UHGV virus genome: UHGV-0081264
Length of the DNA stretch: 14,630 nucleotides
Reading direction: 5' to 3' (one strand)
Origin: a virus
The position numbers were made by a program, and so were the translations under genes. This document shows positions 1-14,630 of this stretch, piece by piece. The notes beneath the pieces were generated by a model. The model searched no databases. It was not told where the DNA came from and saw only the letters and a program-made list of their open reading frames with translations. How positions within the stretch are numbered: the stretch's first letter is position 1; each line of letters starts with the position of its first letter.

Positions 1-1025
1 TCCTTCCTTTTCAGCCACTCGTCACGTTTCTGTCGGCACTCGTCCAACGTGGGCTTTACGCAGGAGAAAAGTTCTCCGTCCGTGTGTCGGTAGTCATATT
101 GGAAAAGGGTTGTTTTTTTGCGTCTGTCGAGTGCTTCGCGCATCACGCCGAGCGCATCGGTATTGTTAACAAGTTCATCCGCCAGTCCGTTATCCAAAGA
201 CTCCTGGCCGGAGAATACTGCCGCTTCGGTGTCCAGCACGTCCTGAACAGACATGCCGGTATAAGCGGAAACCTTTTCGGCAAACATCTGACGAGTGGCA
301 TCGATACGCGTCTGGAAATCAGCACGCACATCTTTCGGAAGCTTTTCGTAAGGGTTGCCGTCGACCTTGCGATCGCCGCTGTAAATCAGCGTGACCTCAA
401 CGCCGTTAGTTTTGAGCGCAGCGCCATAGTTGCTGTGCGCCATCATGACCCCAATGGAGCCGGTTCTGGCCGTTTGTGTGACCAGCCGTCGCGATGCCGA
501 ACTGGCTATAAGCTGCCCTGCACTGCAGTTCATGTCATTGGCCAGCGCCCAGATGGGTTTGATATCGCGCATACGGGCTATAATGTCGGCGCAGTCAAAC
601 GCCCCGGACACCATTCCACCCGGCGTATCCATATCCAGAAGAATGCCGTCAACGCCGGGGTCACTGATTGCCTGCTGCAGGCGAGCAATGATCCCGTTGT
701 AACCCGTCATGCCGGAATAAGGCTGAAGCGCACGGGTTTTACTGACCAGCGTGCCGGAAACCGGCAAGACCGCGATACCATTTGCCACCTGATAGCTGCG
801 TGATGGACGGGGATCCATGTCATCATCCTCACCAAACAGCGCCAGCGGTTCGGCTATTTGTCCGGCATCAAGCGTGATGCCAGAGACGGTATCTGTCAGC
901 CGGGTGATGCCCAACTGGCCAGCCAGCGCGCAAAAGAAAACCCGCGCATAGGCGGGTTCAAGCATCAGCGGCTCATTAAAGGCCATACTGGCAATATGCG
1001 GAAGATTACGCAGCTCGTGCGCCAT
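1..1025 (-). CDS. C: Head maturation protease / scaffold, lambda gpC-like (S49/ClpP fold); 3' end runs off the window
   Basis: Minus-strand ATG at 1025..1023 (hand translation) gives [39 protein letters not shown]..., matching the lambda gpC N-terminus as I recall it. The frame stays open to the window edge, which is why the ORF track does not list it. Start overlaps the portal stop by about 20 nt, as in lambda B/C. Confidence 0.85.
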   Translation of the reverse strand, partial: MAHELRNLPHIASMAFNEPLMLEPAYARVFFCALAGQLGITRLTDTVSGITLDAGQIAEPLALFGEDDDMDPRPSRSYQVANGIAVLPVSGTLVSKTRALQPYSGMTGYNGIIARLQQAISDPGVDGILLDMDTPGGMVSGAFDCADIIARMRDIKPIWALANDMNCSAGQLIASSASRRLVTQTARTGSIGVMMAHSNYGAALKTNGVEVTLIYSGDRKVDGNPYEKLPKDVRADFQTRIDATRQMFAEKVSAYTGMSVQDVLDTEAAVFSGQESLDNGLADELVNNTDALGVMREALDRRKKTTLFQYDYRHTDGELFSCVKPTLDECRQKRDEWLKRK

Positions 1026-2598
1026 CTTGCTCCTCCTCGTTTGATTTTTTCACTCCGGCCTCAAAAGCTGCAGCGGCCCATGCCGGTGGTTTCAGACCCG
1101 CAGCACGACGCTCCATGGTTTCCCGGACCTGCTGGGCAAAAATCTCCTGATAATCATCACCGCGTTTGGCGCACTCTTTTTCATACGTGCTGAGACCTGC
1201 CTCAATGAGCATGACGGCCTCCTGTACCTCTTTCAGCCCGTCAATTGCCATTCGACCAGAGCCAATCCAGTTGGCATTCCCCCAGGCTGTTCTCGCCTCC
1301 TGGAAACTGAACCGGGCTTTCGAAGGAAGCGTGACCACGCGGCGGACAATCGCCTCTTCAAGCCAGCAAAGAAACATCTGACAGGCCTGTCGGGATGCCA
1401 CAAACTTGCGACGCCCCATAAAGTACGCCCAGGACTCGTTAGCACTTGCGCGTGCGGTCGAGTAGCTCATCTGCGAATAGTTTCGCGAAAGCTGCTCATA
1501 CGACACACCAAGCCCAGCGGCAATATAACGCAGCAGGGACTGTTCAAAAGTCGAGTAGCCGTTATCGGTATCCTGCGCCGACTGAAGGTTGAGAGAATCA
1601 CCCGGCAACAGGTGTGGAACCCTTGCCCCACCCAGGCGAACAGGCGCAGCTGAGTAATAGGACGCCATTTCACCGAGCCAGCCCGTAAGTTTGCTCTGCT
1701 GCTCTTTATTATCCGCGCCGAGAATAAAGTCCATCGCCGATTGGGTATCCAGTTCACTCTCGATGGTAGCGGCATACATAGCCTTCACTATCGCGCTCTG
1801 GAGCTGGGTATTTTGCAGGGTATCGAGCATTTTCATCTGCTCCATCACGCTGTAAAACGCATTGGCCCCACGGGTCTGTCCATCCTCCATCGGTTCGAAT
1901 ACATGGATAAATGAAGGTCGACCGCCGGGTAGTTCGCGAGGAATGTAGGTCCAGTTCTGCGCCATCCAGCCGGGATAACCATCGTCGCTGACGTAATATC
2001 CCAGCGCAGCACCGCTATCATTTATTTTCACACCGGCGCGACAGTTCCGGGTATCACCGATATTATTCGGATTGCTGACGCGCTTCGGACTGACCATTTT
2101 GAACTGAGTACGGAAAAGACGCGTTGAATCGCTGTCCCAGGTCGCCTGCGTGCATAATTCACCGTTAAACGCGTGCATGGCCACACCTTCTCGGATCATC
2201 ATCGTAAACGTTCGCTTACGCTCGGCATCAATCCCGCAAAAGTCGTCCTCGGCATACTCATTCCATGCAGCTTCCACATCCCGCGAGAATGCCCGTGAAT
2301 CCTCCTCATTTATTCCCAGATAACGCCAGCTTGGTCGATAACTGAGTCTGAAAAATGACCCGACGATGTGGTCCTGGTGGAGCTGCACGGCGTTTGCCGC
2401 GTAGCCATTATTTCGCACCAGATCGTCAGCGCGGGCATTTCCGCGAGAATAGTTGGGTAGGAGTGCGGCATCTGCACTTTCACTCGGCGGATTCCAGCCT
2501 CGCAGCTGCCCACCAAACCCGCCTCCACCGCCATGATATCCTGCGTATTCCCGAAGGGATGTTTTCCCGTCAGGTCCCACCAAAGATGGTATTTTCAT
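1006..2598 (-). CDS. B: Portal protein, lambda gpB-like
   Basis: 530-aa ORF with ATG start. [41 protein letters not shown]... and the C-terminus ...[14 protein letters not shown] are near-identical to lambda gpB from memory. Sits between W and C in lambda order. Confidence 0.95.
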
Positions 2599-2801
2599 AC
2601 GTAAAACCCTGCTGGCCCCCGGCGTCGTGATGTGGTGCCAACCTGAGATTCAAGGTCAGCAATATATTTTTTGAGATCGCTGACTGAAGTGGCTGTAAAT
2701 TCCACTCTTCGACCGTCTTTCTGTACCGTCGCCACGCGCTTTCCCATCATCAGGTCATGTAACGCAGCGCGCGCGGCATCCAGTTCAGTCTGTGTTGCCA
2801 T
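2595..2801 (-). CDS. W: Head-tail joining / head completion protein, lambda gpW-like
   Basis: 68-aa ORF, ...[43 protein letters not shown]...[10 protein letters not shown], same length and sequence pattern as lambda gpW. Start overlaps the A stop (TAATG); the 3' end overlaps B by 4 nt. Confidence 0.9.
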
Positions 2802-4723
2802 TATTCATCTCCAGATAATGCCCGCGCGTAATCCGCCAGGGTCTTGTTATTGTTACGGCTGCCTTCTTCCTCCAGCAGGCTGGCCAGAAGTGAATCAAGA
2901 TTTAGCTGCCAGCGGGATATGCTTATACGCAGCGCCGCCAGTGCATAAACAAAGCAATCGAGCGCCTCATTTCGTCGTTTTTTGCTGTCCCAGACGATCT
3001 TTTTCTTTCCGCCTACCCATTTTTCCACCTGCTCTTCAGCTGTTAGTTGTTGGGCCTCTGTTAGATCGTAGATTTCTGGGTTATTCGGGAAATGAACCGC
3101 TCCCGCCAGCGGCTCGTCTCTTTGCGCCACCAGCGTGAAACGGTTATAAATCTGCTCTTTTGCGGTGTCTGTTCCTACCTCTGTGAGGTAAACACCATTC
3201 TTGTTACGCTTGCGTGGCATGTTCGCCACTGGCTTTCCATAAACCGACGCCCCCTTTATAGGGATCACACGAAACAGACCGTGTTTTTTTGAGCGGTTGT
3301 AGACGATGGTGGGATCAATGCCGCCAATATCCCAGCAAGTGCGGGATATAACCATTTCGAGACCGTTCTGGCGCTTATACGTCCTGTTGATCGCTTCATC
3401 AACTCGAGCGAGAGTCGACTCATCATCATGACGACCCATAATGATAATTTTGTCGATAAGCCAGCTTTCCTCTCCCGGCCCCCATCCCCAAACACGCATT
3501 TCGTAACGGTCAAGCTGGGAGTCAATACCCGCTGTCAGATATGCCACTCGCTCCGGCACAGACGCTTCAAAGTGCTCTTTTCGTTCCGCTAAAACTTCAG
3601 CATCGGGTCGTTCACCTATTTTCGGTTCCCACGTTTCGCCCAGGGTCGTGTTAACGAAAGTTTTTCGCTTACCCGTATCACCTTTTGTTTTTATCCAGTC
3701 CTTGACGATCTGCACCCAGGTTGTGAACGGGCTATATGCGGTCCAGATGTGGAATGTAACGCTGTCAGGAGGTTCAATTTCGGTACCGGATGAAGAAAAC
3801 CAGTTAAGGCCGTCTCGTGTCCAGATACCTGTTTCATCACAAATATACCTGGCCTCCAGAAATTCCAGCTCCTGTTGTTTAATCACACAGGCATTGTGTT
3901 CACAGAGGTAGTAAACGCTGGCAGGTTCTCCCGGAGACCATTTGAAGCCAAATGGTGTCTCTTTATCACCGAATTTCAGATACTGCTCTTCCCCACAGTG
4001 TGGGCATGGAACATGGAACCGAAGAAAATGTTCAGACTCCTTAGCAGCTCTTTCTATCTGGCACGTACCTTTGACTTTCGGTGTAGATCCGCGAATGGAT
4101 TTCGGCCATACAGAACCCTCAATACGCTTATCACCCAGAAAGGTGGGAGAACCTTCTTTCTCGATGTCATCATCGAAAGCGGCGAGCTCGTCGTAGCCAG
4201 CCACATCAACTGATTTTTCACGGTAGTTTTTTGCAGCCTTACCGCCCAGGCACCAGAAACCACGACCATTCGAGAAACGCTTCATGCTCAGCGTATTGTC
4301 CCGGTGTTTTTTACCGTACCAGGGAGCAAGCGCCAGCAACGTCGGAATATCACGAATGGTCGGTTCTACATGAGACTTCATGAAGTTTTCAGCATCACCG
4401 TCGGTTGGTAACCATATTAGGGAGTTACGCTGTTTATGTTGGATGAAATATGCGTAAACGCCGAGCAACATTTTTGAGTAGCCGACACGAGCCGATTTAA
4501 CGACATTCACCTCGCGAATATAGTCATTACCCATCGCATTCATAATTGCACGCTGAAATGGCAGTGTTTCCCAGCGCCCTTCCTGGTAGGCAGACTCTTT
4601 CGGGAGATAATAATTCTCATCTGCCCATTCAACTGCTGTTTGCGGTTGCGGCCGGTACAGCGAACGTAACCCCGCCCGCGCAGAGTGCTGCAGCCCCTTA
4701 ACCTGACTGTTCGATATATTCAC
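2801..4723 (-). CDS. A: Terminase large subunit, lambda gpA-like
   Basis: 640-aa ORF with GTG start (GTGAATATATCG..., as I recall for lambda A). MNISNSQV...[36 protein letters not shown]... is collinear with lambda gpA. 5' end overlaps the Nu1 3' end. Confidence 0.95.
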
Positions 4724-5243
4724 TCAGCAACCCCGGTATCATTTCATCCAGCGCAGCTGCCTTGTTCATGGCCTTAATGATGTCCTTCTTGAGGAAATCA
4801 ATATGTCGGTTCTCCAGCTCCGGGAAGCGCCGCTGAACCGACAGAGGTATTCCATCGAGAATGCTGGCGATTTCTCCGGCTACCCGCGACAGCACGAACG
4901 TGCAGAATGCGGTCTCCACCACTTCAGCGGACTCTTTTGCATTTTTTAATTCCTGAGCGTCAGCCTGAGCTCGCGTAAGTCGGTGTCGCTCATATTCAAT
5001 CGTGCCAGGTTGAAGATCGGACTCAGAAGCGATACGGAGATCTTCAACTTCCTTCCGCAACTTTTCATTTTCTATAGCTGCATCGCGCGCACTGTACCAT
5101 TCGATTGCAGCAGCAGATTCAAAGAGAACCTCATTACCTTTGCCACCACCGCGGACAACCGGCATACCTTGCTCCTGCCAGTTCTGAATCGTTCGGACGC
5201 TTACCCCGAAAATTTCGGATAAGCGTTTTTTGTTAACCTCCAT
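4698..5243 (-). CDS. Nu1: Terminase small subunit, lambda Nu1-like
   Basis: 181-aa ORF with ATG start. MEVNKKRLSEIFGVSVRTIQNWQEQGMPV... carries the Nu1 winged-HTH N-terminus. Lies immediately downstream of cos on the minus strand. Confidence 0.95.
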   Translation of the reverse strand: MEVNKKRLSEIFGVSVRTIQNWQEQGMPVVRGGGKGNEVLFESAAAIEWYSARDAAIENEKLRKEVEDLRIASESDLQPGTIEYERHRLTRAQADAQELKNAKESAEVVETAFCTFVLSRVAGEIASILDGIPLSVQRRFPELENRHIDFLKKDIIKAMNKAAALDEMIPGLLSEYIEQSG

Positions 5244-5254
5244 GGCTTACTCCT

Positions 5255-5432
5255 GGCAAAAAACAGAGAAAGGAAACAATCAACGGTAAACTTCCGTTTT
5301 CCTTGCTCAGCATTTCCTTTCTGGAGAGAGGACGTTTTTAACAAAAACAATGAGTAAACAAGAAGAAGAACGGAAATGGCATAAACCAGAAAATTTTCAT
5401 AAATAGCGAGAATCTGCGCGGACGCCGCCCCG
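5255..5432. other. cos: cos site: cosB-like GGAAA-containing repeats (about 5262–5380) plus cosN (reverse complement of 5419..5430 is GGGCGGCGTCCG)
   Basis: Read on the minus strand, the region upstream of Nu1 aligns with the lambda left end as I recall it (GGGCGGCGACCT cohesive end, then ...CGCTATTTATGAAAATTTTC..., then R-site repeats). The 12-nt cohesive-end equivalent differs from lambda at two positions. Confidence 0.75.
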
Positions 5433-5531
5433 TAACAAGGCGGATCGCCGGAAAGGACCCGCAAATGATAATGATTATCATTTGCTGGAATGCGACTTGA
5501 TTCGCACCCATTTGGACGTCTAAACGTCCAT

Positions 5532-5999
5532 TCATCGCGACAGCGCTGACCATATCGTGCCACCTGGCCGAAGACTCTTCTTCAGTTCCTCGGACACAAC
5601 ATCTGAGATCGCTTTTACCATTTCAGGGGATAGCTTCACGCCGGTCTTAATTTCGGGACAGATGCCAACATTGATGGCATAGCCTTTTCGTGGGTCGTTC
5701 TCTATCCGGCCAAACTGAATATTTACAGAGCCACCAATATAACCACCAGCAGGAACACCAAAGCGCGTATTCACCAGGTGCTTAATGGCGAACTCCTGCC
5801 CTTCAGCGGTCAGGAAGGTGTAATAATTTTCCTTTTGATACTCCGTCGCGGTATGGCGTGTTTCAGCGAATCCCAGCTCTAGAAGCTCAGCAGCACCAGA
5901 TTTGGCTGGCAGATCACCAGACTGAAGCGCGCCACGGAAAAACAGCGCATACAGAACATCCGTCGCCGCGCCGGACAACGTGATAATTTTATGACCCAT
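5532..5999 (-). CDS. Hypothetical protein, 155 aa, cos-proximal accessory gene
   Basis: ATG start with an AAGGAA Shine-Dalgarno about 9 nt upstream. A 3' hairpin (5514..5529) follows 3 nt after the stop. I do not recognise the protein. Confidence 0.6.
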   Translation of the reverse strand: MGHKIITLSGAATDVLYALFFRGALQSGDLPAKSGAAELLELGFAETRHTATEYQKENYYTFLTAEGQEFAIKHLVNTRFGVPAGGYIGGSVNIQFGRIENDPRKGYAINVGICPEIKTGVKLSPEMVKAISDVVSEELKKSLRPGGTIWSALSR

Positions 6000-6018
6000 G
6001 ATTTATTTCCTTTTAGGC

Positions 6019-6072
6019 GTGAGCCTGTCGCACGGCAAAGCCGCCGAAAGTTAACGGTTTGCCCAGGCTCAC
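6019..6072 (-). promoter_or_regulatory. Nested inverted repeat in the leader of the 155-aa ORF (GTGAGCCTG ... CAGGCTCAC enclosing GGCAAA ... TTTGCC)
   Basis: Perfect 9-bp outer arms at 6019..6027 and 6064..6072, inner 6-bp arms at 6034..6039 and 6058..6063, about 20 nt upstream of the ORF's RBS. Either an RNA structure or a protein-binding palindrome. Confidence 0.35.
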
Positions 6073-6111
6073 AGCTGAAAGACTTTCTACGATGTGCGCG
6101 TGCGATGCGCA

Positions 6112-6134
6112 TAAAAAAGCCGCGTGATGGCGGC
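6112..6134 (-). terminator. Intrinsic terminator (minus strand)
   Basis: Minus-strand GCCGC-catcac-GCGGC hairpin followed by TTTTTTAT (plus-strand A6 at 6113..6118). Confidence 0.55.
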
Positions 6135-6264
6135 TACTGTTTGAATATCAGGGTGTTGTTTCGTCTTAACCCTGGTTAATGTAGGCATTCAGCCCGTCGG
6201 TGGTGGGACACTGGCGCACTTAATAAAGAGTAATGGCTGATTACCTCAGAATAAGGAATCAAAA

Positions 6265-6525
6265 ATGTCAGAAGGTTTTGGTTTAAAAGAAAAGGTTGAG
6301 CAGTTAGAAAAAGAATTAGCCGTACAAAAAATAGCAAATCAGCTTGCTTTTGGAGCACTAATTAAAGCAGTTAATGAGCTGTACCCGAACAAAGATTTAT
6401 ATGATGGGTTGACAAAATTTGTCCAGGAAAAACTTGATCCTGAACGTGTTAAAAACATCCCTAATCTTCACGAGGCCTTTCTAGAAGCTGCGAAAATACT
6501 GAGGACTGACGCATCTCCTGAATAA
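6265..6525 (+). CDS. Hypothetical small protein, 86 aa, plus strand
   Basis: ATG start with an AAGGAA Shine-Dalgarno 7 nt upstream, AT-rich, opposite orientation to the phage late operon. Its 3' end overlaps a minus-strand small ORF. Confidence 0.45.
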   Translation: MSEGFGLKEKVEQLEKELAVQKIANQLAFGALIKAVNELYPNKDLYDGLTKFVQEKLDPERVKNIPNLHEAFLEAAKILRTDASPE

Positions 6526-6619
6526 TTTTATCAACAAAGGCAGTTGTGTCCTCTTGCTTTTCATTCACAATGCATGTGACTGCCTTTTCTAAAGCTGTAA
6601 TTCGTTCTTCAAGTGTCAT
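6461..6619 (-). CDS. Hypothetical small protein, about 52 aa (MTLEERITALEKAV...)
   Basis: ATG at 6619 preceded by AGGAGT about 5 nt upstream. The track's longer version starts at 6643. An operator-like repeat array lies immediately upstream. Convergent overlap with the 6265..6525 ORF, so one of the two may be spurious. Confidence 0.3.
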   Translation of the reverse strand: MTLEERITALEKAVTCIVNEKQEDTTAFVDKIIQEMRQSSVFSQLLERPRED

Positions 6620-6649
6620 ACCCACTCCTGTCATTGGCTTCAAAATGAT

Positions 6650-6730
6650 AAACCCCGCATTTGCAAGTCCTATTTATACCCCGCAGGGGATAAAAACCAT
6701 ATTATCCGCTTGCGGGGATAACCATTATCA
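6650..6730. promoter_or_regulatory. Array of three CCCCGCA-core palindromic or half-palindromic sites
   Basis: Plus strand reads ATAAACCCCGCA (site 1), TTTATACCCCGCAGGGGATAAA (site 2, near-palindrome) and, in reverse, TTATCCCCGCAAGCGGATAA (site 3, palindromic TTATCC/GGATAA ends). Lies between the stop at 6760 and the start at 6619. Confidence 0.4.
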
Positions 6731-6759
6731 AGCCCACCAGTAGATGGGCTTTGTAATGG

Positions 6760-7017
6760 CTACTTCGCTTTTGCTTCCGCTCGCTTACGCCGGCGCTCTT
6801 CTTTCCTCTCGGCTTTTGCCATGTCCATGAATGCCTGCATGATCGAGTTCCGCATCATGTAGCTAACAAAGTGATGATTGACACAGCCGTTGAGGCGCAG
6901 CTGCTCGCCAAACTCATCCACCGAGGCCAATGCTTCCATCATGCCCTTCTCGCCTTTCATGAACTCTGAGAAGTCGCGCCCCGCTCTGGAGGCGCATTCT
7001 ATTATTCGGGTGCTCAT
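6760..7017 (-). CDS. Hypothetical small protein, about 85 aa, translationally coupled to the KilA-N gene
   Basis: ATG at 7017..7015 sits immediately after the upstream TGA (TGATCATG). Lys/Arg/Glu-rich C-terminus. The track's longer version (start 7077) overlaps the upstream gene in another frame. Confidence 0.45.
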   Translation of the reverse strand: MSTRIIECASRAGRDFSEFMKGEKGMMEALASVDEFGEQLRLNGCVNHHFVSYMMRNSIMQAFMDMAKAERKEERRRKRAEAKAK

Positions 7018-7019
7018 GA

Positions 7020-7748
7020 TCAGGCCGCCGCATAGAGCAATTTCATCTGCCCTTTCACCGGGAATGCCGACATGCAACGCGCTTCGAAATCACGATAATC
7101 AGAGCACCCATTGGCAATGCTGGTAACGGCAATGATCTGTCGCTCAACCAATGTCAGCGCGTCAGGTTTAAGGTGCTGATGGATTTTGTCTCCCGCAGCC
7201 AGCCGTCTTTTAACCTCTGCATATACTTCTGGTGGTAATACCTGGCCATATACCCACTTGGCACTGATCATCCCAAATAGTGCGGGGCGACGACCTGGTC
7301 GATGACGGGGCAGCCCTGACATTTTGAACATCGCAGAATAAAACGGATCGCTAAACCTCTTTTCCCATGGCTGAGATTTATCCAGAAGGAAAATAGCCTT
7401 TATTCTTTCATCGTCGATATGATGAACGGAACCCTGAATGATTGCGTCAATTTGCTCATCACACCAGATCTCAAAATCTACAGAAAGCCATCGAGCAAAT
7501 CTGACCGCCAGCTTTGGGTGAAGCCATGTTCCGCCGCCACGGTCTTTGCGAGCGCGGCTGGTTTTTACATATGTGATATTCCCATATCTACTCTTTAACG
7601 CCTCGATGTAACGGACAGTCTCAGGAAGCCTAAGCCACTGAGCCGGCTCCTTGTTGAACTTGTCAGCTGCCGCAGTCGCGTCAAACCAGCCATCGTCAGA
7701 AAAACGCATGGGATGGCCTTCGAAATCAATCGGGATGATATTGGACAT
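7020..7748 (-). CDS. KilA-N domain protein
   Basis: Likely start ATG at 7748 (MSNIIPIDFEGHPMRF...) with AAGGT about 7 nt upstream; the track extends to a GTG at 7823. The GGTWLHPKLAVRFARWLSVDFEIWCDEQI segment fits the KilA-N/APSES-type motif as I recall it. Confidence 0.7.
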   Translation of the reverse strand: MSNIIPIDFEGHPMRFSDDGWFDATAAADKFNKEPAQWLRLPETVRYIEALKSRYGNITYVKTSRARKDRGGGTWLHPKLAVRFARWLSVDFEIWCDEQIDAIIQGSVHHIDDERIKAIFLLDKSQPWEKRFSDPFYSAMFKMSGLPRHRPGRRPALFGMISAKWVYGQVLPPEVYAEVKRRLAAGDKIHQHLKPDALTLVERQIIAVTSIANGCSDYRDFEARCMSAFPVKGQMKLLYAAA

Positions 7749-7897
7749 CGTATTTACCTTTTTGGTGATATGAGCCAGTTCTCGCAGACATGGACAGCCC
7801 AAGAGCGGCACGATGTAAGCCACCGTCCTGTCTCTGTCTCATATCCCGAAAAGCTCTTGGTTGATATGCGCACGAGAATGCGCGGTTTACTGCGGAC

Positions 7898-7924
7898 ATA
7901 AAAAAGCCCCGCATAGGCGAGGCT
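7898..7924 (-). terminator. Intrinsic terminator (minus strand) just after the peptidase stop
   Basis: Minus-strand AGCCUCGCC-uaug-GCGGGGCU stem (one U·G wobble) followed by UUUUUUAUG. Confidence 0.6.
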
Positions 7925-7942
7925 GGAATCAGACAGGGGGGA

Positions 7943-8845
7943 TTAAGACTGGATATTCCAAATCATTGCGTTACCGTTATGATTTTCAATGATTTTTGCC
8001 AGTGGTGCTCCACCAAAAGAATGCATGTAGCTGTGATGTATAGTCAAAACCAAATCTTGAAGTACTTGATCACTTTCAAGTTCGGTAACATTCAACCCAA
8101 TTTTCTGCGCCTTATCAAAATGAATATGACGCGAGTGGGTATAGGTTGTGTGATGGTTGTTTAACTCTGAACAAACATGTGTTGCTTTTGATTCTGCCTC
8201 AGGATCATTATCAAACATGCCTGTCATAAGCCAATGCTTAACAATCTCATTTGCCCATTTGATTGCTTTCTCACACTCGCCGATGATCGTCGGGTTTAGC
8301 TTTTGAAGAATGAACTGCCACATCTGAACAGCTGCGGGATTTTGAAAAATTTCCGTCTGCGCACGATTCCATTCTTCAATGATGGCATGGGTGGAGAAAC
8401 CGTTGAACTGAGGATCAATTGGGCCAATGTTGGACTGTTTACCCATGATGATTTCATTGGCACAACATGCAAGCATAGTTCCGCAGGACATTGAAATCAT
8501 AGGAACAATTGCTCTGATGTTAGTTCCAAACTTCGACCTTAAGTAATGCCCGATTGATTCCAAAGCGGCAATATCACCACCTGGAGTATGAAGTATCAAA
8601 TCCAACCCTTTTGATACATCTAAACCATTGATGGCTGTCATCAACCCGTTCTTATCATCATCAGTCATCTGAGTAAGATGGCGTACTTCTGCACCACCAT
8701 GCTGTAACCACCCTGAGTAATATGTGATTACATTTCTTCCAGTATGATTCGAAAGTTGAGATAAGTATTTACGGCGAACCTCATCCATAGGACTTTTATG
8801 GGCGAGAGCCGTTATCTCGCCCAGTACGTCGCTCCAATTAGGCAT
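7943..8845 (-). CDS. ClpP/S49-fold serine peptidase, SDH-family-like, 300 aa
   Basis: ATG start 3 nt after the upstream ORF's stop (coupled). LILHTPGGDIAALESIG resembles the ClpP/SppA oxyanion-loop motif, and PMISMSCGTMLA resembles the nucleophile region. AT-rich relative to the head genes. Confidence 0.7.
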   Translation of the reverse strand: MPNWSDVLGEITALAHKSPMDEVRRKYLSQLSNHTGRNVITYYSGWLQHGGAEVRHLTQMTDDDKNGLMTAINGLDVSKGLDLILHTPGGDIAALESIGHYLRSKFGTNIRAIVPMISMSCGTMLACCANEIIMGKQSNIGPIDPQFNGFSTHAIIEEWNRAQTEIFQNPAAVQMWQFILQKLNPTIIGECEKAIKWANEIVKHWLMTGMFDNDPEAESKATHVCSELNNHHTTYTHSRHIHFDKAQKIGLNVTELESDQVLQDLVLTIHHSYMHSFGGAPLAKIIENHNGNAMIWNIQS

Positions 8846-8848
8846 AAA

Positions 8849-9049
8849 TCAGTACGTGTAAAGTTGATGACTTGTAGTTTGGTTTTGCTTCGATTGTGTA
8901 GCGGTACCTTGTGAGTACCAAACACCTGTGTTTCCACTCGTACTAGTTTGCTGTGCCATTACACGAGAAGCGAAGTTGTTAACAGTTTCACCAGTCAACA
9001 TTTCTGCCGGTTTGATATTGTAAACATCGTAGAACTCAGCTGGGGTCAT
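8849..9049 (-). CDS. Hypothetical small protein, 66 aa, first gene of the peptidase operon
   Basis: ATG start with GGAG about 8 nt upstream. Ser/Thr/Gln-rich. Its stop is 3 nt before the peptidase ATG. Confidence 0.55.
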   Translation of the reverse strand: MTPAEFYDVYNIKPAEMLTGETVNNFASRVMAQQTSTSGNTGVWYSQGTATQSKQNQTTSHQLYTY

Positions 9050-9073
9050 AATGATAGCTCCTTTTATAGCGCT

Positions 9074-9111
9074 ACATATAGTGCCTGTGCCAAGGGGGAC
9101 ATACTATATGT
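9074..9111. promoter_or_regulatory. Perfect 9-bp inverted repeat ACATATAGT-N20-ACTATATGT in the promoter region of the 66-aa/peptidase operon
   Basis: Arms at 9074..9082 and 9103..9111 are exact reverse complements. Located 25–60 nt upstream of the 66-aa ORF start and overlapping TATAGT/TATATG -10-like hexamers. Confidence 0.45.
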
Positions 9112-9135
9112 GCCATTGTTGTCATATTTAAATGT

Positions 9136-9160
9136 GCAAAAAGCCTCAAAAGAGGCTTGA
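9136..9160 (-). terminator. Intrinsic terminator (minus strand) downstream of the lysis cassette
   Basis: Minus-strand AAGCCUC-uuuu-GAGGCUU hairpin followed by UUUG. Confidence 0.55.
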
Positions 9161-9419
9161 AAAAGATGCAAAAATACTATCTATGACGTGACTATAGCTA
9201 CTTACCCACAGTTTATACAAGCCAAAAATGCTAAATTCAGATAATCCTATTCGCTGAAAAACTACACAAAAGCTACGTTCATCTTGTCATTAGATAACGT
9301 CAGTAACTTTCACTGGATCTAAGCCATTGGTGAAAAAGCTAATTGCATGATGAAGCACTGTAATGTAGCAGTTGAGGTTGTTAAATGAGAATCACCCTAA
9401 CAATGTCAACGGACATTAT

Positions 9420-9956
9420 TCATTTTCGTAACTTCTCAATCTCTCGTATACCCGCCAGGTTATTGTTGCCCTTCTCAATAACAGCCAGCAAAGGTTCAAT
9501 CCAGAGGACGGCCTGGCAATACGTCATTGAGCTGGCGGCAGCGGTACTATCATCGGTTGCGTTAGTGTTCCCGGTATCGGGGTGCATTGCGCTGGCACGT
9601 AAACGGTACGCGTATTTGAGCAGCCCACCAGCGACATCAGCAGGAACAGGCAGATCACAGGTCTTTTCACGTCGGAGAATCTCCCGGTATTCGATGACAG
9701 TTTTCTCAGTACCGGCATCGATCAGCGAGTTAAGGCGGTTGGCGTTCTCTGCTATCTGGTTAAACCGATTGAAGTTGAAAGCCTGTGTAGTTATCACCGT
9801 CGCCTGCAGCGCGTTATCATTACGTAATACCCGATTCTCACTCTGTTCTGTTTCAAGAGCTGAGCGGCTACGAACCAGTAATACGCTAAGCACTGCAATA
9901 ATGATTACGACAGCCACCAGCAGAACCGCAACAATCGTAATTTTTCTGGGTTTCAT
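9420..9956 (-). CDS. Rz: i-spanin (Rz-like)
   Basis: ATG start overlapping the endolysin stop (TGATG). N-terminal transmembrane segment (KITIVAVLLVAVVIIIAVLSVLLV), then a charged, helix-rich periplasmic domain. An o-spanin ORF is embedded in the +1 frame. Confidence 0.8.
   Translation of the reverse strand: MKPRKITIVAVLLVAVVIIIAVLSVLLVRSRSALETEQSENRVLRNDNALQATVITTQAFNFNRFNQIAENANRLNSLIDAGTEKTVIEYREILRREKTCDLPVPADVAGGLLKYAYRLRASAMHPDTGNTNATDDSTAAASSMTYCQAVLWIEPLLAVIEKGNNNLAGIREIEKLRK
9524..9718 (-). CDS. Rz1: o-spanin (Rz1-like lipoprotein) embedded within Rz
   Basis: Entirely inside Rz in another frame. Lipobox LVGC followed by a Pro-rich tail (PIPGTLTQPMIVPLPPAQ). The true start may lie downstream of the ATG at 9718. 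Confidence 0.7.
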   Translation of the reverse strand: MPVLRKLSSNTGRFSDVKRPVICLFLLMSLVGCSNTRTVYVPAQCTPIPGTLTQPMIVPLPPAQ

Positions 9957-10528
9957 CAGAATACCCCCGGAACTGATACCGGAATGCCTGGGTTAAGCGG
10001 CCCGAGCCCATCACCAAGAACCTGAGGTTTTTCTGCCCACAGGCAAACTTCACGCTCAATCTCACGCCGGGTAATCAACCCTTTCCATTGCTTACCACCG
10101 GCATATGTCCATCGACGAAGCTGATCACATGCGCCTTTGATATCACCCTGGTTTATTTTGTAGAGAAGAGTGGAGGTTTTGAAATTGCCAGCACCGACGT
10201 TGTAGACAAACGAGTAAAGAGCGCCCCGAGTAGTTTCAGGGATCGGAACCTTGATGTACGGATTAATCTGCTGCGCTACGGTGGTGAGGTCTTTATTAAG
10301 TAACGCTCGACACTCTGCTTTGGTGTAGGTCTTGCCGAGGATAATATCTTTACCAGTATGGCCCCAGCATACAGTCCACACTCCAACAACATCCCGATAA
10401 GGCTGATAGCGTACACCTTCAAGGCCATCATTACCCGTTGGGCCAGTAATCAACGCCGCAGCGATAGCAATAGCGCCAGCGGGTATCGCTGCAATAACGC
10501 TATTCTTCAGCTTTGGTGACATTGCCAT
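9956..10528 (-). CDS. R: SAR endolysin (GH24, T4-type lysozyme fold)
   Basis: ATG start. Gly/Ala-rich weakly hydrophobic N-terminus ([22 protein letters not shown]) typical of a signal-anchor-release domain, followed by the E-x8-D-x5-T catalytic motif ([24 protein letters not shown]). Confidence 0.85.
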
Positions 10529-10778
10529 TAAGCCGGTCCTCCCTTTCCTTTTTCCTGTAATACCAATTCACTGCACAGGTGATTACAGTGCATGCGATAC
10601 CGACAATAATTGCCCAGTCGCTCAGGCTTAACCCTGCAATTCTGTCGGCCAACATCCAGGACACCTCTTTTGCTGTTTTAGCTGTTTCGGCATATGCCTT
10701 CGCTGATACACCGCAGCCGGTCAGCGTGGTTCCTGTTCCATATGAAAGTCTGCTGTAAATGGTGCTCATTCTGGTCAT
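10500..10778 (-). CDS. S: Class II holin, pinholin-like (phage 21 S-like), with dual-start motif
   Basis: Starts MTRMSTIY (Met1 and Met4). Two transmembrane segments; the C-terminal end ...[13 protein letters not shown] parallels S21 ...NLYFKIREDRRK as I recall it. Strong GGAGGTGAGG Shine-Dalgarno. 3' end overlaps the endolysin start. Confidence 0.8.
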
Positions 10779-10888
10779 AGCCTCACCTCCGATTTTTCGG
10801 ATGGCGCTGTGTGTGTATGAAAAGGATCAGGCTTCACTGGCTGGATTTATCAACAAAGCACGTAGCGGATGATTCCCGGAAGCCTGAA

Positions 10889-10914
10889 ATAAAAAAGCCC
10901 CGCTATTACGGGGC
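10889..10914 (-). terminator. Intrinsic terminator (minus strand) after the 213-aa ORF
   Basis: Minus-strand GCCCCG-uaauag-CGGGGC hairpin followed by UUUUUUAUUU, about 20 nt after the stop at 10935. Confidence 0.7.
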
Positions 10915-10934
10915 AGTTAATAGAATTATAAAGT

Positions 10935-11576
10935 TTAAAAGTTTAAAGGAACCATAAAGCTACCAGGCTCTGCACCAGCTTCTTTATTTATTTCTTTACG
11001 GATTACCTCATTAATCTGAAAAGCCTCATTGTATACTTTTTCTAAGTTAATTGACGCCTTCATATTATAGTATGTTTTTTCCTCACAAACATATAACCTT
11101 ATCGGATATGGCCTAGGGTTGATTGCCTTCCAGTGGGAGATCACAAAATTATAAACTGCAATACCATGACCTTTCATCTTCCCTGCTGTAACATCAATGT
11201 TTAGCTGATCTAAATACTCATCGAAGTGTTGCAAGGTGTTTCTCACCCTCACGGAATTAATTTCCTTAATTTCAATATCTTTTATTTTTTCTTGAAGGTA
11301 ATTACTTCGCTCAATATGCAATCTGAATTGTTCAGGGGATTCTTCCCTAGTCTGATTTTTAGGAACTGCGATTAGTTTCTTGACGTTAGCCGCATCTGAA
11401 AGAATACTATTTATTAATATATGAATATTGTAATCAATTTTAAAGTAGTAACCAGCATCAGGAAGTGGTGTCTCATGAAAGAGCTCTTCACAGCGTGTTT
11501 TTATCGAATGAGTTAACAACCATAATTCGTGCAAATAAATAAAATTAAGTTTCATTTGCTCAAAGGTTTTTGACAT
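10935..11576 (-). CDS. Hypothetical protein, 213 aa, AT-rich accessory gene between Q and the holin
   Basis: ATG start with GGAG about 9 nt upstream and its own terminator downstream. Strongly AT-rich, with Lys/Ile/Asn/Tyr-rich composition. I do not recognise the protein. Confidence 0.6.
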   Translation of the reverse strand: MSKTFEQMKLNFIYLHELWLLTHSIKTRCEELFHETPLPDAGYYFKIDYNIHILINSILSDAANVKKLIAVPKNQTREESPEQFRLHIERSNYLQEKIKDIEIKEINSVRVRNTLQHFDEYLDQLNIDVTAGKMKGHGIAVYNFVISHWKAINPRPYPIRLYVCEEKTYYNMKASINLEKVYNEAFQINEVIRKEINKEAGAEPGSFMVPLNF

Positions 11577-11905
11577 AGCGAACTCTCCTTTTCAATAGTC
11601 CGCTTTTATAGCATTTACATAAGGGGCCTGTGAATTACTATTCTGTTGCTTACCACACTCTCGCAGTGGCCGCGCTCATGCCTTTGAGACCGTAGTCAGG
11701 GGTATCTCATGAATCCCTCACCTCTAACCGGAGAACGATTGGCGATCGTTCTGGAGTACCGGCACACCTCTTCTTTATTAACCCTAACCAGTGTGTGTTG
11801 CAGTTCGTACCTGCATCTGGCTCTCATGGAGACTCGGGACCGCATCACGACTGCGGATTTGCCTATCGGCTGCGGTCTATCCGTTTACTGGTGCATTTTC
11901 TTACC

Positions 11906-11945
11906 CTCCAGAAACGTAAAAGCCCCGGCAAACGCAAGGGCTACA
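11906..11945 (-). terminator. Terminator-like hairpin plus vestigial RBS and start; partial duplicate of the element at 12670..12703
   Basis: Minus-strand AGCCC-uugcguuugcc-GGGGCU followed by UUUACGUUUCUGGAGGG then ATGcaccagTAA. The 24/25-nt core CCTCCAGAAACG(T/C)AAAAGCCCCG is shared with 12665..12689. Confidence 0.4.
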
Positions 11946-12033
11946 AGAAGAACCAGCCCATGAGACTAGCGACATAACCCTATGCTTGATATTGTTAAAT
12001 CGCCAAATGTAACAATTAAATTCGGGAAAATTT

Positions 12034-12480
12034 ATGAGCAATTATTCGGATCTTCTTCAGGCAATAAAACTAAGAGTTTGCCAAAACAACAACATACCTA
12101 TTCCCTCTCTCACTGGCTCAGGCAGTTATCAGGCAAGGCAAGTATGGAACCGTATTGCGCAAATATTTACACTAGAATGCATACTAGCGGCACACAGAAA
12201 TGAATACGGCTCCGTTTTCGTTCCACTTGAAAATGAAAAAGCACTTCATCACATAATTTTTCTAAAAACAAAGTGGAATTTGGCAGAGATCAGAACTCTT
12301 TCTTTAAATGACTCACTCTTTATCATTGCAGAAATGTTCCGTTCAGACGCAATCCCACCAGATGCAAAGGTCTTTATGGAGTCGGTGCGCATACCTGAGC
12401 CTATTGCTTATCCACTAGAGGACTTTTCAGATGAGGACTGGGATCCCAAGGGAAACTCAGTTTTCCTTCAAAGCCATTAG
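12034..12480 (+). CDS. Hypothetical protein, 148 aa, plus strand
   Basis: ATG start with a weak GGGAA Shine-Dalgarno. Candidate sigma70 promoter upstream (TTGATA-N18-TAACAAT, about 11958–11990) and a strong plus-strand terminator about 35 nt downstream. AT-rich. Confidence 0.5.
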   Translation: MSNYSDLLQAIKLRVCQNNNIPIPSLTGSGSYQARQVWNRIAQIFTLECILAAHRNEYGSVFVPLENEKALHHIIFLKTKWNLAEIRTLSLNDSLFIIAEMFRSDAIPPDAKVFMESVRIPEPIAYPLEDFSDEDWDPKGNSVFLQSH

Positions 12481-12661
12481 CAGACATCTGCTCTAATTCT
12501 GCAGAAATTTCATTGAGCCGCTCTTCAAGAGCGGCCTTTTCTTTTCCCAAAATGTTGAAGCGTGCCAGGTACAGTCTTTGCTGCCCCAACCAGTCTTCAA
12601 GCTGTTCAGGTGTTAGCCCTGGATTATAAAAATGAGGCTGATGATTTTCCTGCTTGGGCAT
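12401..12661 (-). CDS. Hypothetical small protein, about 87 aa (MPKQENHQPHFYNPGLTPEQLEDWLG...)
   Basis: ATG at 12661 with GGAGG 4 nt upstream, directly after the tR'-like terminator. Its 3' end overlaps the plus-strand 148-aa gene by about 80 nt, and the plus-strand terminator hairpin lies inside it, so it may be spurious. Confidence 0.3.
   Translation of the reverse strand: MPKQENHQPHFYNPGLTPEQLEDWLGQQRLYLARFNILGKEKAALEERLNEISAELEQMSANGFEGKLSFPWDPSPHLKSPLVDKQ
12517..12546 (+). terminator. Intrinsic terminator (plus strand) for the 148-aa gene
   Basis: GCCGCTCTT-c-AAGAGCGGC perfect palindrome (12517..12535) followed by CTTTTCTTTTCC. Confidence 0.65.
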
Positions 12662-12669
12662 ACATCCTC

Positions 12670-12703
12670 CAGAAACGCAAAAGCCCCGCACGATGGCGAG
12701 GCT
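12670..12703 (-). terminator. Intrinsic terminator (minus strand), tR'-like, downstream of Q
   Basis: Minus-strand GCCUCGCC-aucgu-GCGGGGC stem (one U·G wobble) followed by UUUUGCGUUU. Same stem sequence as the terminator at 7898..7924. Confidence 0.55.
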
Positions 12704-12773
12704 CCTTAAAATCATTTACTGCCAGTGCATACAACAATGGCACAATATCAGATTTACATGAAATATATGCGTT
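12704..12773 (-). promoter_or_regulatory. Candidate late promoter region (pR'-like) between Q and the tR'-like terminator
   Basis: Positional inference only: AT-rich 70-nt gap directly after the Q stop and before a terminator. Possible -35/-10 hexamers (TTGTAT / TTTTAA) cannot be fixed by eye. Confidence 0.25.
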
Positions 12774-13463
12774 TTAATCCAGTTTTGCAATATTTTGGTG
12801 TGAATTTGTCGCCTTTTGTTGTGAACGTGATCGCGTTACTTGCAATAAAGCCTCGCTGTCGAGGCTCATGAAGATTCGCTTCATCTCCACCCAGCGGTCG
12901 GTAAACGTCTCTGACCAGTTCTTTGGTGTCACGCCCACCAATTCTGCCAGCGCCTGGTACTCGTATGTCTCACGCCCACCCAACCCCGCTTTCACATCCT
13001 GCGCCGCCAGCCAGATTAGCTTCTTCAGTCGCTCCATCGTTTTGCCTGCCACCCGCTTACCTTCCAGTTGCTGGCTGAACTCTGCCCACGCCCACTGGGT
13101 GATCGCCACCTGGTATTCGAAGCGGATATTCTCGCTGTAGTTCCACAGAAGCCATGCTTTCTGGTGGTCTTCAAGCGACAGCACCGCGCGGCGCCACGAT
13201 GCGGTCACAAACTCAACCGGCCCCACCAGCGCGATAGATGATCCCTTTGCGCGGGACTGGCTGCCGCTCATCGCCGGGCCGTCAGGGTTAACTTTCCGAC
13301 CAGTGACCGGGTCGGTGATTTTCTTCCTGCCCCGGCTGCGCGCCGTCGCGGTGAACTGCGCGTTTTCGGCGAAAGCTACCAGCTGCCCTTTCGTCGCCCC
13401 GCTGAGGTCTGCGGTCGCCACAATGAGCTGCTGACGTACGTATTCCAGTTGCTGACTGTTCAT
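12774..13463 (-). CDS. Putative late-gene antitermination protein Q (non-lambda type)
   Basis: 229-aa ORF, ATG start with GAAGGAAG Shine-Dalgarno. Sits between NinG and the lysis region where lambdoid phages carry Q. The sequence is unlike lambda Q, so the family assignment is by position and weak recollection. Confidence 0.5.
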   Translation of the reverse strand: MNSQQLEYVRQQLIVATADLSGATKGQLVAFAENAQFTATARSRGRKKITDPVTGRKVNPDGPAMSGSQSRAKGSSIALVGPVEFVTASWRRAVLSLEDHQKAWLLWNYSENIRFEYQVAITQWAWAEFSQQLEGKRVAGKTMERLKKLIWLAAQDVKAGLGGRETYEYQALAELVGVTPKNWSETFTDRWVEMKRIFMSLDSEALLQVTRSRSQQKATNSHQNIAKLD

Positions 13464-13572
13464 GCGGCTTCCTTCTGTGGCTGGTTGGTTTTGGTCTGGC
13501 TGTGCTTTGCTACTGGTGGCATGCAGGCGCGCTTAACGCTTTCTGCCTGGTACCGCAGGAAGTCGGCGTGGT

Positions 13573-14223
13573 TCATGCTGCCTCCTGTCGGCGGGCGCGG
13601 CGTTTTTCCAGCGCGCGGGCTTTGCGTGTGAAAATGGATTTGATGCGCTGAAGGTATGGGATATCGAAGCGGCGCGGATCGTTATCAGATTCAAGGCGCT
13701 CGACACGTTCCTGTCCGATACGCTCAATCAGACGGATCCGGTACTCGACAGCATTGCCGCTCAACTGCCGGTTGCAGCGGGTGCAAGCGGAGTGGACGTT
13801 AAACACGTTGAATTTGAGATGCGATGCAGCGCCGCGCGAACGGTAATGGCTGGCGTCAATGGCGCTGCCTGTCAGGTAATTGCTCTTGCCGATGAGTGGA
13901 TTGCCGCAGCTGACGCATTCTTTTCCCTCGTCCCGGATCCGTATGTAGCGGTTGAAGGCCGATTGGGCCTCCTTATCCCACTGGGATTTAGACTTTAGTG
14001 ACTCGCGCTTTTCTTGTCGGCGTTTGCGCCCTTCCTTCTCTGCCTCTTTCTGCTCCTTGATCCGTTTAGCCACGGCTTTCACCTTCTCCTTTTCGCGCTC
14101 TTCCATCGCGAGGATTGCGCCGTGCTCCGGGCAGCACCAGCGGATCCGGATGTCGTAGAATTTCGGCACGAAGTATTCCCCGCATACTTTGCACTTACGG
14201 CGGGATGGTTTACGCATGTTCAC
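13573..14223 (-). CDS. ninG: NinG/Rap-like recombination protein
   Basis: Track start is a GTG at 14223; an ATG lies two codons in. [11 protein letters not shown]...WCCPEHG... and the C-terminal ...[20 protein letters not shown]...RRQEAA parallel lambda NinG as I recall it. Confidence 0.85.
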
Positions 14224-14630
14224 CGCCTTGCACCTTTACCAGCGTGAGGTTTCCGCAGAACACGGCGCCGGTGTCGATGTACATCTGGTTGGCATACTTC
14301 AGGGGCTGGCGAGCTGGAGTGTGCCCGAAGATAAACAGATCAGCACCGGCTATCGGCGATACAATGCCGTCCAGAGCGTCGCTAACCCGCTCGCGGTTCC
14401 AGATCACCATTTCTTCTGGTACTGGCTTATCGAATGCGTATTCGTTGTGCGGATAGTCAGCGTGGCATATGACGATTTTACGCTCAGCGGTAACCAGCTC
14501 GATGACGAGTGGCAGCTCAGCTGCTTTGTGAACCAGAGCCTTAGCCAGCACTTCTTTGTCATAGTCGAGATTGAAGAACCAGCCGCCACCATTTGCCAAC
14601 CAGTGATTGACGTTCCCATACTCCGATAGC
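14210..14630 (-). CDS. ninI: Ser/Thr protein phosphatase, lambda NinI (orf221)-like; 5' end beyond the window
   Basis: ...[34 protein letters not shown]...[19 protein letters not shown] is near-identical to the lambda phosphatase C-terminal half from memory. The track's start at 14599 is an internal TTG; the frame is open to the window edge. Confidence 0.85.

Follow-up and report, generated by a model that had tools for sequence, protein, structure and literature searches.

Organization of the cos-proximal locus

The virus genome UHGV-0081264 was analysed over a stretch of 14,630 nucleotides, referred to here as the window. On its minus strand, just upstream of cos, an intrinsic terminator is followed by a large nested hairpin and a gene for a 155-aa protein (ORF155), and the coordinates of these and all other features are given in Table 1. 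The reading frame of ORF155, with its ATG start, was present as originally predicted, and its place as the last gene before cos was borne out by alignment with the annotated right end of phi80, which also placed the cos nick between 5432 and 5431. Downstream of ORF155, cos and the terminase genes follow without an intervening terminator.

The terminator expected upstream of the leader was found (stem at 6135-6118, then a T-run to 6113), and its 6-bp stem with 5 G-C pairs, its 6-nt loop and the following TTTTTT are those of an intrinsic terminator. The nested perfect inverted repeat was confirmed in part: each arm pair is perfect, but the arms form no continuous palindrome, with a 6-nt bulge (6028-6033) on one side. 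Moreover, a hairpin does follow the stop codon, beginning 1 nt past the TGA (5534-5532), and its arms, TGGACGT and ACGTCCA (5513-5519 and 5524-5530), enclose a 4-nt loop. This hairpin lacks comparative support, being identical in mEp213 and missing in phi80. A 7-bp stem is expected, on a rough estimate, about 0.3 times per 900 nt, and the terminator scan does not report the hairpin as a terminator. It was rejected as a functional element because its occurrence is confined to near-identical relatives, phi80 lacks it and no U-run follows.

Table 1. Positions of the leader RNAs, their helices and the neighbouring features in the window
Feature	Position	Strand	Description
cos region	5420..5486	-	cosQ/R4-like segment 5432-5486 and 12-nt cohesive end 5431-5420; from phi80 right-end alignment
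Hairpin after ORF155 stop	5513..5530	-	UGGACGU-UUAG-ACGUCCA; no U-run
ORF155, cargo of copy A	5532..5999	-	mosaic prophage protein: N-domain 1-83, short middle, C-terminal ...RPGGTIW
Leader RNA copy A	6006..6111	-	whole conserved element, P1 to Shine-Dalgarno (SD); covariance model R1, homology
P0 3' strand	6008..6016	-	CUAAAAGG, overlapping SD AAGGA (6012-6008); ATG at 5999
P2 hairpin	6018..6073	-	P2a 6073-6064 x 6027-6018; P2b 6063-6053 x 6045-6034
Outer arms of nested repeat	6019-6027 / 6064-6072	-	GTGAGCCTG/CAGGCTCAC
PK1 3' strand (P2 bulge)	6033-6028	-	GUGCGA, 6 nt
Inner arms of nested repeat	6034-6039 / 6058-6063	-	perfect
PK2 3' strand (P2 apical loop)	6050-6046	-	CUUUC, within the loop
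P0 5' strand	6075..6082	-	UCUUUCAG, acts as anti-SD; pairs 6016-6009
PK2 5' strand	6083..6087	-	GAAAG in linker, 1 nt upstream of P0; pairs CUUUC 6050-6046
P1 hairpin	6095..6111	-	UGCGC/GCGCA, 7-nt loop AUCGCAC; loop 6105-6100 (UCGCAC) is PK1 5' strand
Intrinsic terminator of copy A	6112..6135	-	stem AGCCGC/GCGGCT, loop CAUCAC, U-run; outside conserved RNA
Copy B cargo	7020..7748	-	242-aa protein; PHROG 1136 and 129; homologues annotated KilA-N domain (HK97 gp73)
Leader RNA copy B	7757..7883	-	diverged family member; R1 27.3 bits, E = 3.8e-5 (window, filters off)
Copy B P0	7853-7846 x 7765-7758	-	CUUUUCGG/CCAAAAAG
Copy B P2a	7845-7834 x 7778-7767	-	helix checked by script
Copy B PK2	7860-7854 x 7805-7799	-	CCAAGAG/CUCUUGG
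Copy B PK1	7878-7873 x 7784-7779	-	UUCUCG/CGAGAA
Copy B P1	7883-7868	-	helix checked by script
Intrinsic terminator upstream of copy B	7900..7924	-	AGCCUCGC-CUAU-GCGGGGCU, then U-run; sequence read directly

A double-pseudoknot leader RNA and its family

The ORF155 leader is one copy, copy A, of a widespread RNA element that was undescribed in the databases and papers searched. The family was found in more than 120 viral contigs, in 47 Enterobacterales species and in 122 of 5,426 E. coli genomes, and its members include HK97, HK022 and phi80. Sequence identity to copy A reaches 92-100% in phages whose corresponding loci are otherwise unrelated and falls to 70-80% in those of Klebsiella and Enterobacter. 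No model of Rfam 15 (4,227 models) matched anywhere in the window at gathering thresholds, and at E up to 10 only uxuA (17 bits vs 66.8) and isrK (17.6 vs 50) touched the element, the weak isrK match falling on the terminator upstream of the leader. Lexical and sequence-string searches of the literature likewise returned no description of the element, which could be included among about 10,000 unnamed phage RNA candidates (PMC10690425).

The boundaries of the element, which is about 105-135 nt long, are sharp. Homology starts at P1, past the terminator, and stops a few nt beyond AAAAGG, that is, directly behind the SD. The terminator was initially counted as part of the leader structure; it does not belong to the conserved RNA, as its stem varies among loci and about a quarter of contexts lack it. 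Furthermore, a frame of 77 codons over copy A begins with an ATG where the U-run meets P1, and a 38-aa CDS is annotated across the leader in one phage record. A leader peptide was nevertheless rejected, because the ATG is missing in many members (TTGCGC, CCGCGC, AAGCGC) and the indels between subtypes are not multiples of three.

The existence of a double-pseudoknot fold is near certain. The RNA consists of a short hairpin, P1, and a long irregular hairpin, P0-P2a-P2b, which are joined by two pseudoknots. In PK1, the loop of P1 pairs with the 6-nt bulge that separates P2b from P2a; in PK2, the apical loop of P2b pairs with a linker, rich in purines, immediately 5' of P0. Thus, the leader structure is large and near the RBS, as originally predicted, but bigger than the palindrome from which it was recognized, to which it adds the 5' hairpin P1 and both pseudoknots.

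The folding energy departs only modestly from expectation (156 nt, -51.4 kcal/mol, z = -2.4), and the fold is carried by comparative evidence. Among 79 distinct homologues, 93.3% of cells pair, against 32-50% with slid partners; 12 pairs are changed on both sides, and none of 500 shuffles attained the covariation score. P1, P0, P2a and P2b were recovered independently by RNAalifold. The stem of P1 remains paired in the variants GCGU/ACGC, GCGCC/GGCGC and GCGUC/GACGC, P2a covaries (GAUGACCCUUG/CAAGGUUCAUC, GGUGAGCCAG/CUGGCUCACC and others) and P2b covaries strongly; the invariance of P2a and P0 in the main subtype was partly imposed by the search patterns used. The stems are both conserved and compensated in homologues, whereas the original prediction of an RNA-level element named a lack of either as refuting it, and the general idea of such an element is strongly supported.

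The crossing helices behave in the same manner. On the MAFFT alignment, two-sided changes were found in 2 pairs of PK1 and 5 pairs of PK2. In 96 distinct elements, PK1 was UCGCAC/GUGCGA in 72, UCGUAC/GUACGA in 9 and UCGCAU/AUGCGA in 7. The PK2 variants include GAGAG/CUCUC, CGAUA/UAUCG and CCACAGAG/CUCUGUGG; PK2 was 81.5% paired on MAFFT columns, where GAGAG-type loops are out of register, a matter settled by parsing each subtype. Parsing of 22 subtypes by hand gave 15 distinct PK1 pairs and about 20 distinct PK2 pairs, nearly all fully complementary, with a wobble or mismatch in two PK1 strand pairs and one PK2 strand pair, as well as 6 distinct P0 strand pairs, all paired. The loops and junctions differ between subtypes and few unpaired nucleotides are conserved, so that the conservation is architectural and no ligand pocket is visible.

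The element is read on one strand. The covariance model R1 scored copy A at 138 bits on the minus strand vs 20 bits on the plus strand, and 233 G-U cells were counted vs 79 A-C cells.

A second copy of the element, copy B, lies 1.7 kb upstream in the window. Compared with copy A, its sequence is altered in nearly every helix, with pairing and architecture kept. Copy B is 96-98% identical to the copies of HK97 (upstream of gp73), HK022 and HK75, and the terminator preceding it is labelled as such in the homologous mEp235 and HK75 records. In HK022, the copy occupies positions 38,517-38,692 of 40,751, within the late region, and precedes the homologue of HK97 gp73 (KilA-N).

Late-operon context and cargo genes

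The elements sit after the lysis cassette, and more rarely among tail genes, in lambdoid and HK97-like phages. Of 116 evaluable loci, 99 have a lysis gene upstream on the same strand and 11 a major tail gene; a reference gene on the opposite strand was found in none. Of 147 distinct upstream contexts, 107 have a hairpin with a T-run directly next to P1, with differing stems; it is missing in about 27%. No sigma-70-like promoter was detected on the minus strand from 6260 to 6000, that is, between the terminator and the ORF. Moreover, the covariation of P1 requires that P1 be transcribed and therefore that transcription begin upstream of the element. The cargo was accordingly not assigned a sigma-70 promoter of its own, as in a classical moron, and its expression is expected to depend on late read-through.

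The original prediction linked the leader to this one gene beside cos. That link does not hold, since the element heads at least 23 clusters of downstream genes and occurs twice in the window. The cargo includes HNH, KilA-N, membrane and tail-tip-like proteins, and a glycosyltransferase-2 match was weak (sub-threshold).

ORF155 itself, which belongs to a mosaic family of prophage proteins, was initially described as an unrecognized protein, and this description stands, a Pfam profile search having returned no match at E up to 1 and a PDB sequence search nothing significant. Its N-domain is probably a winged-helix domain, as suggested by an AF2 model (pLDDT about 70-79 for residues 10-79) whose best Foldseek matches were to the MarR family (E about 1e-2, TM 0.35-0.5 over about 75-80 residues). 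An assignment as a MarR-type protein was rejected, as there was no Pfam match and the resemblance is at the level of the fold only. The name Phage_Tail_Tip/DUF1983 (PF09327), which many relatives bear, was also rejected. PF09327 matches longer ORF155 relatives and other cargo proteins, but not ORF155, which shares with the PF09327 relatives only the N-domain and the C-terminal PGGxIW tail.

Proposed SD occlusion and alternative functions of the leader

The RNA abuts and partly contains the ribosome-binding site, which agrees with the original prediction that the leader lies close to it. P0 pairs a near-invariant CUUU(C) with the AAAG(G) of the SD, and pairing of the SD exceeds 90% in the thermodynamic ensemble. 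The variants CUUUU/AAAAG, CCUUA/UAAGG, CUUUA/UAAAG, CUUUC/GAAAG and CUUUG/CAAAG still pair, and the SD thus lies in a helix that is maintained in all six P0 variants. The start codon follows the SD after 7-9 nt in 167 of 177 family members, and it is ATG throughout.

The observations establish the family and its limits, every helix together with both pseudoknots, the strand and the location in late operons; the function suggested by them is a cis-acting double-pseudoknot RNA that serves as a portable, SD-hiding translational gate for late accessory genes, a reading to which we give roughly an even chance. The leader would be transcribed within the phage late operon, on the minus strand of the window, with Q-type read-through of the terminator as the probable source. 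Since P0 pairs CUUU(C) with the SD, the folded RNA would conceal the RBS of whichever gene comes next, and such occlusion may be the purpose of the fold. The RNA together with the SD would constitute a portable unit ahead of unrelated accessory genes. Because an intrinsic terminator usually stands immediately before the leader, the cargo could be translated only from antiterminated late transcripts, on which its translation would be throttled or gated by the fold. The gate may be constitutive, as an insulated throttle, or may be opened by some factor. PK2 and P0, which are 0-2 nt apart, may coexist, as a geometric argument from two stacks assumes, or may alternate as a switch. Some observations weigh against the gate. 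P0 is short and A-U rich, and the 30S subunit could open it, so the occlusion may be mild; in the L128b/L108c-type subtype the 3' strand of P0 closely precedes the SD instead of overlapping it; and the fold is far more elaborate than masking of an SD needs, which hints at an added or different function.

Several known systems resemble the element in part. The T4 gene 32 autoregulatory pseudoknot and Mu com-mom act on phage accessory or late genes. Together with preQ1-II and SAM-II, they share with the element a pseudoknotted 5' leader with the SD within or next to its 3' strand; in these systems the leader controls the initiation of translation, as is proposed for the element. Unlike these SD-sequestering leaders and riboswitches, the element has no Rfam match, no conserved ligand pocket and cargo genes that are mutually unrelated. 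Moreover, its architecture, in which the P1 loop pairs with a bulge and a linker with an apical loop, is to our knowledge not that of preQ1-II, SAM-II, T4 gene 32 or Mu com-mom.

The closest functional parallel is Gifsy-1 isrK-orf45-anrP of Salmonella, where a transcript made by terminator read-through is translationally silent through an RBS-sequestering structure (Hershko-Shalev et al. 2016; PMC4825925). Both are prophage late-region leaders located right after an intrinsic terminator, produced or expected to be produced by read-through, with a sequestered RBS, and the antirepressor-like gene downstream in Gifsy-1 may be compared with the KilA-N cargo of copy B. The IsrK system has features of its own, namely a long-range helix, a trans-acting short RNA and an upstream ORF (PMC4825925), whereas the element is a self-contained double pseudoknot with diverse cargo and no evident trans RNA. 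The weak isrK match had prompted the question of homology to IsrK/orf45, which was rejected: no match of R1 in Gifsy-1, with filters off, exceeded 12.5 bits, the isrK-orf45 region is unrelated in sequence, and the likeness is that of a functional analogue only. The cargo genes also resemble the morons of lambdoid phages, which are extra, horizontally exchanged late-region genes flanked by terminators (Juhala et al. 2000). Classical morons carry their own promoter, and in the element a structured, transcribed RNA stands in the promoter's place.

The elaborate fold and the position of the element between the cistrons of a long polycistronic operon have also been considered in terms of RNA processing or stability. 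The RNase site proposed in the original prediction falls under this reading, in which the element would be an RNase III or RNase E site, a self-cleaving ribozyme or a protective, cap-like insulator of the RBS; we consider it unlikely. The element would then cut the long late transcript ahead of every accessory gene, or shield the cistron behind it and insulate the RBS of that cistron from sequence farther upstream. The element follows a terminator hairpin that possibly stabilizes the 3' end of the upstream fragment, and its P0-P2a-P2b stem, about 27 bp long and interrupted by an internal bulge, is similar to phage substrates of RNase III such as the T7 and lambda N-leader sites. The independence from cargo would fit an insulator, as a natural counterpart of synthetic 5'-UTR insulators. 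Furthermore, the element recalls the pistol ribozyme, which is often found in phage-related DNA: in both, the loop of a short 5' hairpin and an internal loop of the next hairpin form a pseudoknot of 6 bp. Pistol, however, has about 10 invariant nucleotides and carries the pseudoknot strand 5' in the internal loop, whereas the PK1 3' strand of the element lies on the 3' side, a second pseudoknot is present and almost no unpaired nucleotides are conserved that could form an active site. The Rfam ribozyme models gave no match, and pistol was rejected on this ground and on the side taken by the PK1 3' strand.

A triggered switch, in which a small molecule, an RNA-binding protein of phage or host or a trans RNA would shift the balance of PK2 and P0 and turn translation of the accessory genes on at a certain time or in a certain state of the host, appears rather improbable. 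The adjacency of the SD helix P0 to a pseudoknot strand, at 0-2 nt, is typical of SD-controlling pseudoknot riboswitches, and the complex, highly conserved fold would suit such a role. The cargo is functionally unrelated, which is atypical for metabolite riboswitches, and neither the conserved pocket nucleotides nor the coherent downstream genes of that class were found. The junction and loop nucleotides vary by subtype, with no common pocket and no protein or RNA recognition sequence visible, and the upstream sequences able to encode a trans RNA vary as well. Gifsy-1 offers a precedent in the activation of a silent read-through leader by a trans RNA (PMC4825925), but it contains no homologue of the element. 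A broader proposal would treat the element as an active device rather than a passive mask, belonging to a new class of switch or catalytic RNA: either a double-pseudoknot switch that responds to a protein, an RNA or a ligand, or an insulator that processes itself. Lambdoid phages would employ it as a universal plug-in controller of any accessory gene that recombines into the position after it. This proposal is speculative and probably incorrect; if it held, the element would be a natural, cargo-independent expression cassette in the model phages HK97, HK022 and phi80.

Control of transcription, by an attenuator as first suggested or by a put-like antiterminator RNA that modifies RNA polymerase to read through terminators farther downstream, is very unlikely. 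The element is usually beside an intrinsic terminator, and it occurs in HK022 and HK639, which use RNA-mediated antitermination by put RNAs. That terminator lies upstream of the RNA, which cannot control it, and no terminator-like site was found between P2 and the ATG, the nearest being the upstream one at 6135-6118; an attenuator is thus disfavoured. A second minus-strand match to the terminator consensus (5980-5961) lies inside ORF155, 20 nt past the ATG, and has a weak GATGTTCTGT tail. The continuation of ORF155 into cos and the terminase genes without a terminator, and a 3' edge of the element that is exactly the SD, also speak against this reading. The put sites, two stem-loops that act on RNA polymerase, lie just downstream of the early promoters PL and PR, whereas the HK022 copy is in the late region at 38.5 kb; the put-like antiterminator was rejected by this position alone.

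The thermosensor of the original prediction fared little better. In such a thermometer, the U-rich strand of P0 would melt off the SD at host temperature, and the pairing of CUUU or CUUUU with AAAG or AAAAG of the SD is indeed like that of fourU, where a U run pairs the purine core of the SD. Unlike in fourU, the helix forms part of a fold of about 110 nt that contains two pseudoknots, and no melting was predicted from 20 to 45 C. In a nested-only model, the SD GG of copy A remained at least 85% paired over this range, with an unpaired probability rising from 0.02-0.04 at 20 C to 0.05-0.15 at 45 C. The two pseudoknots would add further stability, and such complexity is unneeded for a thermometer, which makes this function highly doubtful.

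A purely DNA-level element, either the protein-binding palindrome proposed earlier or a recombination site at cassette boundaries, would accord with an imperfect palindrome where conserved meets variable DNA and with a near-identity among otherwise unrelated phages that would favour homologous exchange of cargo, but it is already largely refuted by the strand-specific covariation and is extremely unlikely, as pseudoknots are impossible in double-stranded DNA, G-U pairs are C-A mismatches on the other strand, R1 scores one strand far above the other, and a recombination anchor, which may be a by-product, cannot account for the compensatory changes.

If the translational-gate reading is correct, lambdoid phages would own a standard RNA module that decides the translation of accessory genes and moves with the RBS, not with the gene. 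Such a module would explain how new cargo is safely expressed from a very strong late operon, and it would provide a sequence anchor for the modular exchange of accessory genes. A well-supported double-pseudoknot fold would also join the short list of phage cis-regulatory RNAs, and an insulated translation gate would be a compact natural part for synthetic biology. The element is present in the classic, genetically tractable phages HK97, HK022, phi80 and mEp213, and it also occurs, without annotation, in the phi80 remnant of the common laboratory strains DH5alpha and DH10B.

Fold, copies and distribution of the leader

The leader RNA ahead of ORF155 (copy A) belongs to a widespread family of double-pseudoknot leaders, a portable front end of late accessory genes that occurs twice in the window, which goes beyond the original prediction of a large structured leader. 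Every feature named in that prediction was present, namely a terminator-like hairpin (6135-6118) followed by a T-run, the perfect arms of a nested inverted repeat (6019-6027 / 6064-6072 and 6034-6039 / 6058-6063) and a 7-bp hairpin (5513-5530) lying 1 nt beyond the ORF155 stop codon. The folding energy of the 156-nt leader (-51.4 kcal/mol, z = -2.4) was suggestive and, taken alone, not decisive.

In a MAFFT alignment of 79 distinct members, the 5' hairpin P1, the basal helix P0 and the main hairpin P2a/P2b were predicted independently by RNAalifold, and both pseudoknots were spotted by reading sequence variants. The 6-nt bulge GUGCGA between P2b and P2a is complementary to the P1 loop UCGCAC (PK1), and the apical-loop CUUUC is complementary to the linker GAAAG, 1 nt upstream of P0 (PK2). 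The leader stems were conserved and compensated in homologues: across all six helices 93.3% of cells were paired, compared with 32-50% with slid partners, 12 pairs had changes on both sides, and in 500 shuffles neither the observed covariation score nor the count of two-sided changed cells was ever reached. Among 96 distinct elements, PK1 was UCGCAC/GUGCGA in 72, UCGUAC/GUACGA in 9 and UCGCAU/AUGCGA in 7, with 4 combinations containing a G-U pair and a mismatch in only 4. The PK2 variants included GAAAG/CUUUC, GAGAG/CUCUC, AAGAG/CUCUU, CGAUA/UAUCG and UCGAGAG/CUCUCGG.

Divergent subtypes were drawn from a genome scan and from searches with a covariance model of the family, and a script confirmed both the pairing of their strands and the strand order. 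They contained PK1 as UUCUCG/CGAGAA, CGCUC/GAGCG, CGCCC/GGGCG, UGCCC/GGGCA, GUGCC/GGCAC, UCACAC/GUGUGA, UCUCAC/GUGAGA and CCGCA/UGCGG; PK2 as UCAGAA/UUCUGA, CACAGAA/UUCUGUG, CCCAGA/UCUGGG, CCCGAG/CUCGGG, CGAGACA/UGUCUCG, CCACAGAG/CUCUGUGG, CCUGCAGA/UCUGCAGG and CGUCGA/UCGACG; P2a as GAUGACCCUUG/CAAGGUUCAUC, GGUGAGCCAG/CUGGCUCACC and GGUGAGCCUUA/UAAGGCUCACC; and P0 as CUUUU/AAAAG, CCUUA/UAAGG, CUUUA/UAAAG, CUUUC/GAAAG and CUUUG/CAAAG. On comparative sequence grounds, the double-pseudoknot fold can be considered established. The covariance model scored 138 bits on the minus strand of copy A versus 20 bits on the plus strand, and G-U cells outnumbered A-C cells (233 vs 79); the RNA strand is that of the late operon. 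Two loci (L096 1631-1739 and L106 1015-1142) had no P1, the terminator being joined directly to P0, and a third (L126 2040-2184) carried an insertion of ~30 nt behind P1; such variants may represent copies in decay, or they may serve as natural tests of the need for P1 and PK1.

A diverged copy B was matched by the covariance model at 7754-7895 (-), with 27.3 bits and E = 3.8e-5 in a search of the window with filters off. Its 3' end is AAAAAGG, and the ATG (7748) of a 242-aa gene follows 8 nt further on. Between copies A and B the sequence has changed in nearly every helix, and pairing is kept in all of them. The subtype of copy B was 96-98% identical ahead of the HK97 gene gp73, which codes for a KilA-N protein, was also present in HK022, HK75, HK446 and mEp235, and occurred at 83-87% identity in Salmonella, Klebsiella and Erwinia phages. 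Overall it was counted in 91 phage records and in 25 E. coli genomes. Some other loci likewise have two or three copies, one per gene and each directly ahead of it. One IMG/VR contig (L108, IMGVR_UViG) has copies of three different subtypes within 4.3 kb (8747-8886, 10609-10744 and 12956-13070), each with its own ORF behind it, forming an array of leader-cargo cassettes in one late region.

With the leader as sole BLAST query, the stretch 6006-6124 was 92-98% identical in phages that are otherwise unlike at these loci. In HK639 the copy has the major tail gene on one side and an unknown gene on the other; further carriers were mEp390, Fraca, FSL SP-016, several newly deposited coliphages and a record titled Aeromonas phage AsXd-1, and in Klebsiella and Enterobacter phages identity was 70-80%. 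In the annotated contexts and sequences, the conserved block begins with ...GCGCAUCGCACGCGC right behind the terminator and ends in CUAAAAGGAAA; beyond the Shine-Dalgarno sequence (SD) all sequence differs between loci. The exact pattern was matched by at least 120 IMG/VR contigs. In GTDB contigs (one genome per species), a pattern with no constraint on the main hairpin picked up 47 true members, 2 extra matches being set aside as evident chance; all were from Enterobacterales, including Enterobacter, Klebsiella, Citrobacter, Kosakonia, Kluyvera, Buttiauxella, Atlantibacter, Pantoea, Erwinia and Chimaeribacter. The element was present in 122 of 5,426 complete E. coli genomes, annotated in none; carriers include Nissle 1917 as well as DH5alpha, DH10B and NEB strains, which presumably carry it via a phi80 remnant. 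No model in Rfam 15 matched the element, and it was undescribed in searches of paper text and by sequence string; a bulk list of ~10,000 candidate phage RNAs might contain it as an anonymous entry. It is almost certainly a real structured cis-RNA family. In the records 'Aeromonas phage AsXd-1' (L005, MH178096) and 'Elizabethkingia phage EKP1' (L011, OM284015), the enterobacterial element lies in lambdoid or HK97-like late regions and is 97% and 80% identical, respectively, which may reflect wrong host assignments or very recent transfers.

Genomic context and cargo

Among 116 loci with enough upstream DNA, a lysis gene was recognisable upstream on the same strand in 99 and a major tail gene in 11, and in none was a reference late gene on the opposite strand. 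A hairpin with a T-run adjoins P1 in 107 of 147 distinct upstream contexts, the stems being unrelated; in the remainder an ORF terminates at P1. The ATG lies 7-9 nt past AAAGG in 167 of 177 members. No sigma-70-like promoter was found between terminator and ORF in the copy A leader, and because P1 covaries, the transcript must begin ahead of the element. Most simply, the RNA would be carried on antiterminated late transcripts. The cassettes resemble morons, but lack a promoter here.

The first downstream ORFs formed at least 23 clusters, including the ORF155 mosaic family (some members with Phage_Tail_Tip or FN3 domains), an HNH endonuclease, KilA-N and Rha-like proteins, small unknowns and membrane proteins. 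Another cargo is a conserved 485-aa protein (L003 2122-3579) whose glycosyltransferase-2 match is weak and falls short of the Pfam cutoff; in 40 of 92 evaluable loci it lies directly behind the element or behind the first cargo gene (the latter in L004, L007, L008, L009 and others), and this recurrence suggests a common accessory module closing HK97-like late operons.

ORF155, which the original prediction did not recognise, had no Pfam match in the profile search, and its PHROG matches were of unknown function. Its 458 homologues carry names such as 'hypothetical', 'Fur-regulated protein', 'phage tail tip fiber protein' and DUF1983, and the phi80 counterpart is PHI80_66, annotated 'similar to N15 gp59'. 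The family is mosaic, with a conserved N-domain (residues 1-83), exchangeable middle modules and a conserved C-terminal helix ending PGGxIW. The N-domain is a winged helix in the AlphaFold2 model (pLDDT about 70-79), the rest being predicted poorly (mean pLDDT 59.7), and the best Foldseek matches were MarR-family proteins with weak E-values. As a low-confidence guess, ORF155 might be a late-expressed accessory protein with the winged-helix domain as common binding module. Many first-cargo proteins (ORF155 and those of L002, L004, L005, L008 and L010) are mosaics with a C-terminal ...(K/R)PGG(I/L/T)(I/L)(W/Y); they have lambda J tail-tip pieces (PF09327, FN3) in common and different N-termini. 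They look like shuffled receptor-binding-related modules coded outside the tail operon.

Candidate function of the leader

The proposal of RNA-level control was supported, and the specific mechanisms offered with it were not. In P0, CUUU(C) is paired with AAAG(G) of the SD. The copy A SD was more than 90% paired in the thermodynamic ensemble, and P0 pairing was kept across six sequence variants. PK2 is separated from P0 by 0-2 nt and PK1 from P2a by 0-1 nt, and P2b adjoins PK1 without a gap; this tight spacing suggests a compact body in which PK2+P2b (~15-19 bp) would lie beside P0+P2a (~17-19 bp), with a hinge at the junction closed by PK1/P1. Since P0 pairs the SD, is maintained in variants and is tightly spaced, a portable translational gate was chosen as the preferred mechanism, and it is held with middling confidence. 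RNA and SD would form one unit keeping the RBS of whichever gene follows inside a helix, and cargo would be translated solely from late read-through transcripts at a throttled, context-independent level.

In function, the closest analogue is the isrK-orf45-anrP leader of Gifsy-1, where read-through past the IsrK terminator gives translationally silent transcripts with a sequestered RBS until short IsrK acts in trans (PMC4825925). No homologue of the element was found in Gifsy-1, and homology to isrK was rejected, the weak match in the window being limited to the upstream terminator region. That stretch, 6113-6193 (-), comprises a small hairpin, AUAUUCAAAC and the terminator (Rfam isrK 17.6 bits, E = 0.35, gathering score 50); a similar CCUGAUAUUCA(A/G)ACAG motif precedes the terminator at five other loci (L024, L033, L115, L125 and L128). 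It could be a diverged short terminated RNA ahead of the leader.

The main alternative to the translational gate, a processing, stability or insulator element (a ribozyme included), would account for a fold that exceeds the needs of masking and for its location between cistrons; it is nevertheless unlikely, as hardly any unpaired nucleotides are conserved and ribozyme models give no match. The loop-to-internal-loop pseudoknot is like that of the pistol ribozyme, whose defining features the element lacks. A switch triggered by ligand, protein or trans RNA is rather less probable again, there being neither a conserved pocket nor a coherent cargo. Transcription attenuation or a put-like role is improbable, since the terminator precedes the RNA and the HK022 copy lies in the late region. 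A thermometer is equally improbable: the U-rich anti-SD recalls fourU thermometers, but their defining features are absent and the SD is predicted to remain paired up to 45 C in a nested-only model. A protein-binding DNA palindrome is refuted by the pseudoknots and strand asymmetry.

The late operon and the cos region

The window is a lambdoid phage or prophage with its late operon on the minus strand. The region around the leader is 99% identical in mEp213, mEp043 and mEp237, and partly so in phi80.

Features of the late operon and the basis of their assignment
Feature	Position	Strand	Basis
Endolysin	9956-10528	-	PHROG match
Rz-like spanin	9420-9956	-	PHROG match
Copy B terminator	7900-7924	-	precedes copy B
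Several accessory ORFs	between spanin and ORF155		PHROG-based gene order
ORF155	5532-5999	-	gene order
Small terminase	4698-5243	-	PHROG match
Large terminase	2801-4723	-	PHROG match
Portal	1006-2598	-	PHROG match

In an alignment to the annotated phi80 right end, the cos nick falls between 5432 and 5431 and the 12-nt cohesive end covers 5431-5420, which makes ORF155 the last gene before cos, as predicted. The inferred cohesive end on the minus strand, GGGCGGCGTCCG, is 2 positions off that of phi80 (GGGCGGCGACCT), and mEp213 has another variant again. The hairpin behind ORF155 is identical in mEp213 and absent from phi80, where the gene end differs, and evidence for a function was not obtained. 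It has no U-run and was not called as a terminator, which fits the requirement that late transcription run on across cos.

A 213-aa ORF (10935-11576, -) upstream of the holin and endolysin genes occupies the expected place of a Q-type antiterminator and had no PHROG match at 1e-5. An 86-aa ORF (6265-6525, +; phrog_21164, unknown function), hypothetical in mEp213, lies antisense to the late operon, with the accessory genes on one side and the copy A terminator on the other, a position like that of bor in lambda. Within a cosQ/R4-like segment (5432-5486), TGATAATGATTATCA at 5466-5480 (+) perfectly matches the 7-1-7 Fur-box consensus, TGATAATNATTATCA; the Rfam PrrF model, with a Fur box in its 5' end, aligned to this 15-mer, which is also in the lambda right end. 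It may account for the 'Fur-regulated protein' naming of neighbours in phi80 and many prophages (ORF x171.8, x171.28), perhaps by way of a Fur-titration clone.

Follow-up and report, generated by a model that had tools for sequence, protein, structure and literature searches.

Paired HipB-type operator sequences without a hipBA operon in the late region of a lambdoid prophage

HipB operators and comparable phage systems

HipBA is a classic persistence toxin-antitoxin module. Its antitoxin HipB, a repressor of the Xre/Cro type with a Cro-like fold, acts at the four hipBA operators of E. coli (O1 to O4), for which the consensus TATCCN8GGATA has been published. Binding is cooperative, the operator is bent by about 70 degrees and HipA joins as a co-repressor. 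The O1O2 probe has a 20-8-20 layout (TTATCCGCTTAAGGGGATAT-TATAAGTT-TTATCCTTTAGTGAGGATAA), with a Kd of 0.6 nM for HipB. Operator DNA (in vitro) and HipA each protect HipB from Lon.

The DNA analysed here, called the window, is a stretch of 14,630 nucleotides from UHGV virus genome UHGV-0081264. It contains two adjacent sites of the HipB type, which probably form an orphan operator pair that would be bound by host HipB or by HipB-HipA, judging from sequence comparison. The consensus is the same as that of hipBA O1-O4 in its extended form (TTATCCsyT..A..GGATAA). So are the 20-bp size of the sites and their pairing with an 8-bp spacer, the K-12 operators being arranged as O1-8-O2 and O3-8-O4. Whereas hipBA has four sites, the window has two, which are not followed by hipB or hipA and are not overlapped by a promoter. 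Unlike hipBA, the pair lies in a phage late operon, after the lysis and KilA-N genes, with an apparent terminator remnant and unrelated small ORFs next to it. Lin et al. (2013), as summarised in PMC3920263, reported 33 extra HipB palindromes in E. coli K-12, for example at relA, eutH and fadH. These sites likewise lie outside hipBA, and they are taken to extend the antitoxin to other DNA. There they are sites in the promoters of host genes, found by a search of the K-12 genome, whereas the present sites are in phage DNA, form a full pair with native spacing and occur in many phages. A literature search for HipB together with phages found no description of phage-borne HipB operators.

The lambdoid CI/Cro arrays (OR1-3 and OL1-3) are tandem palindromes on which helix-turn-helix dimers bind cooperatively. 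The window pair differs from them in sequence, in number of sites and in spacing, and it has neither divergent promoters nor an adjacent repressor gene. The pair lies in the late region, whereas the CI/Cro arrays lie in the immunity region, and the motif was absent from the immunity region of phage mEp213. A CI/Cro-type array would comprise three related sites, a promoter that overlaps them and, next to them, the gene of the protein that binds; no such array was found at the locus. The Dmd protein of T4 and the pseudo-ToxI RNA are phage counter-measures that replace an antitoxin. Their aim would be shared by the pair if the sink proposed below is right, namely a host toxin kept neutralised during infection. 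They act as protein and RNA, whereas here a DNA site would stabilise or park the host's own antitoxin-toxin complex.

The operator pair and its surroundings in the window

The window, which is read on the minus strand, comprises lambdoid prophage DNA of the late region. On that strand were found NinG (13573-14223), Q (12774-13463), the holin (10500-10778), the lysozyme (9956-10528) and an SDH/ClpP-like serine protease gene (7943-8845), a possible cargo gene between the lysis genes and KilA-N. The gene with KilA-N and P63C domains (7020-7748, minus strand) is the upstream neighbour of the pair here and is unlinked to it across phages. It is followed by an 85-aa ORF (phrog_875; 6760-7017, minus strand) whose stop codon abuts a hairpin. 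After the element, toward lower coordinates, come small ORFs, a phi80-like 155-aa ORF, cos, Nu1 (4698-5243), terminase A and portal. The placement of the sites given in the earlier note, 3' of the KilA-N gene pair and 5' of a 52-aa ORF with everything on the minus strand, was confirmed. E. coli O68:H12 strain 97.3 has the window DNA with 100% identity. Another possible cargo gene is a 213-aa ORF on the late-gene strand (10935-11576; 31-38% GC; no Pfam or PHROG match). It sits between Q and the holin, which is where stx is found in Shiga-toxin phages.

The 18-bp core TATCC-N8-GGATA was present in both sites, exactly in operator B (site 3; 6702-6721; TTATCCGCTTGCGGGGATAA) and with one mismatch in operator A (site 2; 6674-6693; TTATACCCCGCAGGGGATAA). 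The mismatch is TATAC in the left arm, and the same variant was seen in 8 of 26 unique distal sites. Operator B was identical to hipBA O1 at 17 of 20 positions, with three differences. Both sites also showed the extended preferences (T at position 1; C, G or T and not A at 7; C or T at 8; T at 9). The two 20-mers start at 6674 and 6702 and are separated by a spacer of 8 bp (6694-6701) that is free in sequence and fixed in length; operators, spacer and hairpin are given without strand. A weight matrix was built from 52 unique phage sites only and scanned over the K-12 hipBA locus, where the four operators scored 29.3, 24.6, 23.1 and 16.0 bits. The window sites scored 27.3 bits (operator B) and about 25 bits (operator A; 24.9-25.1 bits), as against a maximum of 18.5 bits in a shuffled 44-kb sequence. 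In the complete 44-kb genome of mEp213 the pair was the sole match to the matrix. Within the window, TATCC-N8-GGATA with at most one mismatch occurred nowhere but at sites 2 and 3 (shuffle expectation 0.27). Two matches were reached in just 6 of 200 window shuffles, adjacency not being demanded.

Three palindromic sites sharing a CCCCGCA core had been proposed here as a cooperative operator array. Sites 2 and 3 were found where they had been placed and beyond chance, and by sequence, length and spacing they belong to a known operator family; site 1 falls outside it. The heptamer CCCCGCA was present seven times in the window (2.1 expected), with three copies within 6653-6717. It had to be given up as the motif: it forms the variable centre of the sites, which changes from phage to phage and is not kept in related phages, whereas the conserved parts are the outer arms. 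The conserved feature is TTATCC(S)(Y)T-NN-A..GGGGATAA, in two copies 8 bp apart. In the comparison of phages, the outer arms TTATCC/GGATAA were conserved within the sites together with T9, A12 and G13-14, giving the phage consensus TTATCC-[C/G]-[C/T]-T-NN-A-GGGGATA-[A/T].

No sigma-70-like promoter was predicted at the sites. By eye, TTGATA-19 bp-GATAAT could be read there, badly spaced for a promoter, and the -10 element that the hipBA spacer contains was not reproduced in the phage spacers, as read from alignments. The pair does not lie upstream of a hipB-hipA operon whose promoter it would overlap. Since the window has neither hipB nor hipA and no predicted promoter at the pair, the sites were classed as an orphan operator copy and not as a hipBA regulatory region. 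The absence of a predicted promoter at the pair and the arm mismatch in site 2 count against the assignment to HipB. Where operator B joins the hairpin, GATAACCATTATC is formed at 6716-6728. It resembles the core of the Fur box, which is GATAATCATTATC.

Site 1 (6644-6667, minus strand) looks like a decayed intrinsic terminator of the late-gene strand. It can be folded into a weak terminator-like hairpin with a U-rich tail, CUUGC-AAAU-GCGGG followed by GUUUAUCAUUUU. A terminator scan flagged 6667-6654 plus the T-rich tail on the minus strand (stem of five pairs, three of them G-C; tail GTTTATCATT), and the phage-site matrix gave no match of 8 bits or more at site 1 (6647-6659). By eye, about 20 of 27 positions agreed with the strong terminator CCTCGCA-CCC-GCGGGG-TTTTTT that follows the distal operator in loci of the L021 type. 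Terminators of that CCTCGCA...GCGGGG kind were also found in several other contexts of the pair, and a GCGGGG(C)TTTTT terminator stood within 60 nt after the pair in 19 of 118 unique pairs. Because of this likeness to the terminators after the pair in other phages, the CCCCGCA of site 1 is read as part of a terminator stem and not as an operator half-site.

The stop codon of the small ORF upstream is immediately followed by the long hairpin (6722-6759; arms CCATTATCAAGCCCA and TGGGCTTTGTAATGG). A small hairpin just upstream of the sites had been announced at 6737-6758. It exists, but AAGCCCA lies at 6730-6736 and TGGGCTT at 6745-6751. The full arms are 6722-6736 and 6745-6759, about 7 nt below the position first given. 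Window positions 6100-6758 were 99% identical to phages mEp213 and mEp043, and positions 6723-7200 matched HK97, mEp234 and relatives. As mEp213-like DNA extends to 6758 and HK97-like DNA starts at 6723, the hairpin is a mosaic joint. More than 140 phage records (lambda-like, HK97-like and P22-like) contain it directly after Rz, lysis, or KilA-N or Rha genes, with or without the operator pair. The hairpin is a separate conserved module junction outside the operator array, and it might act as a recombination linker, a processing site or a weak terminator. Its flanks are invariant and its loop is variable, with GCCCA/TGGGC or CACC/GGTG as inner pairing. Chi (GCTGGTGG) was present on the late-gene strand as CCACCAGC five times in the window (3127, 5743, 9625, 9914 and 13223) and not once in the opposite orientation, about 0.2 per strand being expected by an arithmetic estimate. 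Chi was also seen in the loop of 25 of 60 distinct hairpin versions, and the loop in the window (6735-6742) has ACTGGTGG, one mismatch off. The orientation of Chi in the window presumably suits RecBCD entry from the right cos end.

Downstream of the pair, a putative 52-aa ORF (6461-6620, minus strand; ATG at 6620, RBS AGGAGT) starts 54 nt from operator A. It is convergent with an 86-aa ORF (6265-6525, plus strand) and overlaps it by 65 bp in low-GC DNA (38-39% GC). Both ORFs are called in the 2012 record of mEp213, whereas PGAP and the 2025 record call only the 86-aa ORF. Local tblastn with the two ORFs returned identical copies only, and their PHROG matches mirror earlier annotation. In the 52-aa ORF no Pfam domain was found. 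The ORF had no counterpart at nearly all other pair loci, many unrelated genes standing there instead. Its N-terminus weakly resembled one small ORF after another phage's pair (E = 3e-4, single comparison), and on this likeness the putative ORF may be a gene.

Some further elements were considered and set aside. The prophage small RNAs AgvB, AsxR and Pas are mapped in the literature near Q and the lysis genes and not at this element. The DnaA box is TTATCCACA, and the phage half-site TTATCCsyT is without its CACA part. The iterons of the lambda O protein (ATCCCTC-N5-GAGGGAT) have similar arms with a spacing 3 bp off, and the motif was absent from the remainder of mEp213, including the O gene. 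As it occurs nowhere else in mEp213, the motif is not used by the Cro/CI operators or by the replication origin of that phage.

Occurrence of the pair in phages and bacterial genomes

In order to follow the element in other phages, 120 viral contigs were fetched via the hairpin sequence. Two 20-bp sites abutted the hairpin in about 40 of 90 distinct hairpin versions. In 40 phage loci the spacer was 8 bp long in 34 and 7 bp long in 6. When the window was aligned with ECP1, ev099, 2B8 and phi330, the two sites persisted and the CCCCGCA centres were lost. Conservation as a site was not seen for site 1. Neither ST64T nor HK97 had sites beside the hairpin. The pair recurs in many lambdoid phages, among them HK97, mEp213 and Stx phages, and lies there past the lysis genes, at boundaries between genes. 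The HK97 pair (TTATACCCTGCACGGGATAA-CTTAACTG-ATATCCCTTTTAACGGATAA) lies about 200 bp beyond the hairpin (about 788-835 of contig L002, about 38898-38945 of NC_002167.1). An unannotated small ORF (MAEIILMTEEQKFQLE...) follows it after 13 nt, ahead of the gp74 HNH endonuclease gene.

For a census of contexts, 118 unique pairs were defined. Hairpins of the window type abutted 35 of them, and 16 abutted a second hairpin type (CCATTACGATG...CATGGTAATGG). The pair occurred in at least five unrelated flanking contexts. On its upstream side lay the end of a likely spanin gene (Rz-type), the phrog_875 ORF or another neighbour. In many cases a small gene started 0-35 nt after the pair, with the start codon 0-12 nt away in some loci. 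These downstream genes were mutually unrelated (phrog_6581, phrog_698, phrog_10509, DUF2560, HNH endonuclease and others), and no helix-turn-helix or other DNA-binding Pfam domain was found in the genes beside the pair. When ORFs within 5 kb of 127 hairpin loci were clustered, no gene always accompanied the pair. Loci with the second hairpin type (L057, L105, L146, L172, L188, L202 and others) continue with an A-run and a terminator, and 11-12 nt past their pairs there is a conserved small gene that encodes about 70 aa (MSDIYQITLTTQTGETF...; phrog_6581) and has no Pfam domain. In another context, the pair has LexA boxes (e.g. ACTGTATATATAAACAGT) on one side and, on the other, the RBS for a gene of 62 aa (MQDYLLESLK..., phrog_698), as at about 6995-7095 of L152 and about 8866-8965 of L174, and also in L143, L187, L212 and L241. 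This arrangement suggests a dual control of the small gene, by the SOS response and by a HipB-type protein.

Among 5426 complete E. coli genomes, 321 contained part of the element, O157:H7 being one of these, whereas the window's own version reached a query coverage of 80% or more in just 4 of the 5426. In the same set, hipB with its operators was found in 5262 genomes. Neither the window nor any of the 127 hairpin loci contained a HipB or HipA homologue, and a search for a phage-encoded HipB-like protein gave mEp213 Cro as its best match (E = 0.02).

One genome per bacterial species was scanned for TATCC-N8-GGATA-N10-TATCC-N8-GGATA, and at least 120 exact pairs were obtained. Among the 120 matches listed, 83 had within 400 bp a hipB homologue with 36-95% identity to E. 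coli HipB. hipA was nearly always beside hipB at those 83 loci, and the hosts were Enterobacterales, Vibrionales, Halomonas and others. At 31 of the 120 genomic pairs among the matches listed, the 8-kb locus had no E. coli-like hipB or hipA. These pairs (L246, L265-L267, L277, L278, L283, L350, L353, L355 and others) come from Pantoea, Aliivibrio, Vibrio, a Pseudomonas plasmid and other hosts. They could be orphans carried by prophages, or could belong to divergent Hip-type systems. When IMG/VR was scanned with the same exact-pair pattern, at least 120 viral contigs were obtained, whereas the chance expectation in such a viral collection is about 0.1 by our own arithmetic (20 fixed bases). Among the matches listed, hipB was found at none of 112 newly fetched viral loci, and the single viral hipA match in these 112 (L164) was a true hipBA fragment. 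At the free half-site positions (1 and 7-10), the base frequencies of 210 sites upstream of hipB and of 192 viral sites were correlated with r = 0.91. Viral pairs that lack hipB, with the same preferences at free positions, argue that the viral sites are HipB-type operators without the operon.

Alternative explanations and possible function

If the sites are operators, the protein that binds them could be encoded by the phage, beside the pair or elsewhere, and have a HipB-like specificity. The usual position of the pair, 0-35 nt before a small gene (phrog_6581, phrog_698, phrog_10509 or DUF2560), would fit this, as would the order of LexA boxes, pair and gene, which resembles a true regulatory region, and the 31 genomic pairs among the matches listed that have no E. 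coli-like hipB. However, the genes beside the pair change between phages, no DNA-binding Pfam domain is present in any of them, a gene of the HipB family was seen in none of the 127 + 112 viral loci among the matches listed, and the likeness to hipB-linked operators reaches positions that are unconstrained. In addition, mEp213 has no second copy of the motif, so that no autoregulated gene there carries it. A phage protein of this kind seems unlikely, although a binder other than HipB with the same specificity, from phage or host, is conceivable. That the pair is a functionless relic, derived from a hipBA-type promoter of which a piece was picked up a single time and then spread among lambdoid phages by recombination at a module boundary beside the linker hairpin, seems quite unlikely, even though the pair sits exactly at a mosaic joint, without hipBA or a predicted promoter, and adjoins an apparently decayed terminator in the window. 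The 118 unique pairs keep their arms and their 8-bp spacing while everything else (centres, spacer sequence and both flanks) has diverged or been exchanged, and the pair stands in the five or more unrelated contexts described above. That arms and spacing were held while the rest diverged indicates selection on the sites themselves.

The palindromes might instead work as RNA, as stem-loops of a late or antisense transcript that would stabilise it, mark a processing site, terminate transcription or belong to a small RNA. Folding is good on both strands (z = -4.4 and -5.4), an intrinsic terminator comes next in some phages so that the layout is like two hairpins and a terminator, and C-to-T changes in the left arm give G-U and not C-A pairs on the plus strand. 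Strong folding on both strands is to be expected since any palindrome must fold. Against a role as RNA, covariation did not exceed that of shuffles (84.0% of cells paired versus 84.1% shuffled, in 26 distinct sequences), and position pair 7-14 of site B was unpaired in 18 of the 26 and position pair 5-16 of site A in 12 of the 26. The arm sequence itself is conserved, beyond mere pairing, and stem-loops leave the identity with HipB operators, down to the flanking preferences, unexplained. No Rfam match was obtained at the element in a gathering search of the window, an E-value search of 6400-6900 and a gathering search of ten related loci; STnc100 and tRNAs were kilobases away. We regard RNA stem-loops as very unlikely. 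The model of the earlier note, in which three operator sites either form a promoter that the product of the 52-aa ORF autoregulates or are bound as an array by the KilA-N protein, has hardly any chance of being right. The position fits, between the KilA-N pair and an ORF with a good RBS, and so does the weak N-terminal likeness of that ORF to another one found after a pair. There are only two sites, however, without a predicted promoter, and the neighbouring ORFs have no DNA-binding domain. A homologue of the window's KilA-N protein was found within 2.5 kb of just 3 of the 118 unique pairs, 71 hairpin-bearing loci have the pair and not that protein, and in mEp213 an identical pair follows Rz immediately, a KilA-N gene being absent, all of which speaks against KilA-N as the binding protein. 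For the 52-aa ORF, the proposal of an autoregulated promoter met with no predicted promoter, no Pfam domain, no PGAP call and no conservation beside the pair.

We return to an orphan HipB-type operator pair as the favoured reading. A host HipB dimer, alone or carrying HipA, would bind both sites cooperatively and would bend the DNA as it does at hipBA. Two effects of such binding are about equally plausible on the data at hand. The pair could be a sink: replicating phage DNA would hold HipB in a DNA-bound and Lon-protected state and HipA in an operator-bound and inactive one. This would blunt HipA-driven translation arrest during lytic growth, or would shift hipBA autoregulation in lysogens. 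Alternatively, the pair could be a block to, or an operator for, transcription into the gene that starts just past it. A position directly before a terminator and not a gene, as in 19 of the 118 pairs, fits a sink and not an operator. Loci in which the next start codon is 0-12 nt away fit an operator, and the position right before start codons together with the LexA-box context argues for a transcriptional operator or roadblock. One pair per genome was found in the single complete phage genome scanned (mEp213), and one pair per genome is a modest sink before replication.

HipA molecules on adjacent operators are reported to dimerise in a way that occludes their active sites (Schumacher et al. 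2015). A phage-borne pair spaced as in hipBA would be well suited for parking inactive HipA-HipB, and phage replication would multiply it. A function in defence against phages has recently been validated for kinases of the HipA family, and, as such kinases can act against phages, a role of the pair in counter-defence or titration would be plausible. A broader proposal is that lambdoid phages carry replication-amplified DNA decoys which would capture Lon-resistant HipB and dock inactive HipA, and so prevent HipA-triggered arrest or retune hipBA. The arrest prevented would be abortive infection or persistence during lytic growth, and the retuning of hipBA would take place in lysogens with many such prophages, for example EHEC. 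We offer this proposal tentatively and consider it rather unlikely in its full form.

In annotation, palindromes of this kind will probably be misread as operators of the phage, as terminators or as small RNAs. The likeness of the sites to hipBA operators suggests that such phages may plug into, or disarm, the HipA growth-arrest kinase of the host. If host HipB really binds there, the pair might be used as a DNA-based phage counter-measure, or by a prophage for reading the HipB level of its host. With host HipB on it, the pair would provide a direct physical link between a chromosomal toxin-antitoxin module and temperate phages such as HK97 and the Shiga-toxin phages.

Follow-up and report, generated by a model that had tools for sequence, protein, structure and literature searches.

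A pair of closely spaced phage genes raises the question of whether the two products act together and, if so, what the smaller one contributes. We asked this of a locus in a 14,630-nt stretch of virus genome UHGV-0081264 (here called the window). The original prediction, made from the sequence alone, read two apparently overlapping open reading frames (ORFs) as a gene for a KilA-N domain protein followed by a coupled gene of 85 codons, with no frameshift between them, and proposed that the smaller, basic product might be an antidote or cofactor of the larger one.

Gene structure and the stop-start junction

The ORF list gives a 267-aa ORF (7020..7823, minus strand, GTG start) and a 105-aa ORF (6760..7077, minus strand, TTG start), which are merely in-frame upstream extensions of genes encoding 242 and 85 aa. 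The upstream gene (7020..7748, minus strand; ATG at 7748, TGA at 7020-7022) is the ortholog of HK97 gp73 (HK97p60). We place its true start at ATG 7748 (MSNIIP...) and not at GTG 7823 because PHROG 1136 aligns with residues 1 to 242 of the protein over profile positions 1 to 244, homologs begin with MSNII, and the PGAP call for this gene is 729 nt. The downstream gene (6760..7017, minus strand) encodes a small helical protein of the PHROG 875 family and is the ortholog of HK97p61. Read along the minus strand, the sequence across the junction is ...GCGGCGGCC TGA TC ATG AGC..., in which the stop occupies 7022-7020, the spacer TC 7019-7018, and the ATG 7017-7015; the 85-aa ORF does begin just past the KilA-N stop, as had been proposed. 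This TGAtcATG sequence (7015..7022, minus strand), with its 2-nt spacer, is where translational coupling presumably takes place.

A single gene broken near 7017-7077 by a frameshift or by an indel introduced in sequencing, that is, a pseudogene, would account for the overlap of the maximal ORFs 7020-7823 and 6760-7077, which is the one observation in its favor. Against it, the same junction recurs in dozens of independent records, the small ORF also pairs with other upstream genes, and all members of the upstream family close with one shared C-terminal motif. A protein fusing the two was absent from databases of 5.8e9 and 1.84e9 proteins, and no homolog spans both products among 137 clusters of the small protein and 1,133 clusters of the upstream one. 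Most phage records, as well as RefSeq, annotate two coding sequences, with function given as unknown in most. With the junction conserved and no fused homolog found, a frameshift is ruled out for practical purposes, and the two-gene reading holds.

Close spacing of the two genes is conserved among relatives. The 2-nt gap TGAnnATG is found in 90 of the 92 loci where the small gene follows a KilA-N+P63C gene (type A), and an ATGA overlap in 75 of the 78 loci where it follows a KilA-N+ORF11CD3 gene (type B). Behind pRha genes, the spacing is -4, -1, or +2 nt. The tight spacing of the reading frames noted at the outset thus extends to every context. It suggests that gene 2 is translationally coupled to gene 1 and that most of the 85-aa protein is produced by ribosomes arriving from the stop codon of gene 1. 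Shine-Dalgarno pairing of the small gene is weak (-5.0 kcal/mol; -1.5 to -2.8 kcal/mol in type B) compared with that of the lysis genes (-9.9 to -11.3 kcal/mol), yet several other genes in the window do no better. The minimum-energy RNA fold pairs the AUG of the small gene with codons 18 to 20. A start-sequestering hairpin is compatible with the sequences (85% of cells paired), but covariation equals that of shuffled controls and fold z-scores (+0.1 to -1.1) are not significant, so such a hairpin counts as unproven. A search of the whole window against Rfam returned no RNA family.

Profile searches matched both proteins. Judging from these matches, the upstream product is a two-domain Bro/KilA-N network protein with an N-terminal APSES-like KilA-N domain and a C-terminal helical P63C domain. 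Pfam KilA-N (PF04383) covers residues 8 to 105 (7434..7727, minus strand) at 80.2 bits against a gathering cutoff of 23.8 (E = 1.2e-22; profile positions 4 to 106 of 107), which bears out the original assignment; the motif GGTWLHPKLAVRFARWLSVDF (residues 72 to 92; nucleotides 7473-7535) lies inside this domain. It has the APSES-like alpha/beta DNA-binding fold and probably binds DNA. The P63C core (PF10546) spans residues 117 to 192 (7173..7400, minus strand; 43.9 bits against a cutoff of 26.1, E = 3.7e-11), and the helical C-terminal half runs to about residue 235. Neither this second domain nor the identity of the cassette with an HK97-type one was part of the original prediction. The order KilA-N then P63C is common to all 24 aligned homologs. 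PHROG 1136 matches the protein over its full length (E = 1.6e-122), identity to its counterparts in HK97 and mEp234 is 98.8% and 99.2%, respectively, and the AF2 model has a pLDDT of 83.5. Fungal APSES factors (Mbp1/Swi4 DNA-binding domain), which are eukaryotic cell-cycle regulators, share only 15% identity and have no counterpart to P63C or to the small partner. The C-terminal motif that ends the protein throughout the family, DFEARCM...LLYAAA, was considered as a dock for the small partner and ruled out, being conserved family-wide, including at loci with no partner.

The 85-aa protein is matched end to end by PHROG 875 (residues 1 to 85 of 85, E = 1.1e-53). Its homologs form 137 clusters, all of about 85 aa and all from Enterobacterales, and the family is narrow, with 20 representatives at 50% identity among 1.84e9 proteins. 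Against diverged orthologs, dN/dS is 0.11 to 0.29, indicating purifying selection, and the ORF is therefore a real gene and not a chance reading frame. The motifs ECASRAGRDFSEF and GCVNHHF are invariant in the family. The AF2 prediction for it is a bundle of three helices (H3-20, H26-42, and H48-84; best model pLDDT 92). The description of the protein as basic applies to its overall pI of 9.4 and to its last 19 residues (pI 11.0), which make the C-terminal helix highly basic, but not to residues 1 to 66, which are mildly acidic (pI 5.5). A metal site at C8/C45/H48/H49 was ruled out, since C8 is Ala or Ser in homologs P0242 and P0252 and C45 is Val in P0254. A fold search with the small protein returned generic helical bundles (McpS ligand-binding domain, designed proteins, and MIT domains), which are uninformative. 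Sequence searches of the PDB gave no meaningful match for either protein, NCBIfam has a model for neither, and the PHROG 875 domain has no Pfam model. In the literature on gp73, P63C, ORF11CD3, the protein accessions, and the mEp phages, we found no functional study of either protein.

Boundaries, relatives, and expression of the cassette

The two genes lie in a 1.2-kb cassette (6723-7924), both boundaries of which coincide with hairpins. Upstream, a Rho-independent terminator found by the scan (7897..7924, minus strand; 8-bp stem with six GC pairs, then TTTTTAT) marks the 5' mosaic boundary; similarity to HK97-type phages starts at 7924, and the mEp235 record marks the equivalent site as a terminator. 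At the other end, similarity to HK97-type phages and to the type-B loci of O157 stops at 6723. Just past the small gene's stop, a hairpin AAGCCCA-N8-TGGGCTT (6730..6751), read from the sequence and not called by the scan, forms the 3' mosaic boundary and is a possible terminator; the nearest minus-strand terminator-like site in the scan is at 6667-6654. As a discrete, hairpin-bounded mosaic insertion found in three genomic contexts, the cassette resembles in part a moron in the Hendrix/Juhala sense, an insert that brings a promoter and a terminator of its own.

The cassette is already known, an ordinary cataloged feature annotated in HK97 and its relatives. It is 98 to 99% identical to HK97 gp73 plus HK97p61 and to its counterparts in mEp234, mEp235, mEpX1/2, HK446, and HK022, with 96.5 to 99.1% nucleotide identity to HK97, mEp234, mEp235, mEpX1, mEpX2, HK446, and HK022 over 6723-7924. 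Gene order, junction, and upstream terminator in these phages are as found here; in the HK97 record, the small ORF is given as 77 aa with a divergent, frameshifted C terminus. A 100% match occurs in the chromosome of E. coli MB06022, and the full cassette is present in 18 of 5,426 complete E. coli genomes. In HK97-type phages, it stands directly after Rz and before the HNH/terminase module. In the present genome, in contrast, Rz is separated from the cassette by a 66-aa ORF and a gene for an SDH-type ClpP-like protease, and packaging is encoded by lambda-type genes (Nu1/A). A small gene whose protein is identical or 97.6% identical, this time behind a KilA-N+ORF11CD3 gene, fills the slot between Rz and HNH/terminase in many E. 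coli prophages, those of O157:H7 among them. These loci differ in that the upstream protein has 165 aa, a KilA-N domain only 22% identical, and another C-terminal domain, and in that the ATGA overlap replaces TGAnnATG.

In this genome, the cassette belongs to the late region, where it comes after Rz and the two further ORFs and behind the terminator of the late-region genes that precede it. A simple consensus scan, which may miss nonconsensus or activator-dependent promoters, found no sigma-70-like site on the minus strand between 7904 and 7749. Because the cassette lies behind a terminator and no promoter is evident, the likeliest mode of expression is Q-antiterminated read-through late in the lytic cycle.

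Interchangeable partners of the small gene

Relatives of the cassette occupy three kinds of position: after lysis genes, inside tail genes (Klebsiella), and in a P22-like immI region (Rouxiella). In a census of 175 occurrences of the PHROG 875 gene, many of them near-identical prophages and not independent events, the upstream partner was KilA-N+P63C in 92, KilA-N+ORF11CD3 in 78, and pRha, with or without ANT, in 5; relatives behind pRha/ANT genes also lie in immI-like regions. None of the 175 stood behind a gene from outside the Bro network. No single domain is common to all three partner types, and even the KilA-N domains of the P63C-type and ORF11CD3-type partners are only 22% identical.

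Partners are exchanged among these loci. In Klebsiella, an identical 83-aa small protein is encoded behind either KilA-N partner type in the same context, with the recombination joint at the start of the small gene. After every partner swap, the stop-start distance is 4 nt or less. A Raoultella locus combines a KilA-N protein 89% identical to this one with a small protein only 69% identical, a disparity which indicates that the two genes reassort. The upstream gene also occurs in other company: 54 of 79 KilA-N+P63C loci lack PHROG 875 and commonly carry PHROG 24826 downstream instead. This is the case in loci L201 and L207, where the KilA-N+P63C protein is 99.6% identical to the one here and the downstream PHROG 24826 gene is unrelated. 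PHROG 875 is likewise missing beside a Salmonella copy that is 78% identical and occupies the same slot, and beside Yersinia and Gilliamella copies.

Two distant relatives, P0252 and P0254, join a PHROG-875-like domain to a T5orf172 (GIY-YIG-like) domain. These fusions are supported by HMMER (E = 1.7e-5 and 2.2e-4 over 1.84e9 proteins), by hhalign (96% and 95.5%), and by a PHROG 875 match at 2.7e-9. The gene for P0252 again adjoins a KilA-N+P63C gene, in the opposite gene order, and T5orf172 fusions also stand alone in the same slot with no KilA-N neighbor. A search of IMG/VR for the P0252 fusion found none.

The Bro network is described in PMC10111431 and reportedly by Iyer et al. in 2002, whose account reportedly includes P63C. 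It consists of domain-shuffled phage proteins built from KilA-N, Bro-N, pRha, ANT, ORF11CD3, T5orf172, and other domains; P63C is not among the 10 Pfam families listed (PMC10111431). With its KilA-N+P63C architecture, gene 1 encodes a canonical member. The small-protein domain behaves like a further one, standing beside three Bro-type proteins and fused to T5orf172, with the difference that it is not among the listed network domains (PMC10111431) and is usually a separate polypeptide. We tentatively suggest, as a possibility short of an expectation, that PHROG 875 is an unrecognized Bro/KilA-N network domain, a detachable helical targeting or adaptor module that would be supplied in trans by coupled translation or fused to T5orf172. 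If so, a Bro-type protein plus a swappable small partner, either PHROG 875 or PHROG 24826, would represent a general two-component design of phage regulators.

Possible roles of the pair

We consider it somewhat probable that the cassette is a mobile accessory pair, expressed by late read-through, in which the small protein is an interchangeable module and not a specific antidote. The cassette would be a nonessential two-gene unit of lambdoid and other temperate enterobacterial phages, transcribed late via Q-antiterminated read-through of the upstream terminator. Ribosomes finishing gene 1 would restart 2 nt on and yield the 85-aa protein, which would work with, or on the same target as, the upstream Bro-network protein, be it KilA-N+P63C, KilA-N+ORF11CD3, or pRha/ANT. 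The two proteins may thus be physical or functional partners. By analogy with antirepressor-type Bro proteins, the likeliest role would be in regulatory takeover or in conflict between genetic elements. An antirepressor-like role is a lead and not a class assignment: unlike P22-type antirepressors (Ant), which have an immI (mnt/arc) setting, the gene 1 protein lacks ANT, AntA, and P22_AR domains, and no Arc/Mnt genes lie nearby. That the three partner types lack a shared domain is hard to fit to one specific protein-protein interface.

The partner census, the T5orf172 fusions, and the frequent occurrence of KilA-N+P63C without the small gene favor a swappable accessory cofactor or coeffector over an obligate antidote. 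A rival view is that the pair has no joint function: the small ORF would be a separate accessory gene that borrows upstream translation and transcription, its adjacency reflecting shared mosaic junctions in accessory slots. Identical small proteins behind different partners, a 99.6% identical KilA-N+P63C protein followed by PHROG 24826, the Raoultella reassortment, and T5orf172 fusions standing alone in the same slot all agree with independence. It is nevertheless rather unlikely, given the confinement of the small gene to Bro-network neighbors over three positions and three partner architectures, the distant fused homolog that again adjoins KilA-N+P63C in reversed order, and the short stop-start distance retained after each swap. 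A toxin-antidote pair, with a toxic KilA-N protein neutralized by the 85-aa protein, finds precedent in P1 KilA, which is lethal on expression, and tight coupling would fix the stoichiometry of such a pair. In an antidote pair, however, the toxin gene should not occur without its cognate antidote, and most sampled KilA-N+P63C loci, including L201, L207, and those of Salmonella, Yersinia, and Gilliamella, have no PHROG 875 gene. One small protein also serves partners with unrelated C-terminal domains, as the two Klebsiella partners illustrate; no PADLOC or toxin-antitoxin family was matched beyond PDC-S22 at motif level; and the scan gave no sign of a promoter that would allow autoregulated expression in lysogens. 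We therefore regard an antidote as quite improbable; the cofactor half of the original proposal remains plausible.

Defense of the kind mediated by BstA, in which the KilA-N protein would sense incoming phage DNA and the small protein would act as effector or regulator, seems similarly improbable. BstA, from Salmonella prophage BTP1, is a KilA-N-like abortive-infection protein of a lambdoid-type prophage (PMC8585504), and the protein here resembles it in its N-terminal KilA-N-type domain, prophage location, and two-domain layout (PMC8585504). The status of the cassette as a mosaic accessory element also suits defense, as does a weak PADLOC match to the candidate PDC-S22 (E = 9.4e-5), which covers only 30 residues at motif level (GGTWLHP). 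Apart from this and a chance-level QatB match, PADLOC defense models were unmatched. The bstA gene stands next to the repressor gene on its downstream side, reaches high expression in lysogens, and is accompanied by aba, a DNA-based self-immunity element (PMC8585504); the cassette, in contrast, is a late-region element that follows a terminator and shows no evident promoter, and so placed it does not fit the BstA family. Moreover, the C-terminal domain here is P63C, whereas no sequence homology of BstA to characterized proteins was reported (PMC8585504).

Few phage accessory proteins are as common as those of the Bro/KilA-N type, and understanding of them is poor; the small number of characterized examples are antirepressors, host-killing proteins, or abortive-infection defenses. 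To a cassette already on record, the partner census, the T5orf172 fusions, and the PHROG 24826 alternative add a modest new comparative angle. An interchangeable coupled small partner, together with a GIY-YIG-like fusion of the same domain, offers a concrete handle on these proteins, and HK97, mEp234, and K-12 lysogens are genetically tractable for testing.

A known two-gene cassette

Both overlapping maximal ORFs of the original prediction, one of 267 aa with a GTG start (7020-7823) and one of 105 aa with a TTG start (6760-7077), were recovered in our ORF list, but the genes themselves are shorter. On the minus strand, which carries all genes of interest, gene 1 runs from an ATG at 7748 to a TGA at 7020-7022 and encodes 242 aa (N-terminus MSNIIP), and gene 2 runs from an ATG at 7017 to a TAG at 6760-6762 and encodes 85 aa (N-terminus MSTRII); their junction reads TGA-TC-ATG. 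Three results agree in fixing where gene 1 starts: an end-to-end match to PHROG 1136 (residues 1-242 against profile positions 1-244, E = 1.6e-122), the N-termini of 23 homologues, and the CDS called by RefSeq in a 100% identical copy.

Gene 1 encodes a protein of KilA-N/APSES fold that also carries a P63C domain. The predicted KilA-N assignment held in Pfam (residues 8-105, 80.2 bits), as did P63C (residues 117-192, 43.9 bits), both above the gathering threshold, and in an AlphaFold model built with 24 homologues (mean pLDDT 83.5) the N-terminal domain is alpha/beta and the C-terminal half entirely helical. The small protein is covered over its whole length by PHROG 875 (E = 1.1e-53) and has no relative in Pfam, NCBIfam, or the PDB. 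It is predicted to form a three-helix bundle (helices 3-20, 26-42, and 48-84; pLDDT 92 for the best model, 66-74 for the remaining four), for which a fold search returned only generic matches. Its charge is split between mildly acidic residues 1-66 (pI 5.5) and a strongly basic stretch formed by the last 19 (pI 11.0). Our literature searches turned up no functional work on either protein.

The reading of this pair as two genes was upheld, and that of a single frameshifted gene rejected, on four results. Homologues of the small protein reach at most 139 aa, the overlong ones arising from read-through at the 3' end or from a start called upstream; no complete KilA-N protein is fused to any of them, and the singleton P0001 (123 aa) joins the small ORF only to the last residues of the ORF11CD3 domain of an alternative upstream partner. 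Among 1,133 clusters of KilA-N+P63C homologues, none contains the small domain. The KilA-N+P63C family also ends in an identical C-terminal motif with or without the small gene downstream. Finally, dN/dS for the small ORF was 0.11 and 0.29 in comparisons with unsaturated dS; the ORF evolves under purifying selection.

The cassette formed by the two genes is an already catalogued HK97-type accessory element, mosaic and bounded. Window positions 6723-7924 are 96.5-99.1% identical to HK97, HK022, HK446, mEp234, mEp235, mEp506, mEpX1, and mEpX2. The HK97 counterparts are gp73/HK97p60 and HK97p61, a 2025 record of mEp234 names the pair "KilA-N-P63C" and "hypothetical protein," and the mEp235 record annotates a terminator upstream. 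A 100% identical cassette lies in a prophage on the chromosome of E. coli MB06022. Of 5,426 complete E. coli genomes, 18 carry the whole cassette; the small-gene segment without gene 1, behind a different upstream gene, is far commoner among them. In tblastn, HK97p61 itself (NC_002167.1, locus 1097-1330; 77 aa) departs from the rest of its family after residue 54, as if by a frameshift, reflecting either an old sequencing error or a genuine lesion in HK97.

Exchange on both sides of the gene pair

The new lead, a modest one, is the comparative pattern around the small gene: the gene is constantly associated with genes of the Bro network, a set of domain-shuffled phage proteins; both sides of the gene pair are swapped; and the small domain also occurs fused to T5orf172. 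Using diverse small-protein queries, we retrieved loci and classified the ORF ending at the small gene's start in 175 occurrences, which are not independent events because the loci are redundant. The upstream gene encoded KilA-N+P63C in 92 occurrences (2-nt gap in 90), a 165-aa KilA-N+ORF11CD3 protein in 78 (ATGA overlap in 75), and pRha or pRha+ANT in 5 (junctions of -4, -1, or +2 nt); no other kind of gene was found in any of the 175. Throughout, the start of the small gene lay no more than 4 nt from the stop codon of a Bro-network gene. Over the KilA-N domain, the 165-aa type and the protein encoded in the window share only 22% identity.

The small gene occupies distinct contexts: behind Rz and ahead of HNH/terminase in E. 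coli, O157:H7 among them; flanked by tail genes in Klebsiella; and in P22-like immI regions with Arc/Mnt-type genes. One identical 83-aa small protein from Klebsiella stands behind either KilA-N type in the same context. By nucleotide alignment, the recombination joint falls on the start codon of the small gene in Klebsiella and inside its first ~6 codons in E. coli.

The KilA-N+P63C family, whose usual slot lies behind the lysis genes and ahead of terminase, is much wider than the small-protein family, extending to Pantoea, Yersinia, Xenorhabdus, Gilliamella, Providencia, Alcaligenes, and Acinetobacter. PHROG 875 lay downstream of it in only 22 of 79 IMG/VR loci. The commonest other downstream family (L201, L207, L096, and other loci) was PHROG 24826, acidic proteins of 98-121 aa unrelated to PHROG 875, which also follow KilA-N+P63C copies 99.6% identical to that in the window. 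This alternation, together with the upstream swaps, indicates that both cassette positions are exchangeable.

When 1.84e9 representative proteins were searched exhaustively with a profile of the small-protein family, only 20 matched. In P0252 (from Oceanisphaera) and P0254, two of the 20, the small domain lies N-terminal to a T5orf172/MUG113 (GIY-YIG-like) domain (HMMER E = 1.7e-5 and 2.2e-4 over the whole library; hhalign 96% and 95.5%), a homology further backed by a PHROG 875 match at 2.7e-9. The P0252 gene adjoins a KilA-N+P63C gene. T5orf172 was reportedly counted by Iyer et al. in 2002 among the fusion partners of the Bro-N and KilA-N DNA-binding domains. The other families of this Bro network are listed in PMC10111431. 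The fused architecture of P0252 and P0254, more diverged, occurs in Salmonella, E. coli, and Klebsiella. One of these proteins, P0255, matches PHROG 4284 and, in the contexts inspected (all Salmonella prophages), has the same post-Rz slot to itself. Such PHROG-875-like + T5orf172 GIY-YIG-like proteins (PHROG 4284) fill the slot between Rz and terminase in Salmonella prophages (L187-L190) and at a further locus (L104), where the slot additionally holds a HicAB toxin-antitoxin pair.

Expression and possible role

Translation of the small ORF is probably coupled to that of gene 1. Across small-gene loci its start keeps a conserved spacing behind the upstream stop, and its Shine-Dalgarno pairing is weak, though not uniquely so (-5.0 kcal/mol here, -1.5 to -2.8 behind KilA-N+ORF11CD3, and -9.9 to -11.3 for the lysis genes). 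Codons 7-24 (6945-7000) have a synonymous diversity of 0.147, compared with 0.26-0.43 elsewhere in the gene, and may represent a cis element or an anchor for recombination. The AUG is paired with codons 18-20, around an inner GCGCCUC/GGGGCGC hairpin, in the minimum-energy RNA fold of four contexts out of five. Such a fold could conceivably fit coupling by start-codon unmasking; its energies were not significant, and pair counts over 44 distinct sequences showed no excess of covariation over shuffled controls. With a terminator upstream and no sigma-70-like promoter found between it and the ATG of gene 1, the cassette would depend on late read-through for its expression.

The original prediction suggested that the small protein might be an antidote neutralizing a toxic KilA-N protein. 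This is unlikely, because the small protein is commonly missing beside the putative toxin, and a single small protein serves unrelated partners. We favor instead a swappable accessory factor that would act with the upstream Bro-type protein or on that protein's target. By analogy with characterized Bro-network proteins (antirepressors, BstA), the biological role would most likely lie in regulatory take-over or in conflict between genetic elements.

Gene order around the cassette

The window is the late region of a lambdoid prophage. In the reading direction of the minus strand, NinG and the Q antiterminator come first, followed by ~1.9 kb of ORFs (10935-12715) and then by holin, endolysin, and Rz. 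Next are a 66-aa ORF (8849-9049, minus strand; PHROG 25714), a 300-aa SDH-type ClpP-like serine protease (7943-8845, minus strand; Pfam PF01972, E = 8.4e-23; PHROG 11747), a rho-independent terminator (stem 7905-7924), the cassette, and a hairpin (6730-6751). Several small ORFs separate this hairpin from a lambda-type, Nu1-like terminase small subunit and a 640-aa ORF, taken as a lambda A-type large terminase from the RefSeq annotation of the near-identical MB06022 region. The next ORF, of 68 aa, is labelled a head-tail joining protein (lambda W-sized) by RefSeq, and the 530-aa ORF a portal protein.

The ~1.9-kb stretch occupies the position of the toxin genes in Stx phages. Its ORFs, of 213 aa (10935-11576, minus), 104 aa (12401-12715, minus), and 148 aa (12034-12480, plus), had no Pfam match, and the 213-aa ORF had no PHROG match either. 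HK97-type phages have the cassette immediately behind Rz, so the protease gene and 66-aa ORF that separate them here look like a separate inserted accessory module. Beyond the cassette boundary, and outside the HK97-shared segment, short GC-rich hairpins and repeats cluster at 6650-6720 (CCCCGCA..., CCCGCAGGGGATAA, TTATCCGCTTGCGGGGATAA), including a terminator-like site at 6667-6654 (minus strand). Positions 5447-6758, which contain only hypothetical genes (155 aa, 5532-5999, minus; 86 aa, 6265-6525, plus; 60 aa, 6461-6643, minus), are 99.3% identical to the cos-proximal region of mEp213 and mEp043, so the late region is pieced together from modules of different mEp/HK phages.

Follow-up and report, generated by a model that had tools for sequence, protein, structure and literature searches.

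A mobile two-gene phage cassette that pairs a ClpP-fold, SDH-type serine proteinase with a small partner protein and may act in exclusion

Background

Proteases of the ClpP fold with operon-encoded substrates reportedly exist, as in the case of the NfeD protease 1510-N and stomatin of Pyrococcus (PH1510/PH1511), and crystals of SppA are said to show C-termini occupying its active sites (description of PDB entry 4kwb). In the ImmA/ImmR and CapP/CapH systems a protease destroys a regulator on receipt of a signal. Plasmids commonly carry toxin-antitoxin and defence modules.

Here, we describe a cassette of two genes, encoding proteins of 66 and 300 aa, in the lambda/HK97-like E. coli prophage represented by virus genome UHGV-0081264, of which a stretch of 14,630 nucleotides was analysed (hereafter, the window). 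With families PF01972 and NF047768 the cassette protease shares the ClpP fold and the Ser-Asp-His order of residues, while its obligate partner falls outside either profile. NfeD/STOPP 1510-N sits in the membrane and works with a Ser-Lys dyad, whereas the cassette protease is predicted to be soluble, with Ser, Asp and His as catalytic candidates and a helical C-terminal half; likewise stomatin, the partner of 1510-N, is a large SPFH-domain protein, in contrast to the soluble cassette partner of ~ 60 aa with its disordered tail. The organisation resembles that of toxin-antitoxin and abortive-infection morons such as lambda rexAB and the HK97 morons, these being autonomous two-gene cassettes with a promoter and a terminator, in which translation of a conserved enzyme is coupled to a small, fast-evolving gene in first position, an inverted repeat lies in the 5′ region and accessory slots, including the rexAB position, are occupied. 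No toxin-antitoxin or defence family is known, however, with an SDH-type or ClpP-fold protease as effector (0 hits in PADLOC), and the present cassette further differs in having an intrinsic terminator between promoter and genes and in being rare on plasmids. The order of elements also recalls the layout of ToxIN-type systems, with a conserved promoter, then a short transcribed leader, then an intrinsic terminator which transcription has to pass to reach the enzyme gene, but here the leader is ~ 30 nt long and free of repeats, and the conserved second component is a protein partner. Tail-assembly inhibition by Tai was considered as a parallel and set aside, as no protease is involved.

Results

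Gene layout and limits of the cassette

The cassette lies between Rz on one side and the terminase genes on the other, and all of its features described below are on the minus strand. A first-pass annotation of the window had proposed a self-contained operon of two genes, carried as cargo between Rz and cos, and this was borne out: in mEp235 and HK97-type phages there is no insert, and Rz is directly followed by the same terminator that closes the cassette here. The two open reading frames were found exactly as proposed. The partner gene (8849..9049; 8849..9063 with its Shine-Dalgarno sequence, AAGGAG at 9063..9058) starts with an ATG at 9049 and stops with a TGA at 8851..8849, and the protease gene (7943..8845), flanked by Rz and KilA-N, starts with an ATG at 8845. 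Since this ATG follows the partner stop after just 3 nt and has no Shine-Dalgarno sequence of its own, the two genes are translationally coupled. A read-through fusion of both frames was also considered, as they are in the same frame with TGA-TTT between them; in relatives the gap is 2–14 nt, in many cases of a length not divisible by three, and the idea was dropped.

Base composition was in agreement with the AT-rich block reported earlier, GC content being 0.37–0.43 over positions 7800..9600 compared to 0.49–0.53 in the flanks. An AT-rich spacer (9221..9419), extending from the Rz stop at 9420 to the promoter described below, accompanies the cassette in all three of the E. coli backbones compared; it is 100% identical across these different prophage backbones, and the identity continues into the 3′ end of Rz. 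Because a conserved predicted promoter is located at 9191..9220, the cassette reaches to at least ~ 9250, past the limit of 9160 assigned to it originally.

At its other end, the cassette is closed by an intrinsic terminator (7898..7924) common to the HK97/HK022/mEp235-type backbone, in which it directly follows Rz and, in mEp235, is annotated as rho-independent. The hairpin (7905..7924 with a run of six T) had a predicted folding energy of −13.5 kcal/mol (z = −2.8). The terminator is the downstream boundary of the cassette, homology among different backbones stopping right after its T-run.

Predicted promoter, leader and inverted repeat

A phylogenetic footprint of 25 diverged cassettes revealed a conserved, predicted σ70-type promoter, P1 (9191..9220), composed of a −35 element TTGTAT (9220..9215), an 18-nt spacer and a −10 element TATAGT (9196..9191). 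In a relative, locus L009, the corresponding sequence (TTGTCA-18-TATAGT) reached 10 of 12 consensus matches in a promoter scan; the scan passed over P1 in the window because its −35 element matches at only three of six positions there. The spacer of P1 contains a DnaA-box-like element, TGTGGGTAA, at 9210..9202. A further promoter-like sequence, TTTAAA-18-TATAGT (9132..9103, in the interval from terminator to palindrome), is present in the window but absent as a conserved site in relatives, and P1 was therefore preferred. A reading of P1 as a late promoter of the lambda qut type, suggested by a resemblance by eye to the QBE of mEp235 and lambda PR′, was set aside, given that P1 is conserved whatever the type of the resident Q. 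The cassette thus has a promoter region of its own, as the first-pass annotation had held, but this region lies upstream of the 9136..9160 terminator and beyond the limits then quoted.

P1 is followed by a leader with an intrinsic terminator hairpin (9136..9190), comprising an A/T-rich segment of ~ 30 nt, a stem (9158..9152 paired with 9147..9141) and a T-run to 9138. Folding of the hairpin (9141..9158 with a run of five T) was predicted at −10.8 kcal/mol (z = −3.6). Hairpin and U-run are kept in relatives with other stem sequences (AAGCCTC/GAGGCTT, GACCTCC/GGAGGTT and GGGCTCC/GGGGCTC), as well as in the Shewanella cassette that follows cI. This hairpin follows the conserved promoter that belongs to the cassette itself, and so acts as an internal attenuator or forms the 3′ terminus of a ~ 50-nt leader RNA. 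The earlier description of a terminator on each side of the operon holds to the extent that both hairpins are present; the upstream one, however, is no insulator from Rz transcription, and the downstream one belongs to the HK97-like backbone as its post-Rz terminator. A search of the 5′ region against Rfam returned nothing at the gathering threshold and only chance-level matches by E-value.

Between the leader hairpin and the partner gene lies an inverted repeat (9072..9113), with arms GCACATATAGT (9113..9103) and ACTATATGTAG (9082..9072) separated by a spacer of free sequence of 19–20 nt. The palindrome noticed in the first reading is well supported, having perfect 9-nt arms (9103..9111 and 9074..9082) and compensatory changes across the 25 diverged cassettes: 89% of cells in the 25 sequences were paired, compensatory changes occurred at two positions (AU/GC/CG and CG/UA), and the covariation score was reached by none of 500 shuffles. 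We also considered each arm as a separate palindromic operator, but variable positions were complementary between the arms and not within one, so that the two form a single inverted repeat. G:T outnumbered A:C (17 versus 7), and the length of the spacer was fixed. Judged by these alignments, the repeat may be either an operator or a 5′-UTR hairpin, the G:T excess leaning towards RNA and the fixed 19–20-nt spacer towards DNA.

The protease belongs to a distinct subfamily of SDH-type proteinases

The 300-aa protein matched Pfam family PF01972 over residues 22–255 (81.2 bits, E = 8.4e-23), above the gathering threshold of 31.3 bits. This family, formerly DUF114, is named SDH_protease (ClpP-like, SDH-type serine proteinase), and RefSeq naming of the protein agrees with it. 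The NCBIfam equivalog model NF047768 (Clp_like_SDH) gave 95.9 bits, below its cutoff of 250, which places the protein in a distinct subfamily of ~ 300 aa with an MPNW N-terminus rather than in the equivalog itself. As in PF01972, a ClpP fold was found with the residues in Ser-Asp-His order. S120 (in MSCG) aligns with the ClpP nucleophile, and H86 (HTPGG), S120, D144 (IDPQ), H237, R239, H240, H270, H271 and E287 are invariant, so that Ser, Asp and His candidates for catalysis are all invariant in alignments of 18 and 44 sequences. M1 and P2 of the MPNW motif were invariant in the 18-sequence alignment, which included phage homologues of 37–46% identity, and nearly so in the 44-sequence one; this conservation identifies the long start as the true one and the 281-aa version called by PGAP in some genomes as truncated. 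Neither a signal peptide nor a membrane segment was found in the protein, which is predicted to be cytoplasmic.

The label 'ClpP/S49-fold serine peptidase' originally given to this protein is correct as to the ClpP fold; the S49 part was abandoned together with an identity as SppA signal peptide peptidase, as the SppA model TIGR00706 scored 16 bits, far under its cutoff of 155. An identity as head maturation protease was likewise rejected (NF045542, 20.9 bits against a cutoff of 120), the gene not being beside portal or capsid genes. In agreement with the earlier view that the peptidase is separate from the phage's head protease, a lambda gpC-like S49 gene starts at position 1025 of the window, beside the portal gene.

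Members of PF01972 formed 350 clusters at 50% identity (E below 1e-30) from at least 541 species, archaea included, and the cassette protease is still 50–58% identical between E. coli and homologues in Firmicutes and archaea. PF01972 is a sequence family without a demonstrated biological role.

The small partner is a real gene, kept beside every homologue

Word-indexed searches with the partner gave few relatives (10 and 72 hits), and its family was collected instead by position beside the protease. By this approach a partner was found with 129 of 129 distinct protease homologues, the set being those with evaluable flanks. A coupled upstream ORF was seen in 116 of them, compared to 22% in shuffled controls; in the remaining 13 the partner was upstream with a GTG start (one) or directly downstream (12), which brings the upstream position to 117/129, the 12 swapped loci being mostly from Clostridia. 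Gaps between the two genes ranged from −35 to +82 nt over the 129 loci, the genes being paired and coupled as in type II toxin-antitoxin systems. On this evidence from gene neighbourhoods, the partner is an obligate companion of the protease, which we regard as the principal new finding. A survey of the same neighbourhoods revealed no conserved third gene near the cassette, with integrases, invertases, methyltransferases, BrxL and PDC-S02 as occasional neighbours.

The partner matched phrog_25714 (E = 4e-44), and dN/dS was 0.04–0.13 at dS > 1, indicating strong purifying selection; both the protease and the partner gene are under such selection. These two results, together with the retention of the partner next to every homologue, establish the small ORF as a real gene. 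Its family has no name, and RefSeq had not annotated the gene at any of the four E. coli loci inspected. Pfam and NCBIfam models did not match the partner, with no helix-turn-helix or ribbon-helix-helix hit in Pfam, and judging from this and from its model it shows no recognisable DNA-binding fold. Homology within the partner family was recovered by profile-profile comparison (probability 95.4%, P = 1.8e-8; reversed control, 0.17).

An AlphaFold2 model of the partner has helices at residues 3–9 and 23–37 and a disordered tail. The tail carries the motif VWYSQGT, in which Y45 and S46 are invariant (46 sequences for Y45), and across the family follows the pattern of a hydrophobic-x-Tyr-Ser-x-x-Ser/Thr strand. 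The first gene of the cassette can be described as small, fast-evolving and partly disordered in its product.

Distribution and genomic slots

Homologues came from at least 541 species, Methanosarcinales among them, and the two-protein unit occurs throughout prokaryotes. In E. coli, three prophage backbones that differ from one another carried the same cassette, which was present in 42 of 5426 genomes. The module was found on 209 contigs of IMG/VR, as opposed to four of 72,556 plasmid records. Its distribution is patchy and shaped by horizontal transfer.

A variety of positions was occupied. In Shewanella the cassette is directly behind the CI repressor gene and co-directional with it, the position of rexAB in lambda, and the CI concerned has an S24 autopeptidase domain of its own. 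Five loci occupied the slot between Q and holin, and in L009 the cassette directly follows a PR′-tR′-like pair of promoter and terminator. Other cassettes were at prophage ends (adjoining the integrase or past the tail fibres), between tail and immunity genes, between the gene of late regulator C and those for lysis in the Mu-like phage MuM16-1, within the structural module in Porphyromonas phages, and in genomic islands where late operons were not obvious.

Two hallmarks of morons were observed at the locus in the window: the insertion separates genes adjacent in related phages, with homology to the mEp235/HK97 type starting at the terminator, and it has a terminator, a deviant base composition and, in P1, a predicted promoter of its own. 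From these comparisons the cassette is a classic moron that moves among different accessory slots of unrelated temperate phages.

Discussion

The first-pass annotation could name no described system with this pair of genes, and our searches agree with it: PADLOC-DB v2.0.0 contained no family matching either protein at E ≤ 0.1, Rfam gave none, and searches of the accessible literature on this protease family in connection with prophages or defence returned nothing relevant. A characterised family with conserved synteny in many phages would have spoken against a novel module; the family found is uncharacterised and its positions in phages vary.

Taken as a whole, the observations are best explained by an autonomous moron in which the partner restrains an otherwise active protease and the pair acts in exclusion or abortive infection, a reading to which we give a probability of about 0.42. 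Such a role with a substrate-like partner is the leading hypothesis, the defence function itself being a hypothesis drawn from genomic context. In this model an exosite of the protease would receive the helices of the partner, and the substrate groove its Tyr-Ser strand; acting there as a cognate substrate or pseudo-substrate, the partner would keep the enzyme in check. In a lysogen, low-level transcription may proceed from P1 through a leaky internal terminator. An infecting phage could then upset the synthesis or stability of the partner, or bring in a competing substrate, and the protease so freed would cut a phage or host protein and block the infection, in the manner of toxin-antitoxin-like exclusion or abortive infection. 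Once the resident prophage is induced, late transcripts antiterminated by Q would pass both terminators and expression would rise. By analogy, slots after CI, between Q and holin, at prophage ends and between tail and immunity genes seem typical of exclusion genes expressed in lysogens. Several observations count against this explanation: PADLOC-DB contains no model for either protein, the conservation of the protease across bacteria and archaea is unusually high for an immune effector, the module is nearly missing from plasmids, and the partner shows no recognisable DNA-binding fold with which to occupy the inverted repeat.

The slots in phages are all co-oriented with late or structural operons, so they are equally compatible with a role in the lytic cycle. 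Here the pair would be expressed mainly late, by Q-antiterminated read-through from the late promoter, and would serve the phage itself; the protease might, for example, break down a protein of host defence or stress response, or condition the cell prior to lysis, with the partner acting as adaptor or timer. We consider this unlikely, even though the late operon surrounds the cassette, in the same orientation, in the window as well as in the Q-holin slot, similar positions are taken in MuM16-1 and the Porphyromonas phages, the internal terminator would hold P1-driven expression low, the module is much commoner in phages and prophages than on plasmids, and a conserved host target would fit the high conservation of the protease. 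A strong conserved predicted promoter would be needless for a late-only gene; moreover, the cassette is also found behind CI, beside integrases at prophage ends and in islands where no late operon is obvious, and it is dispensable, being missing from most related phages. Decidedly less probable is a pure addiction module, stabilising its prophage or island by post-segregational killing with no anti-phage role. The layout is that of canonical toxin-antitoxin loci, including the fast-evolving first gene, the 5′ inverted repeat, the patchy distribution and a gene order that one clade has reversed, which some toxin-antitoxin families show as well; however, plasmids, where addiction modules thrive, hardly carry it, and the partner has no recognisable DNA-binding domain.

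The repeat bears on a further, quite improbable alternative, a switch by regulatory proteolysis, in which the partner would have a regulatory role, perhaps by binding the repeat or else a factor from phage or host, and the protease would destroy it on a signal, as in ImmA/ImmR or CapP/CapH, thereby tuning the prophage. Covariation of the repeat with cassette type and its fixed spacer are as would be expected of a protein-binding site, and the proximity to cI in Shewanella and the DnaA-box-like element in P1 point in the same direction. Against this, there is no conserved downstream effector or neighbour to be controlled, a terminator follows the module, the position relative to immunity genes varies, and the neighbouring CI already has its autopeptidase domain. 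As for a second head-maturation or signal-peptide peptidase with a morphogenetic or housekeeping role, hardly any credence can be given to it. The fold is common to enzymes of the lambda gpC/SppA type, and there is weak similarity to head maturation profiles (phrog_53, E = 6e-5; NF045542, ~ 21 bits), but scores are far under the family cutoffs (120 and 155 bits), the phage already has its gpC-like protease, the cassette is missing from close relatives and sits in non-structural slots, and the protein lacks a signal peptide or membrane segment.

A bolder extension of the exclusion reading, which we regard as doubtful, is that the cassette represents an immune or toxin-antitoxin-like system that has so far gone unrecognised, is spread throughout prokaryotes and is borne mainly by phages, with an SDH-type ClpP-fold effector, a fast-evolving pseudo-substrate placing its Tyr-Ser strand in the active site, and a leader made up of promoter, attenuator and inverted repeat, possibly sensing DnaA.

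Whatever its function, the cassette is worth recording for the annotation errors it exposes, its conserved leader architecture and, for a mobile phage gene, an unusually strong conservation across domains, and the strict pairing names a candidate substrate or inhibitor together with a candidate cleavage motif. If the role is indeed exclusion or toxin-antitoxin-like, the large orphan family PF01972 would gain a function, and prophage-encoded immunity would gain a class of ATP-independent ClpP-fold protease effectors, this being the first defence or toxin-antitoxin family based on such a protease.

Genomic context of the cassette

The window forms part of a lambda/HK97-like E. coli prophage (100% identity to strain MB06022), all phage genes of which lie on the minus strand in the order antiterminator Q, holin (10500..10778), lysozyme (9956..10528), Rz-like spanin (9420..9956), the two-gene cassette, a KilA-N/P63C protein (7020..7823), small hypothetical genes, Nu1 (4698..5243), large terminase (2801..4723), W, portal (1006..2598) and a gpC-like S49 head protease (start 1025, continuing past the window edge). 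The cassette comprises a 66-aa ORF (8849..9049, minus) and a 300-aa protease ORF (7943..8845, minus) with a stop-to-start distance of 3 nt. The positions of both ORFs, the AT-rich block, the hairpin terminators on both sides (folding at -13.5 and -10.8 kcal/mol) and a 9-nt inverted repeat were all as described in the first-pass annotation. The 66-aa ORF is preceded by a strong SD (AAGGAG, 8 nt 5' of the ATG); the protease ORF has no SD of its own and is therefore dependent on termination-reinitiation. Both ORFs share one reading frame, separated only by TGA-TTT (7943..9049, minus). Stop-codon read-through to a 368-aa fusion was considered and rejected, the shared frame being probably incidental, as most relatives have a gap length not divisible by three.

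Two further ORFs were observed in the prophage. A second AT-rich cassette (GC 0.33-0.38) between Q and holin holds a 213-aa ORF (10935..11576, minus), which has a hairpin and T-run of its own (terminator at about 10890..10915) and whose SD (AAGGAG) is strong; it had no Pfam, PHROG or NCBIfam match and only a weak CasR-like PADLOC match (E 0.007), and RefSeq instead carries an opposite-strand 137-aa ORF here (11029..11439, plus). In the KilA-N–cos interval, a 155-aa ORF (5532..5999, minus) has as its sole match positions 132-285 of the 335-position phrog_16910, its N-terminal 81 residues matching the start of phrog_17079; the gene may be chimeric or truncated.

At the DNA level, the cassette was present in no sequenced INPHARED phage. 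Matches were limited to 125 nt including the downstream terminator (7898..7924), found in HK97, HK022, mEp235 and relatives. In mEp235 this terminator is annotated directly 3' of Rz, which makes the cassette an insert separating Rz from the backbone terminator; in three aligned E. coli prophage backbones, homology stops just past the terminator T-run. Among complete E. coli genomes, 42 of 5426 carried the cassette, on at least three different lambdoid backbones and always in the Rz–terminase gene interval.

Relatives occupy varied accessory slots: between Q and holin (five Enterobacter-type loci, one of them, L009, directly 3' of a PR'-tR'-like promoter-terminator pair), at prophage ends (adjoining the integrase in Pseudomonas, 3' of the tail-fibre genes in Proteus), between tail and immunity genes (Dehalobacter; Gordonia phage BeeGee), between late regulator C and lysis genes in a Mu-like Shewanella phage, inside the structural module beside a HicAB pair in Porphyromonas phages, and directly 3' of, and co-directional with, the CI repressor in a Shewanella prophage. 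In lambda, rexAB lies directly after cI. No third conserved gene was found near the cassette among 26 diverse genomes, the commonest neighbours being integrases, invertases, DNA methyltransferases and endolysins, with a single BrxL and a single HindIII-type endonuclease. Plasmids carried a homologue in 4 of 72,556 cases. These comparisons argue firmly that the two genes form an autonomous unit that moves horizontally and resides chiefly in temperate phages, in slots of lysogen-expressed cargo, and both the anatomy and the accessory-module reading initially proposed are upheld.

Identity and conservation of the protease

The 300-aa protein belongs to Pfam PF01972, the SDH-type ClpP-like serine proteinases (81 bits; cutoff 31), a named family that is functionally uncharacterised. 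It failed the SppA/S49 and ClpP-related head maturation protease models by a wide margin, so the S49 label initially given has to be replaced by PF01972, and it scored under the cutoff of the NCBIfam SDH proteinase equivalog. Ser120, within the MSCG motif singled out in the first-pass annotation as the predicted nucleophile site, aligns with the ClpP nucleophile and is invariant, together with H86, D144, H237, R239, H240, H270, H271 and E287, in alignments of 18 and 44 sequences; on these grounds the protease looks active. The MPNW N-terminus is likewise invariant in the 18-sequence alignment (which includes phage homologues of 37-46% identity) and nearly so in the 44-sequence one, which identifies the 300-aa start as the correct one; in some RefSeq/PGAP genomes the protein is shortened to 281 aa (start 8788) and labelled 'S49 family peptidase'.

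For a mobile gene, the protease is unusually well conserved. Copies from Firmicutes, Nitrospirae, Planctomycetes and Methanosarcinales archaea share 48-58% amino-acid identity with the E. coli prophage copy, and synonymous sites are already saturated (dS 1.2-1.9) between close cassettes of 96% protein identity.

An obligate partner gene

The 66-aa gene was uncalled by RefSeq/PGAP in all four E. coli loci examined (L001, L006, L007 and L008). Its dN/dS of 0.04-0.13 between cassettes with saturated synonymous divergence (dS > 1) is the signature of a real gene, despite the missing annotation. The protein had no Pfam, NCBIfam or PADLOC match, its sole match being a PHROG of unknown function.

Protease homologues and their flanks were collected from IMG/VR, from one genome per GTDB species and by exact-protein look-ups. 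Homologues were found on 209 IMG/VR contigs and in at least 541 GTDB species, spanning nearly all bacterial phyla and Methanosarcinales, all 48-58% identical except for one Mangrovibacter copy (84%). In 116 of the 129 distinct homologues with enough upstream sequence, a same-strand ORF (40-140 aa) lay upstream, its end falling -35 to +100 nt relative to the protease start; shuffled upstream sequence gave 22%. All 13 apparent exceptions also have a partner, one upstream with a GTG start and 12 located 3-30 nt 3' of the protease stop, in a clade of predominantly Clostridia/Lachnospiraceae homologues where gene order is swapped and the pair kept (L084, L087, L096, L114, L121, L143, L144, L153, L159, L168, L171 and L175). 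With partners upstream in 117 loci and downstream in 12, the pair is thus kept in 129/129 homologues, gene-order inversions included, and judged by gene neighbourhood the partner is obligate.

Profile-profile alignment of 10 enterobacterial with 18 non-enterobacterial partners gave a probability of 95.4% (P = 1.8e-8, 47 columns; reversed control P = 0.17), by which measure the partners are one family, though quick to diverge. The shared pattern consists of an N-terminal [DE]-x-[FY]-x-x-[FL]-[GN]-[IL], a central F-A-x-x-F and then [VI]-x-Y-S-x-x-[ST], whose Tyr (Y45 in the window partner) is invariant in 46 sequences. AlphaFold predicted helices at residues 3-9 and 23-37 (pLDDT 80-88) and disorder over the C-terminal 30 residues, which contain the Tyr-Ser motif. 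In Gordonia phage BeeGee, an unannotated 58-aa ORF (L004 3825..4001) upstream of gene 31 overlaps by 1 nt the start of gp31, a protease homologue; the family motif V-R-Y-S-T-S that it carries marks it as a partner gene overlooked in the annotation of this curated actinophage genome.

A conserved 5' region

Alignment of 25 distinct upstream regions (protease identity 61-100%) revealed a fixed order of elements on the minus strand: a sigma70-type promoter, P1 (9220..9191, TTGTAT-18-TATAGT), an A/T-rich leader of ~30 nt 3' of P1, an intrinsic terminator (9158..9141), an inverted repeat (11-nt arms at 9113..9103 and 9082..9072, with a 19-20-nt spacer of free sequence) and the SD. The Shewanella cassette behind cI has the same order. 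P1 reads TTGTCA or TTGCAA with TATAGT or TATATT in relatives, scoring 10/12 in a promoter scan of L009; the terminator stem differs in sequence by lineage, and a scan detects the terminator in L044. Of the two terminators first described as flanking the cassette, both exist, and the upstream one (9136..9160) lies inside the transcription unit, since the conserved P1 precedes it; it is probably either an attenuator or the 3' end of a ~50-nt leader RNA. A promoter-like site between this terminator and the palindrome was not conserved.

In the inverted repeat, 89% of cells pair, with compensatory changes at two positions; the covariation score was matched by 0 of 500 shuffles, and shifted registers pair far worse. 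An excess of G:T over A:C (17 vs 7) hints at an RNA hairpin, and the unvarying length of the spacer would suit a DNA site bound by protein. An Rfam search of the region gave no match.

The P1 spacer (9202..9210, minus) contains a DnaA-box-like TGTGGGTAA, one mismatch from TGTGNATAA (the reverse complement of TTATNCACA). A perfect box, TGTGGATAA, occurs at the same place in four diverged lineages (L098, L045, L054 and L056; chance expectation about 0.001 per sequence), which could reflect DnaA-dependent control or simply shared ancestry. By eye, ~16/22 positions match between the P1 region TTGTATAAACTGTGGGTAAGTA (9191..9225, minus) and the Q-binding/qut region TTGAATAAAGTTGGGTAAATT of a lambda-type PR' (mEp235, L005 3671..3699); P1 is conserved whatever the resident Q type. 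Pseudomonas-type cassettes (L014, L063, L073 and L075) are without the enterobacterial-class promoter-terminator-repeat leader and have a short conserved palindrome, CGTAYGGAYACG, just 5' of the SD (about 20-40 nt before the small ORF), with a partner–protease gap of 52-58 nt.

Proposed function and alternative explanations

Sequence comparison firmly supports a serine protease of the ClpP fold that looks active, coupled to an obligate partner that evolves fast; for the partner, structure prediction firmly indicates a disordered tail with an invariant Tyr-Ser strand. We propose that this tail, acting as a cognate substrate or pseudo-substrate, would occupy the substrate groove of the protease while the helices dock outside the groove, and that the partner would control the protease as an antitoxin controls a toxin. 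NfeD 1510-N and stomatin offer a precedent for a ClpP-fold protease with an operon-encoded substrate. In the lysogen, low, attenuated expression would keep a poised protease-partner complex; infection by another phage would free the protease to act on a target of phage or host origin, leading to exclusion or abortive infection. To this reading we assign a probability of roughly 0.4. The earlier proposal is borne out in part: its accessory-module reading holds, three of its details call for correction, and its defence or exclusion function stays a hypothesis.

The main rival, a function in the lytic cycle of the carrier phage, we consider rather unlikely; in its favour are the constant co-orientation of the cassette with late or structural operons, the expectation that Q-modified polymerase would ignore both cassette terminators, a degree of protease conservation well above that of typical immune effectors and the rarity of the module on plasmids. 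A pure addiction module seems distinctly improbable, and a regulatory proteolysis switch is a slimmer prospect again. A role in morphogenesis or housekeeping can be all but dismissed.

No system-level description of the cassette was found, there being no PADLOC model (2023 release, v2) and no Pfam family for the partner, and the searchable literature yielded nothing linking the PF01972 family to phages, defence or toxin-antitoxin systems, and the first-pass annotation had likewise been able to name no described system with this pair; it may have been described very recently, in catalogues newer than PADLOC v2. We classify the cassette, with poised protease and exclusion as the preferred reading, as a toxin-antitoxin-like module with an unprecedented effector fold, borne on a moron (accessory temperate-phage cargo with its own promoter and terminator). 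Its universal pairing, breadth across domains and conserved leader make it a well-defined candidate for a new system borne by phages, and one that is cheap to test.

Follow-up and report, generated by a model that had tools for sequence, protein, structure and literature searches.

A probable NrdR box pair in front of a small-protein and ClpP-fold protease operon of an Escherichia coli prophage

Organization of the protease module

The window analyzed here, the whole stretch of 14,630 nucleotides from the virus genome UHGV-0081264, is a mosaic lambdoid E. coli prophage whose head genes resemble those of mEp237 and phi80. On its minus strand, the holin, lysozyme and spanin genes are followed by a two-gene operon that codes for a 66-aa protein and a serine protease. 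Past the protease, the order on the same strand is a KilA-N/P63C protein, several small ORFs, Nu1, the terminase large subunit, W and portal. The elements in and around the operon are listed below in the direction of reading.

12790-12762, minus strand: phage late promoter pR' (TTGCAA-17-TATATT), after the Q gene (12774-13463, PF06323)
10500-10778, minus strand: holin gene
9956-10528, minus strand: lysozyme gene
9420-9956, minus strand: Rz-like spanin gene, followed by a 370-nt gap
9220-9215 and 9196-9191, minus strand: promoter candidate P0 (-35 TTGTAT, 18 nt, -10 TATAGT), by pattern match only
9136-9158, minus strand: leader hairpin AAGCCTC-TTTT-GAGGCTT with a T-run (-10.8 kcal/mol), terminator-like or attenuator-like
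9061-9058, minus strand: Shine-Dalgarno sequence GGAG, before the 66-aa ORF
8849-9049, minus strand: 66-aa ORF, first gene (ATG 9049, stop 8849; phrog_25714, E 3.9e-44; WP_029397174.1 in relatives)
7943-8845, minus strand: SDH-family ClpP-fold serine protease of 300 aa, second gene (PF01972, E 8.4e-23; phrog_11747)
7905-7924, minus strand: intrinsic terminator AGCCTCGCC-TATG-CGGGGCT followed by TTTTTT (-13.5 kcal/mol), which closes the module

The order of the parts is common to all clades that were compared: promoter, short leader, hairpin with T-run, the box pair described below, Shine-Dalgarno sequence, small ORF, protease and terminator. In most clades P0 recurs at this place and matches 8-10 of the 12 consensus positions. 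The leader hairpin, which was not called by a strict terminator scan, is conserved in sequence or in kind. The direct repeats of the ATAGTAT type that the earlier note had placed at about 9165-9200 are present (CTATAGT...ATAGATAGTAT, minus strand); they are not further copies of an operator and correspond to the -10 hexamer and early transcribed region of this separate, conserved module promoter. P0 and the leader hairpin were also considered as the phage's own pR'-tR' and ruled out as such, since a separate, typical pR'-tR' is located between Q and the module promoter (in the window, pR' at 12790-12762). The terminator hairpin of pR' (AGCCTCGCC-atcgt-GCGGGGCT then TTTTGCGTTT, within 12675-12790, minus strand) has a tail that resembles the tail of the module's leader hairpin.

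The protease is named 'SDH family Clp fold serine proteinase' in RefSeq, and its family has at least ~8,000 database relatives at E<=1e-10. A single-protein scan of the genome contigs with the protease returned one locus. In the enterobacterial clade the small partner protein has 64-71 aa, and the LY[S/T]Y at its C-terminus is invariant. The small protein is kept together with the protease far beyond the clade that carries the boxes, and is characterized by an N-terminal F/Y..(Y/L)G(I/L) motif and a tail rich in Ser, Thr, Gln and Asn; it may be a substrate or a partner of the protease. No hit to PADLOC defence systems was obtained with either protein, a sequence comparison with the PDB gave no relative of the cargo, and comparison with named phages gave no close homologue, only relatives of 37-46% identity. 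A literature search on the small protein and SDH protease returned nothing relevant.

The module is preceded by one of three unrelated Q antiterminator families or by spanins, and occurs next to different terminases. In the window it is positioned behind the spanin, and in many relatives behind Q and the phage's separate pR'-tR'. Identical copies are also present in another prophage backbone, which has a DUF1441 small terminase and no KilA-N gene, so the element, the 66-aa ORF and the protease move together as a cassette. The distribution of this cassette is patchy (49 of 5426 E. coli genomes). Judged from this arrangement, the module is a self-contained moron in the lambdoid late region. It resembles the lambdoid morons bor and lom, and the stx genes after pR'-tR', in being an autonomous cassette between late genes with a patchy distribution and its own predicted promoter and terminator. 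Unlike these morons, it carries a predicted operator for a host repressor and a leader hairpin, and its cargo is absent from PADLOC.

The inverted repeat and its match to NrdR operators

The earlier note had drawn attention to a perfect 9-bp inverted repeat with a 20-nt spacer, located 25-60 nt upstream of the start of the 66-aa ORF. The description is accurate: the arms ACATATAGT (9074-9082) and ACTATATGT (9103-9111, both on the plus strand) are exact reverse complements separated by 20 nt, and the ATG (9049, minus strand) follows 25-62 nt downstream of them. Taken alone, such a repeat is not beyond chance, since the window contains six perfect inverted repeats of this kind (arms of 9-10 nt, spacers <=40 nt); it is conservation that shows it to be real. 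The half-site CACATATAGT, with one mismatch allowed, matches only the two arms in the window, a result equalled by 23 of 200 shuffles. A search of the intergenic region against a phage collection at the DNA level gave no match. Of 5426 complete E. coli genomes, 42 contain an identical copy of the 591-bp region, and seven more have a copy of ~77% identity. In these more distant homologues the arms and their immediate flanks are unchanged (AATGGCACATATAGT ... CACTATATGTAGC), whereas the 20-nt spacer is almost wholly replaced with its length kept.

The earlier note had proposed a search for the same palindrome elsewhere, and it was this search that led to NrdR. In IMG/VR, the pattern ACATATAGT-N14-26-ACTATATGT gave 108 matches in 107 contig stretches. 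The spacer was 20 nt in 45 of them and 19 nt in 30 (75/108 together), while every other length occurred 0-6 times, save for an unrelated family with a 14-nt spacer. An arm spacing of 19-20 nt places the centers of the surrounding boxes 31-32 bp apart, and in many unrelated contigs each arm is contained in a full 16-bp palindrome, such as ACACTACATATAGTGT.

The repressor NrdR is found in most bacteria. It is a tetramer with two pairs of Zn-ribbon domains, each pair binding one 16-bp box and kinking the DNA, and with ATP alone it forms filaments that are unable to bind DNA. Its operator consists of two partially palindromic 16-bp boxes, both of which are needed for binding, separated by a linker of 15-16 bp (rarely 26-27) that is constrained in length and free in sequence (PMC13584703). 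Each box has six highly conserved positions, C4, A6, A8, T9, T11 and G13, with C4 and G13 being critical, and a high A+T content between positions 4 and 13 that is needed for the sharp bend of the DNA (PMC13584703). Binding of E. coli NrdR requires dATP plus ATP or ADP (PMC12176259). When the window was compared with these features, the 9-bp arms were found to be the inner halves of two such boxes.

9101-9116, minus strand: predicted NrdR box A, ATGGCACATATAGTAT; holds the upstream arm and has A6, A8, T9, T11 and G13, with G at position 4
9085-9100, minus strand: linker of 16 bp, GTCCCCCTTGGCACAG; conserved in length, free in sequence
9069-9084, minus strand: predicted NrdR box B, GCACTATATGTAGCGC; has all six conserved positions (6/6)

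The full two-box site thus covers 48 bp (9069-9116), compared with 38 bp for the repeat, and the near-palindromic form of each box accounts for the mirror symmetry of the arms. Box A has five of its six conserved positions (position 4 is G, followed by C at position 5), so the pair as a whole has 11 of 12, a score equal to that of the authentic nrdAB operator of E. coli. The A/T content of positions 5-12 is 6/8 in box A (CACATATA) and 7/8 in box B (TATATGTA), and the mean of 0.81 falls within the range of 0.81-0.94 given for E. coli (PMC13584703). The presence of two boxes and a 16-bp linker is in agreement with both the two-box requirement and the linker rule of NrdR operators. A scanner that counts the 12 conserved positions at linkers of 15 and 16 bp gave 12/12 for the authentic E. 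coli nrdEF and nrdDG sites and 11/12 for nrdAB. Applied to the whole 14.6-kb window, it returned a single pair with a score >=10, the one at 9069-9116 (11/12). Dinucleotide shuffles of the window contained on average 0.063 pairs of >=11/12 (about 6% of the shuffled windows hold one), and shuffles of the 370-nt intergenic region held a pair >=11 in 0.002 of cases (0.2%). Since a score of 11/12 is expected by chance ~4 times per Mb, the score is unconvincing without conservation.

The likeness to the E. coli nrdAB, nrdHIEF and nrdDG operators comprises the two 16-bp boxes, the free linker of 15-16 bp and the AT-rich cores. Box 1 of nrdDG (GCACTATATATAGACT) shares GCACTATAT and TAG with box B of the window, the first nine bases being identical. 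Box A of the window differs from the E. coli nrd consensus by its G4. The E. coli nrd operons control RNR genes, whereas the predicted site in the window precedes a 66-aa protein and a ClpP-fold protease and is borne by a prophage. The context of RNR operons in which NrdR operators are found is absent here, as no RNR homologue is annotated in the window. This context defines the known NrdR regulon and not the binding site, and in its predicted structure the site, with G4 of box A as the one deviating position, is that of a canonical NrdR operator, whose clear departure from known ones is in the genes it precedes.

Together with the comparisons described below, these features make it likely that a tandem NrdR box pair, an operator for the host repressor NrdR, has the inverted repeat as its core. 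The earlier note had taken the repeat for a dimeric repressor operator that silences the operon until a signal arrives. Comparative evidence supports an operator, and the details are different: the site has two boxes and covers 48 bp, and its probable ligand is the tetrameric host NrdR instead of a dimer. The fallback of two half-sites mentioned there was the closer guess, the half-sites being 16-bp boxes separated by a 16-bp linker.

Conservation of the box pair and alternative readings

The viral matches in IMG/VR had been picked through the motif, and for this reason a second set of loci was gathered by protein similarity. It comprised 161 protease-homologue loci (one genome, 80 viral and 80 metagenome), from which 125 non-redundant upstream regions were compared, 32 at >=62% protease identity and 93 at <58%; many of these loci are related prophages and hence not fully independent. 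A pair of 11-12/12 with a linker of 15 or 16 bp was present in 31 of the 32 upstream regions of the closer group, always 213-240 nt before the protease start and just ahead of the small ORF. The sole exception, L184, is a truncated match. Below 58% identity, a pair was found in only one of 93 regions, and it was weak and differently placed. When the linker length was varied from 5 to 35 bp, 16 upstream pairs were obtained at 15 bp and another 16 at 16 bp, as opposed to 0-2 at other lengths, with artefacts at 23 bp excluded. A 23-bp linker class or a third box was rejected, as in the eight upstream matches of this length one partner is a real box and the other falls in the palindromic hairpin or in coding sequence. 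Outside the upstream regions, the other 523 kb of the loci yielded two pair matches only.

Among the 26 distinct box pairs, no substitution occurs at A6, A8, T9, T11 or G13, and C4 is found in box A of 21 and in box B of 25; the other positions vary freely. The linkers have a mutual identity of 0.30, and their length alternates between 15 and 16 bp only. In the Mangrovibacter site (TGTCTATATGTAGTCC-15-CTACTACATATGGTGA) the score is 12/12 even though the perfect 9-bp repeat is lost. The critical positions are therefore fixed while the boxes and linkers around them diverge, which indicates that the recognition pattern is maintained, as predicted for a protein-binding site. A chance palindrome or functionless relic is accordingly the least credible of the readings, for although six comparable repeats occur in the window and ~6% of shuffled windows hold a pair >=11/12, the arms are invariant while the spacer diverges, and a valid pair is kept in 31/32 clade loci as the non-critical bases turn over.

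The G4 of box A is confined to five distinct variants, all from the E. coli clade at >=94% identity that includes the window, and C4 (12/12) is present in all other clades. A displaced C4 in one box is tolerated in vitro with affinity roughly halved (206 nM versus 91 nM), whereas one nrdEF mutant in which C and G were 7 bp apart no longer bound (PMC13584703). With G4 and C5 in its box A, the version in the window may therefore bind weakly.

In another reading, which we regard as unlikely, the regulator that binds here is a product of the module or of the phage itself, either the 66-aa protein as an autoregulator or a repressor of the CI/Cro type whose site happens to look like NrdR boxes. The 66-aa ORF always accompanies the boxes in the clade at >=62% identity, products of small first genes are often autoregulators, and several box pairs in other viral contigs precede genes for Cro/C1-type HTH proteins. 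Against the 66-aa protein, no DNA-binding domain was matched in it, distant protease homologues have a small upstream ORF but no boxes, and complete boxes are also present in unrelated phage contigs that lack the ORF. The NrdR-specific positions (11-12/12) and the 15/16-bp linker rule are also obeyed in 31/32 loci. Against a phage-encoded regulator, no other copy of the half-site was found in the window, the Q/NinG region included, and no phage-specific regulator is common to backbones with three Q families and different terminases. The hallmarks of a CI/Cro-type immunity operator, repeated copies and an adjacent repressor gene, are absent from the window, the nearest regulators being Q and KilA-N, and there is no sign of a regulator encoded by the phage. 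The position of the module behind unrelated Q families or spanins argues for a host factor rather than a phage-specific regulator. Motifs of sigma-54, LexA and P2-Ogr type were judged by eye and rejected, their defining bases being missing.

There is little probability that the AT-rich boxes are promoter elements (-10-like TATAGT or TATATG) and not a repressor site. The earlier note had pointed to -10-like hexamers under the arms, and this finds weak support in TTTAAA-18-TATAGT (9132-9103), which matches 9 of 12 consensus positions and has its -10 inside box A; in E. coli nrdHIEF, too, box 2 seems to end on the -10. However, this -35/-10 pair is confined to the E. coli clade, and box positions 9-14 read TCTTGT, TGTTGT or TGTGGT elsewhere. 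The invariant C4/G13 and the two-box symmetry are foreign to promoters, the number of promoter-like matches in the region equals the shuffle expectation, and a stronger, conserved promoter lies upstream. A conserved sigma-70 promoter over the boxes was sought and rejected, as none is common to the clades. The repeat had been described as lying over the promoter of the operon; the conserved promoter candidate is located ~75 nt upstream, with the hairpin and its T-run in between. Promoter elements are compatible with an NrdR operator, and the two could overlap.

It is very improbable that the arms act at the RNA level, as a stem-loop (9-bp stem, 20-nt loop) through which the 5' leader of the operon mRNA would control translation, stability or processing. 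The site is probably transcribed from the upstream promoter, and the arms are paired in the predicted minimum-free-energy fold, but the z-score of this fold is -0.50, and 59 of 200 shuffles fold equally well. No Rfam match was obtained, with only noise at E<=10. Five positions per box are invariant and not covarying, complementarity at the free positions is 0.61 versus 0.57 expected, and C4 of box A and G13 of box B are conserved yet lie outside the stem. Complementarity between the boxes arises automatically because each box is palindromic. One pair of positions, A10/B7 (9107/9078 in the window), is complementary in 0.85 of the distinct sites versus 0.46 expected, which would favor a stem, and is occupied by A-T, G-C or C-G in different clades. 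This excess follows in part from the tendency of both boxes to a palindromic ACATGT core, and may stem from the two-fold symmetry of the tetramer, from common ancestry or from another cause.

Proposed regulation and occurrence in other phages

With NrdR as the probable ligand, a mode of regulation can be proposed. When dATP is plentiful, NrdR would occupy 9069-9116, directly upstream of the ribosome-binding site, and keep the operon from being expressed. A fall of dATP relative to ATP, as expected under replication stress, a drain of dNTPs and possibly heavy phage DNA synthesis, would release NrdR and turn the operon on together with the host RNR genes. The reading thus predicts an inducing condition, namely low dATP, hydroxyurea or replication stress.

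NrdR would most likely act downstream of the transcription start, possibly as a roadblock. The functional boxes of nrdAB also sit downstream of the promoter (PMC12176259), and the site in the window is likewise downstream of the likely transcription start, with P0 ~65 nt upstream of box A. The nrdAB boxes are located at about +15 to +61, whereas the window site is at about +66 to +113 from the candidate start (predicted at ~9184), behind the leader hairpin with its T-run. From this position, and from the lack of a conserved promoter over the boxes, it follows that NrdR probably blocks the elongating polymerase. The end of the hairpin is 22-24 nt before box A in 22 of the 24 loci in which it was detected, while the sequence between them varies, and this constant distance suggests that NrdR may stall the polymerase on the T-run. 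A polymerase positioned on the T-run extends about this far (22-24 nt) downstream. The stalled enzyme would turn a leaky terminator into an efficient one, in effect a nucleotide-responsive attenuator, and this would be a new mode of action for NrdR, although such roadblock-assisted termination at the leader hairpin is speculative. Alternatively, NrdR could occlude the weak clade-specific promoter TTTAAA-18-TATAGT that has its -10 inside box A. We are much less confident in any one mode of repression than in the operator itself.

The spacer of the module promoter contains a perfect DnaA box, TGTGGATAA, in four separate lineages (L115:2634-2662, L150, L162 and L163), ~92-95 nt before box A. In L115 two perfect DnaA boxes flank the -10, against a background of one perfect box in 159 kb. 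In the window (9201-9210 and 9133-9141), the DnaA-like sequences are TGTGGGTAA, an 8/9 match in the promoter spacer, and the relaxed TTTTGCACA just past the hairpin. E. coli nrdAB is under the control of both DnaA and NrdR. The combination of DnaA boxes and NrdR boxes, as found at nrdAB, suggests that the control region of the module may mimic an RNR promoter.

Box pairs are not restricted to loci with the protease. The same arms with a spacing of 19-20 nt were found at 46 distinct viral loci without it, 36 of which score 12/12 including C4 and G13, the two positions that lay outside the search pattern. Examples from this set (loci L005-L108, IMG/VR) are the following.

L010:5017-5064: protease-free viral box pair
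L033:465-511: protease-free viral box pair
L050:4579-4626: protease-free viral box pair
L062:9338-9384: protease-free viral box pair
L105:4994-5041: protease-free viral box pair

Most of these contigs are low in G+C (23-40%). The genes that read away from their boxes code for a terminase large subunit, two amidase endolysins, an HNH endonuclease, a metallophosphatase and DUF5662, and for Cro/C1-type HTH proteins. The prediction that these viral loci with the motif would prove to be RNR operons of phages did not hold: when 75 motif loci were searched by tblastn with E. coli NrdA, B, D, E, F, G, H and I, an RNR gene was found within 3 kb in one of them. NrdR-type operators at non-RNR phage genes may thus be widespread, and the complete box pairs in front of many such genes suggest a general phenomenon.

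In the literature searched, NrdR is called RNR-specific, with the exception of topA of Pseudomonas aeruginosa, which is the only validated non-RNR target and has a single, activating box (PMC4409342). The site in the window resembles that of topA as a predicted NrdR site before a non-RNR gene. The topA gene is chromosomal and activated through one box, whereas the window has a canonical tandem pair on a mobile element, at which repression would be expected. No report of NrdR boxes at non-RNR genes of phages or prophages was found in the literature searched, which took in subscription papers only in part, and NrdR control of a non-RNR prophage operon, as predicted here, appears to be previously unreported.

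A broader and tentative interpretation, to which we give somewhat less than even weight, is that temperate phages have recruited the dATP/ATP-sensing NrdR of the host for non-RNR genes, so that the NrdR regulon would extend into the mobilome. If so, phage gene expression would be gated by the dNTP status of the cell, and mobile elements would be able to plug into the dNTP-sensing circuit of their host. A maintained NrdR operator at a prophage accessory operon would, if true, be a new type of regulon member. The NrdR reading would also offer a first handle on an uncharacterised and very widespread pair of a small protein and an SDH-family ClpP-fold protease.

Several minor features were observed on the far side of the module. 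Between the module and cos, the stretch at 5532-7823 (minus strand) codes for the KilA-N/P63C protein and for 105-aa and 155-aa proteins that belong to PHROG families only, and it varies between otherwise similar prophages; the KilA-N/P63C protein has a weak PADLOC match to the candidate system PDC-S22 (E 1e-4). Just upstream of Nu1, near the cos region, a 15-nt near-perfect palindrome (CCCGCAAATGATAAT/ATTATCATTTGCTGG, 1 nt apart) is located at 5458-5488, near the start of homology to phage genome ends. Within the Nu1 gene, at 5009-5048, there is a perfect 10-nt inverted repeat, GTTGAAGATC, with a 20-nt spacer.

Follow-up and report, generated by a model that had tools for sequence, protein, structure and literature searches.

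Analysis of a 14,630-nt stretch of phage DNA (virus genome UHGV-0081264; hereafter the window) identified, between the antitermination and lysis genes of a lambdoid prophage, an AT-rich cargo gene whose 213-aa product is probably a HEPN-type RNase, to judge from a conserved sequence motif and a structural model. We propose that this protein is a solo HEPN-like RNase that may act in abortive infection or superinfection exclusion, by analogy with HepS, Tha and Esos, and we assign this reading a probability of about 0.5. It is a more tentative suggestion that the gene is the enterobacterial member of an undescribed one-protein immune family, in which a HEPN-like effector and a new beta-sheet sensor would be combined within 213 residues, and which would have spread through Bacteria into Archaea by means of integron cassettes and temperate-phage morons.

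Cargo unit in the late operon

The gene (10935..11576, minus strand) starts with ATG and ends with a TAA codon at positions 10935-10937. Its G+C content is 33.8% (GC3 32.7%), compared with 49.2% for the window, 48.0% for the holin gene, 50.3% for the lysozyme gene and 57.4% for Q. Because approximately 7% of random codons would be stops at this composition, the probability of 213 open codons occurring by chance is, by our own arithmetic, approximately 1e-7; this value and the presence of full-length homologues in 244 clusters rule out a chance ORF. An AT-rich gene of this length had been reported in the original prediction, and the interval given there (10889-11576) corresponds to the ORF plus its terminator.

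The ORF is preceded by a Shine-Dalgarno sequence, AAGGAG (11585..11590, minus strand), read from the sequence 8 nt before the ATG, whose AGGAG core is retained in the copies from Citrobacter, Enterobacter and Kosakonia. An intrinsic terminator (10887..10914, minus strand) is composed of a hairpin with a 7-bp GC stem and a 4-nt loop (GCCCCGTAATAGCGGGGC, 10914-10897), followed by a U-run (TTTTTTATTT). The RNA fold of this terminator has an energy of -14.3 kcal/mol (z = -3.6 relative to shuffled sequences), and loci L061 and L011 contain an equivalent hairpin with compensatory changes in the stem. The original prediction had noted both a strong ribosome binding site and a terminator 20 nt past the stop codon; the former is the AAGGAG sequence, and the latter begins at exactly that distance.

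A promoter-like site is located upstream of the gene (11605..11634, minus strand). It consists of TTCACA (11634-11629), an 18-nt spacer and the extended -10 element TGcTATAAA (TG at 11613-11612, TATAAA at 11610-11605), and it is absent from the promoter scan because the rule applied there requires a T at position 6 of the -10 element. The string AATG.TA is invariant in all six aligned copies (from E. coli, Citrobacter, Enterobacter and Kosakonia genomes and one metagenome contig), and the extended -10 element is conserved across genera despite the saturation of synonymous sites within the cargo gene. It is plausible that the gene has an autonomous promoter, given the TGnTATAA extended -10 kept across these genera.

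The slot occupied by the gene is bounded upstream by the antiterminator gene Q (12774..13463, minus strand; PF06323, E = 1.9e-86; phrog_304) and downstream by the holin gene (10500..10778, minus strand), recognised by profile matches, which is followed by the lysozyme gene (9956-10528) and Rz (9420-9956). Holin, endolysin and Rz/Rz1 are each present separately from the cargo gene. The position between Q and the holin gene, as originally predicted, is correct, but two more ORFs intervene between Q and the gene: one encoding a 104-aa phrog_3501 protein (12401-12715, minus strand) and the other a 148-aa ECs1072-family protein (12034-12480), located on the opposite strand to the cargo gene. A late-promoter-like site (TTGCAA-17-TATATT; 12762..12790, minus strand) overlaps the end of Q, and is followed by a hairpin and U-run at about 12706-12680. 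By analogy with the lambdoid late-operon layout, on which this assignment is based, these elements are probably pR' and tR', and transcription by Q-modified polymerase would continue past the cargo gene to the holin gene.

The extent of the inserted DNA was estimated by pairwise blastn. Alignments with three non-carriers that have the same holin (HK225, OW1E2 and L6-21) reach only to positions 10890-10900, and on the other side OW1E2 matches positions 11653-11688 with 100% identity, directly beside its tRNA-Thr gene. These limits define an approximate unit (10891..11652, minus strand) with the structure of a moron-type cassette, comprised of the promoter-like site, the ribosome binding site, the ORF and the terminator. 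The stretch up to 11926/11927 is common to all carriers. It includes a non-coding leader (11653..11926, minus strand) that is present in all of the E. coli carriers and whose upstream edge carries a tR'-like hairpin (11939-11923); a 36-nt piece of this leader is the sequence that flanks tRNA-Thr in the related prophage. Scans of the window for tRNAs and Rfam families gave no match, so that the leader belongs to no tRNA or RNA family that can be recognised. The absence of the unit from HK225, OW1E2 and L6-21, its deviant G+C content, its terminator and its promoter, as predicted from the sequence, identify the gene as a self-contained cargo unit (moron) of a lambdoid prophage.

In Stx phages, the slot between Q and the lysis genes carries stx genes and tRNAs, and morons have been defined for HK97 and HK022. 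The unit described here resembles such lambdoid cargo in (i) its location downstream of Q and the late promoter and upstream of the holin gene, and (ii) being optional, replaceable, more AT-rich than the backbone, and bordered by a promoter-like site and a terminator. It differs from the cargo of the Stx slot in that its product is unrelated to Stx or to any toxin family in the searched libraries, and from the usual Q-to-lysis cargo in that, in other genera, the unit sits on the opposite side of the lysis cassette.

Phage mEp237 carries the gene as gp56, with no difference in the coding DNA. A survey of presence and absence, suggested together with the original prediction, showed the gene to be optional cargo: it is carried by 7 of 5426 complete E. 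coli genomes, always in the Q-holin slot, and in related prophages with the same holin this slot contains tRNA-Thr, tRNA-Asn with an HNH gene, or an unrelated ORF. The E. coli carriers differ in their adjoining Q and lysis modules. In the E. coli phages and prophages examined the gene precedes the lysis cassette, whereas in prophages of Citrobacter, Enterobacter and Kosakonia it follows it; by this gene order, the unit is inserted at two different places of the late operon in different genera. All phage copies are oriented with the late operon and directly adjoin the lysis cassette, which is compatible with a role in the lytic cycle and equally with one in the lysogen.

Comparison of eight coding sequences gave dN values of 0.22-0.33 with synonymous sites saturated, and all copies examined, both in this set and among the full-length profile matches, are intact. 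The low dN, the intact copies and the invariance of catalytic-type residues across phyla indicate that the gene is under purifying selection. A decayed remnant lacking such selection, named at the outset as an outcome that would speak against the predicted accessory function, is rejected, as the gene is intact and identical in three independent contexts.

Family of homologues and integron cassettes

The single protein matched no family in Pfam, PHROGs, NCBIfam or PADLOC; a PADLOC match to CasR (E = 0.007) was judged to be noise. Scans of 22 and 133 family members against Pfam, NCBIfam and PADLOC revealed no recurrent significant family, and all of the database names found are "hypothetical protein", in keeping with the earlier remark that the protein was not recognised. 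Homology to structural or lysis-accessory proteins, which would have contradicted the original prediction, was not found in these libraries. A lysis accessory (antiholin or spanin) is rejected on the grounds that inspection of the sequence and model reveals no apparent TM segment, that there is no such homology and that separate genes account for the holin, endolysin and Rz/Rz1, and a Shiga-like or other known toxin is rejected for want of a library match. The lack of library matches, the patchy carriage and the purifying selection bear out, within the reach of computation, the description of the gene as unrecognised single-gene accessory cargo and a candidate factor for exclusion or defence.

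A profile search recovered full-length homologues in the 244 clusters, which are distributed across Proteobacteria, Bacillota, Actinomycetes and Archaea. A second, word-indexed homologue search with a large alignment added almost nothing, a search of PDB sequences with two profiles produced only spurious matches to GCN4-adaptor coiled coils, and tblastn against plasmids gave a single marginal match in Kocuria. No conserved partner gene was detected in 45 loci, either by all-against-all blastp of the three neighbours on each side or by Pfam annotation of the two neighbours on each side. The lack of a conserved neighbour and the occurrence of single-gene cassettes indicate that the gene is self-sufficient.

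Of 40 loci, at least 11 resemble single-gene integron cassettes, as detected by a crude attC test that also flags 10 of 301 control genes. A strict version of the attC heuristics identified only L005-7; the relaxed version is crude, and the control rate is given for this reason. An integron cassette is a single ORF with a GTTRRRY core site upstream and an imperfect attC palindrome downstream, located in an array or next to intI. Locus L018 has an array of 16 attC-like repeats, two of which enclose the family gene. At L005, an integron-type integrase gene, encoding Phage_int_SAM_4 and Phage_integrase domains, is followed by cassettes of which the family gene is the third; GTTAGGC is located 15 nt before the start codon of this gene, and a 96-nt palindrome after its stop codon. 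These features of integron cassettes occur in other members of the family, and the copy in the window has no attC. On the evidence of these homologues and their contexts, the family is unannotated yet widespread, and it also travels as integron cassettes.

Predicted HEPN fold and possible roles

The window protein contains the motif R112-N-T-L-Q-H117, which corresponds to R-[N/H]-[S/T]-[L/I/V]-E/Q-H in almost every one of the 150 listed members of the family. In an alignment of 133 sequences, whose mean column identity is only 18%, residues R112, H117, Y14, E17, R90, D123 and Y162 are conserved at a level of at least 90%. The signature that defines HEPN RNases is Rx4-6H, in which R is followed by N, D or H (PMC3710099), and the motif of the family, with its polar residue after R, has this form. 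A second HEPN feature is a conserved upstream acidic residue, typically within Ex3[K/R] (PMC3710099); the residue E17 is conserved to the extent stated above, but it is located in helix 1 and there is no K or R at +4.

The AlphaFold model (pLDDT 96.2) is a helical bundle, comprised of helices 11-35, 49-69, 81-97 and 109-116/118-130, followed by a 4-stranded beta-sheet (140-177) and a C-terminal helix (178-196). The predicted arrangement is a four-helical up-down bundle, as in the HEPN fold, which often contains an insert between helices 2 and 3 (PMC3710099). DSSP analysis of the model (H109-116, H118-130) places a helix break at 116/117, within the motif. In HEPN proteins the motif sits where a core helix ends or where the link to the last helix begins, in a region that is commonly kinked or distorted, including in 3jrt (PMC3710099).

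Comparison of the 133 members with Pfam, NCBIfam and PADLOC, and a PDB profile search, gave no significant sequence-profile link to established HEPN families. The most recurrent weak PADLOC match among these members is Cas13a (best E = 9e-4; its two models match 5 and 3 members), itself a HEPN enzyme, and the top structural match of the model may also point to HEPN. We consider it unlikely that the protein is instead a non-RNase helical bundle (a regulator, adaptor or binding protein), whose R...H motif serves ligand binding or structure: R, the adjacent polar N/H and the H four residues further on are retained between Thermoplasmata archaea and E. coli despite the mean column identity of 18%, a pattern resembling that of a catalytic site, and the motif, the helix distortion at this motif and the top structural match suggest HEPN.

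The mechanism that we envisage for a solo HEPN-like RNase is modelled on HepS, which forms a closed oligomer, is triggered by a phage protein and cleaves tRNA (PMC13043305). In the lysogen, the protein would be made from its own extended -10 promoter and, late after induction, read-through from the Q-dependent late promoter would result in high-level expression. Upon oligomerisation, the R112/H117 motifs of two subunits may form a metal-independent RNase site, which would stay closed until a signal of the infecting phage is sensed, most likely by the beta-sheet/helix module at the C-terminus (residues about 135-213). Translation would then cease as tRNA, rRNA or mRNA is cleaved, and the infection would be aborted. 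Counted in favour of this reading is the analogy with integron cassettes and prophage accessory slots, which are known reservoirs of small anti-phage systems, solo HEPN proteins included; counted against it is that we found no inhibitor or self-immunity partner sparing the phage from its own RNase in lytic growth.

A lytic-cycle accessory, i.e. a late RNase or signalling-nucleotide nuclease that shuts down host RNA or disarms host immunity as a takeover or anti-defence factor, would account for the position of every phage copy beside the lysis cassette and in the orientation of the late operon, for the read-through expected from the layout of the Q-dependent promoter, and for the gene located directly upstream in L008-L010, whose product has an Acb2/Tad1-hairpin domain (an anti-CBASS/Thoeris sponge fold). 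Such a role is nevertheless rather improbable. In many phyla, members of the family are found in chromosomal integron arrays and other settings outside phages, and a function that serves a phage would make little sense there; the conserved promoter-like element and the gene's own terminator constitute the anatomy of prophage-expressed genes; and the gene is optional, being missing from most related phages. The narrower view that only the phage copies serve the phage, as a late-expressed anti-defence nuclease, seems to us a slim possibility, less likely than the one-protein immune family.

Integron arrays are rich in toxin-antitoxin cassettes, many HEPN proteins are toxins of such systems (7ae2 and 5yep are HEPN-MNT toxins), and a 350-nt non-coding leader accompanies the gene in all E. 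coli carriers, which would suit a stress or addiction toxin that induces dormancy or stabilises its element with a small RNA or a tiny leader ORF as antitoxin, and senses no phage. A dormancy role has also been proposed for HEPN domains of integrons (PMC3710099). This explanation is very doubtful, as (i) none of the 45 loci has a conserved partner ORF, (ii) conservation between genera extends only about 70 nt upstream, (iii) the window has no Rfam match, and (iv) in the integron copies an attC/R' box lies 10-30 nt from the start codon, leaving no room for an antitoxin.

If the reading as a solo HEPN-like RNase of abortive infection or superinfection exclusion is true, it would add a compact and easily tested example to the single-gene anti-phage systems, and would provide a name and a predicted catalytic site for a family of at least 244 clusters now called "hypothetical protein". 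It would also connect two reservoirs of defence genes that tend to be studied separately, namely integron cassettes of environmental Proteobacteria and promoter-gene-terminator units in the late operon of enterobacterial prophages. An immune function, if true, also raises the question of how the carrier phage, with this gene in its late operon, escapes its own RNase. Deletion, point-mutant and plaque experiments are simple to perform, since the identical gene gp56 is carried by mEp237, a cultured phage of E. coli.

Comparison with known systems

Most likely, the protein is of a kind already known from other prophages, i.e. a stand-alone HEPN-type RNase for anti-phage defence, and the practical value of the finding is modest because solo HEPN defence has already been described for HepS and Tha of prophages and for Esos of an integron.

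None of the 133 members matches a Pfam or PADLOC model of the lactococcal solo HEPN proteins AbiD/AbiF (Abi_2), AbiU2 or AbiV, or of HepT. The gene differs from HEPN-MNT (HepT/MntA) modules in having no MNT or other partner adjacent to it: the Pfam families of the neighbours are heterogeneous, a nucleotidyltransferase is absent from the 25 most frequent of them, and in the window the gene is flanked by non-coding DNA and the holin gene. The integron HEPN protein Vpc_cass2 (PDB 3jrt; PMC3548836, PMC3710099) shares 12% identity with the window protein in a structural alignment, and the 133-sequence profile did not recover 3jrt among PDB sequences even at E <= 10. Unlike 3jrt, the modelled cargo protein has an additional 4-stranded beta-sheet and C-terminal helix. 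The family of 3jrt has been described from Gammaproteobacteria only, whereas the cargo family comprises several phyla and Archaea.

Esos, from the Vibrio cholerae chromosomal integron, is a single-gene cassette in which nothing but a HEPN-like domain can be recognised, and its protection against phage has been shown experimentally (10.1101/2024.07.02.601686). The likeness to the unit described here, a single HEPN-like gene, is one of description, and none of the 39 genome loci recovered by the family pattern is from Vibrio.

HepS, a "HEPN solo" Abi protein of Salmonella prophage Gifsy-1 (PMC13043305), resembles the cargo protein in its size (about 200 aa), in the position of Rx4H near residue 100-117, in its location in an accessory slot of a lambdoid prophage, in the lack of a conserved partner, and in having homologues from Bacillota to Enterobacteriaceae. 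This resemblance, too, is by description: the PDB profile search gave no sequence relation, in a searched set that may omit 9OIJ/9OIK. HepS is absent from the LT2 copy of Gifsy-1 (NC_010392). [quoted passage not shown]

Tha, encoded by S. aureus prophages, is a tail-activated HEPN anti-phage system, which acts as a non-specific RNase in an Abi-like manner upon encountering a tail protein of the incoming phage (PMC11087260). The cargo protein is likewise prophage-encoded, and its motif, R-N-T-L-Q-H, is similar to that of the C-terminal HEPN domain of Tha, R-N-S-I-M-H (PMC11087260).

A self-contained unit between Q and the holin gene

The AT-rich reading frame of the original prediction proved to be real: it comprises 213 codons (ATG to TAA) on the minus strand (10935..11576). 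A ribosome binding site read from the sequence (AAGGAG; 11590-11585, minus strand) lies 8 nt upstream of the ATG, and a terminator hairpin (GCCCCGTAATAGCGGGGC then TTTTTTATTT; 10914-10897, minus strand) starts, as predicted, exactly 20 nt past the stop codon, with an RNA fold of -14.3 kcal/mol (z = -3.6 versus dinucleotide shuffles). The claimed difference in base composition was also evident, since the G+C content of the gene is 33.8% (32.7% at third positions), compared with 49.2% for the window, 48.0% for the holin gene, 50.3% for the lysozyme gene and 57.4% for Q. At this AT-richness approximately 7% of random codons are stops, so that, by our own arithmetic, a 213-codon open frame would arise by chance with a probability of about 1e-7.

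The order of the minus-strand genes, i.e. NinG (13573-14223), Q (12774-13463; PF06323, E = 1.9e-86), a 104-aa phrog_3501 ORF (12401-12715), the target gene, holin (10500-10778), lysozyme (9956-10528) and Rz (9420-9956), places the target gene inside the Q-to-holin slot. It is not the sole occupant: besides the phrog_3501 ORF, the slot contains an ECs1072-family gene (phage-associated protein; NF033230, E = 3.5e-48) on the plus strand (12034-12480), and no convincing ORF was found in the approximately 450 nt between the latter and the target gene. The 3' ends of these two additional ORFs overlap by 80 nt. They form a second cargo module, absent from three other E. coli carriers (phage mEp237 and strains YPE10 and BE2-5), and are bracketed by two copies of a tR'-like element (GGGGCTTTT(G/A)CGTTTCTGGAGG; ~12690-12665 and 11935-11905), which look like the recombination joints.

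At the nucleotide level the target coding sequence does not differ from gp56 ("hypothetical protein") of mEp237, an E. coli phage in culture, or from a prophage gene of YPE10; the BE2-5 copy carries two synonymous and three non-synonymous changes. In mEp237 and YPE10 a Qin-type Q adjoins the gene, and in BE2-5 this Q is a pseudogene, accompanied by another holin and by a GH19 endolysin cassette. The window copy, with its PF06323-type Q and two extra ORFs, differs from all three in its surroundings. The presence/absence survey suggested in the original prediction revealed carriers in only 7 of 5426 complete E. coli genomes, while another 71 match just 124 nt adjoining the holin gene. In relatives that share the holin, the slot is occupied by other cargo: a 136-aa ORF (HK225), tRNA-Thr (OW1E2), or tRNA-Asn and an HNH gene (L6-21).

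In pairwise blastn comparisons, alignment of the non-carriers to the window ends at 10890-10900, i.e. inside the terminator, and the stretch up to 11926/11927 is common to all carriers. Within it, 36 nt (11653-11688) show a 100% match to the OW1E2 E. coli prophage, directly beside the tRNA-Thr of its Q-holin slot. These limits define an inserted unit of approximately 10891-11652. The 36-nt identity suggests that the cargo gene replaced the tRNA of an ancestral arrangement; ARAGORN and Rfam detected no tRNA remnant at 11653-11688.

A homologous gene (66-70% aa identity) is present in Citrobacter, Enterobacter and Kosakonia prophages, where it is placed after the lysis cassette and before HNH and terminase genes. 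Despite this different placement, these copies and the window share a conserved stretch of about 70 nt upstream of the ATG. This region includes an extended -10 promoter-like site (TTCACA-18 nt-TGcTATAAA; 11634-11605, minus strand), located inside the inserted unit, 28 nt 5' of the ATG; an automatic scan missed it because its rule demands T at the last -10 position. The extended -10 (AATG.TA) is invariant in 6/6 aligned copies and AGGAG is kept. A hairpin is found ~20 nt past the stop in other copies, with compensatory stem changes (GCCCCG/CGGGGC, GCTCCGC/GCGGAGC and GCCTCG/CGGGGC). Since these genes are saturated at synonymous sites, the conservation of these non-coding signals argues for their function.

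A promoter, ribosome site, gene and terminator that travel together constitute the classical anatomy of a moron, and the target unit, with its predicted promoter, has this anatomy. That the promoter-like site and the terminator are conserved favours expression from the prophage. In addition, a late-promoter-like site (TTGCAA-17-TATATT; 12790-12762, minus strand) followed by a hairpin with a U-run lies just after Q, so Q-modified polymerase should also read through the target gene into the holin gene. Two modes of expression are therefore probable, judging from these predicted signals. In the Citrobacter (L061), Kosakonia (L067) and Enterobacter asburiae (L011) copies an inverted repeat (CAGGCA-N9-TGCCTG), which may serve as an operator or mark where the preceding transcript ends, is located ~35-55 nt 5' of the start and overlaps the -35 region of the promoter-like site; the E. 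coli/window version lacks it.

A decaying remnant, considered in the original prediction, is ruled out: the gene is intact in every copy examined, and comparison with the Enterobacter-type L011 and the metagenome copies L008 and L009 gave dN of 0.22-0.33 with saturated synonymous sites. L008 and L009 differ from each other by three synonymous and no non-synonymous changes.

Several other features of the window were noted. Another accessory slot separates the lysis cassette from the packaging genes and holds relatively AT-rich genes for an SDH-family ClpP-like serine protease (7943-8845, minus strand; PF01972, E = 8e-23; phrog_11747; 41.6% GC), also present in YPE10, and for a preceding 66-aa phrog_25714 protein (8849-9049, minus strand). 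The lysis-to-terminase accessory region also encodes a 267-aa KilA-N and P63C domain protein (7020-7823, minus strand), and the ORFs 5201-5563, 5532-5999 and 6760-7077 have no Pfam match. A 64-aa +1-frame ORF embedded in Rz (9524-9718, minus strand), with a lipobox-like LVGC, is probably the Rz1 o-spanin, and a 203-aa opposite-strand ORF (9385-9996) is probably spurious.

A family carried by integrons and prophages

As had been stated, the protein is not a recognised one: no model of Pfam, PHROGs, NCBIfam or PADLOC matches it. A first search yielded 28 homologues, each unnamed or "hypothetical". A profile search of 1.84 billion representatives extended the family to 244 clusters at E <= 1e-3 (59 at E <= 1e-30), nearly all of 200-250 aa; the ten clusters whose names were checked were "hypothetical protein" throughout. 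The loci in species genomes belong to gamma-, beta-, epsilon- and deltaproteobacteria, Bacillota, Actinomycetes, Chloroflexia and Thermoplasmata archaea, and eight further loci are viral contigs.

All-against-all comparison of three genes on each side in 45 loci revealed no neighbour common to more than two of them, and the shared pairs stemmed mostly from duplicate copies of the same element. This, together with the mixed Pfam content of the neighbours (HTH, integrase, HigB, portal, GPA, KAP NTPase, resolvase and transposase), indicates that the target gene is self-sufficient.

Many proteobacterial copies are integron cassettes. In a Lysobacter MAG (L018) two of 16 attC-like repeats (CTAAC start, GTTAG end) flank the gene. 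In L005-7 the gene occupies the third cassette position after an integrase with Phage_int_SAM_4 and Phage_integrase domains, with GTTAGGC 15 nt 5' of the ATG and a 96-nt palindrome ending in GTTAGGC past the stop. The GTTRRRY...attC layout was recognised by eye in L012, L014, L015, L016, L019, L020, L025, L028, L030 and L033, and a crude automatic test was positive for 11/40 family loci versus 10/301 other genes of the remaining loci. Family members other than the window copy therefore fit the definition of integron cassettes. The product of the cassette immediately before the family member in L005 (5356-5877; also in L006 and L007) has 173 aa and no Pfam match; on account of its Rx4H-type motif (V-R-D-A-L-C-H-P-D), this cassette may be a second, unrelated HEPN-like one of the same array. 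In Enterobacter prophages (L064-L066: 5801-7258; L011: 6810-8267) the family member is followed by a 485-aa ORF without a significant Pfam match (weak Glycos_transf_2, E = 0.003), a further uncharacterised cargo gene of the lysis-to-terminase slot.

HEPN-like features and proposed function

An alignment of 22 sequences contains invariant R112, N113, H117, F118, D119, E120 and Y121, and R-[N/H]-[S/T]-[L/I/V]-E-H occurs at the same place in almost all of 150 listed representatives. Among 133 sequences (18% mean column identity), Y14, E17, R90, R112, E/Q116, H117, D123 and Y162 are at least 90% conserved. HEPN RNases are defined by an Rx4-6H signature in which N, D or H follows the arginine, and the motif region is often kinked or non-helical, 3jrt (the integron cassette protein Vpc_cass2) being a named example (PMC3710099). 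An AlphaFold model built with a deep alignment (pLDDT 96.2, pTM 0.91) contains helices at 11-35, 49-69, 81-97 and 109-130, the last of which is interrupted at 116/117, within the motif, followed by four strands (140-177) and a final helix (178-196). Cas13a, a HEPN enzyme, was the most recurrent weak PADLOC match (5 and 3 of 133 members with its two models; best E = 9e-4).

The window protein thus agrees with the HEPN superfamily in motif and modelled fold, but not in sequence profile: none of the 133 members gave a significant HEPN match in Pfam, NCBIfam or PADLOC, and a PDB sequence search with the family profile found neither 3jrt nor another real match. The usual second acidic residue is not clearly seen in its typical Ex3[K/R] context. 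For these reasons we rate a HEPN-like RNase, its activity being predicted, at a probability of about 0.6, i.e. not as established.

The solo HEPN-type motif protein, the lack of a partner or antitoxin gene, the beta-sheet/helix module, and carriage by both integrons and prophages point, by analogy, to a self-contained abortive-infection or superinfection-exclusion RNase as the best-supported reading. In a mechanism borrowed from HepS, Tha and Esos, a closed oligomer would stay inactive until it is bound by a component of the infecting phage, with the C-terminal module as the most plausible binding site, and translation would then be stopped by cleavage of tRNA or other RNA.

The first remaining alternative is a late-expressed enzyme serving the phage. 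The target gene invariably points in the direction of the late operon and lies beside lysis genes, and in the L008, L009 and L010 prophages the gene directly 5' of the family member (5638-5931) encodes an Acb2/Tad1-hairpin domain (PF24729), which is the fold that anti-CBASS/anti-Thoeris sponges adopt; L011 shows a weak match (5739-5927, E = 0.055). Integron carriage argues for a function that benefits the bacterium. A dormancy or addiction toxin also remains, and would have an unrecognised antitoxin, as does a non-catalytic helical protein.

Comparison with known systems

Solo HEPN proteins include HepS of Gifsy-1, with R100-H105 (PMC13043305), Tha of S. aureus prophages, with R-N-S-I-M-H and activation by minor tail proteins (PMC11087260), and Esos, which comes from an integron cassette of V. 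cholerae, contains a HEPN-like domain only and protects against phage (bioRxiv 10.1101/2024.07.02.601686). The likeness to HepS and Esos is drawn from their descriptions rather than from sequence comparison. The 3jrt family is no detectable sequence relative, and the absence of an MNT partner distinguishes the target from HepT-MntA pairs. The target most probably belongs to the solo HEPN defence proteins carried by mobile elements, a kind already known from several recent studies. Since mEp237 is in culture, it is a good and cheap experimental candidate. What is new is the family itself, undescribed and unannotated, with its extra C-terminal module, its double life as integron cassette and phage moron, and its position inside the late operon.

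Follow-up and report, generated by a model that had tools for sequence, protein, structure and literature searches.

The window, that is the whole stretch of UHGV virus genome UHGV-0081264 that was analysed (14,630 nucleotides), carries two copies of a 23-nt sequence between the Q antiterminator gene and the lysis genes. With a probability of roughly 70%, these are two copies of a conserved terminator-SD linker, one for each of two alternative first modules of the late operon, and the window is a rare recombinant in which both modules, A and B, stand in tandem. The cassette between the copies looks bracketed because A and B follow one another, each with its own linker. In lambdoid phages, the linker would be the joint between Q-pR'-tR' and the first module of the late operon. 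Module A comprises a late gene of 85-86 aa and a convergent, 3'-overlapping 148-aa gene of the ECs1072 family with its own promoter-like region and terminator. In module B, a structured RNA of ~230 nt comes after a 3-codon mini-ORF. Homologous recombination at the linker, a route that we infer, could add, remove or exchange module A.

The linker between the Q gene and the late modules

The Q gene (12774..13463, minus strand) encodes an antiterminator of 229 aa that matches Pfam PF06323 (Phage_antiter_Q, E=1.9e-86) and PHROG 304 (E=2.3e-98). A pR'-like late promoter, TTGCAA-N17-TATATT, was found by the promoter scan at 12762..12790 on the minus strand, directly 5' of a short pR'-tR' leader RNA (12680..12758, minus strand). 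According to the fold, this leader ends in the tR' hairpin, with a GC stem formed by 12696-12702 and 12683-12689 and a U-tract at 12679-12682. The hairpin has 11 pairs plus UUUU and lies 79 nt downstream of the pR'-like promoter. The leader aligned with the full isrJ model (RF01393, 1-75) at 32.3 bits and E=9e-4, below the gathering score of 37, and its likeness to IsrJ is to be read as a resemblance only. The Rfam scan of the window returned no match at the gathering score, and no tRNA genes were found in the window.

The direct repeat CCTCCAGAAACG(T/C)AAAAGCCCCG, which reads CGGGGCUUUU(G/A)CGUUUCUGGAGG in the late-sense RNA, occurs at 11905-11927 and 12666-12688 with an identity of 22/23. 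The sequence-only reading had recognized this repeat, which is real and non-random, but had placed it 1-2 nt off and given it as 24/25 instead of 22/23 over 23 nt. A pattern search allowing up to 3 mismatches found exactly 2 linker sites in the window against 0.00 expected from 200 shuffles, and no homology between the copies extends beyond the 23 nt. On the late (minus) strand, both copies consist of the 3' arm of a terminator, a U-tract and a GGAGG ribosome-binding site. The distal copy (12666..12688, minus strand) contains the tR' 3' arm, the U-tract and GCGUUUCUGGAGG, the SD of the 86-aa gene. It participates in a strong hairpin with a 7-bp GC core, which A-U and G-U pairs with the U-tract extend to 11 pairs, and GGAGG-N4-ATG of the 86-aa ORF follows on the 3' side. 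The hairpin fold and this start region bear out the earlier description of the distal copy as a tR'-like terminator plus the RBS of a small ORF. The proximal copy (11905..11927, minus strand) comprises a 3' arm, a U-tract and the SD of the mini-ORF, being followed by GGAGG-N8-ATG CAC CAG TAA (11896->11885). The terminator scan found two weak terminator-like hairpins downstream of the cassette (11923..11970, minus strand); in the second, the proximal linker serves as the 3' arm, and this hairpin is absent from the centroid structure in the fold. The function of the linker as terminator arm, U-tract and SD explains its conservation without selection for recombination.

Directly before the small gene, this linker is also found in ST64B, KPP5665-2, SKA5 and in Hafnia and Citrobacter prophages. 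A single copy occupies the same position relative to the RNA element in mEp237, RothC, BE2-5 and 27 IMG/VR loci. SKA5 and E. coli BE2-5 are nearly identical through the 3' end of Q, pR' and tR' up to CTGGAGG and then diverge, SKA5 continuing into the small-ORF cassette (module A) and BE2-5 into the mini-ORF and RNA (module B). In this near-isogenic pair, the 23-nt terminator-SD sequence is the exact joint at which the first late module of lambdoid phages is exchanged. Homology of the window to phage mEp237 and ~11 E. coli chromosomes stops at the border of the proximal copy (11926-11928). In Klebsiella phage RothC, a Q gene of the same family (77% aa identity) is followed by one repeat copy and module B without the cassette. 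The cassette is missing at this position in RothC, mEp237 and BE2-5, and SKA5 has the small-gene module there. Module A was found behind three antiterminator families (PF06323, PF06530 and PF03589), in Salmonella, Klebsiella, Hafnia, Enterobacter, Citrobacter and Serratia.

The presence of two linker copies is confined to the lineage of the window (loci L006, L009 and L012). A second linker or the RNA element was found in none of the 80 other cassette-bearing IMG/VR phage contigs, and the 86-aa gene in none of the 122 RNA-element loci. Megablast of 11500-12900 against 5426 complete E. coli genomes and 50,697 phage records gave no record with at least 80% query coverage; identical copies of the cassette are confined to draft or metagenome contigs.

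It had been suggested from the sequence that a cargo cassette was inserted or exchanged by recombination at the terminator sequence. As an exchange boundary this sequence is well documented (mEp237, RothC, SKA5/BE2-5), but the repeat is not an insertion scar or a target duplication. A dedicated insertion mechanism, in which the copies would have arisen by target-site duplication or would be the att-like sites of a mobile cassette, is very improbable. Such a mechanism could explain why a 23-nt direct repeat with 22 of 23 identical positions flanks the cassette and why one copy is seen at empty sites, but the linker is itself a terminator arm with an SD and stands as a single copy before both module types in many phages. 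Moreover, all 80 of the other cassettes lack the second copy, neither between nor beside the repeats is there a gene for a recombinase or transposase, and typical target duplications are far shorter than 23 nt.

The expected empty site with one repeat copy has a counterpart in RothC, but an isogenic one was not found: the Q genes of cassette-free relatives are at most 85% identical, and where Q directly abuts the RNA element, Q is at most 77% identical or belongs to another family. Under the preferred reading of two stacked modules, the crossover joining A to B need not have been at the linker. The junction that gave rise to the tandem, 11928-11985, lies between the promoter-side end of the cassette and the proximal hairpin; among the loci compared, it has no homologue outside those with the identical cassette, except for the promoter block in Serratia.

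The convergent gene pair of module A

The 148-aa gene (12034..12480, plus strand) is antisense to the late operon and overlaps the 86-aa ORF convergently by 80 nt (12401-12480). Its product belongs to the ECs1072 family: the NCBIfam profile NF033230 is matched with 163.3 bits against a cutoff of 70 (E=3.5e-48, profile 1-142 of 142), and the namesake ECs_5703 scores 105.7 bits against the same profile. The profile search proposed in the sequence-only reading thus gave a match far above the cutoff, as well as a match to PHROG 5286. The protein has a single domain of 148 aa, and its gene lies in a prophage context between Q and holin. Almost all of the 91 representative relatives have a length of ~145-155 aa and no fused domains, and intact ORFs of 144-148 aa were found in at least 8 genera. 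Outside the overlap, in 120 non-overlapping codons, pN was 0.26-0.38 and pS 0.75-0.90, which corresponds to a pN/pS of ~0.3-0.5 with pS saturated. Judging by these substitution patterns, the frame is under purifying selection, and the presence of the gene and its coding conservation, both claimed earlier, are confirmed by NF033230 and by pN below pS. A reading in which only the late-strand features are real and the 148-aa ORF antisense to them is accidental has a negligible probability. In its favour are the overlap with a late-strand gene that is conserved and a promoter that matches the consensus weakly, but the NF033230 score (163 vs 70 bits), the intact homologues and the pN/pS values refute this reading, and the AF2 model is confident (pLDDT 84, all-helical).

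The promoter-like region of the 148-aa gene (11986..12021, plus strand) is a sequence block conserved across genera and contains a palindrome of ATTGTTA (11991-11997) and TAACAAT (12010-12016). In the Hafnia prophage and an IMG/VR variant the palindrome is perfect over 11-13 bp (GATATTGT-N13-15-ACAATATC). The promoter assigned earlier, TTGATA (11986-11991)-N18-TAACAAT (12010-12016), is present in the sequence, but the sigma-70 consensus scan did not call it, so the region is promoter-like only; TTGTTA-N18-TTAAAT (11992-12021) is another candidate reading. The earlier assignment of an intrinsic terminator was corroborated by the terminator scan, which located it at 12517..12545 on the plus strand, inside the KEKAALEERL-coding part of the 86-aa gene. 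Its sequence, GCCGCTCTT-CAA-GAGCGGC followed by CTTTTCTTTT, folds at -13.2 kcal/mol. Computationally, the hairpin and the T-tract are conserved in 8 of the 9 cassettes examined. In 6 of 8 cassettes, G.U wobbles give the hairpin a higher stability in the plus-sense RNA, and the T-tract exists in the plus sense only. The GC content is ~0.40 at 11900-12400 versus 0.49-0.52 in the RNA element and lysis genes and 0.59-0.65 in Q. The strand-specific terminator and low GC would fit an autonomous unit, and expression of the 148-aa gene from the promoter-like region, independently of the late programme, is plausible.

The first late gene (12401..12661, minus strand) encodes 86 aa and matches PHROG 3501 over the full length (E=2.5e-39, residues 4-81 vs profile 3-80 of 85). 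Its length in module A is 85-86 aa, and homologues of the protein form 52 clusters. AF2 predicts a single long, coiled-coil-like helix (residues 18-61), and searches returned coiled-coil matches only. The overlapping minus-strand ORF, listed earlier with 87 aa, is present but not incidental: it is a conserved gene of 86 aa that accompanies a 148-aa homologue in all 80 of 80 IMG/VR phage contigs. The interleaved pair is under dual-strand constraint, with the terminator of one gene lying in the KEKAALEERL codons of its partner and the palindrome TGGGATCCCA in the overlap encoding W-D-P in both proteins. This overlap is kept across genera at 55-75% aa identity.

It is conceivable that the two genes form one two-component device, either toxin/antidote-like or an antisense switch gating late transcription or lysis timing. 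The convergent overlap would then be the mechanism itself, acting by mutual antisense RNA or by interference with leaky pR' read-through. The linkage in 80 of 80 phage contigs, the conserved overlap including the palindrome, the complementarity of ~145 nt of both mRNAs (12401 to ~12545) and the position directly 3' of tR' in every case agree with such a device. Nevertheless, it is considered rather doubtful. SKA5 and Salmonella phage 118970_sal3 have an intact small gene beside a truncated remnant of the 148-aa gene, and the small gene is therefore independent of this partner. ECs1072-family genes stand alone in Sakai Sp4 and at non-phage chromosomal sites, so that the partners are not obligate, and no match to known TA or defence families was obtained with Pfam, NCBIfam or PADLOC. 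Co-inheritance of the two genes is explained by their physical overlap alone.

Searches with the 148-aa protein gave no match in Pfam, no significant match in PADLOC (best GajB, E=0.035), no match at E<=10 in the PDB sequence profile search and nothing below E=0.7 with Foldseek against PDB and BFVD. The comparison with E. coli DnaA domain IV by hhalign resulted in a probability of 0.05. A HEPN-like reading was rejected, as the Foldseek E values of 5-9 are insignificant and no Rx4-6H motif was seen in the family alignment. Neither enzymatic nor membrane features were predicted from the model. Relatives at 38-46% identity, above the NF033230 cutoff, occupy ordinary chromosomal contexts, and their neighbourhoods (OrtT toxin gene, aldehyde dehydrogenase region) provided no functional clue. 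In Shimwellia, a homologue adjoins a HicAB module on the same strand.

Autonomous promoter-gene-terminator units located between essential genes of lambdoid phages are known as morons, a concept derived from HK97/HK022 comparisons. The late-leader slot from Q to lysis commonly holds conversion cargo such as stx or bor. An anti-phage moron expressed from the prophage, serving superinfection exclusion or defence, would suit this slot as well as the typical architecture (antisense, AT-rich, own terminator) and the HicAB neighbour in Shimwellia. This assignment of the 148-aa product is unlikely in view of the PADLOC result, the lack of predicted enzymatic or membrane features and the ordinary chromosomal contexts of its relatives. 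As a best guess, made with low confidence, the product may be an autoregulated DNA-binding accessory (moron) protein.

The mini-ORF and structured RNA of module B

The short frame ATG CAC CAG TAA (11885..11896, minus strand) after the proximal linker copy had been regarded as vestigial. The sequence is indeed there, preceded by an SD, but it is not a vestige: an SD-preceded mini-ORF of 1-6 sense codons was found in 82 of the 106 unique anchored copies of the RNA element, with exactly 3 codons in 65. The conserved structured RNA element itself (~230 nt, 11653..11884, minus strand) is in the late sense and shows strong covariation. In an alignment of 32 diverse copies, 93.1% of cells were paired against 30-37% in slid controls, and double-change cells numbered 129 against 13-49. 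The core motif of the element occurs in at least 120 IMG/VR contigs, and blastn detected the element in 109 of 5426 complete E. coli genomes (~2%). No match to it was found in Rfam 15 even at E<=10, and at nearly all E. coli matches that were listed, RefSeq shows no annotated feature. A literature search gave nothing on either the 86/148 cassette or the RNA element. A tRNA-leader reading of the element was discarded, since a tRNA lies within 1.5 kb downstream in only 2 of 98 loci.

The RNA element and holin are separated by an AT-rich ORF of 213 aa (10935..11576, minus strand; GC 0.30-0.37), which is identical to mEp237 gp56 and gave no significant family match in profile searches. The terminator scan placed a terminator at 10897-10914, 3' of this ORF.

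A further reading, put forward tentatively and judged less likely than not, assigns a regulatory role to the whole slot. The proximal repeat would belong to a hitherto undescribed class of phage RNA as its native 5' end; such an RNA would be composed of an SD-loaded 3-codon mini-ORF and a multi-helix RNA of ~230 nt. This RNA would occupy a dedicated post-tR' slot, alternating with the 86/148 cassette or, as here, following it. The slot would then act as a regulatory hub and not as a site of passive cargo. The RNA element, possibly together with the convergent 86/148 pair via antisense transcription and a DNA-binding ECs1072 protein, might tune Q-dependent late expression or lysis timing.

Proposed operation and comparison with known systems

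Under the preferred reading of two linkers heading two modules, the arrangement suggests a different pattern of transcription in the lysogen and after induction. In the lysogen, transcripts from pR' would end at tR' as an IsrJ-like RNA of 79 nt, and the AT-rich 148-aa gene would be transcribed from its own promoter toward tR', ending at 12545. Upon induction, Q-modified polymerase would pass tR', and the linker SD would drive translation of the 86-aa protein. Transcription would then proceed antisense through the 148-aa gene and the weak second terminator and continue into the mini-ORF and RNA element, the 213-aa ORF and the lysis genes.

Two stacked modules, each bringing one copy, can by themselves produce a direct repeat around cargo, and the ECs1072 family gains a context in which its role can be tested. 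More is to be gained from the structured RNA, which has a conserved mini-ORF, is widespread in viral contigs and E. coli genomes and has no Rfam family. The element could give new access to the post-Q control of late genes in temperate phages, some of them related to toxin-converting phages.

The cassette can be classed as an ordinary moron of phages, exchanged where modules meet at a conserved boundary. Like other morons, it is found at a given position in some related phages and not in others, and it lies in the Q-to-lysis slot with its own intrinsic terminator (identified computationally), a promoter-like region and a base composition distinct from, and lower in GC than, that of its flanks. 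Its putative promoter corresponds to the AT-rich TTGATA/TTGTTA block, which is conserved together with the palindrome and not called by the consensus scan. Unlike other morons, the 148-aa gene runs antisense to the host operon and shares the DNA of its 3' end and terminator with the coding region of a late gene that is conserved. The exchangeable unit is therefore a two-gene block that includes the tR' 3' arm and SD.

The modular theory of lambdoid mosaic genomes includes conserved sequences ('linkers') at module boundaries. The linker of the window resembles them as a short conserved sequence exactly at homology breakpoints between unrelated modules, and differs from them in that a function of its own is evident. 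The prophage late-leader sRNA STnc100 (RF02076) shares the leader region between Q and holin and adjoins the cassette and RNA element in loci L004 and L006. It is missing from the window, and the element at 11653-11884 is a distinct RNA without an Rfam match.

ECs1072 of Sakai Sp4 (ECs_5703) agrees with the 148-aa protein in length, single-domain build and an HMM score far above the cutoff, but the two proteins are only 21% identical. Both genes are antisense, ECs1072 lying inside the early operon of Sp4 between a cII-like gene and a replication gene, whereas the 148-aa gene follows Q. In the phage subfamily at least 47% identical to the 148-aa protein, the gene is always paired with a PHROG 3501 gene. 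ECs1072 is listed in a microarray table for an uninduced culture (PMC2241611).

In Gifsy-1, where the order is antQ-isrK-orf45-anrP-isrJ, cargo is flanked by a terminated sRNA close to Q on one side and by a further sRNA/terminator module on the other (PMC4825925). The window has the same succession of Q, a short terminated leader sRNA, cargo reached by read-through and a second sRNA/terminator module, and its leader is IsrJ-like at a sub-threshold score. In contrast to orf45-anrP of Gifsy-1, which are co-oriented and translationally controlled by the sRNA, the cargo of the window includes an antisense gene.

The linker between Q and the first late module

The window is a lambdoid prophage with its late genes on the minus strand. 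Next to the Q antiterminator (12774-13463, minus strand; PF06323, E=1.9e-86), the promoter scan placed a pR'-like promoter in the late sense; the holin, lysozyme and head genes lie further left in the same sense. The 79-nt pR'-tR' leader (12680-12758, minus strand) ends in the distal hairpin and resembles Rfam isrJ (RF01393), the full model being matched below threshold (32.3 vs 37 bits, E=9e-4). The resemblance suggests that sRNAs of the IsrJ type are late-leader transcripts, terminated early, in Q modules of the PF06323 family.

The direct repeat described in the sequence-only reading is real. It comprises 23 nt at 11905-11927 and 12666-12688, identical at 22 of 23 positions (2 sites matched vs 0.00 expected by chance), and no extension of the homology past 23 nt was found. 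On the late strand it reads CGGGGCUUUU(G/A)CGUUUCUGGAGG. The distal copy supplies a strong folded hairpin with its 3' arm and U-tract, and the GGAGG-N4-ATG of the 86-aa ORF comes next. For the proximal copy, the terminator scan and the fold gave a weak hairpin, and GGAGG is followed by ATG CAC CAG TAA.

From the 213-aa ORF through the non-coding stretch of ~260 nt, the window shares at least 99% identity with phage mEp237 and about 11 E. coli chromosomes. This homology ends where the proximal copy has its outer edge (11926-11928); mEp237 has one copy of the 23-mer, which a different Q then adjoins. In Klebsiella phage RothC, Q is of the same family as in the window (77% aa) and is accompanied by one linker copy and a diverged form of the non-coding stretch. 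The cleanest breakpoint is that between phage SKA5 and E. coli BE2-5, which are near-identical from the Q 3' end through pR' and tR' to CTGGAGG and diverge immediately after: SKA5 continues with the small gene, BE2-5 with GTAAGAAA-ATGCACCAGTAA and the non-coding stretch. The 23-mer is therefore a conserved junction that links the Q module to either of two alternative first late modules, the cassette of the 86-aa and 148-aa genes or the structured RNA with its mini-ORF. The earlier interpretation is partly right, in that its cassette and its exchange boundary are both real; homology breaks in mEp237 and in SKA5 vs BE2-5 coincide with the linker.

Among 126 loci with the core of the RNA element, 27 show a single linker copy bordering it on the 5' side, and two copies occur only in the window and its identical-cassette relatives. 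The small gene was found in none of 122 element loci, and the RNA element or a second linker in none of 80 cassette loci; the window is therefore a rare tandem of both modules. The bracketing copies are the linkers that belong to the two modules themselves, neither a scar, on which point the interpretation was wrong, nor a target duplication. No source was found for the crossover (11928-11985) at which the proximal hairpin came to adjoin the promoter side of the cassette. E. coli contigs with the identical cassette share a block of identity from ~11884 to at least 13050, and to its left they carry differing variants of the non-coding element. The identical 148-aa protein is present on 95 contigs of E. 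coli assemblies, and the whole 11500-12900 region is absent from complete RefSeq E. coli genomes and deposited phages. The cassette is probably a lambdoid moron swapped at a conserved module boundary.

The convergent 148-aa and 86-aa genes

The plus-strand 148-aa ORF, its hairpin with T-tract (12517-12545) and its 80-nt overlap with the minus-strand ORF (12401-12480) are present as claimed. Its product matches the NCBIfam ECs1072 family model (163.3 bits, curated cutoff 70) and PHROG 5286; homologues of 47-59% identity occur in Salmonella, Klebsiella, Citrobacter, Hafnia, Enterobacter, Shimwellia and Xenorhabdus. Over the 120 codons free of overlap, pN is 0.26-0.38 vs pS of 0.75-0.90, and the AF2 model is all-helical (pLDDT 84). 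The 86-aa protein, predicted to be a single long helix, matches PHROG 3501 (E=2.5e-39) and has 52 homologue clusters. Its ORF had been treated as incidental; it is a conserved gene, paired with the 148-aa homologue in 80 of 80 IMG/VR loci. This small gene, convergent and overlapping, also adjoins all eight full-length 148-aa matches in deposited phages. Both ORFs are genes, and together they form a unit. The cassette always lies directly after the antiterminator and before the holin, and the preceding antiterminators belong to three different Pfam families.

The terminator of the 148-aa gene sits within the conserved KEKAALEERL segment of the small gene. Through G.U wobbles, its hairpin is stabler in plus-sense than in minus-sense RNA in six of eight cassettes, and its T-tract exists in the plus sense only; we read this asymmetry as selection for termination of the 148-aa mRNA. 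Inside the overlap, the palindrome TGGGATCCCA (12440-12449) encodes Trp-Asp-Pro in both proteins, and W-D-P varies hardly at all in either family.

The two genes need not occur together: SKA5 and 118970_sal3 have an intact small gene next to a truncated remnant of the 148-aa gene, and solitary family members (38-46% identity) occupy non-phage chromosomal sites. In Sakai Sp4, ECs1072 itself (ECs_5703) lies alone and antisense between the cII-like gene and the replication gene. Downstream of ECs1072-family genes on Kosakonia, Enterobacter and Yokenella chromosomes (L016, L017, L033, L038; ~3470-3800) there is a conserved small convergent ORF, MSK[IT]VVVL.PGG..E.LTVDD...PIETY.CEGEEF.FAR, which is unrelated to the 86-aa protein and had no family match; OrtT-type toxin genes are found near the same family members. 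At a Shimwellia blattae locus (L162, 1779-3300), a HicA/HicB pair lies directly upstream of the ECs1072-family gene on the same strand. There, the small gene is preceded by a GGCCACTGCGAAAGTGTGGC hairpin that resembles the RNA element's 3' end, the module order is the reverse of the window's, and the methylase gene next door is broken by an IS element.

The structured RNA and its mini-ORF

The most interesting object here is a structured RNA of ~230 nt (11653-11884, minus strand) with strong covariation and with an SD and 3-codon mini-ORF ahead of it (whole feature 11653-11909). At least 120 IMG/VR contigs contain its invariant 3' core, as do 109 of 5426 complete E. coli genomes. RNAalifold gave a multi-helix fold for 32 diverse copies. 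Over 49 pairs in these copies, 93.1% of cells are paired vs 30-37% with partners slid, double-change cells number 129 vs 13-49 in the slid controls, and the covariation score is 0.308 vs at most 0.086 in controls. In the shuffle test, the observed value was reached by none of 500 shuffles for four of five measures and by 4 of 500 for pairs with change on both sides. An SD-preceded ATG mini-ORF of 1-6 codons opens 82 of 106 unique element copies, with exactly 3 codons in 65 of the 82, so the view of it as vestigial does not hold.

The Rfam 15 scan returned no family even at E<=10, RefSeq annotates no feature under nearly all E. coli element matches listed, and a limited search found no description in the searchable literature. 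The element may be an undescribed phage RNA class. Its downstream partners are variable, its own terminator ends some copies, and a tRNA follows in only 2 of 98 loci.

The 213-aa ORF (10935-11576, minus strand), which separates the RNA element from the holin, is of very low GC (0.30-0.37) and has a strong terminator after it (10897-10914). Its product is the same as mEp237 gp56, BE2-5 carries it as well, and it has no significant family in Pfam, PHROG, NCBIfam or PADLOC; it looks like a second, co-oriented moron. This position belongs in related loci to STnc100 (RF02076), a neighbouring late-leader sRNA that the window does not have. STnc100 was recognised in prophages of E. coli and Klebsiella (L006, 3264-3460, and L004, 2684-2879; 78.8 and 108.1 bits), where it separates the holin from the cassette or RNA element. 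Given this adjacency, late leaders appear to stack several structured RNAs.

Possible cargo function and a precedent

PDB Foldseek, PDB profile search and hhalign returned nothing for the 148-aa protein, and it had no match in PADLOC or Pfam. Upstream of its gene is a conserved AT-rich block with a palindrome, which in certain lineages has no mismatch across 11-13 bp and is thus operator-like. The consensus promoter scan did not recognise the putative promoter. In view also of the palindrome over this promoter, the best guess, made with low confidence, is a small autoregulated DNA-binding moron protein. The low GC of the cassette region (0.40) and the antisense placement fit prophage-expressed cargo. 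The ECs1072 namesake gene is included in a microarray table of uninduced Sakai cultures (PMC2241611). In the Gifsy-1 antQ-isrK-orf45-anrP-isrJ locus, cargo is flanked by a Q-proximal terminated sRNA on one side and a second sRNA module on the other, which is a documented precedent for the cargo position in the window (PMC4825925).
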